DNA of 64,000 nucleotides from an uncultured bacterium (GTDB lineage Bacteria > Acidobacteriota > HRBIN11 > JAKEFK01): assembly GCA_963777505.1 (NCBI GenBank), contig CAVZQN010000001.1, positions 416,001 through 480,000 of the forward strand, given 5' to 3'. Below the pieces are notes generated by a model. The model had not been told where the DNA came from, searched no databases, and saw nothing but the letters and a program-made list of their open reading frames with translations. Below, piece after piece: positions 1-64,000 of this stretch. A program made the translations under genes and the position numbers. Numbering within the stretch: position 1 is the first letter of the stretch; each line of letters starts with the position of its first letter.

Positions 1-2
1 CC

Positions 3-143
3 GATTTCAGTGATATTATCACGACGATGACTGACGAACAGGAACCGAAGCCTGGTGGACAAATTTTAGGATGTGTTTTCGCCGCCGGTCTTGTCATGTT
101 TATTTTTCTATTCTTATTTATATTCATGCGTTCCTGCGCATAA
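3..143 (+). CDS. 3' end of an unknown protein with a C-terminal membrane anchor (partial at window edge)
   Basis: Open frame DFSDIITT...GQILGCVFAAGLVMFIFLFLFIFMRSCA* ends with TAA at 141-143, 7 bp before the next ATG. Confidence 0.5.
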   Translation, partial: DFSDIITTMTDEQEPKPGGQILGCVFAAGLVMFIFLFLFIFMRSCA

Positions 144-150
144 AAAAGCA

Positions 151-714
151 ATGAAACTCAAATTTGTAGGTCTCGGTGGAAGTTTTCGTACAAAATCGTC
201 AAGCTCAAAAGCACTGACAGTTCCATTGAACTATCTGAAAGAACGGGGTCATGATACGAACATTCTTTTGCTTTCCGATCTTAAACTACCTGGATTTGAA
301 ACCTCCGAAGAACTTGAAGACTATCCGGAAGGCGTTCGTTACATGCTCGATGAAGTTCGTTCAGCAAATGGATTGATCTTTGCGACACCGGTTTATCACG
401 GAACGTTGAGCGGCGGCTTGAAAAATGCTTTGGATTTTTTCGAATATCTTTCCGCCGATAAACCACCTTACTTAACAGGCAAAGTGATCGGGCTCATTTC
501 AACTTCAGGAGGAATTCCTGGAATCAATGCCATCAACACGATGGATTATGTCAGCCGTGCTTTACATGGCTGGGTTTGTCCAACAACAGTTGCCATCGCA
601 AACAGCTGGCGTCAGTTTGATGATGACGGCAACCCTAAGGAGGATGTTTTGCGCGAACGCCTCTTACAACTCGGACGCGAACTTGAATTTGCTGTCACAA
701 AATTTCAATCATGA
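151..714 (+). CDS. NADPH-dependent FMN reductase (SsuE/flavodoxin-like)
   Basis: GSFRTKSSS, ATPVYHGTLSGGLKNALD and GKVIGLISTSGG motifs; likely start at ATG 151; ATGA overlap with the next gene. Confidence 0.9.
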   Translation: MKLKFVGLGGSFRTKSSSSKALTVPLNYLKERGHDTNILLLSDLKLPGFETSEELEDYPEGVRYMLDEVRSANGLIFATPVYHGTLSGGLKNALDFFEYLSADKPPYLTGKVIGLISTSGGIPGINAINTMDYVSRALHGWVCPTTVAIANSWRQFDDDGNPKEDVLRERLLQLGRELEFAVTKFQS

Positions 715-2093
715 AAATTTCATTTTTAGGCGCGACGCAAACCGTAACCGGTTCACGCTTTCTTGTTGAAGATGATGGAATCCGCGTTCTTGTTGATTGT
801 GGATTGTTTCAAGGACCCCGTCTGTGGAAAGAACGGAACTGGGCTGCCCAACCTGTAGATCCAAAAACCGTTGACTGCGTCGTTCTTACGCACGCACACA
901 TCGATCATGCAGGCTTTCTTCCCAGATATTACCGGCTGGGTTTCCGCGGACCTGTTTACTCTACCCCCGCAACAGCCGAACTTTCGGAATTGATGCTGCC
1001 TGATTCAGGACATCTTCAGGAAGAAGATGCTGCATTTGCGAATAAAAACAGACATACTCGTCACGATCCTGCGCTTCCTTTATATACGGAAGAGGATGCA
1101 CATCAAGTCTTACGCCAGTTTCAACCAGTTGAGTTTTATACCCCTTTTCAACTTTCGAAAAATCTCTCATTTCAATTTTTGCGCGCTGGACACATTCTTG
1201 GCTCAGGAATGGTGGAAATGAAATCGAAAGATCCATCCATTCAGTTGCTTTTCAGTGGTGATCTTGGCCGACCAGTTCAGTACATTACGAAAAAGCCTGA
1301 TGAAGTTGAAAGCGCTGACTACTTAATTCTTGAATCAACGTATGGCAACAGAAAACATCAATCGGTAGATGTGCGTCAAGCAATTGCAGAGGTGATTCGA
1401 AAAACTGCAGCACGTGGCGGAGTTTTACTTGTCCCTGCTTTTTCAATCGGACGCACTCAAGAATTGTTATTCATTTTACGGACGCTTGAAGAAGCCCGCG
1501 AAGTTCCAAAGCTTCCTGTTTGGATCGATAGCCCGATGGCGATTCATGCAATGCCTATTTATCACAGGCATGATATCGATTTCTCTGCTGAATTAGAAAA
1601 GATCGCCGTTCATGATCCGACACCATTTGTTTGTCATCATATTCACACCGCTCAATCGGTAGAGCAATCAAAGGAACTGAACAATATCAACCATCCTGCC
1701 ATCATCGTTTCTGCAAGTGGAATGGCTACAGGCGGAAGAGTATTGCATCATCTTAAACAGAGAATTGGGGATCATCGCAACACAATCCTCTTTATCGGAT
1801 TTCAAGCACAAGGAACCAAAGGACGTTTGCTTGTTGAAGGCATAGAAGAAATCAAAATTCATGGACAGTATTACCGCGTTCGTGCGGAAATCATCTACAT
1901 GGATGGATTATCCGCTCACGCGGACTACGACGAGATGCTGGATTGGCTCGCGTATTTTAAGAAACCGCCGAAGAAAGTATTTTTGGTTCACGGAGAAGAG
2001 GAAGCAAGCCATGCAATGGCTTCAAAGATTCGCGAACGTTTTCAGTGGAACGTTCACGTACCCACCTATAACGAAACCATCGACCTTGCTTAG
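711..2093 (+). CDS. MBL-fold beta-CASP metallo-hydrolase (Ysh1/CPSF73-like RNase)
   Basis: LGATQTVTGS, THAHIDH, AGHILGS, SGDLG, ESTYG, SASGM, SAHAD and VHGE motifs. Confidence 0.93.
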   Translation: MKISFLGATQTVTGSRFLVEDDGIRVLVDCGLFQGPRLWKERNWAAQPVDPKTVDCVVLTHAHIDHAGFLPRYYRLGFRGPVYSTPATAELSELMLPDSGHLQEEDAAFANKNRHTRHDPALPLYTEEDAHQVLRQFQPVEFYTPFQLSKNLSFQFLRAGHILGSGMVEMKSKDPSIQLLFSGDLGRPVQYITKKPDEVESADYLILESTYGNRKHQSVDVRQAIAEVIRKTAARGGVLLVPAFSIGRTQELLFILRTLEEAREVPKLPVWIDSPMAIHAMPIYHRHDIDFSAELEKIAVHDPTPFVCHHIHTAQSVEQSKELNNINHPAIIVSASGMATGGRVLHHLKQRIGDHRNTILFIGFQAQGTKGRLLVEGIEEIKIHGQYYRVRAEIIYMDGLSAHADYDEMLDWLAYFKKPPKKVFLVHGEEEASHAMASKIRERFQWNVHVPTYNETIDLA

Positions 2094-2159
2094 CGCCTCG
2101 CGGATTAGTCGGCTGATTCAACACAAAGGCCAAACACGAAGAATCAATTATTAATTCAT

Positions 2160-3867
2160 TTAATTATTTGAACCTTTAACTCGGGCCTCGCGAAAGTCAC
2201 TGTCCAGGAAGTTTCTTAGGCCTCTACGGTTATTATCCTCATATCGTTGGTTGATTTCGCGTTCTTTTCTGCGCTGACGCGCTTCGGATTCAGCGCGGGA
2301 CCAATAGTAGTCGTTGTAATCTACAAATCGGATTGTTTCGGCAAGTTGCGGATGTTGATCACGAATCGCATCCATCATCTGTTGTGAAATACGTCTGTAG
2401 CTTGGATGTCCTTGAGGTGTAGTTCGTAGCTCAATCAAATGCATCGCTTCCCGGAAATTCATTCCCATCGTCCAACGGATTTTGAATCCAAACAGGACAG
2501 CATATTGTGCTAACTCGGGTGATAACTCGCGCGACATCCGTTCATGCAACTTCGCCGAACGGTCATAACACTCAAGAACGCGTGCAGTAAAACCAATCTT
2601 TTCGATTTCCTCAGCAACATCAAATCCAAGATATGGGACTGAGAAGCTGACGCTGTTGTGTCAGCATCCGATGACGCTGTAAGTCACGATATGCACCAAA
2701 ATCCGCCTGAATATCAAAGGTCAGAGGATATCCTGCTTCAAAAGCCCTTGCGGGACGATCCCGCCGTGACTTTCTTGTGCCCGTATACGATTGCAATAAT
2801 TCACTACGCTTATCATATGATAGTTGTCGTACTATATCCAATAATTGCCGGAGGGGGTGCCTGCAGTAATCGTAGAGACTTAAGGCCAAAGTACGATCCA
2901 ACAGATCTTGACTCGATGAAAGCAGGGGCAGCAAAACGCAGGGGTCTTCATCGGCAGGAACAATTCCGTGGAGCAATTCGGCGGTAAAAACCCGCATCTG
3001 GCGTTCAACCTGGGCCGAATATTCATCTCGTTTTGCCCGTTTAACAAATTTGGGAATAACTTTGTTTAGCTCAGCATGAGCATCAGCCGCACGCCGGCTG
3101 CTTTCCGGAAGTTCCTGGCTGTACAAGCGAGTCAAAAGATTTTGATAATATCGGCCGTTCCCAAATAACCCTACGTTTGTCAGTGTAGATGCAGGAAGAA
3201 GGTCGCGCAGGATATCACAAGCTTTTGTACGAAGATCTGCAGTGTAAGTAATTCGAAATTGTTTTTGCAGAGCTTCACTGTCCATCTGCGAATATTTTTC
3301 TCTAGAAGAAACGTCACGGACTCCATACTCTGCTTCTTCCATCGGCTTCAACTTTCTGAAATATTCAGACAAAGGCTGCACGGCCGAAGCATATGTATCG
3401 AAAATGAAATCCATCGTTTTGATGTAATCCCCGCCTACTTGGGAATCGAGAATTTCTTGACCGCGGTAATACTTGTATTGCCCGTTTAGATCTTTTTGAT
3501 CGTAAAAAACATACCGTGTTGATTGTTCAATCGGTGAACCGCCGATCCTTCGATCTTCGACAACCTTTGTAAGGACGTTTGAAATTTGTTCAAGTGCTAG
3601 ATGTGCGCCTTCAAGTTCGCCCACACTGTCGTCGCCGTATTCATTCAGAATGCGTTCAATGAGTTCTTGCGTACGATTCACATTGAGCTCACCGTCTTTT
3701 AGAAATTCTTTTAAAAGTGTACGGCGAAGCCCTGTTATTGCACGGCTGTAACGTGCATAAATCGGCCCTGCAAGCCCGGGAATCGTTACACAAAACGTAT
3801 TGCCGGTTGGATTTGTCACATACCGCGAAAGGATTTGAATTTCTTCAGATGTAAATTCCTCAGACAT
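2160..3867 (-). CDS. thyX: FAD-dependent thymidylate synthase, tandem Thy1-domain type; one +1 frameshift near 2636
   Basis: ARYSR, YGDDSVGEL, EQSTRY, LLPASTLTNVG, RDLQRHRM and ELRTTPQGHPSYR motifs; removing one C of CCC (minus strand, about 2636) fuses ORFs 2620..3867 and 2160..2549. Confidence 0.85.
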
Positions 3868-3960
3868 TAGGAACTCATTCTAACTAGAAAAATGTGAAAC
3901 ACAAAAACGACTTTGCCATATAAAAATTCGTGAGAGAATCTTAGGCTTGAAGAAAAGAGA

Positions 3961-4026
3961 GAGGATAGAGAATAGAGGATGGAGGATAGAAGCTCATCTA
4001 TTCTCTATCTTCTATCCTCTATTCTC
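3961..4026. repeat. Inverted heptamer tandem repeat (GAGRATR x4 / TATYYTC x4)
   Basis: GAGGATA GAGAATA GAGGATG GAGGATA ... TATTCTC TATCTTC TATCCTC TATTCTC read directly in the divergent intergenic region. Confidence 0.75.
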
Positions 4027-4042
4027 ATAAATAAGGAGGCGC

Positions 4043-6298
4043 GTGATGCGTTTAACCGGAATCCTTGTCGTGATCGGACTTGCAATCTTTTCCAATCTAC
4101 TGTTTCCATCAACTGATAAGCCCTTGCTGGGTTATTCTGAAAAACAAGCTACAGAGCAGTTCGCTCTAGAGTCGAAATTCGACAGTCAGTTAAAAGCTGA
4201 AAATCTAAAAACCTGGATGCAGCGTTTAAGCGCAAGACCGCATCACACAGGTTCCCCATATGGAAAGGACAATGCAGAATTCATGGCCGGATTGTTCCGA
4301 TCGTGGGGATATAAAACTGAAATCGAAACTTTTCACGTCCTCTTTCCAACTCCAAAAACACGCGTTCTTGAGATGATTGAACCTGAAAAATATTCAGCCG
4401 TACTCACAGAACCTGAGATAGCAGAAGACAGCACCTCAGGTCAACAAAAAGAACAGCTTCCAACATATAACGCCTTCTCACGAGATGGTGATGTCACAGG
4501 CGAACTTGTTTACGTGAATTATGGCGTGCCCAAAGATTACGAAGAGCTGGAATTACGTGGAATTGATGTTCGTGGAAAAATTGTAATTGCGCGTTATGGC
4601 GGTTCATGGCGCGGAGTCAAACCAAAAGTAGCCGCCGAACATGGCGCGATTGGTTGCATTATTTATTCCGACCCGAAAGATGATGGTTATTACTTTGGAG
4701 ATGTATATCCGGCCGGTGGTTGGAGAAATGAAAATAGTGTTCAACGTGGTTCTGTTATGGATTTCTCTGAACACAGTGGAGATCCGCTAACACCTTTTAT
4801 TCCCGCCACGAAGGATGCAAAAAGAATTCCGCGCGAAAAGTCGAATAATATTACCAAAATTCCAGTGTTACCGATTTCGTATAAAGATGCACTTCCTCTG
4901 TTGCGCTCGTTGAAAGGTCATGTGGCTCCTGAAGCATGGCGCGGAAGTTTGCCGATTGCATATCATCTTGGGCCTGGTCCTGCGCGAGTTCATCTCAAAT
5001 TAGAATTTAACTGGGACATTGTACCTATATATAACGTGATCGCACGGATGCCTGGACGCGAATTGCCGGATCAATGGATCATCCGCGGAAATCATCATGA
5101 TGCATGGGTTAATGGCGCGACCGATCCAATCAGCGGAATGGTTGCCTTGATGGAAGAAGCAAGAGTCATTGGTGAACTTGCGAAAACTGGTTGGCAACCA
5201 AAACGCACGTTGATTTTTTGCGCATGGGATGCAGAAGAACAAGGACTTCTTGGTTCGATCGAATGGGTGGAAGCACACAGGGATGAACTTCTTCAGAAAG
5301 CTGTCGCTTATATCAATTCAGACAGCAATTCACGTGGATTCCTATCGGTTCAAGGATCACAAACTCTTGAAAAGTTTGTCAATCAGATTGCCCGTGATGT
5401 TGAAGATCCGTTCAAAAAAGTCAGTGTTCTTCAGCGAAAACGTGCAAATCTGGCGATAGCAGGAAGCTCCGAAGATCAGAAAGAAATCAGAAAGCGCGAC
5501 GATCTGAGAGTACCAGCCATAGGATCTGGATCTGATTACACTCCTTTTATTCAACATTCTGGAATTGCATCGCTTAACATTGGCTTCGGTGATGAAGAAG
5601 AATACGGCCAGTATCATTCCATCTATGATTCCTTTGATCATTACATAAAATACATGGATCCAGGCTTTGAATACGGAGTTGCCCTGGCAAAGACGGGCGG
5701 ACGAAGTGTACTGCGTCTTGCGAATGCGGAAGTACTTCCATTTGAATTCACCGGAATATCCGAAAGCATTTCCGGATATGTAGATGATTTGAAAGAACTG
5801 GCAGATAAAATGAGGGATGAAACGAATGAAAAAAATCTTCGAATTAAGAACAAAGAATATGAACTGTTATTCGATTCAAGAAAAAAGTTCGTAGCGCCTT
5901 CTTCACAGGATCCTGTCCCTTATTTGAATTTTGCACCCTTAGAAAATGCAGCCGCAAAACTGGAAGAAAGCGCCAAAAATTACAAACGCAAATATGATGC
6001 TGACATCTCATCAGGAAATACTCCTGGCAGTGAAAGTTCACAGAAGTTGAATGCAATCCTTATGAAGACAGAACGAGCATTAACACGAAAAGAGGGATTG
6101 CCTGGTCGCCCGTGGTGGCAGCATCAAATCTACGCACCGGGAGTTTATACCGGCTATGCCGCAGTACCATTACCTTCTATCAGTGAAGCGATCGATCAAA
6201 GGAAATGGAAACTTGCGGAAGAACAAATTGTAGTCGTTTCAGATACGTTGGAGAAATTCGCAGCCGAAATCGACCGCGCAACAGAAACATTACAATAG
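4043..6298 (+). CDS. M28 family glutamate carboxypeptidase II-like peptidase (PA and transferrin-receptor-like dimerisation domains)
   Basis: Signal peptide; VYVNYG, GNHHDAW, DPISG, WDAEEQG, GSGSDY, YHSIYD and GLPGRPW motifs; AGGAGG RBS. Confidence 0.92.
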   Translation: MMRLTGILVVIGLAIFSNLLFPSTDKPLLGYSEKQATEQFALESKFDSQLKAENLKTWMQRLSARPHHTGSPYGKDNAEFMAGLFRSWGYKTEIETFHVLFPTPKTRVLEMIEPEKYSAVLTEPEIAEDSTSGQQKEQLPTYNAFSRDGDVTGELVYVNYGVPKDYEELELRGIDVRGKIVIARYGGSWRGVKPKVAAEHGAIGCIIYSDPKDDGYYFGDVYPAGGWRNENSVQRGSVMDFSEHSGDPLTPFIPATKDAKRIPREKSNNITKIPVLPISYKDALPLLRSLKGHVAPEAWRGSLPIAYHLGPGPARVHLKLEFNWDIVPIYNVIARMPGRELPDQWIIRGNHHDAWVNGATDPISGMVALMEEARVIGELAKTGWQPKRTLIFCAWDAEEQGLLGSIEWVEAHRDELLQKAVAYINSDSNSRGFLSVQGSQTLEKFVNQIARDVEDPFKKVSVLQRKRANLAIAGSSEDQKEIRKRDDLRVPAIGSGSDYTPFIQHSGIASLNIGFGDEEEYGQYHSIYDSFDHYIKYMDPGFEYGVALAKTGGRSVLRLANAEVLPFEFTGISESISGYVDDLKELADKMRDETNEKNLRIKNKEYELLFDSRKKFVAPSSQDPVPYLNFAPLENAAAKLEESAKNYKRKYDADISSGNTPGSESSQKLNAILMKTERALTRKEGLPGRPWWQHQIYAPGVYTGYAAVPLPSISEAIDQRKWKLAEEQIVVVSDTLEKFAAEIDRATETLQ

Positions 6299-6303
6299 CA
6301 ATT

Positions 6304-6369
6304 TGTAACGCCGGCGTCTCGTCGGCTTTTCTAGATTTACCGCTGAGTCTCAGAGCCTTTGCGGTAAAT
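6304..6369. repeat. REP-like hairpins between convergent-free gene ends (GTAACGCCGGCGTCTCGTCGGC and ATTTACCGC...GCGGTAAAT)
   Basis: Two adjacent inverted repeats; the second shares TGAGTCTCA and GAGCCTTTGCGGT with 42784-42820. Confidence 0.55.
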
Positions 6370-6387
6370 TATTAATAAGGAGGAACT

Positions 6388-6819
6388 ATGGCTACCAATG
6401 TAAAACCAATTCCTGATGGATATCATTCGATCACACCGATTATTCAAGCGGCTGGCGCATCTGAATTTATCGATTTTTTGAAAAGCGCTTTTGACGCCAG
6501 AGAAATTAAGCGTTACGCAGATCCAAACGGTACGATCATGCACGCAGAAATTCAGATCGGCGACTCAAGAATAATGCTTTCGGATTCGTCGGAAGAATTT
6601 GAAGCATGGCCAACTCGCATTCAGCTATATGTAAATGATGTTGATACAACTTACAACAAAGCCCTGGAGGCAGGTGCCACATCACTACGCCCGCCTACCG
6701 ATCAGTTCTACGGAGACCGCAGCGGCGGAGTGAAAGACAAATGGGGCAACCAATGGTGGATCGGGACACATAAAGAAGATTTGACACCGGAGGATATCGA
6801 GAAACGGATGAAACATTAA
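6388..6819 (+). CDS. VOC/PhnB family glyoxalase-like protein
   Basis: PIPDGYHSITP, HAEIQIGDS and DQFYGDRSGGVKDKWGNQW motifs. Confidence 0.92.
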   Translation: MATNVKPIPDGYHSITPIIQAAGASEFIDFLKSAFDAREIKRYADPNGTIMHAEIQIGDSRIMLSDSSEEFEAWPTRIQLYVNDVDTTYNKALEAGATSLRPPTDQFYGDRSGGVKDKWGNQWWIGTHKEDLTPEDIEKRMKH

Positions 6820-6838
6820 CCAAATGTAAGGGGGACCG

Positions 6839-7408
6839 ATGCCTGCAAATCTTGTTGTATTTGCAATCTTTCTGACCTTTGTGATTGTGCTGATATTTCG
6901 CAGCATAAAGATTGTTCCAGCTACAAAAAAGATGATCGTGTCCCGATTGGGCCGTTTTCATGCAGTCCACAACTCCGGGATGGCAGTGCTTGTTCCGTTT
7001 ATTGATAAAGGAACACTTGTGGATATGCAACGCCAGACGATCGAATTAAAAATCGATAAAGCTTCAATCCTGGATAGTTCGCCTGTGAATTTGACGATTC
7101 AAATTGGATATTCTGTTGTTGATCCAGCAAAGGCCACGCTGAATGTCGCCGACTACAAATCTGCAATTTTGACACTGTCAGAAACGCAAGTCAGAAATAA
7201 CTGTTCGGAAGCAACCCTTACAGAAGTGCTGGCGGAACGGCCTAAACTTCAAGAGAAAATTCGAGATGCTGTGAATGCCTCCGCACGGGAATGGGGTATC
7301 AATGTTGATGATCTTGTTATCAGTTTTGTAGATGTTGATGAAAACGTTCAGCACGAATTGCGCCGTAAGGCTGAAGCCGAACGCTTAAGACGTTTGATGA
7401 CGGAATGA
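6839..7408 (+). CDS. SPFH/band 7 (stomatin/paraslipin-like) membrane protein, short form
   Basis: N-terminal TM helix; RLGRF..G..VLVPFID, VVDP.KA and WGINV motifs. Confidence 0.85.
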   Translation: MPANLVVFAIFLTFVIVLIFRSIKIVPATKKMIVSRLGRFHAVHNSGMAVLVPFIDKGTLVDMQRQTIELKIDKASILDSSPVNLTIQIGYSVVDPAKATLNVADYKSAILTLSETQVRNNCSEATLTEVLAERPKLQEKIRDAVNASAREWGINVDDLVISFVDVDENVQHELRRKAEAERLRRLMTE

Positions 7409-7444
7409 CTACCCACAATCGATTACTCGCATAGATTTAGAAAT

Positions 7445-7966
7445 ATGGAACTACAACTTTTTCGCATCATAGCAGGCGCGTTATTGTTATTGTCAGGACG
7501 CCGTCTCTTCTGGCTGTTTGTTGGTGTTCTTGGATTTTTGGCAGGGATTACATTTGCGACTCAATATTTTTCAGGCCAACCTTCATGGATGTTATTGCTA
7601 GTAGCTGTGGGGTGTGGACTTATTGGAATTTTACTAGCAGTATTCCTGCAAAAACTTGCTATTGCGATTGGAGGGTTTCTCGCCGGAGGATTGTTCACAC
7701 AAACATTCGCTCAATCGATCGGATGGAATATCGCTCCACTGATTCCATTCGTACTTGGCGGCATACTTGGCGCGATTCTTCTGTCAGTACTGTTTGATTG
7801 GGCATTAATTTTCTTGTCTTCCATCACAGGAGCAATCCTTATCTCTCGCGCGCTACCCTTAGATCCGACAATGAATCTTGTCGTGTTCGTTGTGTTGCTG
7901 ATCTTTGGTATCTTTGTTCAATCCCGATATTTTGCTCCGCCAACGGCTGATAGAAAGCTTGCTTGA
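7445..7966 (+). CDS. DUF4203-like integral membrane protein
   Basis: GRRLFWLFVG..GFLAG motif; about 6 TM helices. Confidence 0.75.
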   Translation: MELQLFRIIAGALLLLSGRRLFWLFVGVLGFLAGITFATQYFSGQPSWMLLLVAVGCGLIGILLAVFLQKLAIAIGGFLAGGLFTQTFAQSIGWNIAPLIPFVLGGILGAILLSVLFDWALIFLSSITGAILISRALPLDPTMNLVVFVVLLIFGIFVQSRYFAPPTADRKLA

Positions 7967-7975
7967 CATCCGAGA

Positions 7976-8539
7976 TCAATCATCGTCATCATCCTTTTTT
8001 TCTGCTTTTGCAAGTCCTGCTGATGCCTCAGCAATGCTTTGCATTTGTGCGTTCAGGCTTTCGGAAATCTTACTCATCGAAACCATTTTCTGCAGATAGT
8101 ACTTTTTGTCTTCGTTAGAATCCTTGATACTCTCTTTCATTACTGAATGGAGAGCTTCCATAATGTTTTTATTCTGTGCGCCTGGCTTTAGTTGATCCGC
8201 CAATTTCACGGCCTCATCCTTTTTCTGGGGTGAATCGTAGTCTCTGAGATTCTGCAAGTATTCTGTGACTTCCTTTTTCGCTGTATTGAAGTACTTCACC
8301 TTGTCTGCATAAAATCTCAGATCTTCAGTAGTTTGCATGTATGATTCGCGCAGCACATCTTGAACCAATGCATTTGGATCGACGGCACCCCCTGAATTAG
8401 CACTTTCAGTAACGAAGCTATCCCAATGGCTTGCAATACCACGATTTGTTTTTTCAGCTTGTATTGGCTGAGTGGAATTATTCGATTTGATTTCCGTTGA
8501 TTGAGGCTGAACAGCGGGTTGATCCGGTTTTATTTTCAT
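7976..8539 (-). CDS. Hypothetical helical protein with an internal duplication
   Basis: 187 aa; AGGAG RBS; polar disordered N-terminus; two similar helical segments. Confidence 0.7.
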   Translation of the reverse strand: MKIKPDQPAVQPQSTEIKSNNSTQPIQAEKTNRGIASHWDSFVTESANSGGAVDPNALVQDVLRESYMQTTEDLRFYADKVKYFNTAKKEVTEYLQNLRDYDSPQKKDEAVKLADQLKPGAQNKNIMEALHSVMKESIKDSNEDKKYYLQKMVSMSKISESLNAQMQSIAEASAGLAKAEKKDDDDD

Positions 8540-8567
8540 GGCGAAGGCTCCTAAATGCTATTCTGAT

Positions 8568-9986
8568 CTATCTCGATGTCGAATTCAACGATTGTGCAAT
8601 TTGATCGAGAATCGACAGGGTTTTACGGACATCGTCTTCTGTGGTTCGAGGATTGATGGGACACAAACGGAGTACGATCTTTCCCCGAATTTGCGTAGTG
8701 AGAACCAGGGCAAAACCATTCTCAGTCATACCTCGAGCAATTTCTTGGTTTAATTTGTTAGCATCCTCAATTGAAATTCCTTGAGGTGCATAACGAAACG
8801 TCACAATCGCCATTTGAGCTGGCGTAACAATCTCCCAATCTTTCATTCCAGAAATTAACGACTCCGCAAATTCTGAAATTCGAAAACCATGTTCGATTGC
8901 TGCTGCGAAAGTATCACTGCCGAATACCTTTAGCGACATCCATAATTTCAGAGCCCGAAACGATCGTGTCAATTGAATACCATAGTCACAGAAGTTTATT
9001 TCTTCCGCACCACTTTCAACATCTTTCATATATTCTGGCAAGATTTGAAATGTTTGTTTCAACCAGTTACGATCGCGCACCAGAACACATCCAATTTCAA
9101 AAGGTTGAAACAACCATTTATGTGGATCCATAGAAAGTGAATCTACTTTGTTGATCCCTTGCAATAATTGCTTGCCGCGTTCACACAACACCGCAGCGGC
9201 CCCGTAAGCGCCATCAACATGCAGCCAGATATTTTGTTCTTTGCAAAAGTCTGCAAGTTGCGAGATGGGATCAATCGCACCTGTATTCGTTGTTCCTGCA
9301 TTTGCGACAACACAGAAAGGACGTTTCCCTGCCCTGCGATCAGCTTCAACTGCTGATGACAACAAGGAAAGATCGATCCGCAATTGATTATCGCTTGAGA
9401 TTTTCCTAAATTGATCTCGTTGAAAGCCAAGTATACTTACGCCCCGTTCGATCGATGAATGAGTTTGATCCGAACAATACACAATCGCGTTATCCATCTT
9501 TCCACCAAGATGTATGTTTCTTGCGGTCGCGATCGCTGTAATATTTGCAACAGATCCACCGCTAACAAATAAGCCGCCACCTTCTGCAGGAAGGCCGCAA
9601 GCATCACGAAGCCATTCAATCGTTAACAACTCCACTTCAGCCGGGCCTGAAGCTTCCAGCCATGTTCCGGCAAACACATTTAATCCCGAAGCAAGCGTGT
9701 CGGCCATTGTGCTCACAAAATTCGAAGGGCTTGGAATAAATGCAAAAAAACGAGGATGATCGGGATGCATCATTGCATCCTGAATCTTTTGCTGAAATTC
9801 TTGAAGCACTGCTTCAGCAGACATTCCATTTTTCGGAATCGGCTCCCGCAACCTTGTTTCAAGCTCATTACGACTCAGATGATTTGTAACAGTTTGATTG
9901 CTGATAGTTTCAAAATGATCTACAAGAAGATCGATTACACGATAACCAAATGATCGCATTTCTTCGCGGCTGAGTTTTAGCATCAT
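8568..9986 (-). CDS. Group II PLP-dependent decarboxylase (aromatic-L-amino-acid decarboxylase-like)
   Basis: HPRFFAF, SGGS.AN, AGTTNTGAID, HVDGAYG, DPHKW (PLP Lys) and RALKLW motifs. Confidence 0.93.
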   Translation of the reverse strand: MMLKLSREEMRSFGYRVIDLLVDHFETISNQTVTNHLSRNELETRLREPIPKNGMSAEAVLQEFQQKIQDAMMHPDHPRFFAFIPSPSNFVSTMADTLASGLNVFAGTWLEASGPAEVELLTIEWLRDACGLPAEGGGLFVSGGSVANITAIATARNIHLGGKMDNAIVYCSDQTHSSIERGVSILGFQRDQFRKISSDNQLRIDLSLLSSAVEADRRAGKRPFCVVANAGTTNTGAIDPISQLADFCKEQNIWLHVDGAYGAAAVLCERGKQLLQGINKVDSLSMDPHKWLFQPFEIGCVLVRDRNWLKQTFQILPEYMKDVESGAEEINFCDYGIQLTRSFRALKLWMSLKVFGSDTFAAAIEHGFRISEFAESLISGMKDWEIVTPAQMAIVTFRYAPQGISIEDANKLNQEIARGMTENGFALVLTTQIRGKIVLRLCPINPRTTEDDVRKTLSILDQIAQSLNSTSR

Positions 9987-10049
9987 GTCATTTTAATCCA
10001 CTCTGTCCATCTTTGTGTCTTTGTGGTTGAATATTTTCTGAGGTGATTT

Positions 10050-11132
10050 ATGACCCAACAAAATACCTTTGATTCAAACAAAGCAGAGGCTTTTGCCGGA
10101 AAATTAATGACAACACTCAACAATGGCGCGCTCTGTTTAATGATTTCCATTGGACATCGTTCGCGTCTGTTTGATGTAATACGAAATTTATCGCCCTCTA
10201 CTTCTGAAGAAATTGCATCCGCCGCAGGATTAAACGAACGTTATGTCCGCGAATGGCTGGGAGCGATGGTTACATCAGGAATCGTTGATATAGATCCGGA
10301 AACAAATCGCTGTTCTCTTCCAGCGGAACATGCAGCATTTTTAACTCGCGCAGCTGGAGCTGACAACATCTCAGTCTTTGCACAATACATTGCAGTTTTG
10401 GGCGAAGTTGAAGATGAAATTCTGCATTGTTTTAACAACGGCGGCGGCGTTCCATATTCCAAATTTCCAAGATTCCACGAAGTTATGTCCGAAGATAGCA
10501 CTCAATCCGTTCTCTCTACGTTGGAATCACATGTCCTTCCTCTTGTGCCTGGATTGAAAGAACATCTCCAAAAAGGGATCAAAGTTCTGGATGTTGGAAG
10601 TGGAATGGGCAGAATTATGATTCAGCTGGCACGGCTGTTTCCAAAAAGCAACTTCACCGGAATGGATCTTTCGGAGGAAGCAACTGAAAATGCAAACAAA
10701 GAAGCATCAAAACAAGGATTGCGAAACATACTATTCATCATTAAGGATTTGAGTGACTTTAATAAAACAGCTGAACCTGAAGCGTTTGATTTCATTACCA
10801 CATTTGACGCGATTCATGACCAGGGGAAGCCATTAAATGTATTGAAAGGGATCTATCGCTCGTTGAAACCTGATGGAACTTATTTAATGCAAGACATCAG
10901 TGGAACAAGCAACATGCATAAAGATAAGGATCATCCAGTTGGAACATTTCTTTACACAATTTCGTGCATGCATTGCATGACGGTTTCACTTGCTCAGGGA
11001 GGCGAAGGCTTAGGAGCAATGTGGGGTGAAGGCAAGACTCGTGAATATCTTCAGAAGGCAGGTTTCCGCTCAATCACTACAAAAAAACTTGCACACGATA
11101 TTCAAAATAACTGGTACGTCATCACGAAATGA
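10050..11132 (+). CDS. Class I SAM-dependent methyltransferase with N-terminal winged helix (Rv2258c-like)
   Basis: ERYVREWL, VLDVGSGMG, FDAIHD, HCMTVSLA and GLGAMWG motifs. Confidence 0.9.
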   Translation: MTQQNTFDSNKAEAFAGKLMTTLNNGALCLMISIGHRSRLFDVIRNLSPSTSEEIASAAGLNERYVREWLGAMVTSGIVDIDPETNRCSLPAEHAAFLTRAAGADNISVFAQYIAVLGEVEDEILHCFNNGGGVPYSKFPRFHEVMSEDSTQSVLSTLESHVLPLVPGLKEHLQKGIKVLDVGSGMGRIMIQLARLFPKSNFTGMDLSEEATENANKEASKQGLRNILFIIKDLSDFNKTAEPEAFDFITTFDAIHDQGKPLNVLKGIYRSLKPDGTYLMQDISGTSNMHKDKDHPVGTFLYTISCMHCMTVSLAQGGEGLGAMWGEGKTREYLQKAGFRSITTKKLAHDIQNNWYVITK

Positions 11133-11155
11133 ATGAACCGCAAAGGCGCAAAAAG

Positions 11156-13402
11156 CTAACGTTGCCAGGCGTAGGAAACTTTAAAAAAGATTGTGCGATT
11201 TGTGCGAACAAGCGAATTTGAATTATCCACAAGTCCACTATCTCCGTAACCAATAAATAGATTGGTTTGCCAGTTCAAACGATACCCGTAAAGAATCGAT
11301 CCCAAAAATTGCCCATCTCTTTCAGGAACTTCGAAAGAGTAAAGATTCTGGTCTCGCGTAGTTGTAACATACTGGCCGATCGCACGAATAAACGAACGTG
11401 GGTTAAATACATAAACGCCTTTCAGCCTTGCAATGTTAGCTGTGTAAAGGCGTCCTTCAACAACGGAACTTTCATTGATATCGAGCCATTCGCGCGTAGC
11501 ATCCGCCACTAGCGTTAAATGATCAAAAGGCCGTACATTCGCTTGCAGAGTCATGCTTGTGCCGGTACCGACACGCAAATTATCGAAATCAATTTGCTCC
11601 CCCGCCCTTCCTAGAAACATAATGCGCGGGAATCGTCTGGATGGATCAAGTTGAATGAAGTATGAAAGGTATCTTTGCGTCAGGAGCTGATCAGCAACCT
11701 GGACTTTGTTATCATGAAATTCAAATTCGGCTGTTAGATTTCGGCTGCCTTGTAAAAACACGCCGCCAAAATAATCGTGCCCAAGATCATCACCATTCGT
11801 GAAGAAGAATTGATCAGCAACTCCATACGTACGGATAAAGCTGAAATATTTACCTTCTGGATAGAAGCGTAAGCCAAGACTTGCAAGACCCTCTCGAAAA
11901 CCTACTTGTGGGACAAACCCTGTGTCTGCACGAAATTCATTACCAAAATCGTTATACCGAAAACGCCAATCGTATCGCGTAACCTGTCGATCCCAGGTGA
12001 CCTGTGCAGCATGCGAGCTGAACTTTTGTCCTGTAAACAATGGAAAAGTATCCGGCTGGTCAGGATTTTCTGTACTGCTGTACACGAACTGTCCTGAAAA
12101 TACATCAGAATTTGTGGGACGCCATTGAGCATCAGGACCAAACACGCGATTGTGTCCGCCTCCTGAAATTTCGCGATCTGTAAACATAAAACTTCCAAAA
12201 GCTTCTCCGAAATCCTGGCGCACCCGGCCTAATGAAACGATCGATTCGAAGTCTTGCGGCGCAAACAAAGAAAATTCTGGGCCCGGCAACACGAGTAGTC
12301 CTCCCCCTAGATCCTGCGCGGAGAGAATTGTGTACGATGTGTTTCCAGCTTTTCCAGTTGCACGAACTCCCCAATTTGGATCTGTGATTGTTCTTGTATA
12401 CACAATTTGAATCGGAGAATTTAGCAGATCTGCACCTTCAAGAAAGAATGGACGCTTTTCAGGAAAAAATAATGCGAAGCGTTGGTTGATTGCAATTTGT
12501 GGAACATCTGATTCCACTTGCGAAAAATCGGGACGAATCGTTGCATCAATCGTGCTGTTTGCTGTCGGATTCCATTTAACATCCACACCGGCATCGCCTT
12601 CTGAGTCCCTTTCAAAGCTTTCGTTTTCACCAAAGCGATTCTGTTCAGTTGAAGCGGTTGCAAAAGGCGCAACAACGAGATGACGCGATGACGGAAGTTG
12701 TGTTACGCCTGTTAACTCATGCATGTGACAGACGAAACAATTGGAACCCCGATCCATTGGTGCGCTATGAAATGCATAGCGGAAATCTCGTGGATAATTT
12801 CTCCACACCCAAAAAGCCCACGTTTGTGGATCGGTCTTTGGATAACGCAAAGTAGTGAGTGGAATACGAAACTCACCTTGCCAGCCTTCGGATGTTATTT
12901 TCGCGGCAGTGTCATAAAAAAAATCGGGCGAGAAATCCTCGGTGAATGTGGCATCATCAAAAATTCCGTCACTCTGAATCCCCCGCGGATTAATTCGAAA
13001 CTCAAGCGCACTTCGTTTATCGTTCTTGGTGTCGATGAAAATTGCGATGTTATCATCCGTGCCAATGACCTGGTCACGCTCAACATACGGCGCACGAATT
13101 TTTGACGGATCGGGGTCGTCTGCTTTTATACCTACATAAAAGTACTGATCATCGTACGTTACATAGGCAATCGTTTTCACTTTCGCTGGAGTATTGTTGC
13201 CAGGCGAAGTTTCATAAAATCTATCGAAATATGTAGCAGTCTTCCAACCGGCATCCGTAAGATCGCCATCAATAATGATTTGTGCGTTCGTTCGCTTTAA
13301 TTGTTGCGGCTCCGGTTTAGGAATTGGCTCCTCAGCAACTGCTGCTTTTGCTGAAAGCAAAATAGCGACAATAGTCCCCACCCTGGCGATAAAACTTTTC
13401 AT
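11156..13402 (-). CDS. CBM9-like sugar-binding domain plus DUF5916 outer-membrane barrel protein
   Basis: Signal peptide; IDGDL, PDFSQVESD and FFPEKRPFFLE motifs; C-terminal KVSYAW beta-signal. Confidence 0.85.
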   Translation of the reverse strand: MKSFIARVGTIVAILLSAKAAVAEEPIPKPEPQQLKRTNAQIIIDGDLTDAGWKTATYFDRFYETSPGNNTPAKVKTIAYVTYDDQYFYVGIKADDPDPSKIRAPYVERDQVIGTDDNIAIFIDTKNDKRSALEFRINPRGIQSDGIFDDATFTEDFSPDFFYDTAAKITSEGWQGEFRIPLTTLRYPKTDPQTWAFWVWRNYPRDFRYAFHSAPMDRGSNCFVCHMHELTGVTQLPSSRHLVVAPFATASTEQNRFGENESFERDSEGDAGVDVKWNPTANSTIDATIRPDFSQVESDVPQIAINQRFALFFPEKRPFFLEGADLLNSPIQIVYTRTITDPNWGVRATGKAGNTSYTILSAQDLGGGLLVLPGPEFSLFAPQDFESIVSLGRVRQDFGEAFGSFMFTDREISGGGHNRVFGPDAQWRPTNSDVFSGQFVYSSTENPDQPDTFPLFTGQKFSSHAAQVTWDRQVTRYDWRFRYNDFGNEFRADTGFVPQVGFREGLASLGLRFYPEGKYFSFIRTYGVADQFFFTNGDDLGHDYFGGVFLQGSRNLTAEFEFHDNKVQVADQLLTQRYLSYFIQLDPSRRFPRIMFLGRAGEQIDFDNLRVGTGTSMTLQANVRPFDHLTLVADATREWLDINESSVVEGRLYTANIARLKGVYVFNPRSFIRAIGQYVTTTRDQNLYSFEVPERDGQFLGSILYGYRLNWQTNLFIGYGDSGLVDNSNSLVRTNRTIFFKVSYAWQR

Positions 13403-13545
13403 GACCTTTCCTTAAAACAGTTGGTTGATTTTGAAACCAGGAACACTTCACCCAATTTTCCATTAACTAGACGTAAATCAGGCAAAATTGTTCGTCAGTG
13501 TTATTGGACGAGCTAAACCGGCAAATGGTTGGCTTATACTGCAAA

Positions 13546-14704
13546 TTAAGGTTCTAAACGGGCAAAGAAGCCACCCGATGCGTATTGTCCATTCCGAACA
13601 CGAAGAACGATCTGATTCTGGCCAGCTTTTAGTGGGATTTCTATTTTTCGACCTGCATGATCTGGATTCTTCCAAAAATCAAACCAGGCATTCCAGTCAT
13701 TACCCTCGGACATGTACCCGTCCCGATAAATGAAAGTCAGGAACTCACCATTCACAAAAAGCGCAAGTTCATCGATCGTCGTCACATGCAGAATAGCACT
13801 CTTATTCGTGTCTGATGAAATCTGGGTTCGAAAGTATGCAACGGTTTTTTCTCCTCTATATTCTGTGATGCGCGCCGTAATCACAGCTCCTCGCGCGTCC
13901 GTATTAAACGGCTTCCAATTCGCCACTGTCGTTAAATGCTCGATTGATTCGTTAGGCTTCGAAAAGGGACCAAGTACTTGCCAATTCGTTAGCAGCATTT
14001 CGGGCTGATATGCGATTGCCGGAATTTTTTCACCATGATAGCTAAGCTTATCGATTGAGCTGACTTTGATGATTATCGATCCAAACTTCTGTCCCCACTA
14101 TTCTTGGCTTAAAACCGATCATTCCTGAAGTGAGTTCCAGCAAATCAAAAACAATTTTCGGCGTGTTCATGTCATTGACATAAAAGTGGCAAACAGTACC
14201 CATAACTTCCACTTTGAATCTATGCCATGAATTGATTCGAATCGCTTCGCTATCCTTTAATGGTGTTTTATATTCTTCATACAACAAACGTGAGGCGTTG
14301 GCATCTCTCCATGGATTCACAACCAGATAGCTGTCGTTTCCTTTGATATAAATATTGCCAAAGTCTCTACGCCCTCCATTGTCGGAATAGTTATATATGA
14401 CTCCTAAATAGTTATCGCCATCATCCGGAAAAAGGACTTCACCTTCAATCCTGACGGCTCCCCATTTTTCGGAGCCCCTGATCAATGCATATACTTCGCC
14501 ATTTGGTTGAAGTTGCATTACCTGTCCGTGATTCGGATCTTTCGAATTGATCAATTGAATTGACTCCGAACCAACAAAAAGCCAACCAGAAGTTTCTTGA
14601 CTTTCAAAGGAGTCTACAAAAAGCTCCTTTCCATGAGCGATGCCAATGCTTCCAATAAAAATAATGGACAATACGATTCCAGCCAGAATTATTTTCGTCA
14701 TCAT
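13546..14704 (-). CDS. Secreted hypothetical protein (DUF1080-like concanavalin domain plus beta-sandwich); +1 frameshift near 14071
   Basis: Signal peptide; WHRFKVEV and GMIGF motifs; deleting one base near 14071 joins ...WIDN-IKVSSIDKLSY...EMLLTNWQVLGPF. Confidence 0.6.
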
Positions 14705-14721
14705 GGGGCAAGTCTAGAGAA

Positions 14722-15573
14722 TTATAGATAGACTGTATTGTATAAATGGGTCATTTTACGGTCGGAATTGAAGTGCTTGGTAAGCAATGTCGTTGGATTT
14801 GCCGAAAAAATATTTCGATATGAAAAGCCCGAATACTTCTTCATCTCACGAATCAGATGAGCTTGATCATAGAAGCCGCATTCTGTAATTAATTCTGGCC
14901 AATCAGCTCCGCACTTTCTTCGATAAAGAGTCTTTTGAAATCGAACGATTTCGGCGAATTCTTTTGGACCAGTCCCCACTGTTCGCGCAAATCTCCGATG
15001 AAATTGACGTCTGCTCATATTCAATTCTTTTGCCAGAAGACTAATTGAGAGATTTCCCATTGCTCGATTCATTCTTTGAACAGCCCCCACAATAAGCGGG
15101 TCACAACGTTTCGCATTCAGCTTTTGCAATAAAAATGATTCAATCCGACGGATGCGTTCGTTTGATGTGGAGTGTTCATGAATCTGTTCTTCCAGTTCTC
15201 GAACTGATTGTTTGCAAGTAAGCAAATTCAAATCGATCGATACATTTGTCGCTTCATCAACCGAAAAATCAAAGAATGGTGCAAGACCCCAGGGAAAGAA
15301 GCGCACTATGATCATTCCGGTTTTACCTGTTGGGGCAACTTGAACGGGCCTGGTTTTTTGGCCGGAGATATACGTTAAAGGAAGCAGTTCACTTCGATCA
15401 ACATTTACCTGAACGAAAGGATCGGCGTAAATCAAAATCAAATCGATTGTAGTGGTGGGAAGAACCGTAGTCGGCCGATTATTTTGAGAGGCCTCTAAAT
15501 TTTCCTGGATCCAGAACTCCTCAATGAACGGGTGCAATTCGATTGATGGTTTTATGATGTGATAGTTGGCCAC
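14722..15573 (-). CDS. AraC family transcriptional regulator (DUF6597 N-domain)
   Basis: SRRQFHRRF..VG.GPK and GFYDQAHLIRE HTH motifs. Confidence 0.9.
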   Translation of the reverse strand: MANYHIIKPSIELHPFIEEFWIQENLEASQNNRPTTVLPTTTIDLILIYADPFVQVNVDRSELLPLTYISGQKTRPVQVAPTGKTGMIIVRFFPWGLAPFFDFSVDEATNVSIDLNLLTCKQSVRELEEQIHEHSTSNERIRRIESFLLQKLNAKRCDPLIVGAVQRMNRAMGNLSISLLAKELNMSRRQFHRRFARTVGTGPKEFAEIVRFQKTLYRRKCGADWPELITECGFYDQAHLIREMKKYSGFSYRNIFSANPTTLLTKHFNSDRKMTHLYNTVYL

Positions 15574-15607
15574 TGATGCCTCATTGTCTCACACGCTACT
15601 ACTCCCA

Positions 15608-15865
15608 CTAGATTGTACGTCCACCGTGTGATTTTGTTTTTTCCGGCTCGTACTGAAATACTTCTTCAAGCGGTTTGTTGAATACAAAAGCAATACGAAA
15701 CGCGAGATCGAGTGAAGGAGCATATTTACCTCCTTCAATTGCGACGATTGTTTGCCGCGTGACACCAACCTTGTTAGCGAGATCCTGCTGAGTCATCTCT
15801 CCTGCGTCGAATCGCAGCCTTCTAATATTGTTATGGATTTTGCCCGGTTCCATATCAATATCCAC
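15608..15865 (-). CDS. XRE/Cro-CI HTH transcriptional regulator
   Basis: MTQQDLANKVGVTRQTIVAIEGGKYAPSLDLAFRIA. Confidence 0.92.
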   Translation of the reverse strand: MDIDMEPGKIHNNIRRLRFDAGEMTQQDLANKVGVTRQTIVAIEGGKYAPSLDLAFRIAFVFNKPLEEVFQYEPEKTKSHGGRTI

Positions 15866-16304
15866 GTCTGTAGCTAACTACCTGAATGAGATAGTGTGCT
15901 ATTTCAGCTGCTACAAAACAGAACAGGACCACCTGACTCAAAAACGCCGAAATCAGCTTTTGTCCATGGAGTGTAGGCGCCGCGACAACATCAAAAAGAA
16001 ACACTAAACCGACCCCCATAAATATGAAGCATGCAAAAACGTAGTATGCGTACTTAAAAGCCTTTAATTCGATCATGACATCACGCTCATCTCTTTTTTC
16101 CTCTTTCGATCGAATTGAAATTGCGATGGATGCCCCTATCAAAAACACTGTTTGAAAAAACACAGCCGCAATAAACGGCATGACGAGCGCAGCTGCCGTC
16201 AGTTCTGCCCGATTCAGCAACCGCATTACATATGTGAAATAGGGAACGAAGACCACTATTGTGGTTATCAAACATAACCATGCACTCTTTTCTCTAAATG
16301 ACAT
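15855..16304 (-). CDS. 4-TM membrane protein partnered with the XRE regulator (DUF2178-like)
   Basis: MSFREKSAW start with AGGAGG RBS; DERD motif; C-terminal YRRG. Confidence 0.75.
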   Translation of the reverse strand: MSFREKSAWLCLITTIVVFVPYFTYVMRLLNRAELTAAALVMPFIAAVFFQTVFLIGASIAISIRSKEEKRDERDVMIELKAFKYAYYVFACFIFMGVGLVFLFDVVAAPTLHGQKLISAFLSQVVLFCFVAAEIAHYLIQVVSYRRGY

Positions 16305-16318
16305 CTTCTCCTCCTGAA

Positions 16319-16378
16319 TGTCTAAAATATGCGACATATAGTACGTTAAATGATACATTATGTCAAATTTACCAGACA
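16319..16378. promoter_or_regulatory. Three 18-bp TGTM-N10-KACA-type operators at 21-bp period
   Basis: TGTCtaaaatatgcGACA (16319), aGTAcgttaaatgaTACA (16340), TGTCaaatttaccaGACA (16361), upstream of the membrane-protein/XRE operon. Confidence 0.7.
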
Positions 16379-16573
16379 CAGCGAGTGTGGCCTCAAGAGT
16401 GAAGATCGTGAGGGTCTCTTTGAACTGAAATCTTAAATCTGAATGAGTTTTTATTTTCGAATCGTGCGGATTTTAATTTTGAAATTTCTTATAAGAATTT
16501 CAATATTTGTACTTGCGTCATTTTCAAAAATCCTTATTATTGTGAAGCTCCATTCTTACCGAGGGGATTTACT

Positions 16574-16981
16574 ATGGGTTTTAAGATGACGATCGTAGAG
16601 AAAGATGGGTATTTGCATTTCCGTGTTTCGGGAAAAAATACTCCAGAGAATATTATCGACTACCTCGCTGAGGCTTATAAAGAATGCGTGAGACTGAACT
16701 GTCCTGTCGTATTAATTGAAGAGAATCTTCTTGGACCAAGCGTCAGCATGGCCGCAGCGTTAGATATTGTGGCAAAAGCCACCAAGCAGACATCTGAGTA
16801 CGTTCAACGAGTTGCTTTCGTTGATGTGAATCCTGAACACTCCAGTTCGTTGTTGAAGTTTGCAGAAACCGCTGCAATCTCTCGAGGCCTGAATATCCGG
16901 GTATTTTCTTCACTTTCGATTGCAGAAAAATGGATTTGCTTCCCCGATACTATGAATTTTGAATCCCCTCTGCTCTACTAA
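16574..16981 (+). CDS. Hypothetical STAS/SEC14 (SpoIIAA-like) protein
   Basis: FAETAAISRGLNIRVF...AEKW C-terminal pattern; GAGGGG RBS. Confidence 0.6.
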   Translation: MGFKMTIVEKDGYLHFRVSGKNTPENIIDYLAEAYKECVRLNCPVVLIEENLLGPSVSMAAALDIVAKATKQTSEYVQRVAFVDVNPEHSSSLLKFAETAAISRGLNIRVFSSLSIAEKWICFPDTMNFESPLLY

Positions 16982-17075
16982 AATGTAACCCTTTGAAATA
17001 AAATCGGCGATGCATTCGCTCGGCAAGCAGCTAGTCGGAAACGCGTCAGTTCACGACGCGTAACTGAATTTGATG

Positions 17076-17990
17076 TTACGGTGTCTCTTCCGGGTTGAAT
17101 GGAGAATAACTCTTAAACTCCCACCGCAAATTGATGGCATGTGAACTTTCAATTGCTTCAATCATTTTGAATTCAACGATTCGTTCAGCCCCAGGAAATT
17201 CTTGAAGACGATTTAAATCCCAGATAATTTCAACCTTGCCGGTTAATTGCAAAGTGCTGCCGCTCTCAAAATCAATAAATAACAAACCGCAACCCGGATC
17301 AGCAGTTAGATTGCCCAGAGTTTGAAACATAGTATTTCCTGAATAATCCGGGAAAATGAACGTCTTCGAATTCTTAACTCGTATAAATCCTGGATTCCCT
17401 CCGCGATGGGAAGCATCTGCTCCTCCGTCCCGATGATGACTCGCAATGAAAAAAGTATCGGCATTCTGAATCAGTATTTTCTGGCTTTCACTCAGTTCGG
17501 CTGAATGCTGAACTCCTATGTTAGAAGGACTATTTCCTGCAACGATCTGCCACGTGCGTGCTTGAATGTACTTTGGACAATTTGCATAGACTTGTTCTGT
17601 GTGAATATAAATTTTAGAATCGTCACCGATTTCACCAATTCCATTGATCCGCATTCTGCGGCGCGTTGCAAACTCAATTACAATCATCCCGATTTCCGAT
17701 TTTGTCTTGAGATTTTTCATGAGCGGATCATCACGCAACGGTAACGCGTTGATTTGTACAGTCCGCTCATTAAGAGTACGCATGAATCCAGGATCGCCTG
17801 TTAATATCGATGCCCAAACCCTTCGATTTTGGTCAACTGAAGCAATAACAACCATCGGTTGGCTGCTCAGAAATTCTTGAGCAGCTAAGGGGATAGACGC
17901 GTGGATGGATTTACCGATTCGTGCTGACATCTCGCGAACACCGGCTCGCGTTTGAACCGCGAGTTCACCTTCGTGATAAATAGGCTTCAT
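17076..17990 (-). CDS. Pyridoxamine 5'-phosphate oxidase family FMN-binding protein (duplicated domain)
   Basis: YHEGELAVQ, NCPKYIQ, DASHRGG.PGF and PDYSGN motifs. Confidence 0.92.
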   Translation of the reverse strand: MKPIYHEGELAVQTRAGVREMSARIGKSIHASIPLAAQEFLSSQPMVVIASVDQNRRVWASILTGDPGFMRTLNERTVQINALPLRDDPLMKNLKTKSEIGMIVIEFATRRRMRINGIGEIGDDSKIYIHTEQVYANCPKYIQARTWQIVAGNSPSNIGVQHSAELSESQKILIQNADTFFIASHHRDGGADASHRGGNPGFIRVKNSKTFIFPDYSGNTMFQTLGNLTADPGCGLLFIDFESGSTLQLTGKVEIIWDLNRLQEFPGAERIVEFKMIEAIESSHAINLRWEFKSYSPFNPEETP

Positions 17991-18017
17991 GGTGTCACAC
18001 CTTCCTAAAAAGTTTAA

Positions 18018-18087
18018 TAACCATCTATATTATGTTTTACAGGTTATACACGTTCATATAACTTGTCAAGTGCTCTTTTGGAGGTTA
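18018..18087. promoter_or_regulatory. Two TAACY-N19-GGTTA inverted repeats in the divergent promoter (putative CGNR operator)
   Basis: TAACC 18018 / GGTTA 18042 and TAACT 18059 / GGTTA 18083, with identical 19-bp spacing. Confidence 0.65.
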
Positions 18088-18100
18088 GAATCACATTGAA

Positions 18101-18703
18101 ATGACTAAGAGATTCATTATTATCGGAGACAATCTGAGTCTGGATTTTCTGAATACCCAGATTGTTGACGAAGGTAAGCCGAAAGATTTGCTCGCAAATT
18201 TTGAGGACTTTCTCGCCTGGCAGATTACAACTCGATTGCTTGAAGCATCGGAAGCTGATGAGTTGAGTAAAAGGTGGGCTAAGCGCAGGGAGACTCAAGA
18301 ACTATTTCGAGAAATTATTGATTTTCGAAAAATGCTGCGCAAAACTGTCGACTCACTGATCAGAGGGAAATCCATTCCTTCTTCTGCACTTCAGAGGATC
18401 AACGAAGTCTTGCATTTTGGATATGGCTATCACGAACTCGTAAAAACAAAACGAGGTTTTGAAAAACGCCTCAGGACCGACTTTCAAGAACCCAAAGAGC
18501 TCTTGCTGCCGATTGCAGAATCAGCTGCCGATTTACTCTCTTATGGTAATCGAGCTAATTTAAGAAAATGCGAAAATTCACAATGCATTTTGTATTTTTA
18601 CGACACGACAAAAAATCACAGGCGCCGCTGGTGCAGTATGAGTGGCTGCGGAAATCGCGCGAAAGCAGCCGCATTTTACAAGCGTAAACGAAATCAGTCT
18701 TGA
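18101..18703 (+). CDS. ABATE/CGNR zinc-finger regulator
   Basis: LDFLNT; C..C..FYDTTKN.RRRWCSMSGCGNRAK. Confidence 0.93.
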   Translation: MTKRFIIIGDNLSLDFLNTQIVDEGKPKDLLANFEDFLAWQITTRLLEASEADELSKRWAKRRETQELFREIIDFRKMLRKTVDSLIRGKSIPSSALQRINEVLHFGYGYHELVKTKRGFEKRLRTDFQEPKELLLPIAESAADLLSYGNRANLRKCENSQCILYFYDTTKNHRRRWCSMSGCGNRAKAAAFYKRKRNQS

Positions 18704-18846
18704 CGAGACAAACATACCTATCATTTGATAGGTGCTCTTTTAGTCCTGGATGGCTAGAATTACTCAATGTTGTGCTTCAGAGATTAATTTCACTGAAGAA
18801 GAAAATAATAGTGAACTCTGCAACAAACCTCGACTTGGAGGCAACT

Positions 18847-20466
18847 ATGAAAACTCTATCAATTTCTATTTTGTTATTTTTTGCAACAACTTTTACTGCA
18901 TTTGCAGATTCTAAGCACCAGCATTCCTCTTATGGAGACAAGCTAGGGACCGTACATTTTGAAGTTTCCTGCAATGATGAAGCAAAACCTTTTTTCATGA
19001 ACGGGCTCGCATTGCTGCACCATATGACTTATGAAGGCGCTGAGGCCGAATTTGGAAATGCGATAAAAGCAGATCCAGATTGTGCAATGGGATATTGGGG
19101 TCAGGCGATGACATATATTCATCCGTTATGGAATGACCCTCCAACAGAAGACAAATTCAAGAAAGCTCAATCTTTGTTGTCTGAAGCAAGAAATCGTGGA
19201 AAGAAAACTGCGCAAGAGATAGCGTACATCGATGCTGCGGACGCATATTTTTCAAAAGGGAAAAATCCAAAAGAGACTTACAATCTGGCCGGCTTTGAAA
19301 AAGGCTGGGAAAAAGTTTACACACAGTTTCCGGAAGATCTGGAAGCTGCTTGTTTTTATGCTCTCTCACAATTAGGTACAGCAGACCCGGGAGATAAAAC
19401 TTTTTCAGCACAAAAAAGAGCGGGTGAAATCGTGGAAAAGGTTTTAGCAAAAGAACCGGATCATCCTGGAGCGCATCATTACATCATTCATGCATATGAT
19501 GTGCCTCCGCTTGCTCCGAAAGCTCTGAATGTGGCGCGGACTTACGGAAAAATCGCGCCGGATGTTCCGCATGCTTTGCATATGCCGACCCATATTTTTA
19601 CGCGCTTAGGACTCTGGCAAGAATCGATAGACTACAACACGAAATCTGGCAACACCGCACTTCATCATCCTGTTGGAGGCGCAATCTCGCTGCACCATCT
19701 TCATGCACTCGATTACCTTGCTTATGCATATCTTCAAATCGGAGAGGATCAAAAGGCAAAAGAAGTTTTGGAAAGCATGCGGCAGCTCAAAGGACCATTT
19801 CAAGTTGAAATGGCAACACCCTACACACTTGCGGCGGTGCCCGCACGAATCACAATCGAGCGGAAACAATGGTCTGAAGCTGCGGCATTGAAACCGAGAA
19901 CTCCGGAAAACTTTCCCTGGGAAAAATTCCCTGCACTTGAAGCAATCACTTATTTCGCAAAGGCATTAGGCGCTGCACAAATCGGCAATACTGCAGAAGC
20001 ACAGAAGTCTATCGATCATTTAAAAACACTCCAAGATCAAGCGGCAGCGGCTTCCCCTTATTGGGGCAAACAAGTTGAAATTCAACGGGAGTCAGCGATC
20101 GCATTGTTGAAGTATAAACAGGGACAAAGAGAAGAAGCGCTTGTAACGATGCGCCATGCTGCAGAATTAGAAGCTTCAACAGAAAAACATCCTGTCACTC
20201 CGGGGGAAATCATCCCTGCACGTGAATTATTGGCCGGCATGCTGCTTGAAATGAAGCAATACAAGGAAGCGCAAACAGAATACGAAACTGCCCTGGCAAG
20301 AAGTCCGAACCGATTGAATGGATTGTATGGAGCAGGCCGTGCTGCGGAACTTGGTGGCGATCAAGAAAAAGCAGCTTTGTACTATAAAAAGCTGCTAGAA
20401 ATTGCTCCGAAAGCAGACACGCTCGAAGATGTGCAGAAAGCGAAAGCATTTCTCGCTTCAAAGTAA
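18847..20466 (+). CDS. Secreted TPR protein with His-rich motifs
   Basis: Signal peptide from ATG 18847 (GGAGG RBS); LGTVHFEVSC, HPGAHHYIIH and HALHMPTHIF motifs; TPR repeats. Confidence 0.8.
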   Translation: MKTLSISILLFFATTFTAFADSKHQHSSYGDKLGTVHFEVSCNDEAKPFFMNGLALLHHMTYEGAEAEFGNAIKADPDCAMGYWGQAMTYIHPLWNDPPTEDKFKKAQSLLSEARNRGKKTAQEIAYIDAADAYFSKGKNPKETYNLAGFEKGWEKVYTQFPEDLEAACFYALSQLGTADPGDKTFSAQKRAGEIVEKVLAKEPDHPGAHHYIIHAYDVPPLAPKALNVARTYGKIAPDVPHALHMPTHIFTRLGLWQESIDYNTKSGNTALHHPVGGAISLHHLHALDYLAYAYLQIGEDQKAKEVLESMRQLKGPFQVEMATPYTLAAVPARITIERKQWSEAAALKPRTPENFPWEKFPALEAITYFAKALGAAQIGNTAEAQKSIDHLKTLQDQAAAASPYWGKQVEIQRESAIALLKYKQGQREEALVTMRHAAELEASTEKHPVTPGEIIPARELLAGMLLEMKQYKEAQTEYETALARSPNRLNGLYGAGRAAELGGDQEKAALYYKKLLEIAPKADTLEDVQKAKAFLASK

Positions 20467-20469
20467 CTG

Positions 20470-20543
20470 GTAGGGGCGGCCCTTGTGGCCGCCCTCAGCC
20501 ATCGTTCACAAGTAACGCGGGCGACCACAAGGGTCGCCCCTAC
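20470..20543. repeat. GTAG-type REP doublet between convergent genes
   Basis: GTAGGGGCGGCCCTTGTGGCCGCCC ... GGGCGACCACAAGGGTCGCCCCTAC, an inverted pair of hairpins. Confidence 0.85.
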
Positions 20544-20548
20544 AAATG

Positions 20549-23218
20549 CTATTCGTAACGCAGGGCTACAGTAGGATCAATTTTTGTTGCACGCCGTGCC
20601 GGAATATAGCAAGCAAAAAGTGCGACAACCATGAGGAGTGCAGGCACACCTAAATATGTGATAGGGTCAACCGCACTAAGGCCGAACAACATATTTCGAG
20701 TGAGTCGTGTTAACGCTAATGCAATGGCCAGTCCAAGAGTTGCACCGACTACAACCAGTATCATTCCCTGTCCGATAGTGAGCCGCATCACATCAGCTGC
20801 TTTGGCTCCTAATGCCACGCGTATTCCAATTTCCTGTGTGCGAGTTGAAACCGCGTAGGACATCACTCCATAAATTCCAATCGCTGCCAGAATAAGAGCT
20901 AGAATTCCGAAGGCCCCCAAAACAGATGCTGCAACGCGTGCAGGCATAAGCGGTGCGCTCATCTTTTCGATCATTGTTTTGACGCTTGAAAGCGGCATAT
21001 TTGGATCAAGTTTTTCAATCTCTTTACGAACCACAGAGATCAGTCTTTGCGGCTGCGCATTCGTTCTAACGATTACTGTCGTAGAGCCTGAATAATCCTG
21101 CGTGATTGGGCGGCAATAATAGAGTTGAGCTTTTTCATTCAAGCCGCCGTATTTTCCATCCTGAACAACACCAATAATTTGCATTTTGGGCTCTTCTGAA
21201 CTGCCAGCACTGAATCTTTTTCCGATTGGATCCTGGTTAGGCCAGTATCGCTTCGCAAAGGTTTCGTTAATGATTGTGACGGGTTGCGCATTTTCATCAT
21301 CTTGATTTGTGAAGTCACGGCCGCGAACGATGCGAGTATTCATTGCTGCAAAATAGCCAGGGCTGATCCGGCTTGTCATAGCGTAAGGCGCCTGCATCTT
21401 ACGCACCGAAGGTTGTCCTTCAACAAAAATTGCTTCCCTTGAAAAATGAAGATCCACAGGAACAAGATCAACAATTCCCGCAGCTTTTACACCGGGCAGA
21501 GCGCGTAGACGTTCTAACAATTGTTTTTGGAATTCACGGCCGCGCGCCTGATCATAACCTTGCAATCGAAGATCGAATGAAGCAGCAATTGCATTTTGAG
21601 GATCAAACCCGAGATTGATTGAATATGCACGTTGAAGCGCGCGCAGCATCAAGCCAGCACCCACCAGGAGTACAAGCGAGAGCACAACCTGAAAAACAAT
21701 CAAACTGCTTTTTAACCATGATCTGCGATATGAGCCAAATGAAGATTTATCCTTCAATGCATTTTGGACATCGACCTTCGTTGTTTGCAACGCAGGAAGC
21801 AATCCAATGAGCACAGCGGTAACAAGTGAAATCAGAAACGTGAAAATGAGCACACGATAATCGATATGTAAATCAATATTCAGCGGAACATCCATTGGCG
21901 GCTTGAATACGACGGCAAGTCTTACAAACCAGAATCCGAGCAACAGTCCGCAGATCCCGCTGCCGATCGCGAGAAGCAAACTTTCCGACATTAATTGCCA
22001 GATAAGCCGCGACCTACTTGCGCCTAACGCAAGATGCACAGCAATTTCTTTTCTCCGTGTCGTAGCACGTGCCAATAAAAGGTTCGCAAGATTCGTACAG
22101 GCAAGCATCAGCACAAATGCAACAACTCCCATTAAGACTCCTGTGAATCCAATCACCTTTCCTCGCATCATCCCACCCATGAATCCCGGCTTTCCTAGCG
22201 AAGCTCTCTTGCCTTCATTTTCATTCGGGTGCTCTTTTTCTAACTGCGCAGAAATTGCATGAATCTCTGCTTGGGCACGTTCATTAGTCATTTCAGATTT
22301 AAGACGACCCTGCACGAAAATGCTTTGAGTTTCCCGATCATCTAACCAGTCTCTTCCAATATCAATTTGCGCTTGCATCATCATTGGGAACCACAATTCA
22401 GGCGCAGAAATTATTTCCGTTCCATAAAAACCTTTTGGCGCAACACCAATCACAGAGTAGCTACGGCCATTCACGATAAGATTTTTTCCAATGATTTTTG
22501 GATCAGCGCCAAAACGCTGCTGCCATGATCGATAACTGAGGACTGTAACTGGATGACCACCAGGAAGTCGATCATCTTCCACCGAGATGACACGTCCAAT
22601 AGCTGCCTTGATACCGAGAACTTGAAAATAATTGCCGCTGACAAGATATCCCCAAACTCTTTCATTGATCCCATCGTGGCTGATGCTCAATGGAGCAAAA
22701 CGATATGCGATCAAGCCGTCAAAGACTTTGTTTCTATCACGAAAATCTTTGTAATTTGGATATGAAAATACCGGGAACATTCTGTTTTCTACCGAATTCG
22801 TTAATGAAACCAGCTCAGCTGGCTCTTGAATTGGCAAAGGACGCAATGCTGCAGTATTAAAAATGCTAAAAATTGCGGCATTTGCTCCGATACCCAGAGC
22901 AAGCGACAAGATTGCAATCGCTGTTATTCCGGGACTCTTGCTCAACCGTCGCAGACTGTAGCGAAAATCTCTAAGGATGGTCTCTATCAATGGAATTCTC
23001 CTTTGTGCGCGATGATTCTCTTTTGTCGATTCGATCCCGCCTAACTTGATCACTGCCTGGCGCCGGGCTTCATCGGGAGCCATTCCTGAACGTACGAAGT
23101 CATCGATATGCATCTGAAGATGGCACTCTAACTCTTCTTGAAAATCACGATCCTGTTTTTCGTAGCTGAAGAAACCACCTAACCGCACGAACCAGGATCG
23201 CAAACCTCGAAGATTCAC
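20549..23218 (-). CDS. ADOP family duplicated ABC permease (MacB/FtsX) with permease-prefix domain
   Basis: LALGIGANAAIFS, LACTNLANLLLAR and ARRATKIDP motifs; GTG start overlaps the PadR stop. Confidence 0.92.
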   Translation of the reverse strand: MNLRGLRSWFVRLGGFFSYEKQDRDFQEELECHLQMHIDDFVRSGMAPDEARRQAVIKLGGIESTKENHRAQRRIPLIETILRDFRYSLRRLSKSPGITAIAILSLALGIGANAAIFSIFNTAALRPLPIQEPAELVSLTNSVENRMFPVFSYPNYKDFRDRNKVFDGLIAYRFAPLSISHDGINERVWGYLVSGNYFQVLGIKAAIGRVISVEDDRLPGGHPVTVLSYRSWQQRFGADPKIIGKNLIVNGRSYSVIGVAPKGFYGTEIISAPELWFPMMMQAQIDIGRDWLDDRETQSIFVQGRLKSEMTNERAQAEIHAISAQLEKEHPNENEGKRASLGKPGFMGGMMRGKVIGFTGVLMGVVAFVLMLACTNLANLLLARATTRRKEIAVHLALGASRSRLIWQLMSESLLLAIGSGICGLLLGFWFVRLAVVFKPPMDVPLNIDLHIDYRVLIFTFLISLVTAVLIGLLPALQTTKVDVQNALKDKSSFGSYRRSWLKSSLIVFQVVLSLVLLVGAGLMLRALQRAYSINLGFDPQNAIAASFDLRLQGYDQARGREFQKQLLERLRALPGVKAAGIVDLVPVDLHFSREAIFVEGQPSVRKMQAPYAMTSRISPGYFAAMNTRIVRGRDFTNQDDENAQPVTIINETFAKRYWPNQDPIGKRFSAGSSEEPKMQIIGVVQDGKYGGLNEKAQLYYCRPITQDYSGSTTVIVRTNAQPQRLISVVRKEIEKLDPNMPLSSVKTMIEKMSAPLMPARVAASVLGAFGILALILAAIGIYGVMSYAVSTRTQEIGIRVALGAKAADVMRLTIGQGMILVVVGATLGLAIALALTRLTRNMLFGLSAVDPITYLGVPALLMVVALFACYIPARRATKIDPTVALRYE

Positions 23219-23559
23219 CGAGACTCCTTTGCTGCGTGAAAAAACCGCGCAACAATGGCTGCTGTTTGGTTCCAATCGCTCGCTTCCTTTGCAAGTTGCT
23301 TGCGTCCTGCACGTGTTAATCTGTAATACTTCGCCTTACGATTATTCTCAGATATTCCCCATTCTGATTTGATGTACGATTCTTGTTCCAATTTCAACAG
23401 CGCAGGATAAAGCGTCCCATAATTGATAGAAAGAAGTTCTCCACTGATTTGCTCTATGCGTCGAGCGATACCGTATCCATGCAACGGCCCCATCACATCC
23501 AGTGTCTTTAACACCATCAACGCAAGAGTACCCTGCAAAACGTCAGTTTTATCCGACAT
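23215..23559 (-). CDS. Acidobacterial PadR family regulator
   Basis: LQGTL, HGYGIARRIEQ, GTLYPAL and ENNRKAKYY motifs. Confidence 0.93.
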   Translation of the reverse strand: MSDKTDVLQGTLALMVLKTLDVMGPLHGYGIARRIEQISGELLSINYGTLYPALLKLEQESYIKSEWGISENNRKAKYYRLTRAGRKQLAKEASDWNQTAAIVARFFHAAKESR

Positions 23560-23565
23560 AGTTGA

Positions 23566-23621
23566 CTCCTATGGTTTTCAAATAGGAGAATCTCATACTT
23601 CCTATTGGAATTCAATAGGAA
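23566..23621. promoter_or_regulatory. Two TCCTAT-N9-ATAGGA palindromes (putative PadR operator)
   Basis: CTCCTATggttttcaaATAGGAG at 23566 and TTCCTATtggaattcaATAGGAA at 23599, immediately upstream of padR. Confidence 0.75.
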
Positions 23622-23896
23622 CAAGGATCAGGATTGCGCTTCGTGTCACATTTCGGGCGACGCGTTTGCACTAATCTTCGCAATATCGTTCGAACATTCT
23701 TTATGCCCACGACAAAAGCAATACAACTGCACAGTTTCTTACGTAAAAACGACCTCTCGCATATCTACTATTAGAATTCAGCATGAAAAGACCATTTTTT
23801 GCGCCTAATTTAAGATTGTGCAGGTTGATTCTGTTGGTTATTATAGAGTCAACCACATTCCAGGACCGGACCAGATTTAGTTAGGAGGAAGAAGAG

Positions 23897-26800
23897 ATGC
23901 TAGAGGCGGGATCTTTGTGCTTATGTGCATCTCGAGGAATTCGTCGCAAGATTTTTGCGCTGTTCTTCGTCTGTACGATCTTACTTGCAATTCAACCAAC
24001 ACACGCTGCAACATTGCAGGCAGGATTTCAAGAAACAATTGTATTCACCGGGTTAGTGAATCCTACGGCGATTCGTTTTGCGTCTGATGGCCGTATTTTT
24101 ATCGCTGAAAAAAGCGGACGGATTAAAGTCTATACCAGCCTTTCGGACACAACACCGGATGTTTTCGCCGATTTAAATGTAAATGTCTACAATTTTTGGG
24201 ACCGAGGCTTATTAGGCTTGGAGCTTCATCCCCAATTCCCAACCGTTCCTTATGTATACGTGCTTTATTCATATGATGCAGAAATAGGAATGCCGGCTCC
24301 GAAATATGGAACTCCCGGAGTTTACTCGGATACCTGTCCTAGTCCGCCCGGCGCAACTGCGGACGGATGTGTTGTTGCCGCGCGATTATCCCGTCTTGAA
24401 GCGAACGGAAATTTTATGACAGGATCGGAAAATGTTTTTATTGAAGATTGGTGTCAGCAATATCCTGGTCATACCGTTGGAAGTATGGCATTTGGACAAG
24501 ATGGTGCCCTTTATGTGAGTGCAGGAGATGCTTCCAGTTTTAATTTTGTGGATTATGGTCAAGATGGTTCGCCACTCAATCCTTGTGGTGATCCGCCAGG
24601 AGGTGTGGGGGGTGTTATGACACCGCCGACTGCCGAAGGTGGTTCTTTACGGAGTCAGGATTTGCGTACATCGGGCGATCCCGTTGGTCTGGATGGTTCA
24701 ATCGTGCGTCTCGATCCAGCTACGGGTTTAGCATTACCGGATAATCCGCTTTTTGCTGATTCAGATCCGAATGCACGCCGAATCATCGCACATGGCTTTC
24801 GAAATCCATATCGCATTACAGTACGGCCGGGTACAAATGAAGTTTGGGTCGGAGATGTCGGCTGGAGCATTTGGGAAGAGATTAATCGGATTACGAATCC
24901 TACCGATTCAAGTGTTGATAACTTCGGATGGCCCTGCTATGAAGGTGCGGCAAAACAATCAGGATATGACAATGCAAACCTAAATATTTGCGAAAACCTC
25001 TACAGCGAAACGGATGCAGTCATTTCGCCGTACTTTGCATACTCACATTTCGCAAAAGTTTTGCCGGATGAAACCTGTCCTCAAGGAAGCTCTTCACTTG
25101 CTGGAATAAAATTTTATACAACGGGTACATTTCCCGAAAATTTTGACGGAGCATTATTCTTTGCTGATTATTCACGCAACTGTATCTGGGCTATGCAAAA
25201 AGGTGACGATGGCCTGCCGAATCCCAATACGATTGTGACTTTTGCAGCCGGTGCTGCAAATCCTGTAGACATACAAATTTCTCCATCAGGTGATCTGTTT
25301 TATCCTGATTTTAATAACGGAACAATTCGACGTATCCAGTACGTAAGTACGACTCAACCTCCGTTAGCTGTTGCTGTTGCAAATCCAACAAGCGGAATCG
25401 CTCCGCTTCAAGTACAGTTTAATGGTTCCGATTCTAGCGATCCCGATGTTGGCCAAACACTCTCTTACGCGTGGGATCTGGATGATGATGGACTATTTGA
25501 TGATTCAACAAGCGTGCAGCCAACATTTACTTACACAACGGCTGGAACTAAAGTTGTGACCTTAAAAGTAACAGATAGTGACGGGATGTCCGATATCGAT
25601 TCAGTCAATGTTACGGTTAATATGAACAATCCCCCCACCGCAACGATCCTGACACCAACGACCGGAACACTATGGAAAGCAAACCAGGTTATTTCATTTT
25701 CAGGGAGCGCAACTGATCTGGAAGATGGAACATTTCCCGCATCAGCGCTCAATTGGACTTTGTTGTTGCATCATTGTCCATCCAACTGTCACGTTCATAC
25801 ATTGCAACAGTTTGCTGGTGTAGATAGCGGAACGTTTACGGCACCAGATCATGAATATCCATCACACCTCGAACTCAAACTCACTGTAACAGATTCACTG
25901 GGTTTACAAAGCACCAAAAGCTTGATACTGCAATCCGAAAACTGTCGAGCTCCGATTAAGATCAAAACCAACAACGCAAATGTTTGATCTTGTATTTAAC
26001 GGTACAACAGTACCGTCGGGCACTAATCGAAGAGTGATTGTTGGTTCGCAAAACACAGTCAGCGCAATTTCGCCTCAGATTAAAGGAGGCGTTTCATATG
26101 TGTTTAGCTCCTGGTCTGATGGAGGCGCACAAACCCACAATATTGTTGGGACCTGATCTTGCGTTCCAAACTTACTATGCCAACTTTGTACCAGGAACAG
26201 GTGGTGGAAGCGGTAACCCTACTGCAACGATTTCGACACCAGCATCCGGCACACTCTGGCAAGTAGGTCAAGTCATTTCATTTTCAGGAAGCGCAACGGA
26301 TCCGCAACAAGGCACATTACCGCCATCAGCACTGACGTGGACTCTGTTGTTGCACAATTGTGTATCTACTTGCACTGTTTCTACATTGCAACAGTTTAAT
26401 GGTGTGGCTAGCGGATCGTTTACCGCGCCAGAAGCTCCGTATCCATCGCACCTTGAACTTCGCCTTACTGCAACGGATTCCGGAGGTCTACAAGACACGA
26501 AAAGCTTGCAATTGAATCCGCAAACTGTCGAGCTCCGGCTTAGAGCAAAACCAACAACAGCAGTGTTTAATATTGAATTGAACGGTACTACATTCCCTTC
26601 AGGCTCCAATCGAAGAGTGATTGTTGGTTCGCAAAATACAATCAACGCGCCTTCGCCTCAGACTCCTGGAGGCGTTTCATATGTGTTTAGCAACTGGTCT
26701 GATGGTGGTGCACAAAGCCACACTTTTATTGGTCCAGCACTTGCCTTCCAAACTTACACAGCCACGTTCGTGCCGGGAACAGGCGGCGAACCAACCGCAA

Positions 26801-27357
26801 CAATCTCAACTCCCGCGGCTAGTACACTCTGGCAAGTAGCTCAAGTCATTTCATTTTCAGGGAGCGCAACGGATCCGCAAGAAGGGACATTGCCGCCATC
26901 AGCACTGAAGTGGACTCTGTTGTTGCATGATTGTTCATCTACATGCACCGCTACTACTCTGCAAGAATTTATTGGTGTGGATAATGGAACGTTCGCGGCA
27001 CCAGATGCGCCTTATCCATCGCACCTTGAACTTCGACTCACAGCAACGGATTCCGGAGGTTTACAAAACACAAAAAGCTTGCAGTTGAATCCACAAACTG
27101 TTGAACTCCGGTTCAGGTCAAAACCAACAACAACTGTATTTAATCTTGTGTTTAACGGTGTTACTGCAACGACAGGTTTTAATCGAAGAGTGATCGTAGG
27201 TTCGCAAAATACAGTCAGCGCCATTTCACCTCAGACTGCAAGCAACGGCCTGACATATGTATTCAGTTTCTGGTCTGATGGTGGCGCAGAGACGCACACT
27301 ATTGTTGGCCCTGCACTAACGTTCCAGACTTACTATGCCAACTTCGTGGTGCAATAA
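23897..27357 (+). CDS. Glucose/sorbosone dehydrogenase (PQQ-type beta-propeller) plus PKD plus 3 Ig-like repeat modules; +1 frameshifts near 25930 and 26151
   Basis: DRGLLG, GFRNPYR and GWPCYEG motifs; PKD YAWDLD; alignment with the intact downstream paralog shows two extra bases. Confidence 0.85.
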
Positions 27358-27495
27358 TGACAGGTGATTAGAATTTTTGAACAAACAAGAAAAATGGAGT
27401 TTCTTAGCATAACTTATAGGTATATACGCTTTGCTTTTATTCATTGAGTCAAACCATTCCTGGATCCTAGATTTGCGCGAAGACAGGAGGGAGAG

Positions 27496-30363
27496 ATGCT
27501 AAGTGCAGCCTCATTGTGTTCTGGTGCATCTCGAGGAATTTGGTGCAAAATTTTTGCGCTGTTCTTCGTGTGTACGATCTTACTTTCAATTCAGTTCACT
27601 TTTGCAGCAACATTACCCGCAGGATTTCAAGAAACAGTAGTATTCAGCGGGTTAGTCAATCCTACGGCAATTCGCTTTGCATCTGATGGCCGTATTTTTA
27701 TCGCTGAAAAAAGCGGCAAGATAAAAGTCTATAACAGCCTTTCAGATACAACACCGGATGTTTTTGCAGACTTAAATGTGAATGTCTACAATTTTTGGGA
27801 CCGAGGCTTACTCGGCTTAGCACTTCATCCCCAGTTTCCAGCCACACCCTATGTATATGTCCTTTATTCATATGATGCAGAAATAGGGATGCCGGCTCCG
27901 AAATATGGAACCCCTGGAGTGTATTCGGATCCCTGTCCTACTCCGCCAGGAGCTACTGACGATGGATGCATTGTTGCAGCTCGATTGTCCCGACTTCAAG
28001 CAAACGGAAATTTTATGACGGGAAACGAAAATGTATTTATTGAAAACTGGTGTCAACAATATCCCGGTCACTCAATTGGAAGTATGGCATTTGGACAAGA
28101 TGGTGCCCTTTATGTAAGTGGTGGTGATGCATCGAGTTTTAATTTTGTAGATTATGGTCAAGATGGTTCGCCACTGAATCCTTGTGGTGATCCGCCTGGC
28201 GGTGTAGGGGCTGCTCTAACACCACCGACTGCGGAAGGTGGTTCTTTGCGGAGTCAGGATTTGCGTACATCAGGCGATCCGGTGACTCTGGATGGTTCAA
28301 TCCTGCGTCTCGATCCGGTTACGGGTTTAGCCTTACCTAATAATCCGCTTTTTTCTGATCCCGATCCAAATGCGCGTCGCATCATTGCATACGGTTTGCG
28401 AAATCCATTTCGAATAACCGTACGGCCAGGTACAAATGAAATTTGGCTGGGAGATGTCGGTTGGAGCGTTTGGGAAGAGATTAATCGCATCATCAACCCG
28501 ACCGATTCAATCGTTGAAAACTTTGGATGGCCCTGTTATGAAGGCGCGGCAAAGCAATCAGGATATGACAATGCAAACCTAAATATTTGTGAGAACCTTT
28601 ACGGCGAAGCCAATGCAGTTGTTCCACCATACTTTACGTACTCACATTTCGCAAAAGTTTTGCCTGACGAAACCTGTCCGCAGGGAAGCTCTTCAATTGC
28701 GGGATTGAGTTTCTACACAACGGGTCCATTTCCCGAAATTTTTGATGGAGCGTTGTTCTTTGCTGATTATTCCCGTGATTGTATTTGGGCTATGCAAAGA
28801 GGTGACGATGGCTTGCCCAACCCAAACACGATTGTGACATTTGCAGCCGCTGCTGCAAATCCTGTAGACATACAAATTTCACCATCAGGCGATCTGTTTT
28901 ATCCAGATTTTAATGGCGGAACAATTCGACGTATCCAGTACGTAAGTACGACTCAGCCTCCTCTGGCTATTGCTGCAGCAAATCCAACCAGTGGCATTGC
29001 TCCGCTGCAAGTACAGTTTGATGGTTCTGATTCTAGCGATCCCGATATCCAAGCACTGTCTTACGCGTGGGATCTCGATGATGATGGATTCTTTGATGAT
29101 GCATCAATCGTACGGCCAACATTTACATACACAACGTCAGGAACTAAAGTAGCGACCTTAAAGGTAACTGATACAGATGGGATGTCTGATATTGATTCAG
29201 TCAATGTTACGGTTAACATGAACAATCCACCTACCGCAACGATCTTGACGCCAGCCGCCGGCACACTATGGCAAGCAAATCAGGTTATGTCATTTTCAGG
29301 AAGCGCAACTGATGTGGAAGATGGAACATTTCCCGCATCAGAACTGAACTGGACTTTGTTGTTGCATCATTGTCCATCCACATGCCACGTTCATACATTG
29401 CAACAATTTGTTGGTGTGGCTGGCGGAACGTTCACGGCACCTGATCATGAATATCCATCGCACCTTGAACTCCGGCTCACCGTAACTGATTCCTTAGGAT
29501 TATCAAGCACAAAAAGCTTGATACTCAATCCGCGAACTGTCGAGCTCCGGTTCAGATCAAGACCAACAACAACAGTGTTTGATCTTGTATTTAACGGTAC
29601 GATAGCAACGACAGGTTTTAATCGCAGAGTAATTGTTGGTTCAAAAAATACAATTAGCGCCATTTCACCTCAGACTAAAAACGGCATTACATATGTGTTT
29701 GGCTCATGGTCTGATGGGGGCGCACAGACCCACGATATTATTGCTCCTGCACTTGAGTTCCAAAATTACTTTGCCAACTTTGTTCCGGGGACGGTTAGTG
29801 GTGATCCACCAACCGCAACGATTTTGACACCGGCATCCGGCACACTATGGCGAGCCAATCAAGTAATTTCATTTTCAGGAAGCGCAACTGACCCGCAACA
29901 AGGCACATTACCGCCTTCAGCACTTACATGGACTTTGTTATTGCACAATTGTGTATCCACTTGCACGGTTACTACATTGCAACAGTTTGTAGGTGTAGCT
30001 AGCGGAACGTTTACAGCACCAAATGCTCCATATCCATCGCACCTCGAACTCAGGCTCACTGCAACGGATAACCAGGGGCTGCAAGACGTAGAAAGCCGTT
30101 TACTGAACCCTCAAACTGTCATTTTGACATTCAAATCCAAACCAGGATCCCTGAATATTTCGGTAGGTGGCACAACAGGAGTTACAACTTTTACGCGCAC
30201 AGTAATTGTTGGTTCGCTAAATACAATCAGTGCCCCTTCCCCTCAGATTAAAGGAAACGGGACGTACATCTTTAGCTTCTGGTCTGACGGCGGAGCACAA
30301 ACCCACGATATTTTTGCACCTGTAACCAACACAATCTACACCGCCGATTACAACAGGCAGTGA
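27496..30363 (+). CDS. Glucose/sorbosone dehydrogenase plus PKD plus 2 Ig-like repeat modules (tandem paralog)
   Basis: Same motifs as the upstream copy; intact 955-aa ORF with AGGAGG RBS. Confidence 0.9.
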   Translation: MLSAASLCSGASRGIWCKIFALFFVCTILLSIQFTFAATLPAGFQETVVFSGLVNPTAIRFASDGRIFIAEKSGKIKVYNSLSDTTPDVFADLNVNVYNFWDRGLLGLALHPQFPATPYVYVLYSYDAEIGMPAPKYGTPGVYSDPCPTPPGATDDGCIVAARLSRLQANGNFMTGNENVFIENWCQQYPGHSIGSMAFGQDGALYVSGGDASSFNFVDYGQDGSPLNPCGDPPGGVGAALTPPTAEGGSLRSQDLRTSGDPVTLDGSILRLDPVTGLALPNNPLFSDPDPNARRIIAYGLRNPFRITVRPGTNEIWLGDVGWSVWEEINRIINPTDSIVENFGWPCYEGAAKQSGYDNANLNICENLYGEANAVVPPYFTYSHFAKVLPDETCPQGSSSIAGLSFYTTGPFPEIFDGALFFADYSRDCIWAMQRGDDGLPNPNTIVTFAAAAANPVDIQISPSGDLFYPDFNGGTIRRIQYVSTTQPPLAIAAANPTSGIAPLQVQFDGSDSSDPDIQALSYAWDLDDDGFFDDASIVRPTFTYTTSGTKVATLKVTDTDGMSDIDSVNVTVNMNNPPTATILTPAAGTLWQANQVMSFSGSATDVEDGTFPASELNWTLLLHHCPSTCHVHTLQQFVGVAGGTFTAPDHEYPSHLELRLTVTDSLGLSSTKSLILNPRTVELRFRSRPTTTVFDLVFNGTIATTGFNRRVIVGSKNTISAISPQTKNGITYVFGSWSDGGAQTHDIIAPALEFQNYFANFVPGTVSGDPPTATILTPASGTLWRANQVISFSGSATDPQQGTLPPSALTWTLLLHNCVSTCTVTTLQQFVGVASGTFTAPNAPYPSHLELRLTATDNQGLQDVESRLLNPQTVILTFKSKPGSLNISVGGTTGVTTFTRTVIVGSLNTISAPSPQIKGNGTYIFSFWSDGGAQTHDIFAPVTNTIYTADYNRQ

Positions 30364-30365
30364 TA

Positions 30366-30475
30366 CAAGCGTGAACTTTGATTCTTACGGATCCTGGTGC
30401 AGGTTCTAGAATTTCGCGCTCAACAATTTTTCGAATGGACCATTCGGAGGAGATCCTTGTGGGCCTGGAATTCAT
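30366..30475 (-). pseudogene. 5' remnant of a zinc-dependent alcohol dehydrogenase
   Basis: PNGPFE / IVEREILEPAPGSVRIKVHAC matches the MDR ADH N-terminus and stops just before the GxCHSD motif. Confidence 0.6.
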
Positions 30476-30858
30476 TGGACAAATGACCAGCTGACAATAA
30501 TAATTCGCCAGTCATAGTCTTCACGTCGCAAAATCCAAAGGTGATTACCCTCATAAAGCGTAGACTCCGATTCTGAATCGGATCTTACATGTGTGGCGAA
30601 AGATGCAGTTTTGTACGCAAGATTGCCGCTGACATCAATCACTAAATCCTTGATTTCTAATCTTTCGATTTTTTGAACATCGTTTTGTAACAAGATGCCT
30701 ACTGCACTTTTCCCTTCAATCGGAGAGGAACCAGGCGGATAAAAACGGATTTCTTCAGAACACAGGCGTAACATAGATGGAATATCACCACGAAGCTCTG
30801 CTTCCACCCAGGAATGATGAAGCTCCAAGATCCGTTGATAATCGGGATTGTCACGCAT
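30472..30858 (-). CDS. NTF2-like / DUF4440 protein
   Basis: PPG..PIEGK, SGNLAY and G.HLWILRR...WRI motifs. Confidence 0.8.
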   Translation of the reverse strand: MRDNPDYQRILELHHSWVEAELRGDIPSMLRLCSEEIRFYPPGSSPIEGKSAVGILLQNDVQKIERLEIKDLVIDVSGNLAYKTASFATHVRSDSESESTLYEGNHLWILRREDYDWRIIIVSWSFVQ

Positions 30859-30868
30859 TTTGAAATAA

Positions 30869-31795
30869 TTAAGCAGCGGCTTTTTCTTGTTGTACTTTCC
30901 ACGCTTTCCAATAATTCTTCAATCGTTTGCAAAATGATTTCGGTGTTTCTGCGTATAATTGAGGACCCATTTCTTTCGCTTCATCTTGAAGTTCTGCGCG
31001 TCGCTTTCCGATCAGATTTGTTAGTAATTCCCTATCTTGATCCGAAGTCACATCTTTCATCTCACTAAGAAGTAGCTCTTCTAAAACCGCCAGATCATGA
31101 TCCAAGCCTAAAGTGTCAGCAAGTTCATGTGCCTGCTCTGCCATTTCGATCATGACTTCCGGCTTCGTAGCTTCTAAGAATTCCAATTGATAACGAAGAT
31201 ACTTCACTGACTTACGCCATTCGTGCAGATTCTCTACTGAAAGATCCTTGAAAGCTGTATCGAGCTCTTCTTGTCCGCGTGTATAGACTTTACGTACACC
31301 TTTCTTTAGCATTCCAAATCTATCCGGAAATTGCGGCCATTTCTTAATGTTGTTTTGTATTTGTCTGGTGAGACGAAGGACCGTTGCCATCGCTTTTTCT
31401 TTTTCAAGAACTTGCTTCCAGATTTTTGTTCGGCGTTTCACTAATTCTGAACGGAACTTTTTGATTGAAACCTTCCTGCTTTGCTTTTTGAAATGCTTCA
31501 TCAGCTGATCCAGAGTTTCAACCATCACATCCGCGTCACGGACCTCCGATAATGGACGACCGGCGTCACGTAATACTGTGTTCTCTCGCCTGTAAATGTC
31601 TTCTCCTAATTCATAACGGATCAATCTCAACATTCCACGTAATTGCTTAAACTTCTTGCGAGCAATATGTACACGCTCGCCAACTTTTGTGTTTCGTTGG
31701 CGGACGAGAGTCTTTTGCGCCTCTTTCAGCAAGTTGGTTGCAATTTCTTGAAATTGCTTGGCAAGATTCTCTTTTTGCTTTAGTTTTATCGACAT
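30869..31795 (-). CDS. CHAD domain protein (polyphosphate-binding)
   Basis: VHIARKKFKQLR, RDADV, LHEWRKSVKYLRY and LG.DHDL motifs. Confidence 0.92.
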   Translation of the reverse strand: MSIKLKQKENLAKQFQEIATNLLKEAQKTLVRQRNTKVGERVHIARKKFKQLRGMLRLIRYELGEDIYRRENTVLRDAGRPLSEVRDADVMVETLDQLMKHFKKQSRKVSIKKFRSELVKRRTKIWKQVLEKEKAMATVLRLTRQIQNNIKKWPQFPDRFGMLKKGVRKVYTRGQEELDTAFKDLSVENLHEWRKSVKYLRYQLEFLEATKPEVMIEMAEQAHELADTLGLDHDLAVLEELLLSEMKDVTSDQDRELLTNLIGKRRAELQDEAKEMGPQLYAETPKSFCKRLKNYWKAWKVQQEKAAA

Positions 31796-31858
31796 TCGTT
31801 CCTTCTTATGTATTCATAGTAGGTTGTAATCCAGAAAACGCGAAATATCTTTTGAAAT

Positions 31859-32131
31859 ATGAATGCATTTAATCGAGTCTTGAAATTGCGCAAAGGAAGT
31901 GCCTCTCATTATCTTAAGATTACTGCCATAGCGATTGGTGCGTCCGCTGTCGGAGCATTCGCAATTGGAGCGCTTTCCATCGGGGCACTCGCCGTCAGAA
32001 ATATCGCCGTAAAAAAGCTGGCTATCCAAAATACTAAGCTGAAAAAGTTAGAAATCGACGAGTTAACTGTCGGCCGTCTAAGCTTAAAAGAATACCCTGA
32101 ATCAGTGTTCTCGCAGAAGCCTGAGCTTTGA
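31859..32131 (+). CDS. Small hypothetical protein with GAxAI repeats
   Basis: IGASAVGAFAIGALSIGALAV followed by LKKLEIDELTVGRL. Confidence 0.65.
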   Translation: MNAFNRVLKLRKGSASHYLKITAIAIGASAVGAFAIGALSIGALAVRNIAVKKLAIQNTKLKKLEIDELTVGRLSLKEYPESVFSQKPEL

Positions 32132-32156
32132 TTTATTATAGTTGAAGGAAAAGATT

Positions 32157-32831
32157 ATGCTTACATTGATTCGCGGCCGCACAAATTGATGACTGCCTTC
32201 CGAAGAATTTAGAAAGATCGTATCCGCCTTTGAAGCCGTTGTTGTCGACATCGGTACCGGGGATGGATTGTTTATCTACCATCAAGCCAAACAAAATCCG
32301 AACAAGCTTTGCATCGGTATCGATCCTAATACGAAACCGCTCGAAAAAATTTCTACTAAGATTTGCCGGAATCCTGCGAAAGGCGGAGCTCCAAACGCTC
32401 TATACGTTCAGGCTTCTGTGGAAGACCTTCCTGAAGAACTAAATGGAATTGCAAATGAAATTCACATTCTATTTCCCTGGGGCAGTCTGCTTGCCGGTGT
32501 TACAAATGCTGGCTCCCCCATGTTGGAAAACATAAAGAAAATCTGTACGCCAGGAGCCACTCTTCGGATTATGATGGCGTTAGAATCGAAGAAAGACCAG
32601 AGTGAAATACAAAGACTTGACCTGCCAGAGCTTTCAAAGGAATTCGTTGAATCATTTCTGGTTCCGCGTTACGAATCAGCAGGATTTAATGTACTTCAAA
32701 CGCAATCGATTTCATTCTCCGAACTCGCCGCTCTTCCAACTACCTGGGCAAAAAGACTGCAGCATAATAAGGAGCGATCCGTATTGCTTTTGACTGCAAG
32801 TCGAAGCGTTGTAGGCAGTATCAAAAGATAG
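32157..32831 (+). CDS. 16S rRNA (adenine1408-N1)-methyltransferase homolog, NpmA/KamB family; two in-frame TGA at 32187-32192
   Basis: MLTLIRG.., VDIGTGDG, GIDP, KGG..NA, LPEEL..IA, FPWGSLL and TWAKRL are colinear with NpmA/KamB. Confidence 0.85.
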
Positions 32832-32869
32832 CCAGCCATTTGCAACGTATATGATAAAGTACTCTGCAC

Positions 32870-35529
32870 ATGATAGGCGAAACTGTATCCCATTATCGCA
32901 TTCTCAATAAACTTGGCGGAGGCGGAATGGGAGTTGTTTATGAAGCGGAAGATACCGAGCTTGGCCGCCATGTTGCGTTAAAATTCCTGCCTGATCACAT
33001 GGGAAATGATCAAATTACGCTGGATCGTTTCCGCCGTGAAGCCCGAGCAGCATCAGCACTCAATCATCCGAACATTTGTGTGATCCATGAAATCGGGCAG
33101 CACGAAGGACGTCCTTTCATCGCAATGGAATTGATGGAAGGACACACTTTGAAATATGCCATCGGCGGCAAACCGATGGACATCGATCAGACGATTGAGT
33201 TCGGAATCCAAATTGCAGATGCGCTCGATGGAGCACACTCGAAAGGGATTGTTCACAGAGATATCAAACCTGCAAATATTTTCGTTACTGCACGCGGACA
33301 TGCGAAACTTCTCGATTTTGGATTAGCGAAGCAAACCACATCCGAAACAGAACCCAATACTGAAAATGCAAACAGCCAGCGTTCCGGATCAACTCACAAA
33401 ATCAGGATCCACAATGGGAACCGTTTCATACATGTCACCGGAACAAGCGCGTGGAAAAGATCTGGATGCGCGTACTGATCTGTTTTCATTCGGTGTTGTT
33501 CTTTATGAAATGGTCACTGGAGTCTTACCATTCTCCGGACAAAACCCGGGAGAGATTCTGGAATCCATCTTTACAAAGCAACCTGTTGCACCAGTACGAT
33601 TGAATCAAAAAGTTCCCGCCGAACTTGAACGGATCATTAATAAGTGTTTAGAAAAGGATAGGAATCTTCGATACAGCAGTGCTGCAGAATTACGAACCGA
33701 TCTTCAGCGGTTAAAAAGGGATACAGTTCATTCCAGCATCTCAAGCGGTCAAACAGCTGCATCAAAACCATCACGAAATAGATTATGGCTTTTCGCAGTG
33801 ATCGGTTTCATTCTGTTAGCTGCAGGAATTTCCTGGTTCATGCGAGACAAATCCACGGAGGTTTCATCTACACAAAAGTAAACGTACCATGCTTGCGGTT
33901 CTTCCTTTTGAGAACCTCGGGACGGCGGAAGATCAATATTTTGCAGCGGGAATGACCGATGAAATTACCAGCCGTTTATCTACCGTTCCTCAACTTGGGG
34001 TCATTTCACGAACGAGTGCAATGCAATATGACAAAACGAAAAAAAGTCTAAAACAAATCGGGCAGGAACTTGGAGTTGATTATGTGCTGGAAGGAAGCAT
34101 TCGATGGAGTCATTCAGCAGATCTCAGTAAAGTTCGTGTCACACCACAGTTAGTTCGCGTAGCCGACGATACCCAAATCTGGTCCAATATTTACGATCGC
34201 GTCATCAATGATGTATTTCAGGTTCAATCAGAGATTGCGCAAAACGTCATTACACAACTGGGAATTACATTGCTTGAGCCGCAAAAAGCTACGTTAACCG
34301 AAGCGCCAACTCAAAATGTCGAAGCGTATCAATATTACTTGCGCGGCCAGGAACTCGCTATTTCGCCTTCCTATGATCTGACTATGTTCGAAGAAATGAT
34401 CCAGAACTTTCAAGATGCTGTAAGACTGGATGCTAATTTTGCCTTAGCCCATGCGAAGTTAGGAATCGCGCAGCTTCAACTGTTCCACGAAGGCTACGAT
34501 ACATCAACTCAACGCTTAGAGACAGCGAAATCGTCAATTGATAAAGCGCTTCAGCTGAATCCGAATTTGGCGGAGGCAAGGCTTGCGCTTGGGTATTACT
34601 ACTATTACGGATTCACAGATTATGAACGAGCATTGCAGGAATTTAATCCAGCACTGGCCGCATCTCCGAACAATACGGAGGTATTATCTGCGATTGCATA
34701 TGTTGAAAGAAGACAAGGAAAATTTGAAGATTCCATCCGTCATTTGAAAAATGCCATGGAACTGGATCCTCGCAATCCCAACATCGCTGCGAATATTTCT
34801 GTGGTCCTGGCGCGTATGCGCAGGTATCAGGAAGCCGAAACGTATATAGACATGGCGCTCCGTCTCGCTCCTGATCAAGTTTATACCTACGGGATGAAAT
34901 TGTTGAATACACTTCACTGGAAAGGGGACCTCAAAAAGTGTCGAAGAATTCTTGAACGAATGCCTGAAAGAGAACCCGCATTTTACAATTGGTTCTGGAT
35001 ATTCCAAGAAACAAATGAACGAAAATATGAAGCCGCTCTAAACCGGTTAGACCGGATACCCATAGAAATATTTCAGGAAGAGTCTAGATTCGCACCAAAG
35101 TCTTTAATGCGCGCTGAAGTACTTTCTCTGATGAAACAAAACGAAGCTGCGCGTGCGGAATACGAAAAAGCTCGAATTTTTCTGGAAGAAGCAGTAAAGG
35201 AAAAATCGGACTATGCCGCTGTGTATTCATCATTGGGTAAAGCATATGCAGGGCTCGGACGAAAGGAAGATGCGATCCGCAATGGCAAAAAGGCGATGGA
35301 ATTGGTTCCATTGTCGATCGATAAGTTTATGGCGCCAGATTATATAGCTGACATGGCTCAGATATATGTCATGGTTGGCGAATACGATCAGGCACTGAAT
35401 GAAATCGAAACGCTGTTCCGTGAACAATCCTGGTTTTCAGTCAATGGATTGAAACTCCAACCCATGTGGGATCCGTTACGAGACCATCCACGCTACAAAC
35501 AAATCATTCAGAAGTACTCAAAAAATTAG
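32870..35529 (+). CDS. Ser/Thr protein kinase, TM helix, TolB-N-like domain and TPRs; +1 frameshifts near 33365 and 33876
   Basis: [21 protein letters not shown] and [10 protein letters not shown] motifs; LAVLPFEN; three ORFs join by removing one A from each of two A-runs. Confidence 0.88.
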
Positions 35530-36010
35530 GCTGCACAGTTGCGTTCTGTTTTGCATAATCGGTTGAACTGAGAACCACCATCAAGAATATTACACAGCCA
35601 ATTCCATAGAGCGATAAAAATATTCCATCAATCGATAACCATACGTTCAGGATTTGCTTGTTAGGAATGTAATAAAATGCTGGCGAGATTGAATCAAGCA
35701 AACGATAACCGAAAATTCCGTTGAGCAGTACACCTAACACAGCAGTCACACAACAGTAAAAGTGCGACTTCGCTAAACGTAAAGATGGTGATCTACCGTT
35801 TGACCATCGCGGAATGGCATTGTAAACAAGCCCAAACAATGTCATTCCGATCCAGCCAAGCAGAGCAACATGTCCATGAATGGGCGCCCATGGGCATGCA
35901 ACTTTAACGCCTCCCATCAGGTAGTGACCAAGCGGGCCATACCCTGTCAGTAACCCAAGCACAAGAAGTCCTGAGCCCCACCGGATAAATCGCAACGCCA
36001 GCGTTTCCAT
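35504..36010 (-). CDS. Membrane protein resembling a heme-copper oxidase subunit I fragment
   Basis: IHGHVALLGWIGMTLFGLVY..P motif; 4 TM helices; GGAGG RBS. Confidence 0.6.
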   Translation of the reverse strand: METLALRFIRWGSGLLVLGLLTGYGPLGHYLMGGVKVACPWAPIHGHVALLGWIGMTLFGLVYNAIPRWSNGRSPSLRLAKSHFYCCVTAVLGVLLNGIFGYRLLDSISPAFYYIPNKQILNVWLSIDGIFLSLYGIGCVIFLMVVLSSTDYAKQNATVQPNFLSTSE

Positions 36011-36055
36011 GATTGCACCTCCAATCAATAGAATATCCGGAATCGCGATTTGTGA

Positions 36056-36550
36056 TTAGTCGCGATTGATCCGGCACGCGAAACATCCATAGACAGGAAA
36101 ACGCGCATCAACAAAGGCAGTTTCTGGTAACGCAAGAAAACGCTCCAGCACATTTTGGGCGTCAACATTTTGAACAAGAGCAGCATCAATAATTTCTTCC
36201 CGCTCATTGTATGCACGTAAAACGAATTGTTCGCGCAAATAAGGCTCTGGTTCCGGCTGAGTCAAAGGCAATTCGTTCCGTCGAACTTCTTCATCCGAAG
36301 GTTGTGCGAGCACAAAGATCGGCCCGTATTCTTTGTACGGTCCGCTTTGAGTGAATGCACAAAAGCTGGCGAGGATTACTTCTTCACCCGGGCGTGAGCG
36401 TCTCAAAACATCTCTGCACGGATCACCTCCAGTTTCCGATCGATAGCGTTTCACCGGTTGATTCTGCGCATCCAATCCAGTTTCTCTGACCTTCACAAGA
36501 AAATCTGCTGGAATCTCATTGATGTAAATTGCCGTCTTCACGATATTCAT
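36056..36550 (-). CDS. DUF1203 domain protein
   Basis: PCR.VLR..PGE, PY.EYGPIF, LRAY and GCFACRI motifs. Confidence 0.85.
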   Translation of the reverse strand: MNIVKTAIYINEIPADFLVKVRETGLDAQNQPVKRYRSETGGDPCRDVLRRSRPGEEVILASFCAFTQSGPYKEYGPIFVLAQPSDEEVRRNELPLTQPEPEPYLREQFVLRAYNEREEIIDAALVQNVDAQNVLERFLALPETAFVDARFPVYGCFACRINRD

Positions 36551-36572
36551 TTTCGATTCCTCCGTTAGAATC

Positions 36573-36597
36573 GGGCGGGTCTTAGACCCGCCCCTAC
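36573..36597 (-). repeat. Single GTAG-type REP hairpin
   Basis: GGGCGGGTCTTAGACCCGCCCCTAC. Confidence 0.75.
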
Positions 36598-36759
36598 AGT
36601 TGGCATTTTAGTCAGCCGATGAAAGCTCATCTATCCGATTCTTAGGTTCAAACTGAGATACCCGTTTGTATCAATAAACGCGTTATCCAAACTGTATTTC
36701 TCTCCGGTCAGGGACGATTTGGATGACGAAAAACTCGGATCGGTGTAATACTTCTATAT

Positions 36760-37893
36760 ATGAAGCAGCTCTCACGACGCGTCTTTGTGCAACAATCATT
36801 GTTGACGCTGCCTGCATTTTGTTTTTTGAAATGTGGAACGCAGGCAAATGCGAAAGAGGCAACTATGGAAGATGCTATGGATGAAGCGCTGGAAATGCTG
36901 GCGCGAACAGGACCTGAATATCAAGGCGGTCTTGCCAACCATGGACCTATGGCTGCCGAAGCGCTTGTCGCAATGGATCGTCCGAATTCAGTAACTCCGT
37001 GGGTGGAACGATATAAGAGTAGCTTGCAAGATCATCCATCGGCACGTACAAAAATATCCAAAACAGAATGGCGGGAAGAACTTGGTAATTTCAATCTGGC
37101 AGCTGAATGGATCGAATTCTTCGACCGTGAATTAAAAGAGAATTCATGGAAATCAGTTGTTAGTGAATGGGTCACGAATCTTGCTCCTGGATTATCGGCT
37201 GCTGCAGGTCACGGACTTCTGCGAACTGCACACATCATTCGTCGTTTAGAAAAGAAAGAAACAGAAGCGAGACGGCGTGAATTGGCAGAAGGTCTCGGAT
37301 ACTGGGCTGCACGATATCAAATACTTCCGGTTTCAGATGTAAAAGCATCGAAAGTATTACAACCATCTCAGGCTCTCAAACAAGTTCAGCTCTTGCCGTC
37401 CGAACAACGTGGCAGAGGTGGTTCCATCACTGGCGGACTTGTTCGCCTTGATGACTTCCCTCCATTTGCTCAAGCAATCAATCTTGTTGATGTATCGGTT
37501 AAACCTGATCAATTTATTTCAAACTTAACTGAAACTTTCGCGGCGCTCTACGTTGAAAATCCTTCACGCCGTTTCATTATCGCTTTCATTCATGCAGTGA
37601 CAGCGCCTAGTGCGATTCGATTGCTTCTTCCTTACTTGACACCTGAAGCGCAAAAAAGTGCGTTACGTTACGGATGGCAACTTGCAGCAGGAATCTACTC
37701 TGTATTTGCGGACAGTATGATCAGCGCTAAAACAGCGACACAAAAATACGACAAGGAAGATCTGATTGATCGTGCGGTTAAAAATGGAGATGAGCACGCA
37801 ATCAAATTTACTGAAGCTTGTTTGCGAGAGTATGCGCTGAATCCAAAACCCGTGTATTTGGAAGCGGCGAAAATGGTTTCTGATGAGCTGTAG
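36760..37893 (+). CDS. Questin oxidase-like (DUF4243) protein with possible Tat signal
   Basis: SRRVFV; GLANHGPM, GHGLLRT, IHAVT and DEHAIKF motifs. Confidence 0.85.
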   Translation: MKQLSRRVFVQQSLLTLPAFCFLKCGTQANAKEATMEDAMDEALEMLARTGPEYQGGLANHGPMAAEALVAMDRPNSVTPWVERYKSSLQDHPSARTKISKTEWREELGNFNLAAEWIEFFDRELKENSWKSVVSEWVTNLAPGLSAAAGHGLLRTAHIIRRLEKKETEARRRELAEGLGYWAARYQILPVSDVKASKVLQPSQALKQVQLLPSEQRGRGGSITGGLVRLDDFPPFAQAINLVDVSVKPDQFISNLTETFAALYVENPSRRFIIAFIHAVTAPSAIRLLLPYLTPEAQKSALRYGWQLAAGIYSVFADSMISAKTATQKYDKEDLIDRAVKNGDEHAIKFTEACLREYALNPKPVYLEAAKMVSDEL

Positions 37894-37901
37894 TTTTCCT
37901 G

Positions 37902-38272
37902 CTAGTGAATCGATTCAGGATTGAATCGGTCTTTCCCAATCCAATACGAGACATTGTGGACAATCCTGATCTTCAGGATAGTCAATTCCTTCCTGGTGTG
38001 GACATCCCACGATTCCATCTGAAGCGACAACAGACTTCACGCCACGGCTTGTTAAATATTCAGTGATTTCCATTCCTATCTTGTCGATCATGTCGAACGT
38101 CTTCTTTATCCGCGAACCATACATTCATTTCTGGTTCTGCATTTTCAGATTCGATAAAGCCGACGGCCACTTTATTCGCAAAATTCTCGTCAGGACCATA
38201 AAATGCGAGCGTCCCTATAGGATAGCCATAAAACCCACTATCAAAATCACCCTCTTTCTTATTTTTCTTCAT
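37902..38272 (-). CDS. Conserved hypothetical protein with a C-terminal CPH..CP.C motif; frameshifts near 38082 and 37950
   Basis: GFYGYPIGTLAFYGPD..A.KVAVG and IVGCPHQEGIDYPE..CPQC pieces lie in adjacent frames. Confidence 0.65.
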
Positions 38273-38294
38273 CTTGAATCCTGTATCCCGAAGC

Positions 38295-39309
38295 TCACTG
38301 GCAAACAGATTGTGGATTATCAATAAACTTCTGAGGTGTACCCGCGCGTTTTAGACGAGCCGCCAACAACATGTTTTTATTAAGGATTTCTGCCACGACA
38401 TATGGCTCAAAATATCCTTCAAGATTAAAAAATGTTTCTATCTTTTCTGCATTAGGCGGCATTAGAACCATCGCAGGACTTTCCTGGAGGCCCAGCTTTT
38501 CAACCAGAGGTCTTGATTGTGGATTGGTTATGTCGAGTCTTACAAAGATCGCACAAGGCACAAGTGACGCCATGTAAGGACTGTAGGGTACACTTTCCTC
38601 AAACTTCTTGTTGGAAGGCCCTTCCTGATAGAACCAAACGATAAGAAATAGTTGACGCTCATAAGCAAGGTTGTATGCTTCGTTAAAATTAGATAGCCAT
38701 TCGATCTTATTGTTTGAGGATCTTTGCCTTTTCAGCCGATCGATCTCGGTTTCCCAATAAGGTCGCAAATCGTTGTTTAACTGAAAACATTTTTCGAAAT
38801 CATTTTCGGCCATCGGATCTATTCTCATTCGAAGGAAAAACACTGCCTCTAACGCAATATGCTTCTGCGACTTCCGGATTTAATGAAATTACTTTTTTAG
38901 CATCCTCAAAAGCAAGATCAGGGTCTCCAAGATTCAGATGCGTTAAGCTTCGACCAAAGTAAGCATCCATAGAATCCGGATCCCTCCTTACCGCTTCATC
39001 AAAGTCATTGAGTGCGGCGCCGAGATAACCAACAAGATAATTCGCAACTCCACGTGCACCATAAGCCGATGAAAGGCTCTTATCTTTTGTTTCAAATAAC
39101 ATCTTGCCCTTTAATGATTCAATGACTTTATCCAATACGACGATTGCTTCCTTGTATTTCCCTTCCTTGATTAACGCCACGCCTTCTTTGAGATTCTGCT
39201 GTCCTTTAAAACGCTTCTCTATGTCTTCCCTAAACGTCTGCGCGTGAAGCGTGCTAAAAGAAACCACTATAAGAATCAAAATTGTTACGGTCTTAAATGT
39301 TGTTCTCAT
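38295..39309 (-). CDS. Secreted TPR protein with a C-terminal thioredoxin-like fold; +1 frameshift near 38838
   Basis: Signal peptide and TPRs; IEWLSNFNEAY.LA....L.IVWFY thioredoxin-like start without CxxC. Confidence 0.7.
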
Positions 39310-39325
39310 TTTGTTGATCGGTATT

Positions 39326-39748
39326 TTATCGACTCTTTTTAATTTTTTTAGAACGTTTTTTCGGACTGCCTTTTGCGGTTTTCTTTTTGACAGGTGAAGC
39401 TTTCATCGATTTCGGCCTTGCATGACGCGGCTGATAAACGCCAAGTTTTCCACCGCCTGGCAAAGTTACATTTGTCAGGATTCCCCAGCCTTGATCCTCA
39501 ACAGCTGCGCATTTGATTCCACGTTTCCGCATTTCTGAGACAAACGAATTAACGTCATCACACATTAAATAAAATTCGTGGACGTTGTTTTTATCAGAAG
39601 GATGAAAAGCTACTTCCGCAGGCGGCAATCCAAAAATCAACCATCCACCACCTACATCAACACCAGGAAATTTCAATACATCGCGCAGGAAGGCCCGATC
39701 CGAATCAGGATCTTTACTATAGATAATAGAATGCGCACCAATTATCAT
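39326..39748 (-). CDS. VOC family (extradiol-dioxygenase-like) protein with Lys-rich tail
   Basis: IIGAHSIIYS, GGGWLIF.LPPAE and DQGWG motifs. Confidence 0.85.
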   Translation of the reverse strand: MIIGAHSIIYSKDPDSDRAFLRDVLKFPGVDVGGGWLIFGLPPAEVAFHPSDKNNVHEFYLMCDDVNSFVSEMRKRGIKCAAVEDQGWGILTNVTLPGGGKLGVYQPRHARPKSMKASPVKKKTAKGSPKKRSKKIKKSR

Positions 39749-39905
39749 TGTCGCTTCTCCTTTACCGGCGATGTTAGCATAAAATAAATGGGAAATAATG
39801 TTCGTTTTTGAACATCAAAAATCCCTAATATGAACATTTTCAGGCGCAATTGGAAAACTCTTACGACCTGACCCGATTGGCATTTCGCTTGCTGGGCTGA
39901 CAAGC

Positions 39906-42326
39906 ATGGAAACCATATTTCAAGATATTCGATACGCACTCCGCATGATGTTCAAAAATCCGGGCTTTACCATAATTGCCCTTCTAACCCTGGGATTAGG
40001 AATCGGAGCGAACACCGCAATTTTCAGCATTGTAAATACCTTACTCCTTCGTCCATTGCCTTATGGAAATCCCGAAAGGATCGTAATGGTCTGGCAGGAT
40101 TACACAAAACGAACCGGCCGAGAGCGCGAATGGACATCTCCTGATACTTTTTTTGATTGGCGCGCACAAAATCAGGTTTTTGAAGGAATTTCTGCTCTGG
40201 ATGCATGGCTTCCAACAATTATTGCAGAACAACCAGAACAGCTTGCAGGTGCGCTTGTGAACTACAACATGTTTTCGATTCTTGGAGTTCAACCTTCACT
40301 CGGACGGAACTTCACTAAAGAAGAAGACGTACCGAATGGCCCCAGGGTTGTAATTTTGAGCGATGGTCTCTGGAAAAGGAAATTTGCGGCAGACTCAAAA
40401 ATAATCGGCAAAAATCTGCTGATTGATGGACAACAATTTAACGTCATTGGAGTCATGCCTCATGATTTTGAATTTCCGATGGAACCCTCTGCGCAACTCT
40501 GGACACCAATGCAGGTGGATTCAACAAATTCTTGCGGCCGTGGATGCATCACACTGCGAACAATCGCCAGATTGAAACCTGGCGTGAGTCTACAGCAAGC
40601 AACATCCGACATGAAAGTGATCACAAAAAGATTGGCACAGCAATATCCTGAAGAGTATCGCGACGTTGGAATCATATTACTTCCATTGCAGGAACAACTG
40701 ACTGAAGATATTCGGCCAGCACTTCTTCTTTTGCTTGGCGCAGTGGGTCTTGTTCTATTGATTGCCTGCGCCAACATTGCAAATCTACTTCTTGCCCGAG
40801 CATCAAAACGACGCACTGAAATTGCAGTCCGTTCCGCTCTAGGTGCAAGCAAACTTCGATTAATGCGCCAACTCATGACTGAAAATTTATTGCTTGCTCT
40901 TATCGGTGGAATCGTTGGAATTTTTCTTGGGGTTCAAGGATTGCAAATTCTGATTGGGCTTTTGCCGGACGATATTCAAATCATAGGACTTAGACATATT
41001 GGTATCGATATAACTGTTCTTGGTTTCACACTCGCGCTTTCATTGATCACTGGAATCATTTTCGGATTACTGCCACTCATACAATTTACTGATCCAGGAA
41101 TGGGAGAATCTCTAAAAGAAGCCGGCAAAAACCGGGCCTCAGCAGGCGGAAGCCGCATTAGAAGTATTCTTGTCGTTTCCGAAGTTGCATTCGCATTGAT
41201 GTTACTTGTCGGAGCTGGATTGCTCATGAAAAGCTTTCTTCGCCTGATTAACGTGAATCCAGGATTCCGTGCAGAGAATGTTTTAACCATGCAGCTCAAT
41301 CTTCCCGAACTTCGATATCCGGAACGAGAACAGATTAATGCGTACATTTATGAACTGCTTGAAAGAGTGCAAACACTGCCCGGAGTTCTAAAAGCAGGAA
41401 CGACTTCCGTTCTTCCACTCGGTGGGAATTACACTGATACAGACTTTCTCATTGAGGGCCAATCTGAAGATACAGCAAAAGATCAGGGTGTCTGGTTTCA
41501 AATGATCAGCAAGGATTATTTACAGACTCTTGGAATTCAATTATTGAGAGGGCGTAATTTTACTGATCAAGACGGTGCAGAAGCACCAAGAGTCTTGATT
41601 GTCAGCGAATCATTTGCGAAACGCTATTTTCCAAAAGGCGATGCAATTGGAAAACGATTAAACTTCAACAATCCTGCAAAGCCATTGTGGCGTGAGATCA
41701 TTGGAATCACGGCAGACGTAAAACAATTCGGTTTGGATCGCGAAATTCCTGTTGCACTTTACTTTCATCAAAAACAAAGCGCATCTCCGTTTGTAACACT
41801 TGCGGTACGAACGACAAAAGATCCTTTAAATCTGACAAATGAAATTCGCTCTCAGGTTTGGTCCCTGGATAAAAACCTTGCAGTTTCAAACGTGCAGACG
41901 ATGGATCAAGTTGTTGCAACTACTGTAAACACGCCGCGAATCACACTGATTTTGATTGGCACTTTCGCTGCTGCAGCCCTTTTGCTGGCAGGGTTAGGTT
42001 TATATGGGGTGATCAGTTATTCAACGGCTCAACGTACAAATGAAATTGGAATCCGAATGGCGTTGGGAGCCGAACGTCGTCATGTGTTGCAAATGATTGT
42101 AAAGCAAGGAATCATCCTGACTGCAATAGGTGTTGTGATCGGTTTAGCAGGAGCTTTTTCACTAACTCGGCTTATGGAACGCCTTTTGTTTGGAGTTGAA
42201 GCTACGGATCCGCAAACGTTTATTGCGATTTCCGTTCTGCTTGCGTTAATCGCCTTAATTGCAAGTTATATTCCGGCCCATCGTGCATCCAAGGTAGATC
42301 CGGTGGAAGCTCTACGGTACGAATAA
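39906..42326 (+). CDS. ADOP family duplicated ABC permease
   Basis: QDIRYALR, LGIGANTAIFS, LIACANIANLLL and EIGIRMALGA motifs. Confidence 0.93.
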   Translation: METIFQDIRYALRMMFKNPGFTIIALLTLGLGIGANTAIFSIVNTLLLRPLPYGNPERIVMVWQDYTKRTGREREWTSPDTFFDWRAQNQVFEGISALDAWLPTIIAEQPEQLAGALVNYNMFSILGVQPSLGRNFTKEEDVPNGPRVVILSDGLWKRKFAADSKIIGKNLLIDGQQFNVIGVMPHDFEFPMEPSAQLWTPMQVDSTNSCGRGCITLRTIARLKPGVSLQQATSDMKVITKRLAQQYPEEYRDVGIILLPLQEQLTEDIRPALLLLLGAVGLVLLIACANIANLLLARASKRRTEIAVRSALGASKLRLMRQLMTENLLLALIGGIVGIFLGVQGLQILIGLLPDDIQIIGLRHIGIDITVLGFTLALSLITGIIFGLLPLIQFTDPGMGESLKEAGKNRASAGGSRIRSILVVSEVAFALMLLVGAGLLMKSFLRLINVNPGFRAENVLTMQLNLPELRYPEREQINAYIYELLERVQTLPGVLKAGTTSVLPLGGNYTDTDFLIEGQSEDTAKDQGVWFQMISKDYLQTLGIQLLRGRNFTDQDGAEAPRVLIVSESFAKRYFPKGDAIGKRLNFNNPAKPLWREIIGITADVKQFGLDREIPVALYFHQKQSASPFVTLAVRTTKDPLNLTNEIRSQVWSLDKNLAVSNVQTMDQVVATTVNTPRITLILIGTFAAAALLLAGLGLYGVISYSTAQRTNEIGIRMALGAERRHVLQMIVKQGIILTAIGVVIGLAGAFSLTRLMERLLFGVEATDPQTFIAISVLLALIALIASYIPAHRASKVDPVEALRYE

Positions 42327-42782
42327 TTATTTAGGCCTTCGGGGCCGTTGCTTTGCCGAAACCGATTTTATAATTATTTTACGCGTGGCATTTTGTTCAA
42401 TTCCAACACGGGCACTCTTTAGCGCAAGATTCATCATTGCCTTTACATCCGGTTGATCTAAATCTTTTGCACTTTCCAGCACAATATGCCGCACGACATT
42501 GCCACTTCCTTTAAGTAATTTCTTCGGATCCGCAAGGCTTGCTCCTTGTAGAAAAAATAAATTTATCCATCGCGGATACAGTACGATTGAGAAAATCGCA
42601 TCCGATGCGCGTTCATTTGGACCGAACCCGATTACAAGAGCATTGTAGTTGTCGTACACCATTTCCACGGCGCCAGGTAAACGTTTGCGCATTTTCTTAA
42701 GCGCTTCTTGCGCCAATTTAGCAACTTCAGGTGTAAATCGAGCTATAAAACGATTCAGTTCTTTATCTGCTGTTTTTAACAT
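42327..42782 (-). CDS. DUF1801/YdhG-like protein
   Basis: VYDNYNALVIGF and L.DP.KLL.GSG..VRH motifs. Confidence 0.7.
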   Translation of the reverse strand: MLKTADKELNRFIARFTPEVAKLAQEALKKMRKRLPGAVEMVYDNYNALVIGFGPNERASDAIFSIVLYPRWINLFFLQGASLADPKKLLKGSGNVVRHIVLESAKDLDQPDVKAMMNLALKSARVGIEQNATRKIIIKSVSAKQRPRRPK

Positions 42783-42849
42783 TCCGCTCTGAGTCTCATA
42801 AGCTTTGAGCCTTTGCGGTTAGACATGATGTTGAACTCGTCGCCATGGC

Positions 42850-45280
42850 GCCAAGAAGTACGACAAAATCAATTCTATTTCCCAATGAAGACGGCGAATG
42901 GAGCCAGTGTGATATCACTCAACGGTAGTTCACTTTGCTTTTGGTCTGGACTGGTCAGTATTGCGGTTTCATAAATTTGATTCAACGATTCCATGCTGGT
43001 TAAGGTCGACTGCAACTTTTCGCGGTTGTGAGCTCATGTTTAACGCAACGAGTACTACATCACGGGTTGAAGGAATTTCTTCGCTGACCATGGAGAGAAC
43101 ATGTTGGTCTTCACGGTTCAGGGCAATGTATGATCCATTTCTTAACGCAGGACTTTGACGGCGCAGATTGATTAATTGTTTGTAGAAATTCAAAATTGAA
43201 TTTGGATTTTTATCGTCTACAGCAACATTTCTTGTTTTAGAACTTTCGGGTACAGGAAGCCAGGTTTTAGATTGCACTGCTGAAACCTGGTTTAAGGTTG
43301 TGTCCACATTGCAAGCACAATCAGTGAGCGCTCTCCGACACGTTCTTGGTCAGTGGAAGCCAGCTTTGGTTTACCAACCGGATCAGCTCAACAATCCTTT
43401 CAACGCGTTTTAGAGCGTGTCATGATCCCGATTGCATCTCCCTAATAACGTGCGGTTAGCGCGCGTGGCGATAGGAAAACGCCGTTGCTGCAATTTCCGC
43501 AATTGTGATGCATTCAAGTTTTTGCGCCATCACACGAACTACTCGGTCGCTGCATTGCACTTTGTTGACTCACTGATTGCAGATAGCAGGAAATCGGAGT
43601 TGTCCAGCGGCTCACGTCATCGGTGACAATTCGATCGCTCCTCAATTTGCGGACGAATAGCCGATGAATGATTTACAAGCGCAAATTGAAAATCCATCGG
43701 CAATTGAACCTCATCATTCTGTCCATACATTTTGCAAGCTCTGCAATGTTAGGCTGATCTGCCATCACGATATAGGTCCGGATGTCTAGGATAGCGATCC
43801 ACCGATTTGCGGCATTTCGCGCAAGAGATCATGCACTTCAGGAAGATCATCTGCGTAATGCTGATCGATTTCAGGACTTGCCATACGCGTCACTTTGCCT
43901 GGCAACAAGATCAGGCTCAGCCGCTGAAATTCGGATCCTTCAAGCCAAATCGCGAAATCGCATCAGCATGATTCAATCCTGTACCGACATCACGATGCTT
44001 CTTTCCATAAAGCTTTGTCACCTGCTCCAGCGAAGATCTTAACTGAGGCTCTGCTGCTTCATACGAACCAAGACCGTAATACGTTTTTCCTATTGTGCTG
44101 CGAACAGCCGCTTGAATTTCAGGCTGGCTTGAAAGCTCCAATTCAACTCGCTGCGAAGCTTCGTTCAAAACTTTCGCAACAGTAACATCCTTACCTTGAA
44201 CTTCCGGATCAGCAGAACTCAACATGGTCTGAATGAATTGATTGATTTGTGCAGCCTTTTCCGCTTCGATTCGAGCTTTATCCCTTTGTTGAGCGCAATC
44301 TTTGCCTGTGTAATGTCGATCAAATCCACCGATCAATGTCAGAACTACAACAGTCGCAACAGCAACAGCCATAGTATTACGTTTGATAAATTTGCCGGTA
44401 CGATAGCTCAAGGTATCTTTTCTTGCTAATACTGGCATTCCTTCGAGATGTCGTTCGATATCTTCTGAGAATGTTGGACCGATGCATAACGCCTTTGCTG
44501 GATCTTACTGCAGGCCAAATGTTCTCCAGACCACGAAGGCCAAATCTTCGGGGGCTGATCGGAGCTTTTCCATCACGCCAGATGTACCGATCACGTTGCT
44601 CGGATTTTTGCGAGCCGATTTCGATTCCTTGAACCAGGAATGTTGATCTGAAGTATGATTTGGAACAAGATCCACAATGATCCGGATATTTCTTTTCTTT
44701 CCTTCGGCAACCAAGCCGAGTCAAAATCTGCCATTGTGCCATATTGCGAATCGATACTATGTGATCTGAAACATCGTCAGCCAAAGTCTACTTGCGGTAA
44801 AGACGGCGAGCATTGGTAGTAAGTCATCACAGTATTGCATCGATAGGAGTCCACTTCAACATAATCCAAGACCAAATATCGTGAATGCCCTTCATTGGTC
44901 TTACCGCCATCCAAAAGTCTTGCGATGTTAGGATGATCGAGATTTGCGAGGATTTGCCTTTCTCGGATGAAACCTTTGAAACCTCAAGTACATCATCGAC
45001 GCACGGTTTCATCAACTTAATTGCAACATGCTTCCTAAATCTGATTGATCAGCGCGGGCGGCGAGTATGAAACTGCACCCATCGCACCATAACCGAATTT
45101 CAGAATGATCTTGTAAGGCCCTATTCTTTCTGTGTGAATCGAGTCCGTTAGGCATAGAGGGATAGCGATTGAACTGCTCGAACAATATACTACAGGCTTC
45201 CGACATTCATTTTGGAACTGTGTACTGGCTTTACAGATTTTGTGATGAAATAGTCGCAGCAAGACGATCGTCAACTAGGA
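42850..45280 (-). pseudogene. Scrambled block of interleaved GH13 alpha-glucosidase and Ser/Thr kinase-TPR fragments (probable assembly chimera)
   Basis: GH13 pieces: [11 protein letters not shown] and WLPV..NV...SILNFYKQLI.LRR. Kinase pieces: [23 protein letters not shown] and EGMPVLARK..Y...KFIKR. Dense indels throughout. Confidence 0.7.
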
Positions 45281-45287
45281 GAAAACA

Positions 45288-46208
45288 ATGGCCTATTTCA
45301 TTCTGATTCTTTTTCTTTTGTTTACCGCAACTGCAAATGCACAGAGAGATGATTTCAGTAAGGTTGAAATCAAAGTGACACGCGTTGCTGGAACGGTTTA
45401 TATGCTGGAAGGCGCTGGCGGAAATATTGCCGCTTCAGTGGGCGAAGATGGAATTGTTATTGTTGATGATCAATATGCGCCGCTTGTGGAAAAAATCCGC
45501 GCCGCTCTTAAAGGGATCACTGACAAACCAGTCCGCTTTGTTATCAATACGCATTATCATTTTGATCATACAGGCGGCAATGCTGATTTCAGTAAAACAT
45601 CCACACTCGTCGCACATGAGAACGTTCGAAAACGTCTCGAAAAAGGCGGCGTCGCAGGAAACGGCGGCTCTGTTCGCTTTGATCTCAAACCAGAACCGAA
45701 AGAAGCGCTTCCAATCATTACCTATTTGCACGATGTTTCACTCCATTTGAATGGAGAAACGATTCGCGCGTTGCATTATCCTTCCGGACACACAGATGGC
45801 GATAGCATCGTCTATTTTGAGAAATCGAATGTGGTCCATATGGGCGATAATTTTGTAACTTACGGTTTTCCTTTTATCGATATCATGGCCGGCGGCAGTG
45901 TTGAAGGGATGATTAAAGGAGTCGAGTCTGCTATGGCTCAATTTCCAGCAGATGTAAAAGTGATTCCTGGCCACGGCCAGATCTGCAGTAAAAGCGATGT
46001 CACGACTTATGTAACCATGTTGAAAGAAACATCCACAGCTGTAAAAAAAGCGTTAGCGGAAAAGAAAACTCTGGAAGAAATGAAGAAGCAAAACATTCTG
46101 GAACCATGGAAAAAGTACAGCGGAGACTTTATCTCTTCCGACGCCTTTATCGAGACTCTCTACAACTCATTCACAGGCAAAAAGGATTCAGCCTTCATAA
46201 AGCATTGA
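45288..46208 (+). CDS. Secreted MBL-fold metallo-hydrolase (cyclase-like)
   Basis: Signal peptide; GAGGNI, NTHYHFDHTGGN, GHTDGD, HMGD and IPGHG motifs. Confidence 0.9.
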   Translation: MAYFILILFLLFTATANAQRDDFSKVEIKVTRVAGTVYMLEGAGGNIAASVGEDGIVIVDDQYAPLVEKIRAALKGITDKPVRFVINTHYHFDHTGGNADFSKTSTLVAHENVRKRLEKGGVAGNGGSVRFDLKPEPKEALPIITYLHDVSLHLNGETIRALHYPSGHTDGDSIVYFEKSNVVHMGDNFVTYGFPFIDIMAGGSVEGMIKGVESAMAQFPADVKVIPGHGQICSKSDVTTYVTMLKETSTAVKKALAEKKTLEEMKKQNILEPWKKYSGDFISSDAFIETLYNSFTGKKDSAFIKH

Positions 46209-46303
46209 GCAGTGGTTGTTCCAATAGTTGCTTAAGAAGTGACGATAGTTGCTCTATCACCTGGAAAGAGTATCGCTTCTACTCGGAATGCTGTTTCTAA
46301 ATT

Positions 46304-46320
46304 CTGGCATGTCGGTTGCT
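46304..46320 (+). promoter_or_regulatory. Putative sigma54 (-24/-12) promoter
   Basis: CTGGCATGTCGGTTGCT has GG-N10-GC spacing and lies 35 bp before ATG 46355. Confidence 0.65.
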
Positions 46321-46354
46321 TCCTGAAGCTGTATCGAAGCAAAAGGAGAACGAC

Positions 46355-46648
46355 ATGCGAATCGAACATGGTAACAATGTATATAAAGCTGCTCAAAAAC
46401 AGGAAGAATCTCAACATCCATCTAAAGAAGAGATTGTAAAAAGAGTTCAAGAGAGTTTTGATCAATTCGACAACAATCCAAGAAACATCTCATATGATGA
46501 TATTGTCAGCCATTTCACCACTCCTCCGACGCCTCCAGAAGTTGTTGGCGCAGCAAATGCTGCTGACATTCCTGAAGAAGCGCTTGATAAACTCAGGCAA
46601 CAAGTAGCAGTTTCTGCTGATCAAAATAAGTCTGAGAAAAAAGATTGA
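46355..46648 (+). CDS. Small hypothetical protein (97 aa)
   Basis: AGGAG RBS; MRIEHGNN start; sigma54-like promoter upstream. Confidence 0.65.
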   Translation: MRIEHGNNVYKAAQKQEESQHPSKEEIVKRVQESFDQFDNNPRNISYDDIVSHFTTPPTPPEVVGAANAADIPEEALDKLRQQVAVSADQNKSEKKD

Positions 46649-46661
46649 GTCACCCCGGCGT

Positions 46662-47639
46662 TTAGTCGTTTAGTTTTATCGTGCTTTGTCTTTGCCTATT
46701 CACAATCAGTTGCGTGACATCTGGCCGTGAATAGTGTCCGACCGGATCAAAGTTTTGTCTTTCTTCGCGAACGTGGCGGTGATTGATTGTTGCAACCAGC
46801 AATTTGTCTTGATCGGCAAGAGGTTCAATGATCCATTGTCCATCCGGTCCTGCAAGACAGGATCCTCCATTCGCAAGGACATCCGGAACATTAGCCAGGA
46901 TTTTTTGAAGATGAGGTGTTTCAGGTGGAAAATCTTCTTTACGCATTAATCCGCAAACCGACATTACAAAAGAGCGTGATTCCTTTGCAATGAAGCGGGT
47001 GATGTCTTGTGTGTTATGAGTTCCACCTGGCCAAATGGCTACATGGAAATCTTCACCCTGGGCGTACAATGCAGCACGTGGCAAGGGCATCCAATTTTCC
47101 CAACAGTTCAGACCGCCAACTGTGAATGCACCCAAACGGTGTGTTCGCAATCCATGTCCATCACCGGGGGACCAGGTCAAGCGCTCTTCATAAGTTGGCA
47201 TCAGCTTGCGGTGTACGGATCCGATTTGTCCTTGCGGATCTATATATACTAATGAAGCGTACAAACTATGACCGCCGCGATCTGCGGCGCGTTCGATGCA
47301 TCCAACGATTACGGCAATACGATTTTCAGCAGCCGTTTCACAAAGCGATTTCAAGTCACCATTTTCAATCTGCACCGCTTCATGCATATAAAATGCATGA
47401 ATTTCTTTTTGGACGCTTGAGTTGAATCGCGCGCCATCGGTATGTTCAATCCAAAATGGATAGCCGGGAATAAGCGCTTCACCAAATCCAACGAGATGGC
47501 ATCCCTGTCTTGCTGCAAGTTTTATTTTTTCTACTACCTTGCCTAACGTTTTTTCGCGATTGAGCCAGACAGGCGCAATTTGAGCCAATCCAACGGTTAA
47601 TAATTCAGGATTATCAGTGCGTATTTGATCAACCATCAT
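46662..47639 (-). CDS. Nitrilase (carbon-nitrogen hydrolase)
   Basis: Glu-Lys-Cys triad in GEAL.PGYP, HRKLMPT and CWEN; FDPVGHYSRPD. Confidence 0.93.
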   Translation of the reverse strand: MMVDQIRTDNPELLTVGLAQIAPVWLNREKTLGKVVEKIKLAARQGCHLVGFGEALIPGYPFWIEHTDGARFNSSVQKEIHAFYMHEAVQIENGDLKSLCETAAENRIAVIVGCIERAADRGGHSLYASLVYIDPQGQIGSVHRKLMPTYEERLTWSPGDGHGLRTHRLGAFTVGGLNCWENWMPLPRAALYAQGEDFHVAIWPGGTHNTQDITRFIAKESRSFVMSVCGLMRKEDFPPETPHLQKILANVPDVLANGGSCLAGPDGQWIIEPLADQDKLLVATINHRHVREERQNFDPVGHYSRPDVTQLIVNRQRQSTIKLND

Positions 47640-47806
47640 TCACCTCGTGAAGGTATAGCTTATCCAACTTTGCCAAGAAAAGAGAACTCGTGTAAGTTTC
47701 ATAAAAGTGATTTGAATTCGAATCGAGATGAATCGCTTGCCATTATAGGCACTTCATGAGATCGTTCCTTTAATATTCAAGAATGATCCAAACTCCCGGA
47801 GGTTAA

Positions 47807-49148
47807 ATGAAAGAACTAGAAGCGATGCTTGGCTCAATCAGTAATTGGGTTTGGGGACCACCCATGCTAATTCTGCTAGTAGGCACCCACATCTTTTTAA
47901 CCTTCAGGTTAAAAATCATTCAACGGTACTTGGGAACTGCCATCAAACTTTCATTTAAACGAACGAAAGAAGGAACGGGAGATGTCAGTCAATTTGGAGC
48001 GCTCACCACAGCACTCGCTGCAACGATCGGAACGGGAAATATTGTGGGTGTTGCTACAGCGATCGCCGCAGGTGGACCAGGAGCTGTTTTATGGATGTGG
48101 CTTACGGGCGTTTTCGGAATTGCTACGAAATATTCTGAAGCAGTACTCTCGGTAAAATACCGCATCACTACCGATCAGGGAATGATGGCGGGCGGTCCAA
48201 TGTATGTGCTTGAACGGGGGATGAACAAGAAATGGTTGGGCACTGTTTTCGCTGCGCTGACTGCTGTCGCTGCTTTCGGTATTGGCAATATGGTGCAAGC
48301 GAATTCGATTTCAACTCTGGTTCATGAAACTTTCAACATTTCACCCTGGATTAGTGGCATTGTAATGACTGTTTTTACGGCTGTTGTGATTTTAGGTGGA
48401 ATTAAATCGATCGCTACAGTTTGCGAAAAGCTCGTTCCATTTATGGCCATTTTTTATGTAATTGGCTGCGCGATCTTATTGGTGATGAAATACTCAACCA
48501 TTCCTGAAACCATTCAACTCATTTTTAGCAGTGCATTCACTGGACAAGCAGCGATTGGAGGATTTCTCGGAGCCGGAATGAAGGAAGCGATCCGCTATGG
48601 CGTAGCGCGTGGACTTTTTTCAAATGAATCCGGATTAGGAAGTGCACCGATTGTTGCGGCTGCAGCACAAACAAAAAATCCAGTACGGCAAGCTCTTGTT
48701 TCCTCAACCGGAACTTTCTGGGATACCGTTGTTGTCTGCGCGATGACTGGACTGGTCCTGGTTAACTCTGGTGAATGGACTCGCGGATTACAGGGCTCTT
48801 CATTAACGAAAGCTGCATTTTCTGAATTACATACGGTCGGCCCGATTGTATTAACGATTGGATTACTGACTTTTGTATTCTCCACAATTCTTGGATGGTC
48901 TTACTACGGCGAAAAAGCTGCCGAATATTTGTTCGGATCGCGAGTGATTAAACCCTATCGTTTGTTGTGGGTTGTTGCTGTAATGATCGGCTCGGTTGCT
49001 TCTCTACCCGATGGTTTGGTCTTTTGCAGATATCGCCAATGGATTGATGGCTATTCCAAATCTCATTTCCTTGCTTGTTCTCAACAAGGTAATTGTGTCA
49101 GAGACAAAAAAATATCTATGGAGCGAGAATCTGGATCAATCTGCTTGA
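47807..49148 (+). CDS. Alanine/glycine:cation symporter (AGCS family); +1 frameshift near 49008
   Basis: [26 protein letters not shown] and [12 protein letters not shown] motifs; the corrected frame gives [12 protein letters not shown]. Confidence 0.92.
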
Positions 49149-49167
49149 AGCGTTTTTAAACGCCGGG

Positions 49168-50214
49168 TTACTCCACTTGCATTAATCCTTCATCGTATTT
49201 TTCGCGAGCCCTGTCGGCGTCCGCTTTAGTGAGTGGTGCGAATCCGGAGCCAGTCTTTTTCATTTGTTCGATGTAGTTATTGTATTCAGGTGATCCGCCA
49301 TAGTGGATTTGAGGTTTCCCAGGCGTGGATTCAGGATCGTAAATAAATGTGCGGCCTTTATCGTCCTTGCCTGCAACGACCCAGTGATTGGGTGATCCGT
49401 CGCCATCAGTATCCAGGTTGACCGGCCAGCTTTGACCGTTTTTGAAAATTTTATCCGGAAGCCCCGGCCCTGCCGGTGGAGTGAGACCGGCAGCAGTATA
49501 AAGCGAATGCATATCTCCATCCAAAACTCCTTTTCCACCTTTTGGATCGGGTACAGCGTATCCGCTATGAATCATTTCGCTTAGCTTTGCTAAATCTCCG
49601 TGCGTTGCCGTTTTGTCTTTTATCCGCTTTTCGATTTCATCGAGTTCTTTTGATGGTGGTAAATTCTTTTTCATAGCACCGGTAAGCTTCAGTAGTCCCT
49701 GTTCTCCACCGCTGTTAATGGCCGATGCAATTACTGCAGTCCCGCCGCATCGATCTTTATCTTCCGTAGTTTTTGGATTTTGATCATGTTGCGAAAGGTT
49801 TTGCAAAACTTTTTCGCGATCCATTTTGCCACTGTCGAAAATCGGCGTATTGTCAGGTACACGTGCTTCTGGTTTATAAGGGACTCCTGCAGGAGATGAC
49901 GGCTGCGATGAAAGTTTTTCGGTGACCCAACCTGAAACTTCGACTTTCTTTTCAACCACTGGATAAGTTCCACCAATAAGATCACTCGTAGTCGAAGCTG
50001 AAGCGGATTTGAACGACTCTTGAAGAGTCTGGCGCATCACTTCACCTGAAATTTGCGATTCAGATGTTTTCGCTGCTTTTCCTTCCGATGTTAAAGGCTG
50101 AGTGGTAGAAGAATTCTGCTGCGCATTGCCAGTAGTCTTTTGCGTCTCCGGCGATGACTCACTCGAAGTAGTTGCCGATACCGATTTGTTGCTAATGCCT
50201 TTAATATCGCTCAT
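49168..50214 (-). CDS. Hypothetical protein with S/T-rich N-terminus and a putative papain-like Cys-His-Asp domain
   Basis: GGAGG RBS before ATG 50214; SQ...DRCGGT, NHWVV and IYDP motifs. Confidence 0.65.
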   Translation of the reverse strand: MSDIKGISNKSVSATTSSESSPETQKTTGNAQQNSSTTQPLTSEGKAAKTSESQISGEVMRQTLQESFKSASASTTSDLIGGTYPVVEKKVEVSGWVTEKLSSQPSSPAGVPYKPEARVPDNTPIFDSGKMDREKVLQNLSQHDQNPKTTEDKDRCGGTAVIASAINSGGEQGLLKLTGAMKKNLPPSKELDEIEKRIKDKTATHGDLAKLSEMIHSGYAVPDPKGGKGVLDGDMHSLYTAAGLTPPAGPGLPDKIFKNGQSWPVNLDTDGDGSPNHWVVAGKDDKGRTFIYDPESTPGKPQIHYGGSPEYNNYIEQMKKTGSGFAPLTKADADRAREKYDEGLMQVE

Positions 50215-50312
50215 TGGGAACCTCCACAAGAAAATTCGATGACTCATTTTTATTTTCGCCTGGAGCGAAAAAAAATCGCCACCTGTACAGGTAGGTGCGG
50301 GATGGTGGAGAG

Positions 50313-50633
50313 ACCAGCCTTTCAGGAAAATGAGAGAGCAGCGCTTGCGGCTTCTTTCAAAGTCTTCATCGCCTGGAGATACGGATATGGACCATAGCTA
50401 ATACGGGAAACTCCCACTTCAGCAAGTTGTTTTGATGAAGGTGCATCCGGTTGATACATAATATTGATCGGCAGAGGTGAACGTTCGCAAAGCGTTTCAA
50501 TGAATGCAATATTGATCAATCCCGGAACAAAAAAGCCAGTCGCACCGGAATCTGCATAAGCCGAAGCCCGGCTTAAAGCTTCTTCGAGTTGGCTCTCATT
50601 GTGAGGAGCAGAATCGGCATTTAAGAAAATATC
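50313..50633 (-). repeat. 321-bp duplicate of the 3' end of the ICL/PEP mutase gene (other copy 54239..54559)
   Basis: Manual alignment shows 8 mismatches in 321 bp; no start codon region. Confidence 0.92.
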
Positions 50634-50675
50634 TCAAGCCGGACTGAAGCGAACCAAAGCCGAGTTATGTTTGCG

Positions 50676-53351
50676 TTATCGTGGTGTGCGAATTAAATCA
50701 GTCCAGTTCAAAATTACGTTGATTGGAGGACTCGATTGCGCTGTCGCTGTGGAGCTCGAAACAAGAAAGCGCTGGCCATCTGCTGTAACATCGTAATCCG
50801 AGCCATACGGATAAAATGTAGAGGCCGTTATTGGAGCTTTGAATAAAACACGGGGAACACCGGCAACGAAATTTCCTGCGTTGCCATTCACTTCAACTGC
50901 AACGACTTTTCTATCCAACGATAGATAGAACAATTCTTTTCCGTCGCGGCGCCATCTTGGCTGGGCTCCGCCATCCGCAGAAATTCGCCATTTTTTTCCT
51001 GATACAGGAAAGGATTGTACGTACACTTCATAATCTCCAGATTCATCTGACGTATACGCGATCCATCCTCCATCAGGTGAAAATGAAGCTTGAAATTCAT
51101 CGAATTCGGTTTGCAGATAAGGTGAGATTTTCTTTTCTAAGAAATTCATTACCCATATGTCGTTTCTTTTGCCGTACCTGTAGCCGGCTATAAACTTACC
51201 ATCAGATGACCAATCGCTAAGATAAAGGGACTCTTTTAGCAGAACCTGTTCTTCGCCAGCTCCGGTGGAGGACATCAGCAAGATATTAGGTGTATTCGTT
51301 AAAGTTGCTCTGCAATACACAACAGATTTTCCATCGGGAGACCAGACGGGGGTTTCATCAAATTCAGGACGGTATGTCAGGCGAGTTGATACATTGCGCG
51401 AAATATCGGTCACCCAAACATCAGGGGTTAAAGCATCGGGATCACCGCGCAGCCAAGCAACTTGAGTACCGTCCGGGGACAGACGATGGAATCGTGAATC
51501 AACACTATTTTCTAGCTCTCCAACCTGCCCTTGCTGAACACCATTTCGGCCATACCATAAGAATTCAACATCCGACAGTTGGCCTGGCCAATATGCAATC
51601 ACGCCATTATCGGAAACTGAAATCGCAGACTGGCCCGTTGCACTCATCCGTCCACGTTTCGCGATCGGAAACGCTTCGCCCTGAATCCGAAGCGATTGGG
51701 GATCAAACGATTGCGCCAGCATAGCGAAATCTTTGAGATACAAAAGATAGCCGGGAGGCGCATAACTGACCCTGGAACCAGAATCCAACACAAATCTTTT
51801 TTCAGAGGAATCCAGTGAACCAGAATAGATACCTTGATTCTTTTTTGTAAACCGGATCAGATATAGAAAATGGCGCCCATCTGGCAGAAATACTGGAAAG
51901 CGGTGCGTAAGTTCCCCCGCTGATTGATCTAGTTCCGTAACTTGTTTTGGTTTACCTCCATCAGCAGGAACCTGATAAAGTGGACCATTTGGTTGATCAG
52001 CAAAAATGATGATGTTGCTGTTTCCCCAGAAGCCGCCTCGATTTCGAGATGCGTCACATAAAACTTGGGGACGTCCGCCTGAAATCGATATCTTCATTAA
52101 TTTGCCTCTTGCAAAAAACGCAATATACCGGCTGTCGGGTGACCAGAATGGGTTCGTGGAATGTTCTGTGCCTGGAAGCTGACGAGCTTCAGGCTCTTTC
52201 AACGGACGCAGCCAGAGCGTTCTTCTACCATCTGCATTGTTATTAAAGGCAACATACTTACCATCCGGTGAGATTGCTACGGGGCCTGTCCCGGTAAAAA
52301 AGGCGCTGGGATCCGGAGGATGAATCGACAATTGGATTGCAGATTTTTGATGCTGAGGTAAAGATTTGGAAAAATATGCGACTGCAAAGGCCGCTGCGGC
52401 AAGTGCTCCCAATGCTGTTAAAACCCATGGTAGCTTTTGAAAACTCCTATGAGAAACCATCGCAGTCGCTGATGCTTCAGGCTGCGAAATGCTTTCTAAA
52501 ATTCCTTGCAGTTCCAGCATGACATCATGTGCAGTTTGCCATCGCAAATCAGGATCCTTTGCAAGACAAATTTTTATAAGACGCTCAAGCGCGCGTGGTG
52601 TTAACGGCTGAATGCTGGAGATTGGGTGGGGCTCAGCAGACATGATTGCTGTGATCAAGCTTGCGCGGCTTTTTCCTATAAATGCTTTTTTGCCTGTAGC
52701 CATTTCGTAAAGCACAGCACCAAGCGCAAAAATGTCTGTGCGTGTATCTGCTCTCCCTTCTTCTAATTGTTCCGGAGACATGTATTGAAATGTCCCCATG
52801 ATTGTTCCTTCGGCAGTGAGTTCTCTCTCTTCGGTTGCAAGCTCCGATAGTGAATCTGATTTCAATTGAGCTGCAGCTTCAAATTTTGCTAACCCAAAAT
52901 CAAGCAACTTTGCGCCCGATTTTGTCAACATGATATTGCCCGGTTTCAAATCACGATGAACGATTCCTTGCTTATGTGCATTGTGCAGAGCATCAGCAAT
53001 CTGAATTCCATAGCGAACTGTTTGTTCAATCGGAAGAGCGCCTTTCGTTAGTTTTTCTGCGAGAGTCTCCCCTTCCAGGAATTCCATGACAAGATAATCG
53101 ATTCCATTTTGATGACCGATATCATGGAGAGTACAAATATGTGGATGGTTCAAGCTTGAAACTGCACGGGCTTCACGTTCAAAGCGCTGTTTCAAATCAG
53201 TATTTGCCGATAAGTGCGAGGGTAATACTTTGACAGCAACTGTGCGGTTTAATCGCGTATCGATCGCTCGATAAACTTCACCCATTCCACCGGCACCGAG
53301 CGCAGATTGAATTTCAAAGTGGCCAAGCTTCGTACCGGCTTTTAGTGACAT
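50676..53351 (-). CDS. Ser/Thr protein kinase, TM helix and TolB-like (PD40) beta-propeller
   Basis: GAGGMGEVY, HRDLKPGN, DFG and YMSPEQ motifs; repeated SPDG blades; INVILNW C-terminus. Confidence 0.93.
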   Translation of the reverse strand: MSLKAGTKLGHFEIQSALGAGGMGEVYRAIDTRLNRTVAVKVLPSHLSANTDLKQRFEREARAVSSLNHPHICTLHDIGHQNGIDYLVMEFLEGETLAEKLTKGALPIEQTVRYGIQIADALHNAHKQGIVHRDLKPGNIMLTKSGAKLLDFGLAKFEAAAQLKSDSLSELATEERELTAEGTIMGTFQYMSPEQLEEGRADTRTDIFALGAVLYEMATGKKAFIGKSRASLITAIMSAEPHPISSIQPLTPRALERLIKICLAKDPDLRWQTAHDVMLELQGILESISQPEASATAMVSHRSFQKLPWVLTALGALAAAAFAVAYFSKSLPQHQKSAIQLSIHPPDPSAFFTGTGPVAISPDGKYVAFNNNADGRRTLWLRPLKEPEARQLPGTEHSTNPFWSPDSRYIAFFARGKLMKISISGGRPQVLCDASRNRGGFWGNSNIIIFADQPNGPLYQVPADGGKPKQVTELDQSAGELTHRFPVFLPDGRHFLYLIRFTKKNQGIYSGSLDSSEKRFVLDSGSRVSYAPPGYLLYLKDFAMLAQSFDPQSLRIQGEAFPIAKRGRMSATGQSAISVSDNGVIAYWPGQLSDVEFLWYGRNGVQQGQVGELENSVDSRFHRLSPDGTQVAWLRGDPDALTPDVWVTDISRNVSTRLTYRPEFDETPVWSPDGKSVVYCRATLTNTPNILLMSSTGAGEEQVLLKESLYLSDWSSDGKFIAGYRYGKRNDIWVMNFLEKKISPYLQTEFDEFQASFSPDGGWIAYTSDESGDYEVYVQSFPVSGKKWRISADGGAQPRWRRDGKELFYLSLDRKVVAVEVNGNAGNFVAGVPRVLFKAPITASTFYPYGSDYDVTADGQRFLVSSSTATAQSSPPINVILNWTDLIRTPR

Positions 53352-53415
53352 CAACTCATTTCAACATAACAACCGCAGAATGCCAAACAGACTCACGAAA
53401 TCATCAAGCTCAGAT

Positions 53416-53443
53416 TGTAATGTCCGTGTAATGTTTGGGTAAT
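53416..53443 (+). promoter_or_regulatory. Three (T/G)GTAAT direct repeats at 11-bp period (OmpR/PhoB-type box)
   Basis: TGTAAT 53416, TGTAAT 53427, GGTAAT 53438, upstream of ATG 53500. Confidence 0.55.
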
Positions 53444-53499
53444 AATCCAGCATTATCGTACCAACGACAGCTTGAAGCGTATGAATAAGCGAGGAAATT

Positions 53500-54213
53500 A
53501 TGAATATTCAAAAACTTGTGTTGAGTTTATTAGTGCTATTGATTTTCACTGTGGCTCCATCTCTGTCATGGTCGAAGGATCGGAAAGCACAAATTCCCCT
53601 TGATGACGCCAGGATGATCATTGAGTTCAACTCCACGGATGAGGATGTCGGTATTCAGGTTTTCCTTGATGGAGAACCCTGGCAGAAAGTCTCAATCGTT
53701 AATCCGAATGGAAATAAAATTCTTGATGTATTCGGCAGGAATAGACTCTCGGGTCTCGCTTAACAGAACTTTTTTTTGAAAGTAATGAGCCCTCCCTTGA
53801 TGAAATGCCACTGCAGGAGTTCCTGGCATTATTTCCGGCGGGACAATACAGATTTACCGATGCAACTGTTGAAGGCGAAACATTGGAAGCTGTTGCAACG
53901 TTCACACACTATATTCCTGATGGACCCTCGATTGTTGCACCCGAAAGAAGGGCTGTCCTCGATCCAAAGAAAGCGATTATTCGATGGGATCCTGTTACAA
54001 CACCGGCAGGAATTCAAATCAGCGGTTATCAGGTCATTGTGGAAGGTGGAACACCACTACGAGTATTGAGTATCGATTTGCCGGCTACGGCAACAAGCGT
54101 AAAAATTTCAGCCGAATTTTTAGAGCCCGACACCAATTACCAGTTCGAAATTCTGGCAAAAGAGGCAGGCGGAAATCAAAACCATTTCGCAAAGAGCCTT
54201 CAGTACTCAGTAA
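53500..54213 (+). CDS. Secreted hypothetical protein with FN3-like C-domain; frameshifts near 53758 and 54180
   Basis: Signal peptide; IIEFNSTDED.GIQVFLD, LTELFFESNEP, FPAG.Y and Y.FEILA.E.GGNQ pieces across frames. Confidence 0.7.
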
Positions 54214-54247
54214 ATCCCAAGATGATGCGTGGCGAACAACCAGCCTT

Positions 54248-55021
54248 TCAGGAAAATGAAAGAGCAGCGCTTGCGGCTTCTTTCAAAGTCTTCATCACCT
54301 GGAGATACGGATATGGGCCATAGCTAATACGGGAAACTCCCACTTCAGCAAGTTGTTTTGATGAAGGTGCATCCGGTTGATACATAATATTGATCGGCAG
54401 AGGTGAACGTTCGCAAAGCGTTTCAATGAATGCAATATTGATCAATCCCGGAACAAAAAAGCCAGTCGCACCGGAATCTGCATAAGCTGAAGCCCGGCTC
54501 AAAGCTTCTTCGAGTTGGCTCTCATTGTGAGGAGCAGAATCGGCCTTCAAAAAAATATCCGTGCGTGCATTTATGAAAAGGGGTACTGACAAACGGTCAG
54601 CCGTTTTGCGAATTGCTTGAATCCGTTCCCCTTGGTTCTGAATCGAATACAGGTCAGTTCCACCAACGATTTGATCTTCAAAATTGATTCCTACCGCTCC
54701 GGCTTCAATTACTTTTGCTATAGACACCTGGAGTTCAGCAGGACTCGTTCCATAACCTCCTTCAAAATCGAAAGTAACTGGAAGATCCACATTTGAGATA
54801 ATTCGATTTAGATTTGCCAGTGCAAGTTCAAACGGCAGTTTTTCCCCATCTTGAAATCCATGTGCTGCCGCAACAGACCAACTACCGGTAGCGATTGCCT
54901 TTGCTCCAATCTCTTGTACGATTTTTGCGCTTCCCGCATCCCAGACATTAAACAAAATCACAGGGTTTCCTTTTGTGTGAAGACTTTTGAATGTATTTGC
55001 ATGTTCTTTTTGCTTCGTCAT
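54248..55021 (-). CDS. Isocitrate lyase/PEP mutase family protein
   Basis: NVWDAGSA, D.EGGYG, GINFED and FINARTD motifs. Confidence 0.92.
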   Translation of the reverse strand: MTKQKEHANTFKSLHTKGNPVILFNVWDAGSAKIVQEIGAKAIATGSWSVAAAHGFQDGEKLPFELALANLNRIISNVDLPVTFDFEGGYGTSPAELQVSIAKVIEAGAVGINFEDQIVGGTDLYSIQNQGERIQAIRKTADRLSVPLFINARTDIFLKADSAPHNESQLEEALSRASAYADSGATGFFVPGLINIAFIETLCERSPLPINIMYQPDAPSSKQLAEVGVSRISYGPYPYLQVMKTLKEAASAALSFS

Positions 55022-55171
55022 TTGATCCTCTTTCTTTTGCTTCTTTGTAGTGAGTTACTCATAATAAATCATGAAGGTGCAAGATTAGGTTACCCTCAAA
55101 AAACCGATGTATAATCCTACAGTTTTCATTGTCATTACTTAAATAAAAGCCCAAACCGGAGTCACGACAAC

Positions 55172-58100
55172 ATGAGTTCTTTGCAATCAGGGGAGACGAT
55201 TCTTCATTATAAGATCCTCGAGAAAATCGGTGAGGGTGGAATGGGGGCAGTTTATAAGGCAGAGGACCTGAAACTCGGAAGACAGGTCGCATTAAAATTT
55301 TTATCTTCGGAATCTCCTGAAGATAAAAAAGCCAAAAGCCGCTTGTTGCAAGAAGCCCGAGCAACATCGGCCCTCAACCATCCCAATATCGTAACAATCT
55401 ATTCCATCGAACATGCCGACGGTTTTGACTTTATAGTCATGGAATATGTGGAGGGGGAAACTCTAAAATCGGTCATCGATCAGGGTTTGTTAGACACCTC
55501 CCGGTTGATGGACCTCGGCGCAGAGATCGCGGATGCTCTTTTTGCAGCACACTCTGCCGGATTCATTCATAGAGACATTAAGCCATCAAATATTCTGGTT
55601 ACTCCGCGCGGTCAGGCGAAGATACTTGATTTTGGTCTCGCAAAATTGGTCCCATTTGTTGATGAACAGCTCAGCGGTGAACAAACGATGAGCAAACTGA
55701 CAAGGACCGGCATGATCATCGGCACGGTAGCTTACATGTCTCCTGAACAGACACGCGGTGAGCCTCTGGATTTTCGTACCGATATTTTTTCGTTAGGTGC
55801 TGTTCTTTATGAGGCAGCTACCGGGGTAGTGCCATTTAGCGGGCCAAGCGTGCTGTCGGTGCTTCATGAGATAGCCACTCTGGATCCGCCAACACCAAGC
55901 ACGTTGAGTCAGAGTGTTCCGCAAGGACTCGATACCATTATCAAACGCGCGCTGGCAAAAAATAAAGAGCAGCGTTATTCCTCTGCTGCGGAATTAGCCG
56001 AAGCTTTGCGCTCACTTCGATTTGCAAATCGTTATCAGATACTCCGTGAAATTGGTCGCGGTGGAATGGGTGTCGTTTATCTTGCTCGCGATCCTATGTT
56101 GCAACGCGACGTTGCAATCAAAGTCATCACTCCAGAATTCCTTGGATCAGATGCTGTAGAACGATTTAAACGAGAAGCACGAGTGGTCGCCAACATGGAT
56201 CATCCATCCATTGTTGGCGTCTATGACATTGGAGAACACGGAGGATCACTCTTTTTTGTTATGCCTTTTGTGGCAGGAACGAATTTGCGAGCATTCATTA
56301 AAGATGGAGCGTTGAGCCTTGGTGATGTACTGAACATCGGAATTCAAGTAGCTGAAGCACTTGATTACAGTCACTCCAAGGGGGTTGTTCACCGGGATAT
56401 CAAGCCGGAAAACATTTTAGTCTCACAGGATGATAGTACGACCGAAGGGATTCGAGTCAGAGTGACTGATTTCGGTCTTGCGATGGCATCAGCACAAAGC
56501 CATCTCACAAAAACAGGAACGCTTGTAGGCACCATATCATATTTAAGTCCCGAACAACTTTCATCAAGGGAACTTGATGGCCGTTCCGATATTTATTCGC
56601 TTGGAATTGTTTTATATGAATGTCTTGTCGGAAAGTCGCCTTATTTGGGAGAGCTGCAATCCGTTCTGTACAGAATTGCGCATGAAATTCCCCAATCACC
56701 CAGAGCATTGGGAGCAGAGATAGCAGAAGAATTGGAACAAATCATCATGCGATCGTTGGAAAAGGATCCCGGTAAAAGATTCCAACGCGCAAAAGAAATT
56801 GCAGAGATGTTAAAGCTCCATCGTGCAAAATTACGTGAGAGCGAGAGACTACAAAAGCTTTCCGTAGTTCAGCGCGCTTCGACTTTAATCCAACGTCCGA
56901 CACAATCTCCTTTTATAGGACGCGAAAAGGAGTTTACTGAATTACAGCGGAGTCTGAATGCAGCGTTGCATGGAGAATGCCAGTTTGTAGTAATTGGTGG
57001 AGAAGCAGGAATTGGAAAAAGCAGGTTGTTGGATGAATTGGAAAATCTGGCAAGAGCAAAAAAGATCAGGCTTCTTCACAGCCGATTCGTAGAACAAGAT
57101 CAAACCTTTCCATACCAGGGCTTCTCCGAAGCAATTCAAGAATATTTCAGAATCAAAGTAACTACATCATCCGGGCCTGTGGATTTTTCTGATCTTGCTT
57201 CAGATCTCGTTTCCCTATTCCCCGTTCTTGCGGAAATGGCCGAATTCACAGGCGGTCAAAAGCTAGTCGTATCAGGCGAAGTGAAGAAGACACAAGACCG
57301 TACTTATATTTTTGATCTACTCGCAAGATCGTTTGCCCGTATCGGCGGAGGCAAACCACTCATCATCTTGTTTGAAGATCTGCAAAATGCCGATGTTTCA
57401 CTCGATGCTCTTCAATACATCGTTCGCCGTCTCGGTCCAACACCAACTTTGATGGTGGGAACGTATCGTACAACCGAAGTTGATAAACACCATCCGCTGA
57501 CAAAGATGCTAAAAAGTTTTCAAGGTGACAAACGTTTTAGCCAGATTAACCTTGAACCTCTATCCATTTCTGATTACCGGCCCTTTTTACAAACACTGAT
57601 TGGCGGATCTGATATGGAACAACATTTTGTGGATAAACTCTACGAAGCTACGGAAGGGAATCCACATTTTACAAAAGAACTAGTTCGCTCATTAATTGAT
57701 TCCGGAAAAATTGCCAAAAATGAAACAGGGGCATGGAGTTTGAGCGGTGAAACTGCACTTTCTTCGGAAGAACTGCCGCCGACAATTCAAGAAACAGTTG
57801 AAAAGCGAATTGAACGTCTTCCCCAGGATTGGCGGGAAATTTTGTCCACAGCATCCATATTAGGTAAAACTTTTGATTTTCGTGATCTTGAAGTATTAAC
57901 CGGAAAAAAAGAAAACATTGAAGATGTAATTGACGGTTTAATCACATCTGGTTTTATAGAAGAAGAACGCCGGTCACGCAGCGATCAGTTTATTTTCTCC
58001 AGCGGTATTGTACGTGATGTACTTTATGCTTCTGTACCCAGGCGAAAGAGAAGAACACTTCACAGAAAATATGCAGAGGATCTTGAAGAGCGTAATGCCG

Positions 58101-61100
58101 GACGTCTCGAACGGGTTTACTCGCTTCTTGTGCATCATTATTCGGAAGGTGATGTCCCTGAAAAGGTAATTGAATTCGGAATCCAGTCCGCAAAAAAATC
58201 ACTGGAAGCTTTAAGCTCCGAAGATGCTCTGCGCACGACAAAAGTCGTACTTGAATTCCTCCAGGGCGAAGAAGATTCCAACAGTGAATTAGAAGGAGAT
58301 GTTCGCATGCTTCTTGCTGAGGCTCATCGTCTTGCAAGCAACACAGATGCAGCCCTTCAAGAATTGGAATCAGCAGTCAGTGTTTTCCAAAAAAGTCAAA
58401 ACACTGAGCGCTTGATTGAATCAATCGTGATGGCGGCTCAGACGGCATGGGATGGACGTAAAGCGGATGACACGCGGCGTTGGGTTGAACAAGGATTGAG
58501 CTTAGCGCGGTCCAGCGGAAAAGTTGAAGCTTTAGTTGACTTGCTGTCCGTTGGAATCACTGTTGCGAATCTCAGGGGCGAATTCGATAAAGCCAGGGAA
58601 TATATGCAGGAAACGGAACGGATTAAACCTGCAATGAAAGAAAAAGAAGAATCCGTTTCACAGGGTGGCAGGCTTGCTGTAGGAATCCCCACTCCTGTTA
58701 CGACAAAACATCCAGTCGATATTCTCATTATGGAAGAGGCGGAGATCCTGGGAAATGTTTTTGAACCCCTTCTTGCTATGGATGAGCATGGTTATGTGGT
58801 TCCGTGTCTCTGTGAGAGTTGGGAAGCTCTCGAAAAAGGGAAATCATTTCTGTTTAAACTGCGGCCGAATGTTCTGTTGCACAATCAACAGCCTCTTACT
58901 GCAGAAGCCGTAAAACGTTCTTTTGAAAAAGGAATTCAGTTAACAAAAGACCGCTTACCTGCTTCTTATTCATCCATACGAGGTGTTACCGAATTCTTAA
59001 ATGGATCATCGGATCATGTTGAAGGAATCATAATCCATTCGCCTCATTCTTTTGCAATTGAACTTCTTGAACCTCTTCCTATTTATCCCTCGCTGTTGAC
59101 AGATAGCCGGGCTGCAATCTGTCTGGATCAGGATAGTCGTCTTAGCGGAACGGGGCCTTTCAAAATTGTATCGTTCAAACCGGATCATGTTTCGATGGAA
59201 CGAAATGAAAATTACTGGAATGGCGCGCCGGCTCCACTGGATGGAATCGATTTCCGTTGCGGAGCAACTTCTGCTGAAATGAGATCGGGTTTACTTTCCG
59301 ATGAACTTGACCTGGCAAGCAATTTACTTCCGGAAGATCTTGAATCCCTTTTACAGAATCCGCAATTCCGATCCGGCATTGTTGAGGCACCAAAGAAAAC
59401 AATTTATTTTGCATTCTTCAACAGCTATAGTAAGTTGGGCCAAAACGCTGATCTTCGGAAAGCACTGAGCGGAGTCATCCGCGTTCATGATTTGATTCGA
59501 GGAACTCTCGGACGCTATGCACTTCCAGCAGAAGGTCTCATCCCTCCTGGAATATTAGGTCATGATCCTGGCAGAAGGCGTCAATCACTCTCGCAAGAAC
59601 AAATACACGAACTGATAAAAAATACAGGATTTGAGTTACCAATCCGTGTTCGAGCGTCGGTTCATCCGCTTTTACTCGATCGATATTCCGCTTTAACGAA
59701 AGCTATTTTTTCAATTTGGTCCGAAATCGGTGTGGAAGTAACGAATACAGCTGCGAATATGAATCAATATATTGGTTCATGGAAAAATAATGAAGATTAC
59801 GATTTATTGATCGGACGCTGGAACGCTGACTATGATGATCCCGATAATTTTACATACACACTTTTTCAATCAGAATTCGGCGAGTTCCGAAGTTACTATT
59901 CATCGAAAGAAATGGATCAATTTATTGAAGAAGCCCGCACCGAACCGAATCCACAAACTCGCGAAAAGGTATATCGCAAAATAGAGAGTTTTTTATTAGA
60001 TAACGCCTTTGCAATTCCTCTGTTTCACGAAATTGATTATCGTGTTGCGAATCCAAAAATTCGGCGGCTCAAGCTTCATAGCAGTCCTCCGTTTGTTAAT
60101 TATTCAAAGCTTGGGAAATCCGAAACAGCAAAGCCGGCAGTGGTCCGGAAAACTGAAGGAGGGCTCGTACAGGTTGCAATGGCCGGCAGGATTGAGAATC
60201 TTGATCCTTCATCGTGCACCACCGTTGCCCAGGGCGATGTGCTCCCCAGTATTTATGAGGGTTTGACCAGACAAGCAGAAGACGCCCAAATCATTCCATG
60301 GCTCGCATCGGAATTTAAAGCAGAAGAAGGCGGAAGAAAATTTCGTTTCCGTTTACGGGACGATGTACGCTTTCATGATGGACGACGTCTTTCCTCACGC
60401 GATGTCCGGTTCTCGTTCGAACACACTTTGCAAAATCCAACGAATCCGGCACGTTGGATGCTGGGCTCAATTCGTGGTGCCAAAGCTTTATCCGATGGTG
60501 AAACGAAAGAATTAGCGGGATTTAAAATCATTTCAGCTCTGGATTTTGTAGTGGAGTTGGATCAGCCTCTTTCCTTCTTTCCTGCCCTGTTGAGTTATCC
60601 AGCAACTGCCATTATCCCGGAAGGAACACGAGACATCAGCGGTAATTTTCTGAATCAATGTATTGGAACAGGACCTTTTCGCGTAGCGCGTTTCGAACCC
60701 GGACAACTTCTTGATCTCGAAGCAAATCCTGATTACTGGCGGCGCGGATATCCGAAAAGTGATCGGCTCGTTATGAACATGGGGCTTTCACCGCAGGATA
60801 TATTGAGCGGTTTCCAATCCGGTCGCTTTTCGGTCGTTGGAGATTTATTTCCTGGAGATGTTGATACTCTTCGTCATTCAAAAGTACCTTTCAAGTATGG
60901 CGAAACTCCACAACTTTGCACCTACTATCTTTTTCTCAATACTCATAAACCACCATTTTCTGATGAAAAAACACGTCACGCACTCATTCAATCCATTGAT
61001 ATTGAAGGAATGGTTCGAAGAAATGTTGGCCGGTTCGCTTTTCCTGCTCACAGTCTCATTCCGCCCGGACTGCTCGGATATGAGCCCAAACGTGCCTATA

Positions 61101-61621
61101 ACAAAAAAGCTGCTGCTAATGCTCCAAGTATGGATAATGTGGAACTAAACGTTATTTTGGGTACCGTTTATGAGGGCCCTTATTCATCCCTTTCTCAAGA
61201 ATTCTTTCAGTTGCTTCGGCAAAAAGGATTTCAAATAAAAAAGGAAAATAAAAAGGCCGAAGATTATTTCCTTTTCGATTCTGTTTCGGATACTGATCTT
61301 GTCATGACGCGTTGGTTTGGAGACTACCCTGACCCTGATACGTTTTTCTATGGATTGCTGCATCGAAAAGAAGGAATTCATGGCGCTTTTTCCGGATCTC
61401 CTGAATTAGACCAACTCATTGAAAGAGGCCGAACTGAAACGCTTCCACATTTAAGACATAAAATTTACCAGGAAGCGGAGCAATTGCTTGCAGAACATGC
61501 CATCTTGGTTCCACTCTTCCACGAAAAAACATACCGGTTTGCTTCTCCGGATACGGAATCGTTTGAATTAAATCTTGCCATCCAGGTTGTTCCCTACGAA
61601 AAACTCTGGATCCGTAGATAA
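55172..61621 (+). CDS. Tandem Ser/Thr kinase, AAA/STAND ATPase, helical region and two SBP family 5 (OppA-like) domains
   Basis: Two full kinase motif sets; FIGRE, Walker A GEAGIGKS, Walker B LFEDL and GNP.F; two SBP5 domains (LR.DVRFHDG, GTGPF, W.ADY.DPD, IPLFH). Confidence 0.9.
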   Translation: MSSLQSGETILHYKILEKIGEGGMGAVYKAEDLKLGRQVALKFLSSESPEDKKAKSRLLQEARATSALNHPNIVTIYSIEHADGFDFIVMEYVEGETLKSVIDQGLLDTSRLMDLGAEIADALFAAHSAGFIHRDIKPSNILVTPRGQAKILDFGLAKLVPFVDEQLSGEQTMSKLTRTGMIIGTVAYMSPEQTRGEPLDFRTDIFSLGAVLYEAATGVVPFSGPSVLSVLHEIATLDPPTPSTLSQSVPQGLDTIIKRALAKNKEQRYSSAAELAEALRSLRFANRYQILREIGRGGMGVVYLARDPMLQRDVAIKVITPEFLGSDAVERFKREARVVANMDHPSIVGVYDIGEHGGSLFFVMPFVAGTNLRAFIKDGALSLGDVLNIGIQVAEALDYSHSKGVVHRDIKPENILVSQDDSTTEGIRVRVTDFGLAMASAQSHLTKTGTLVGTISYLSPEQLSSRELDGRSDIYSLGIVLYECLVGKSPYLGELQSVLYRIAHEIPQSPRALGAEIAEELEQIIMRSLEKDPGKRFQRAKEIAEMLKLHRAKLRESERLQKLSVVQRASTLIQRPTQSPFIGREKEFTELQRSLNAALHGECQFVVIGGEAGIGKSRLLDELENLARAKKIRLLHSRFVEQDQTFPYQGFSEAIQEYFRIKVTTSSGPVDFSDLASDLVSLFPVLAEMAEFTGGQKLVVSGEVKKTQDRTYIFDLLARSFARIGGGKPLIILFEDLQNADVSLDALQYIVRRLGPTPTLMVGTYRTTEVDKHHPLTKMLKSFQGDKRFSQINLEPLSISDYRPFLQTLIGGSDMEQHFVDKLYEATEGNPHFTKELVRSLIDSGKIAKNETGAWSLSGETALSSEELPPTIQETVEKRIERLPQDWREILSTASILGKTFDFRDLEVLTGKKENIEDVIDGLITSGFIEEERRSRSDQFIFSSGIVRDVLYASVPRRKRRTLHRKYAEDLEERNAGRLERVYSLLVHHYSEGDVPEKVIEFGIQSAKKSLEALSSEDALRTTKVVLEFLQGEEDSNSELEGDVRMLLAEAHRLASNTDAALQELESAVSVFQKSQNTERLIESIVMAAQTAWDGRKADDTRRWVEQGLSLARSSGKVEALVDLLSVGITVANLRGEFDKAREYMQETERIKPAMKEKEESVSQGGRLAVGIPTPVTTKHPVDILIMEEAEILGNVFEPLLAMDEHGYVVPCLCESWEALEKGKSFLFKLRPNVLLHNQQPLTAEAVKRSFEKGIQLTKDRLPASYSSIRGVTEFLNGSSDHVEGIIIHSPHSFAIELLEPLPIYPSLLTDSRAAICLDQDSRLSGTGPFKIVSFKPDHVSMERNENYWNGAPAPLDGIDFRCGATSAEMRSGLLSDELDLASNLLPEDLESLLQNPQFRSGIVEAPKKTIYFAFFNSYSKLGQNADLRKALSGVIRVHDLIRGTLGRYALPAEGLIPPGILGHDPGRRRQSLSQEQIHELIKNTGFELPIRVRASVHPLLLDRYSALTKAIFSIWSEIGVEVTNTAANMNQYIGSWKNNEDYDLLIGRWNADYDDPDNFTYTLFQSEFGEFRSYYSSKEMDQFIEEARTEPNPQTREKVYRKIESFLLDNAFAIPLFHEIDYRVANPKIRRLKLHSSPPFVNYSKLGKSETAKPAVVRKTEGGLVQVAMAGRIENLDPSSCTTVAQGDVLPSIYEGLTRQAEDAQIIPWLASEFKAEEGGRKFRFRLRDDVRFHDGRRLSSRDVRFSFEHTLQNPTNPARWMLGSIRGAKALSDGETKELAGFKIISALDFVVELDQPLSFFPALLSYPATAIIPEGTRDISGNFLNQCIGTGPFRVARFEPGQLLDLEANPDYWRRGYPKSDRLVMNMGLSPQDILSGFQSGRFSVVGDLFPGDVDTLRHSKVPFKYGETPQLCTYYLFLNTHKPPFSDEKTRHALIQSIDIEGMVRRNVGRFAFPAHSLIPPGLLGYEPKRAYNKKAAANAPSMDNVELNVILGTVYEGPYSSLSQEFFQLLRQKGFQIKKENKKAEDYFLFDSVSDTDLVMTRWFGDYPDPDTFFYGLLHRKEGIHGAFSGSPELDQLIERGRTETLPHLRHKIYQEAEQLLAEHAILVPLFHEKTYRFASPDTESFELNLAIQVVPYEKLWIRR

Positions 61622-61659
61622 TGAGATTTCTTGCGGTGAGGGCCGCCACCAACTTCGGG

Positions 61660-62493
61660 CTATTTAGACGCCGATGCTTCTAAGGCCACCGGTGAGGCAG
61701 TGGGTTGCTGGGCTGGGTTTAGACAATAGTTTGTAAATGTGGTTGAAATCTCCCGTGTTTCGGAATAAATGAATAACGCTTTCACCTTAAGGTTCAAGTG
61801 AAGAGAAGCCGGAAGCATTGAATCGCCGTATGGCATCTGTGTGTAATCAAAATCTAAATTCGTTACCTTTGCCAGACCAAAACCGAAACCGACATCATCG
61901 TTGAGACCCGCCTGCAATCTAACAATCCGATATTCCCGATCCACCCACATCGTGCCGTCAAGATGATTTAACACCTTTTCTATTCGATTGCGAACCGGTA
62001 ATTTGGTTTTCTTATGTTTAAACAACAAAACATAAGCCTCGCTGTGATCGTTCGAATCAATGGTGAAATCATATTTCTGCAATAGTTCGTGCCAGCTAAA
62101 GGGAATTCGCTGCGAATTGTTCCCGTTTTGCACCGACTTTTGCCATTCCTTTTTGTTCTGAGCTTCTTCTTTTTTCTGCTTCTCGTTTAACGGACGATTG
62201 TTGATTTGATGCAGTTCAAGGCGCGGTTTTTCCTGATTCCACAAGGTTCGATAATTTCTTGTTTCCGTCTTTTTCGCATCCCCCTTCCGGTTCAACGAAC
62301 GAATATTCATCGTTACGTCGTAACCATAATTCCGGATATTTGATTCATTCTCTGAAGCCTGTTGGGCAATTTTCTGAATAAGCTCATCATGATTCTCCGC
62401 CCCTTCAAGTGGCAGATATATAGAGCCGATTGCAATGAAGACTAGAACAGTTAGAGGTAAGATTCGAAGCATCTGGATCTTTTGCTTCCTCAT
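61660..62493 (-). CDS. Exported hypothetical protein
   Basis: N-terminal hydrophobic segment; beta-rich body with G.MWVD...IVRL. Confidence 0.65.
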   Translation of the reverse strand: MRKQKIQMLRILPLTVLVFIAIGSIYLPLEGAENHDELIQKIAQQASENESNIRNYGYDVTMNIRSLNRKGDAKKTETRNYRTLWNQEKPRLELHQINNRPLNEKQKKEEAQNKKEWQKSVQNGNNSQRIPFSWHELLQKYDFTIDSNDHSEAYVLLFKHKKTKLPVRNRIEKVLNHLDGTMWVDREYRIVRLQAGLNDDVGFGFGLAKVTNLDFDYTQMPYGDSMLPASLHLNLKVKALFIYSETREISTTFTNYCLNPAQQPTASPVALEASASK

Positions 62494-62617
62494 ATAGATA
62501 AAGAATACTTACCTGGTCAATTTGAAATAGCGCACATTTTCCATTTTTCTTGAAACAGTAGACGAGGGTCAGACTGTCGCAGAACGAACGACATAAATTA
62601 GGCTTTAGAGTTTTTCG

Positions 62618-62654
62618 GGGAGCGCCGACGTCCCGACCAGAGGCCTGCGCTCCC
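62618..62654. repeat. GGGAGCGC-type REP-like hairpin / possible terminator
   Basis: GGGAGCGC...GCGCTCCC directly after the TPR gene stop. Confidence 0.55.
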
Positions 62655-62656
62655 GT

Positions 62657-63841
62657 TTAAAAATTCTCGGAATCAATTGCCAGGACCAATCGTTCCGCTT
62701 CCTTATAATATTTGGACTCGCTCGGAGCCGTTTGCATGATTTTGTTGCAATGGCTTTTTGCAATGTCCCATTCACGCAAGGATGCAAATGTCAGGGCAAG
62801 ATTCATCAACGGTTCAGGACGCGATTTATCCAATTCATTTGCTTTTTGGAAAAACGGGATCGCATCATTCCGATTCTGCCCGTTCTGTAGAATCCATACG
62901 CCCATGCCATTGTAAGGTTTCCATTCATCTTCACCTTTGGTCAATGCGGATTCATATTGCTGGCGCGATTCCTCCACTAAATTGGCTGCTGAATAAAGTT
63001 CGCCAAGATTGTAGTGAGCTTCCCAATTTTGAGGATTTAGTTCCAGAGCTTTGAGAAATGCTTTTTCAGCTGTTTCGAATTGTCCTAGTATGACGGAATA
63101 AAGCCCAAGACGAAGGTGGTCGTCATAAGAATTCCGTCTTCGAATACATTCGTAGGTTTCATCGATGGCTTCCTGAAACATTCCTTGAGAGGCGAGAAGT
63201 CCGCAGAGCTGTTCGCGCAGTAGGTGTGCATCAGGCACATATTGAAGTCCTTTTCTGTAAACGTCTATCGCCTCTTCCGGCTTTCCTGCCAAAGCTAAAA
63301 GCGCACCCAGGGCAAAATAACCTTTTACAAAAAGCGGATTGCTATTTACCGATGCTACGAGATGTTTCAATGCATCAACTACTTTTCCCTGATCTGCACA
63401 AATACAGGCCAGTTCATAGTGACCAAGCGTATCCTGTGGGTTCATTTGAATCGCTTTTTGAGCTGCTTGTTCGGCTTCCTGCTTCCTTCCTAATAATGAA
63501 AAACAGCGAGCAAAATACCCATGAATTTCAAGCCGCGGATTGGACGCTTCGGCTTTTGAAAAATATTCGAGTGCCTTTACGGTATCTCCTTTTTCCAGTT
63601 CACTGATGCCGCGAAATGTTAACGCTTGAGGTTCAGCGGAATTGATGGAGATCGCTTCGTCCAACAAGCGATCTCCTTTTTCAGTATCCCCTTGTATGAA
63701 TGCAATTCTTCCAAGCCAAATAATTGCATCCGAAGAACGCGGATCCATCGAAAGAACTTTCGAGAAACAATTCTCAGCATCTTTCAATTTCAAATTACGT
63801 GCGAATTCCGTTCCTTGATCCATCAATTGGGTAGTGTTCAT
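62657..63841 (-). CDS. All-TPR protein
   Basis: About 11 TPR repeats; no signal peptide; AGGAG RBS. Confidence 0.88.
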   Translation of the reverse strand: MNTTQLMDQGTEFARNLKLKDAENCFSKVLSMDPRSSDAIIWLGRIAFIQGDTEKGDRLLDEAISINSAEPQALTFRGISELEKGDTVKALEYFSKAEASNPRLEIHGYFARCFSLLGRKQEAEQAAQKAIQMNPQDTLGHYELACICADQGKVVDALKHLVASVNSNPLFVKGYFALGALLALAGKPEEAIDVYRKGLQYVPDAHLLREQLCGLLASQGMFQEAIDETYECIRRRNSYDDHLRLGLYSVILGQFETAEKAFLKALELNPQNWEAHYNLGELYSAANLVEESRQQYESALTKGEDEWKPYNGMGVWILQNGQNRNDAIPFFQKANELDKSRPEPLMNLALTFASLREWDIAKSHCNKIMQTAPSESKYYKEAERLVLAIDSENF

Positions 63842-63852
63842 GATTTCTCTCC

Positions 63853-64000
63853 TTATACCGCCGGCTGCGTGTTACGCGTTCTTTTATCATTCAATTCATT
63901 GGTCTTTTTATTCTGACGCTCATCGGACTGATCTGACGGAACATCAGATTTACGTGATAGGCTGAAGGCGATATCCAATAGAGCCATCAACGATCCTCCA
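63853..64000 (-). CDS. 3' end of an unknown gene upstream of the TPR gene (partial)
   Basis: Open frame GGSLMALLDIAFSLSRK...RNTQPAV*; the stop overlaps the TPR gene RBS. Confidence 0.5.
   Translation of the reverse strand, partial: GGSLMALLDIAFSLSRKSDVPSDQSDERQNKKTNELNDKRTRNTQPAV

Follow-up and report, generated by a model that had tools for sequence, protein, structure and literature searches.

Animal NOD1 and NOD2 are intracellular sensors of peptidoglycan-derived peptides. For STAND proteins as a class, an excerpt of PMC4381067 sets out a scheme of sensor, arm and NOD in which multimerisation depends on an inducer, and it names PknK of Mycobacterium tuberculosis as a STAND Ser/Thr kinase. 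A precedent for a solute-binding domain of family 5 (SBP5) as a cytoplasmic sensor is provided by SgrR/DsvR, as an extract of bioRxiv 10.64898/2026.04.01.715812 describes them. Here we analyse a protein in which kinase, STAND and SBP5 domains occur in a single chain, encoded in a stretch of 64,000 nucleotides (the window) from an uncultured bacterium of the Acidobacteriota. With a probability of roughly 0.6, we read it as a soluble, cytoplasmic, ligand-gated STAND Ser/Thr kinase with a switch of the MalT/PknK type, whose sensor is a pair of family-5 Venus-flytrap domains.

Domain architecture and location in the cell

The features of the locus are as follows.

55172..61621, plus strand: whole open reading frame, uninterrupted, 2149 aa plus stop
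55205..56017, plus strand: kinase 1 (K1), aa 12-282; Pfam Pkinase with all catalytic motifs; lineage-specific N-terminal addition
56033..56815, plus strand: kinase 2 (K2), aa 288-548; Pfam; ancestral kinase of the family, retained by single-kinase relatives
56909..57997, plus strand: STAND nucleotide-binding oligomerisation module, aa 580-942; AAA_16, AF2 and Foldseek
58004..58624, plus strand: all-helical TPR-like arm, aa 945-1151, joining the NTPase to the SBP domains; AF2 secondary structure
58661..60121, plus strand: SBPa, aa 1164-1650, complete family-5 (cluster C) solute-binding domain; Pfam, PDB hits and AF2
60155..61618, plus strand: SBPb, aa 1662-2149, second complete family-5 solute-binding domain; Pfam, PDB hits, AF2 and Foldseek

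The chain thus runs from two Hanks kinases through an AAA_16/STAND NTPase with a winged helix and a TPR-like arm to two SBP_bac_5 domains. This order of effector, NTPase, helical arm and sensor, proposed in the original prediction from the sequence, was recovered by Pfam and AF2, and the start codon is backed by an N-terminus, MSS(L/I)xxGxxILHY, that is conserved among relatives. The Kyte-Doolittle mean over 19 residues reaches at most 1.38 anywhere in the chain, and by this crude hydropathy scan, the sole test for membrane segments, the protein therefore has no TM-like segment. It begins directly with a kinase domain, with no leading export sequence. Since it has neither a TM segment nor a signal peptide, and its ATP-dependent domains are N-terminal, we infer a cytoplasmic location, in agreement with the earlier proposal.

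Two kinases of different origin

Pfam Pkinase matched twice (E 6.4e-102, best stretch 288-543), and the motifs lie where they had been predicted: GEGGMG at 20, VALK at 39, HRDIKPSN at 133, DFG at 153 and SPEQ at 190 in K1, and GRGGMG at 295, VAIK at 314, HRDIKPEN at 407, DFG at 433 and SPEQ at 459 in K2. Each domain has the full set of a Hanks-type Ser/Thr kinase (PF00069), from the Gly-rich loop to (A/S)PE, and the activation loop of K2 reads T-K-T-G-T. The catalytic residues scored for conservation also took in the alpha-C glutamates, E61 in K1 and E335 in K2. Among the two-kinase relatives, K42 and D153 of K1 are present in 43/43 and D135 and N140 in 42/43, whilst K317, D409, N414 and D433 of K2 are each found in 116/116 relatives. 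From these residues, both kinases look active.

K1 and K2 share 40% identity (E 5e-64), but K1 is no duplicate of K2, as its clade (support 1.0) is nested among other kinases of the same genome, which has about 80-125 Hanks kinase matches. K1 was gained once, from this pool of other, receptor-type, Hanks kinases. K1 also diverges faster among relatives than K2 (53-87% against 67-89% identity). The fusion has no linker, the junction reading ..ALRSLRF|ANRYQILR.., and this sequence is identical in the 12 two-kinase relatives shown, bar one with QIIR.

The protein exceeds the cutoff of the PknB/Stk1 PASTA kinase model (NF033483; 633.6 against 450) only because the scores of its two kinase domains sum. 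The match is confined to model positions 5-288 of 563, PASTA hits and a TM segment are both absent, and we do not assign the protein to that class.

A STAND NTPase and its helical arm

The central module comprises a P-loop NBD with Walker A (GEAGIGKS, 610-617) and Walker B (..FED, 734-736), a helical domain with GNP at 829-831, and a winged helix; the FIGRE motif lies at 581. Pfam AAA_16 matched at 580-761 (68.6 bits against a cutoff of 32.6), and AAA_22 and ATPase_2 match too. Walker A K616, Walker B E735 and N830 of GNP are kept in 116/116 relatives and D736 in 104/116, a conservation which indicates that the NTPase switch is intact.

Residues 571-1160 gave no match in a PDB sequence search. 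The AF2 model of the NTPase and arm (pLDDT 81.5) has NBD strands, a helical domain, a winged helix and helical repeats, and the top 21 Foldseek hits listed for it are all STAND proteins, among them 6mfv (a TPR-STAND protein, E 1.9e-12), Apaf-1, Avs3, CED-4, MalT (8bob) and Dark, with Orc1/Cdc6 appearing only from rank 22 and Avs5 at rank 24. TM-scores for the STAND matches are low (0.12-0.50) and the rmsd large, because domain orientations differ. Motifs and the NBD-HD-WHD fold together place the module in the AAA_16/MalT clade of STAND NTPases, and the suggestion of a STAND module at the centre of the protein is supported. The arm that follows has about ten paired helices (model residues 386-592), and Pfam hits to TPR_MalT/TPR_12 at 1013-1148 are weak (E about 0.008, below cutoff).

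Twin solute-binding domains

Pfam SBP_bac_5 likewise matched twice (E 3.2e-107, best stretch 1706-2066), and the complete bilobed cluster C fold is present in both copies, as had been predicted. SBPa and SBPb are 29% identical over about 500 aa (E 4e-73), and in a PDB sequence search each aligns near full length with solved family-5 binding proteins: hits to SBPa span 6-459 of 491, and those to SBPb have E values from 1.6e-39 to 4e-35, the best being a peptide-binding protein (8upi) and MppA/OppA. In the AF2 model of the pair (pLDDT 85.8, pTM 0.82; SBPa about 90), Foldseek found the best fit to open, unliganded proteins, namely 5u4o (TMt 0.90), YliB (0.88), apo DppE (0.84) and open MppA (0.81), as against about 0.72 for liganded binding proteins. 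The predicted clefts are therefore not collapsed.

These features bear on a different reading, in which the SBP5 domains are scaffolds for protein-protein contact, substrate recruitment or oligomerisation that bind no small ligand, and the kinase is controlled otherwise, for example through the TPR-like arm or by other kinases. The pTM of 0.82 for a pair of 1000 residues suggests a fixed interface between SBPa and SBPb, a third copy of the protein in the same genome has a single SBP, and the NCBIfam equivalog scores for OppA, NikA, DppA and GsiB are all below their cutoffs, the first three far below. At the DppA position that we take to be a ligand contact, Arg355, SBPa has Leu in a poorly aligned stretch, so that this contact is lost and a single Asp is the sole ligand-contact residue mapped. 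Yet this residue is near-invariant: D1553 of SBPa, which aligns with DppA Asp408, is kept in 114/116 relatives, and D2051 of SBPb, its equivalent in the same W-x-x-D-Y-x-D-P motif, in 116/116. In DppA, according to an excerpt of PMC3295651, Asp408 forms a salt bridge to the charged terminus of the ligand, whereas 5u4o, a solved SBP5 of unknown ligand that is not annotated as peptide-binding, has Ala at that position. Taken with two full-length domains that resemble open apo binding proteins, and with the retention of both Venus-flytrap domains throughout the phylum-wide protein family, this conservation makes a purely structural role for the pair rather unlikely. Sensor domains are 44-53% identical across families, which would fit a constant ligand.

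Relatives carry the NCBI name 'ABC transporter substrate-binding protein'. For the protein studied here, that class is contradicted by the kinase N-terminus, the hydropathy maximum of 1.38, the sub-cutoff equivalog scores and the lack of ABC genes nearby.

Neighbourhood and spread of the family

By layout the gene is monocistronic, with a divergent gene upstream and a convergent one downstream. The annotated genes around it encode a member of the PEP-mutase family, an unknown protein of 277 aa, one protein with TPR and one with fn3 domains, and a membrane Hanks kinase; TOMM genes are absent from them and so, as the original prediction had noted, is any ABC permease or ATPase. No neighbouring gene, ABC genes included, is conserved across 21 loci of relatives. 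With no conserved neighbour and no transporter genes nearby, this is a stand-alone gene. Its position is variable already at genus level: in genome G041, the genes that flank it in the window lie over 2 Mb away from the ortholog.

Single-kinase fusions had been expected elsewhere and exist: 74 of the best 120 relatives are proteins of about 1880 aa with one kinase and two SBP5 domains, and one kinase, STAND and two SBP5 is the common form. The 2+1+2 layout, thought to be unusual, is no one-off, being a lineage-specific sub-clade of at least 43 protein clusters (43 of the same 120). In a sample of 401 genomes from the phylum, only the window's own family had the two-kinase form, and the one-kinase form turned up in many families; these counts are a floor, because two candidates were scored per genome. 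This is a large, unstudied protein family of the Acidobacteriota. It is found in 6/6 further genomes sampled from the window's family and in 4/4 of a second family (f25, a count that takes in the unpublished genome G024), so that it looks vertically kept within families. Genomes have 2-3 paralogs.

An immune role had also been suggested, and in its most explicit form the protein would be an anti-phage or conflict receptor resembling Avs, in which the SBP5 domains read a peptide or protein terminus derived from a phage, with the kinases serving as abortive-infection effector. The STAND layout, the structural matches to Avs3 and Avs5, the variable gene position, the several paralogs per genome and the faster divergence of K1 are all compatible with this idea, and the kinase domains score high against PADLOC kinase models such as PD-T4-6, mad6 and MkoA. 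But in the best 25 of 37 families matched in PADLOC it is the kinase domains only that match, with no defence STAND or sensor model among them, and kinase similarity says little because of the many Hanks kinases in this genome; the protein does not correspond to a known anti-phage STAND system, whether Avs or another in PADLOC. Around the gene there are no defence genes and no defence island, the neighbours being metabolic or unknown. Its presence in every sampled genome of two families differs from the patchy distribution that defence genes typically show, and the sensors, which keep about 50% identity between families as well as their cleft motifs, differ from the fast variation usual for sensors of phage proteins. 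The immune role is thus unsupported, and we regard a conflict receptor as improbable.

That the chain is an artefact, in which mis-assembly or sequencing error joined separate kinase, ATPase and binding-protein genes, is effectively refuted: although the public runs found contain relatives only (0.05-0.06 share of sampled words) and a relative's 10-kb contig begins at 56027, exactly at the K1-K2 junction, the reading frame has no stops or frame changes, 43 clusters drawn from independent assemblies (NCBI, ENA, JGI, Logan) contain a collinear protein of 2140-2166 aa, which is also encoded at 8 loci spread over 6 genomes from the window's family (one on a 3.0-Mb contig), the junction is kept in relatives, and a 426-nt contig of a relative roughly 90% alike spans 55944-56369 across it. 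The junction near 56030, flagged for checking, is genuine, and the 2149-aa protein is a real protein of a soil bacterium.

A possible mechanism

On the preferred reading, of a ligand-gated STAND kinase, we infer ligand gating, oligomerisation, trans-phosphorylation, ligand class and physiological role, and all of the switch dynamics are modelled on MalT. In the resting state, the ADP-bound NTPase would be kept closed by the arm together with the two SBP domains. A small cytoplasmic ligand, probably one with a free amino group such as a peptide or peptide-like metabolite, would enter one or both SBP clefts, and closure of the lobes would draw the arm off the NTPase, permitting ADP/ATP exchange and oligomerisation. 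The N-terminal kinases could then meet, trans-phosphorylate their activation loops and phosphorylate substrates, with ATP hydrolysis resetting the switch. K1, which was recruited once in the window's lineage, linkerless and ahead of K2, is probably a second output, or an activating partner or substrate of K2 within the chain. The family probably phosphorylates proteins in response to a small molecule, and it most likely serves physiological signalling, for instance on the status of nutrients, peptides or cell-wall turnover, and not immunity.

Comparison with known systems

The best profile for the ATPase-TPR part is that of the TOMM kinase/cyclase fusions (TIGR03903), which also have an N-terminal kinase (residues 570-1149 against model 472-1043; whole-protein E 3.5e-140). 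The score of 469.1 bits is below the cutoff of 705.75, and Pfam finds no cyclase, SBP5 domains being present instead, so the protein is not of that family. Hanks kinases share a chain with a family-5 domain in Actinomycetota proteins of about 930-1130 aa as well (ESM Atlas clusters, scores 0.84-0.85, which serve as leads only). These are short, have no AAA_16 among the three Pfam families listed per cluster, and presumably sit in the membrane as receptor kinases whose SBP lies outside the cell.

The label 'NLR-like' used in the original prediction holds as a functional analogy only. The NTPase is of the AAA_16/MalT type rather than NACHT; Pfam gave AAA_16, AAA_22 and ATPase_2, and no NACHT, NB-ARC or LRR; the likeness lies at the level of the STAND class only. 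The plant tandem kinase proteins that work with NLRs offer a parallel, by analogy only, for tandem kinases tied to a STAND/NLR switch, although a paper on Yr15 described that family as kinase-pseudokinase, whereas both kinases here keep all catalytic residues. These plant proteins and NOD1/NOD2 belong to lineages unrelated to the present one.

With OppA, DppA and MppA, cluster C SBPs of ABC importers, the sensor domains share the full bilobed fold (TMt up to 0.90) and the W-x-x-D-Y-x-D-P-x-x-F segment. They differ from them in lacking a signal peptide, a lipobox and a neighbouring permease or ATPase, and structural alignment gives only about 16-23% identity. SgrR/DsvR (HTH plus SBP_bac_5) are closer in use, the family-5 domain serving there too as a cytoplasmic sensor with no transporter. 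No HTH or SgrR_N hit was obtained in Pfam, which sets the protein outside the SgrR family, and whilst SgrR/DsvR place a DNA-binding output on one SBP5, the two SBP5 domains here would act, if at all, via the STAND NTPase on kinases.

It is the MalT-clade STAND proteins, with PknK as the example with a kinase effector and MalT as the mechanistic model, that the protein resembles in its N-terminal effector, AAA_16-type NOD (NBD-HD-WHD), helical or TPR-like arm, and Walker A, Walker B and GxP motifs, with MalT 8bob among the structural matches. It differs in the lack of a sequence-level PDB match to its NTPase-arm, in its tandem kinases and in a sensor made of two SBP5 domains that follow the helical region, in place of a repeat domain alone. 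If our reading is correct, the repeat-domain sensor usual in STAND proteins has been replaced here by a pair of SBP5 Venus-flytrap domains.

Domain architecture of the giant protein

The gene at 55172..61621 (+) is a single open frame without interruption, and its 2149-aa product (the giant protein) comprises the following modules, with Pfam matches for both kinases, the ATPase and both binding-protein domains:

aa 12-282, K1, first Pkinase domain
aa 288-548, K2, second Pkinase domain
aa 580-942, NTPase of the AAA_16/STAND type (AAA_16 at aa 580-761, 68.6 bits against a cutoff of 32.6)
aa 945-1151, helical arm (weak, sub-threshold TPR_MalT/TPR_12 match at aa 1013-1148)
aa 1164-1650, SBPa, first SBP_bac_5 domain
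aa 1662-2149, SBPb, second SBP_bac_5 domain

The kinase–STAND–twin SBP5 chain of the original prediction is confirmed by this one open frame and its Pfam domains, and every motif that had been named is found at its position. K1 and K2 are 40% identical to each other, SBPa and SBPb 29% over ~500 residues. As had also been proposed, no transmembrane segment or signal peptide is seen: the maximum 19-residue hydropathy is 1.38, by a scan that is a crude test, and a kinase starts right at the N-terminus. A promoter and terminator scan of 54800-62000 placed no site at the ends of the gene and returned fewer sites than shuffled sequence (promoter-like 7 vs 10.4, terminator-like 5 vs 7.7). Upstream of the ATG, TGTATAAT at ~55108-55115 and GGAG at ~55158-55161 were picked out by eye only.

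Relatives and integrity of the assembly

The two kinases abut near 56030, a junction that the original prediction singled out as a possible misassembly. It is bridged by a 426-nt contig from a ~90%-alike relative, spanning 55944-56369, and the junction sequence ..ALRSLRF/ANRYQILR.. recurs in the 12 two-kinase relatives printed, one of them with QIIR. A homologue search with the whole protein scored 8000 candidates, of which 2808 fell at E <= 0.001, a set that includes any long kinase/AAA_16 protein; layouts were read from domain-wise BLAST of the best relatives.

Table. Domain layouts among the 120 best relatives, query counted in
K1-K2-NTPase-helical-SBPa-SBPb (two-kinase form): 43; 2100-2166 aa, 57-79% identity to query
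K2-NTPase-helical-SBPa-SBPb (single-kinase form): 74; mostly ~1870-1890 aa, 51-57% identity to query
No kinase: 2; short contigs, one marked partial
Truncated two-kinase form: 1

Of the 120 best relatives, at least 117 thus combine kinase, NTPase, helical arm and twin SBP in this layout; they belong to many families of a dominant soil phylum. The expectation that single-kinase fusions exist elsewhere was borne out (74 of the best 120), while the 2+1+2 arrangement, thought to be the unusual part, is not unique (43 of the best 120). These relatives come from NCBI, ENA, JGI and Logan assemblies, and those with a taxon name are Acidobacteriota (Blastocatellia, Pyrinomonadaceae, Thermoanaerobaculia); their source labels read ‘ABC transporter substrate-binding protein’ or ‘serine/threonine protein kinase/ABC-type transport system substrate-binding protein’. 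The giant gene is no assembly artefact, and no one-off.

The public sequencing runs listed have only small shares of the sampled words (0.05-0.06) and contain relatives at ~85-95% identity; none covers the whole gene, there being gaps in X1 and X2, and no RNA run is among the public holders listed. In the ESM Atlas the family's own cluster scores 0.99, and other matches are leads only.

Distribution in the phylum

We surveyed 401 sampled genomes of the phylum, including that of the window (G000), at a cut of E <= 1e-150; two candidates were scored per genome, so counts are a floor. Matches occur in at least 25 of the 401. One genome flagged unpublished (G024) is part of both this tally and the 4/4 tally of family f25. 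Within f1, the window's own family, all six other sampled genomes hold a match, that of G155 being partial in a genome 73% complete. Full-length two-kinase matches number at least eight loci in six genomes (G000, G041, G071, G096, and two each in G108 and G144), and all those in the survey belong to f1; single-kinase forms are found in f1 and at least ten further families.

The window's genome (5.23 Mb, 14 contigs) holds three family copies, the giant gene included:

G000 contig C11, single-kinase paralog, 1884 aa, 53% identical to the giant protein
G000:C4:1102054-1106095 (L074), third copy, split into ORFs of 746 and 613 aa, with one SBP only, SBPb-like

L074 is broken within its helical arm, at query residues 1022/1039, and may represent a pseudogene, a gene split in two or a variant that naturally has a single SBP. 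Elsewhere, at G388:C2:86543-97888 (L068), two single-kinase members lie head to tail, each 51% identical to the query, a tandem duplication of the whole 1.9-k-aa receptor gene.

The predicted STAND switch module

The catalytic residues of K2 are invariant in 116/116 relatives, as are Walker A K616, Walker B E735 and GNP N830 of the NTPase (each 116/116), with D736 in 104/116. An AF2 model of aa 560-1165 (pLDDT 81.5, pTM 0.60) consists of a P-loop NBD, a helical domain, a winged helix (~aa 870-942) and about ten paired helices (aa 945-1151). Its best Foldseek matches are 6mfv, a TPR-containing STAND protein (E 1.9e-12), Apaf-1, Avs3, CED-4, MalT 8bob, Dark and Avs5, with Orc1/Cdc6 following. 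The fits to the STAND proteins have low TM-scores (0.12-0.50), owing to differences in how the domains are oriented to one another. A PDB sequence search with this part of the protein gave 0 matches. The NCBIfam model for TOMM kinase/cyclase matches aa 570-1149, but under its cutoff.

A passage of PMC4381067 describes STANDs as a NOD combined with an optional arm, a sensor and effector domains, which multimerise once the inducer binds, and counts ‘serine-threonine kinases like PknK’ among them. The giant protein fits this scheme: its kinases correspond to the effector and its SBP pair to the sensor.

The proposed twin SBP5 sensor

The AF2 model of aa 1150-2149 is confident (pLDDT 85.8, pTM 0.82), and its 172 PDB matches at E <= 0.001 in Foldseek are all of the family-5 binding-protein fold.

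Table. Foldseek matches of the SBP-pair model
5u4o: TMt 0.90
YliB 1uqw: TMt 0.88
CtaP: TMt 0.86
Apo DppE: TMt 0.84
Open MppA: TMt 0.81
Peptide-bound OppA/DppA: TMt ~0.70-0.74

Since the best fits include open or unliganded forms, SBPa and SBPb are complete and modelled open; the concern that the pockets might have collapsed is answered by a model in which they are predicted to be intact. SBPa D1553 aligns with Asp408 of E. coli DppA (1dpp_A; phmmer, position counted along the alignment), the residue in salt bridge to the charged terminus of the ligand (PMC3295651), and is kept in 114/116 relatives. In SBPb, D2051 lies in the shared motif W-x-x-D-Y-x-D-P-x-x-F and is kept in 116/116; the Asp of this motif is also found in the peptide-binding protein 8upi and is Ala in 5u4o. 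These residues lend modest support to the idea that the ligand carries a free amino group. The SBPa position opposite DppA Arg355 is Leu, in a weak stretch of the alignment. NCBIfam scores for OppA, DppA, NikA and GsiB are all far under cutoff. A precedent for a cytoplasmic SBP5 sensor is offered by SgrR/DsvR, described in a preprint as HTH plus SBP_bac5 (bioRxiv 10.64898/2026.04.01.715812).

Origin of the first kinase

K1 is the add-on, because single-kinase relatives keep K2. K1 takes the place of just six N-terminal residues (MIGxxL) in the single-kinase form and is joined on directly, without a linker. Descent of K1 from K2 by tandem duplication was rejected from the K1–K2 comparison (40% identity) and from a tree of 43 K1 domains, 116 K2 domains and 82 full-length kinase domains of the window's genome (tblastn), which places K1 with the genomic kinases. 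All K1 domains form one clade (support 1.0) whose sole further member is the giant gene's own K1. This clade lies within the set of other Hanks kinases from the genome, its ancestor nodes holding 13 and 16 genomic kinases (support 0.92 and 0.91) and no K2. K1 was thus taken up once, from the genome's receptor-kinase pool.

In a tree built from K2 to the C-terminus, the 43 two-kinase forms fall inside a 50-tip clade (support 0.998) that also contains seven proteins of the single-kinase form, which begin with the canonical MIGTKL (support 0.885-0.998); recombination of co-resident paralogs or tree error could account for these seven. K1 diverges more than K2 among two-kinase forms (53-87% vs 67-89% identity to the query), and its catalytic residues are kept (K42 43/43, D135 42/43, N140 42/43, D153 43/43).

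The Hanks kinome of this genome is very large for 5.2 Mb, the query matching at 126 places, for the most part kinase domains, and tblastn with K1 giving 82 full-length kinase domains; several are broken by stops. Within the window, two neighbouring pieces at ~32873-33716 (+) (G000:C1:448873-449716) match K1 residues 6-161 (55%) and 173-283 (51%); they lie in different open frames (206 and 184 aa) and resemble a kinase gene that has been split or frameshifted.

Gene neighbourhood and the question of defence

The giant gene lies between a divergent PEP-mutase-family gene and a convergent 277-aa gene, and no ABC transporter gene occurs in the 20 kb examined, in line with the original argument against transport. 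Its surroundings include:

47807-49159 (+), sodium:alanine symporter ORF, 450 aa
49168-50247 (-), 359-aa protein with no Pfam or PADLOC family
50676-53354 (-), membrane Hanks kinase, 892 aa, with a TM segment and PD40/TolB-like beta-propeller repeats, 1.8 kb upstream of the giant gene
61660-62493 (-), 277-aa protein with no Pfam or PADLOC family and 2-3 paralogs in related genomes

The Pfam match of the symporter stops at residue 400 and its last ~50 residues are unlike a transporter tail, so that there may be a frameshift near its 3′ end.

We compared neighbours at 21 loci (the window, six other two-kinase loci, 13 single-kinase loci and the split copy L074). The gene family itself aside, no cluster was common to more than two of them, and the sole recurrent neighbour was the membrane Hanks kinase with PD40 repeats, an 862-aa homolog of which adjoins a two-kinase copy in G108:C12 (L061). 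In G041, of the same genus, the giant gene is found at C4:2.90 Mb and the orthologs of the two genes that flank it in the window at C4:0.70-0.74 Mb; the giant protein is 75% identical between the two genomes, vs 63% and 53% for its two flanking proteins.

Such variable position, together with the paralogs, could hint at an anti-phage or conflict STAND system, immunity having been one of the roles first suggested. The best 25 of the 37 PADLOC families that matched the giant protein all hit its kinase domains only. The gene is retained within families, its sensor domains are ~50% identical across families and its neighbourhood is ordinary, all of which favours a physiological sensor and leaves a conflict system quite improbable.

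Discussion

The reading that we prefer, at a probability of roughly 0.6, is that the giant protein runs a ligand-gated STAND kinase cycle to which K1 was added as a second output or as an in-chain partner of K2. It builds on the observed composition and folds, the conservation of catalytic and nucleotide residues and of one residue in contact with ligand, the lack of membrane segments and the spread of the family; the dynamic steps and the ligand are all inferred. A broader proposal, to our minds speculative and rather unlikely, is that the family is a phylum-wide, undescribed STAND class in which Venus-flytrap domains of periplasmic type, shifted into the cytoplasm, would serve there as a sensor of imported or recycled (e.g. 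murein-derived) peptides, with a logic like that of NOD1/2, and in which the output in one family of Acidobacteriota would be a linker-less tandem of two active kinases attached to the NLR-like switch. The giant protein would then be a single-chain bacterial counterpart of the ‘tandem kinase + NLR’ pairing of plants.

To our knowledge, the opening of a STAND switch by small molecules is understood in detail mainly for MalT. The present family would offer a tractable system for ligand-to-NOD coupling, and a first route to the signals that Acidobacteriota perceive through their very large Hanks kinomes (~80-125 kinase matches in the window's genome). In the tandem-kinase sub-clade, a domain was added once and the event is dated, which suits the sub-clade to studying how STAND output gains from a second active kinase. 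For metabolic reconstruction from soil metagenomes, the public label ‘ABC transporter substrate-binding protein’ is misleading.

The elements of this combination are each known on their own: kinases of the STAND class, SBP5 sensors in the cytoplasm, and fusions of SBP5 with a kinase. In the full-text literature, subscription journals and supplements aside, we found no kinase-STAND-SBP5 protein and no bacterial tandem Hanks kinase on a STAND described, the tandem-kinase matches being from plants only. The usual STAND/NLR sensors, as given in a passage of PMC4381067, are of repeat types (LRR, TPR, WD40); this family brings a different one, the well-understood and crystallisable ligand-binding fold of SBP5, present twice.
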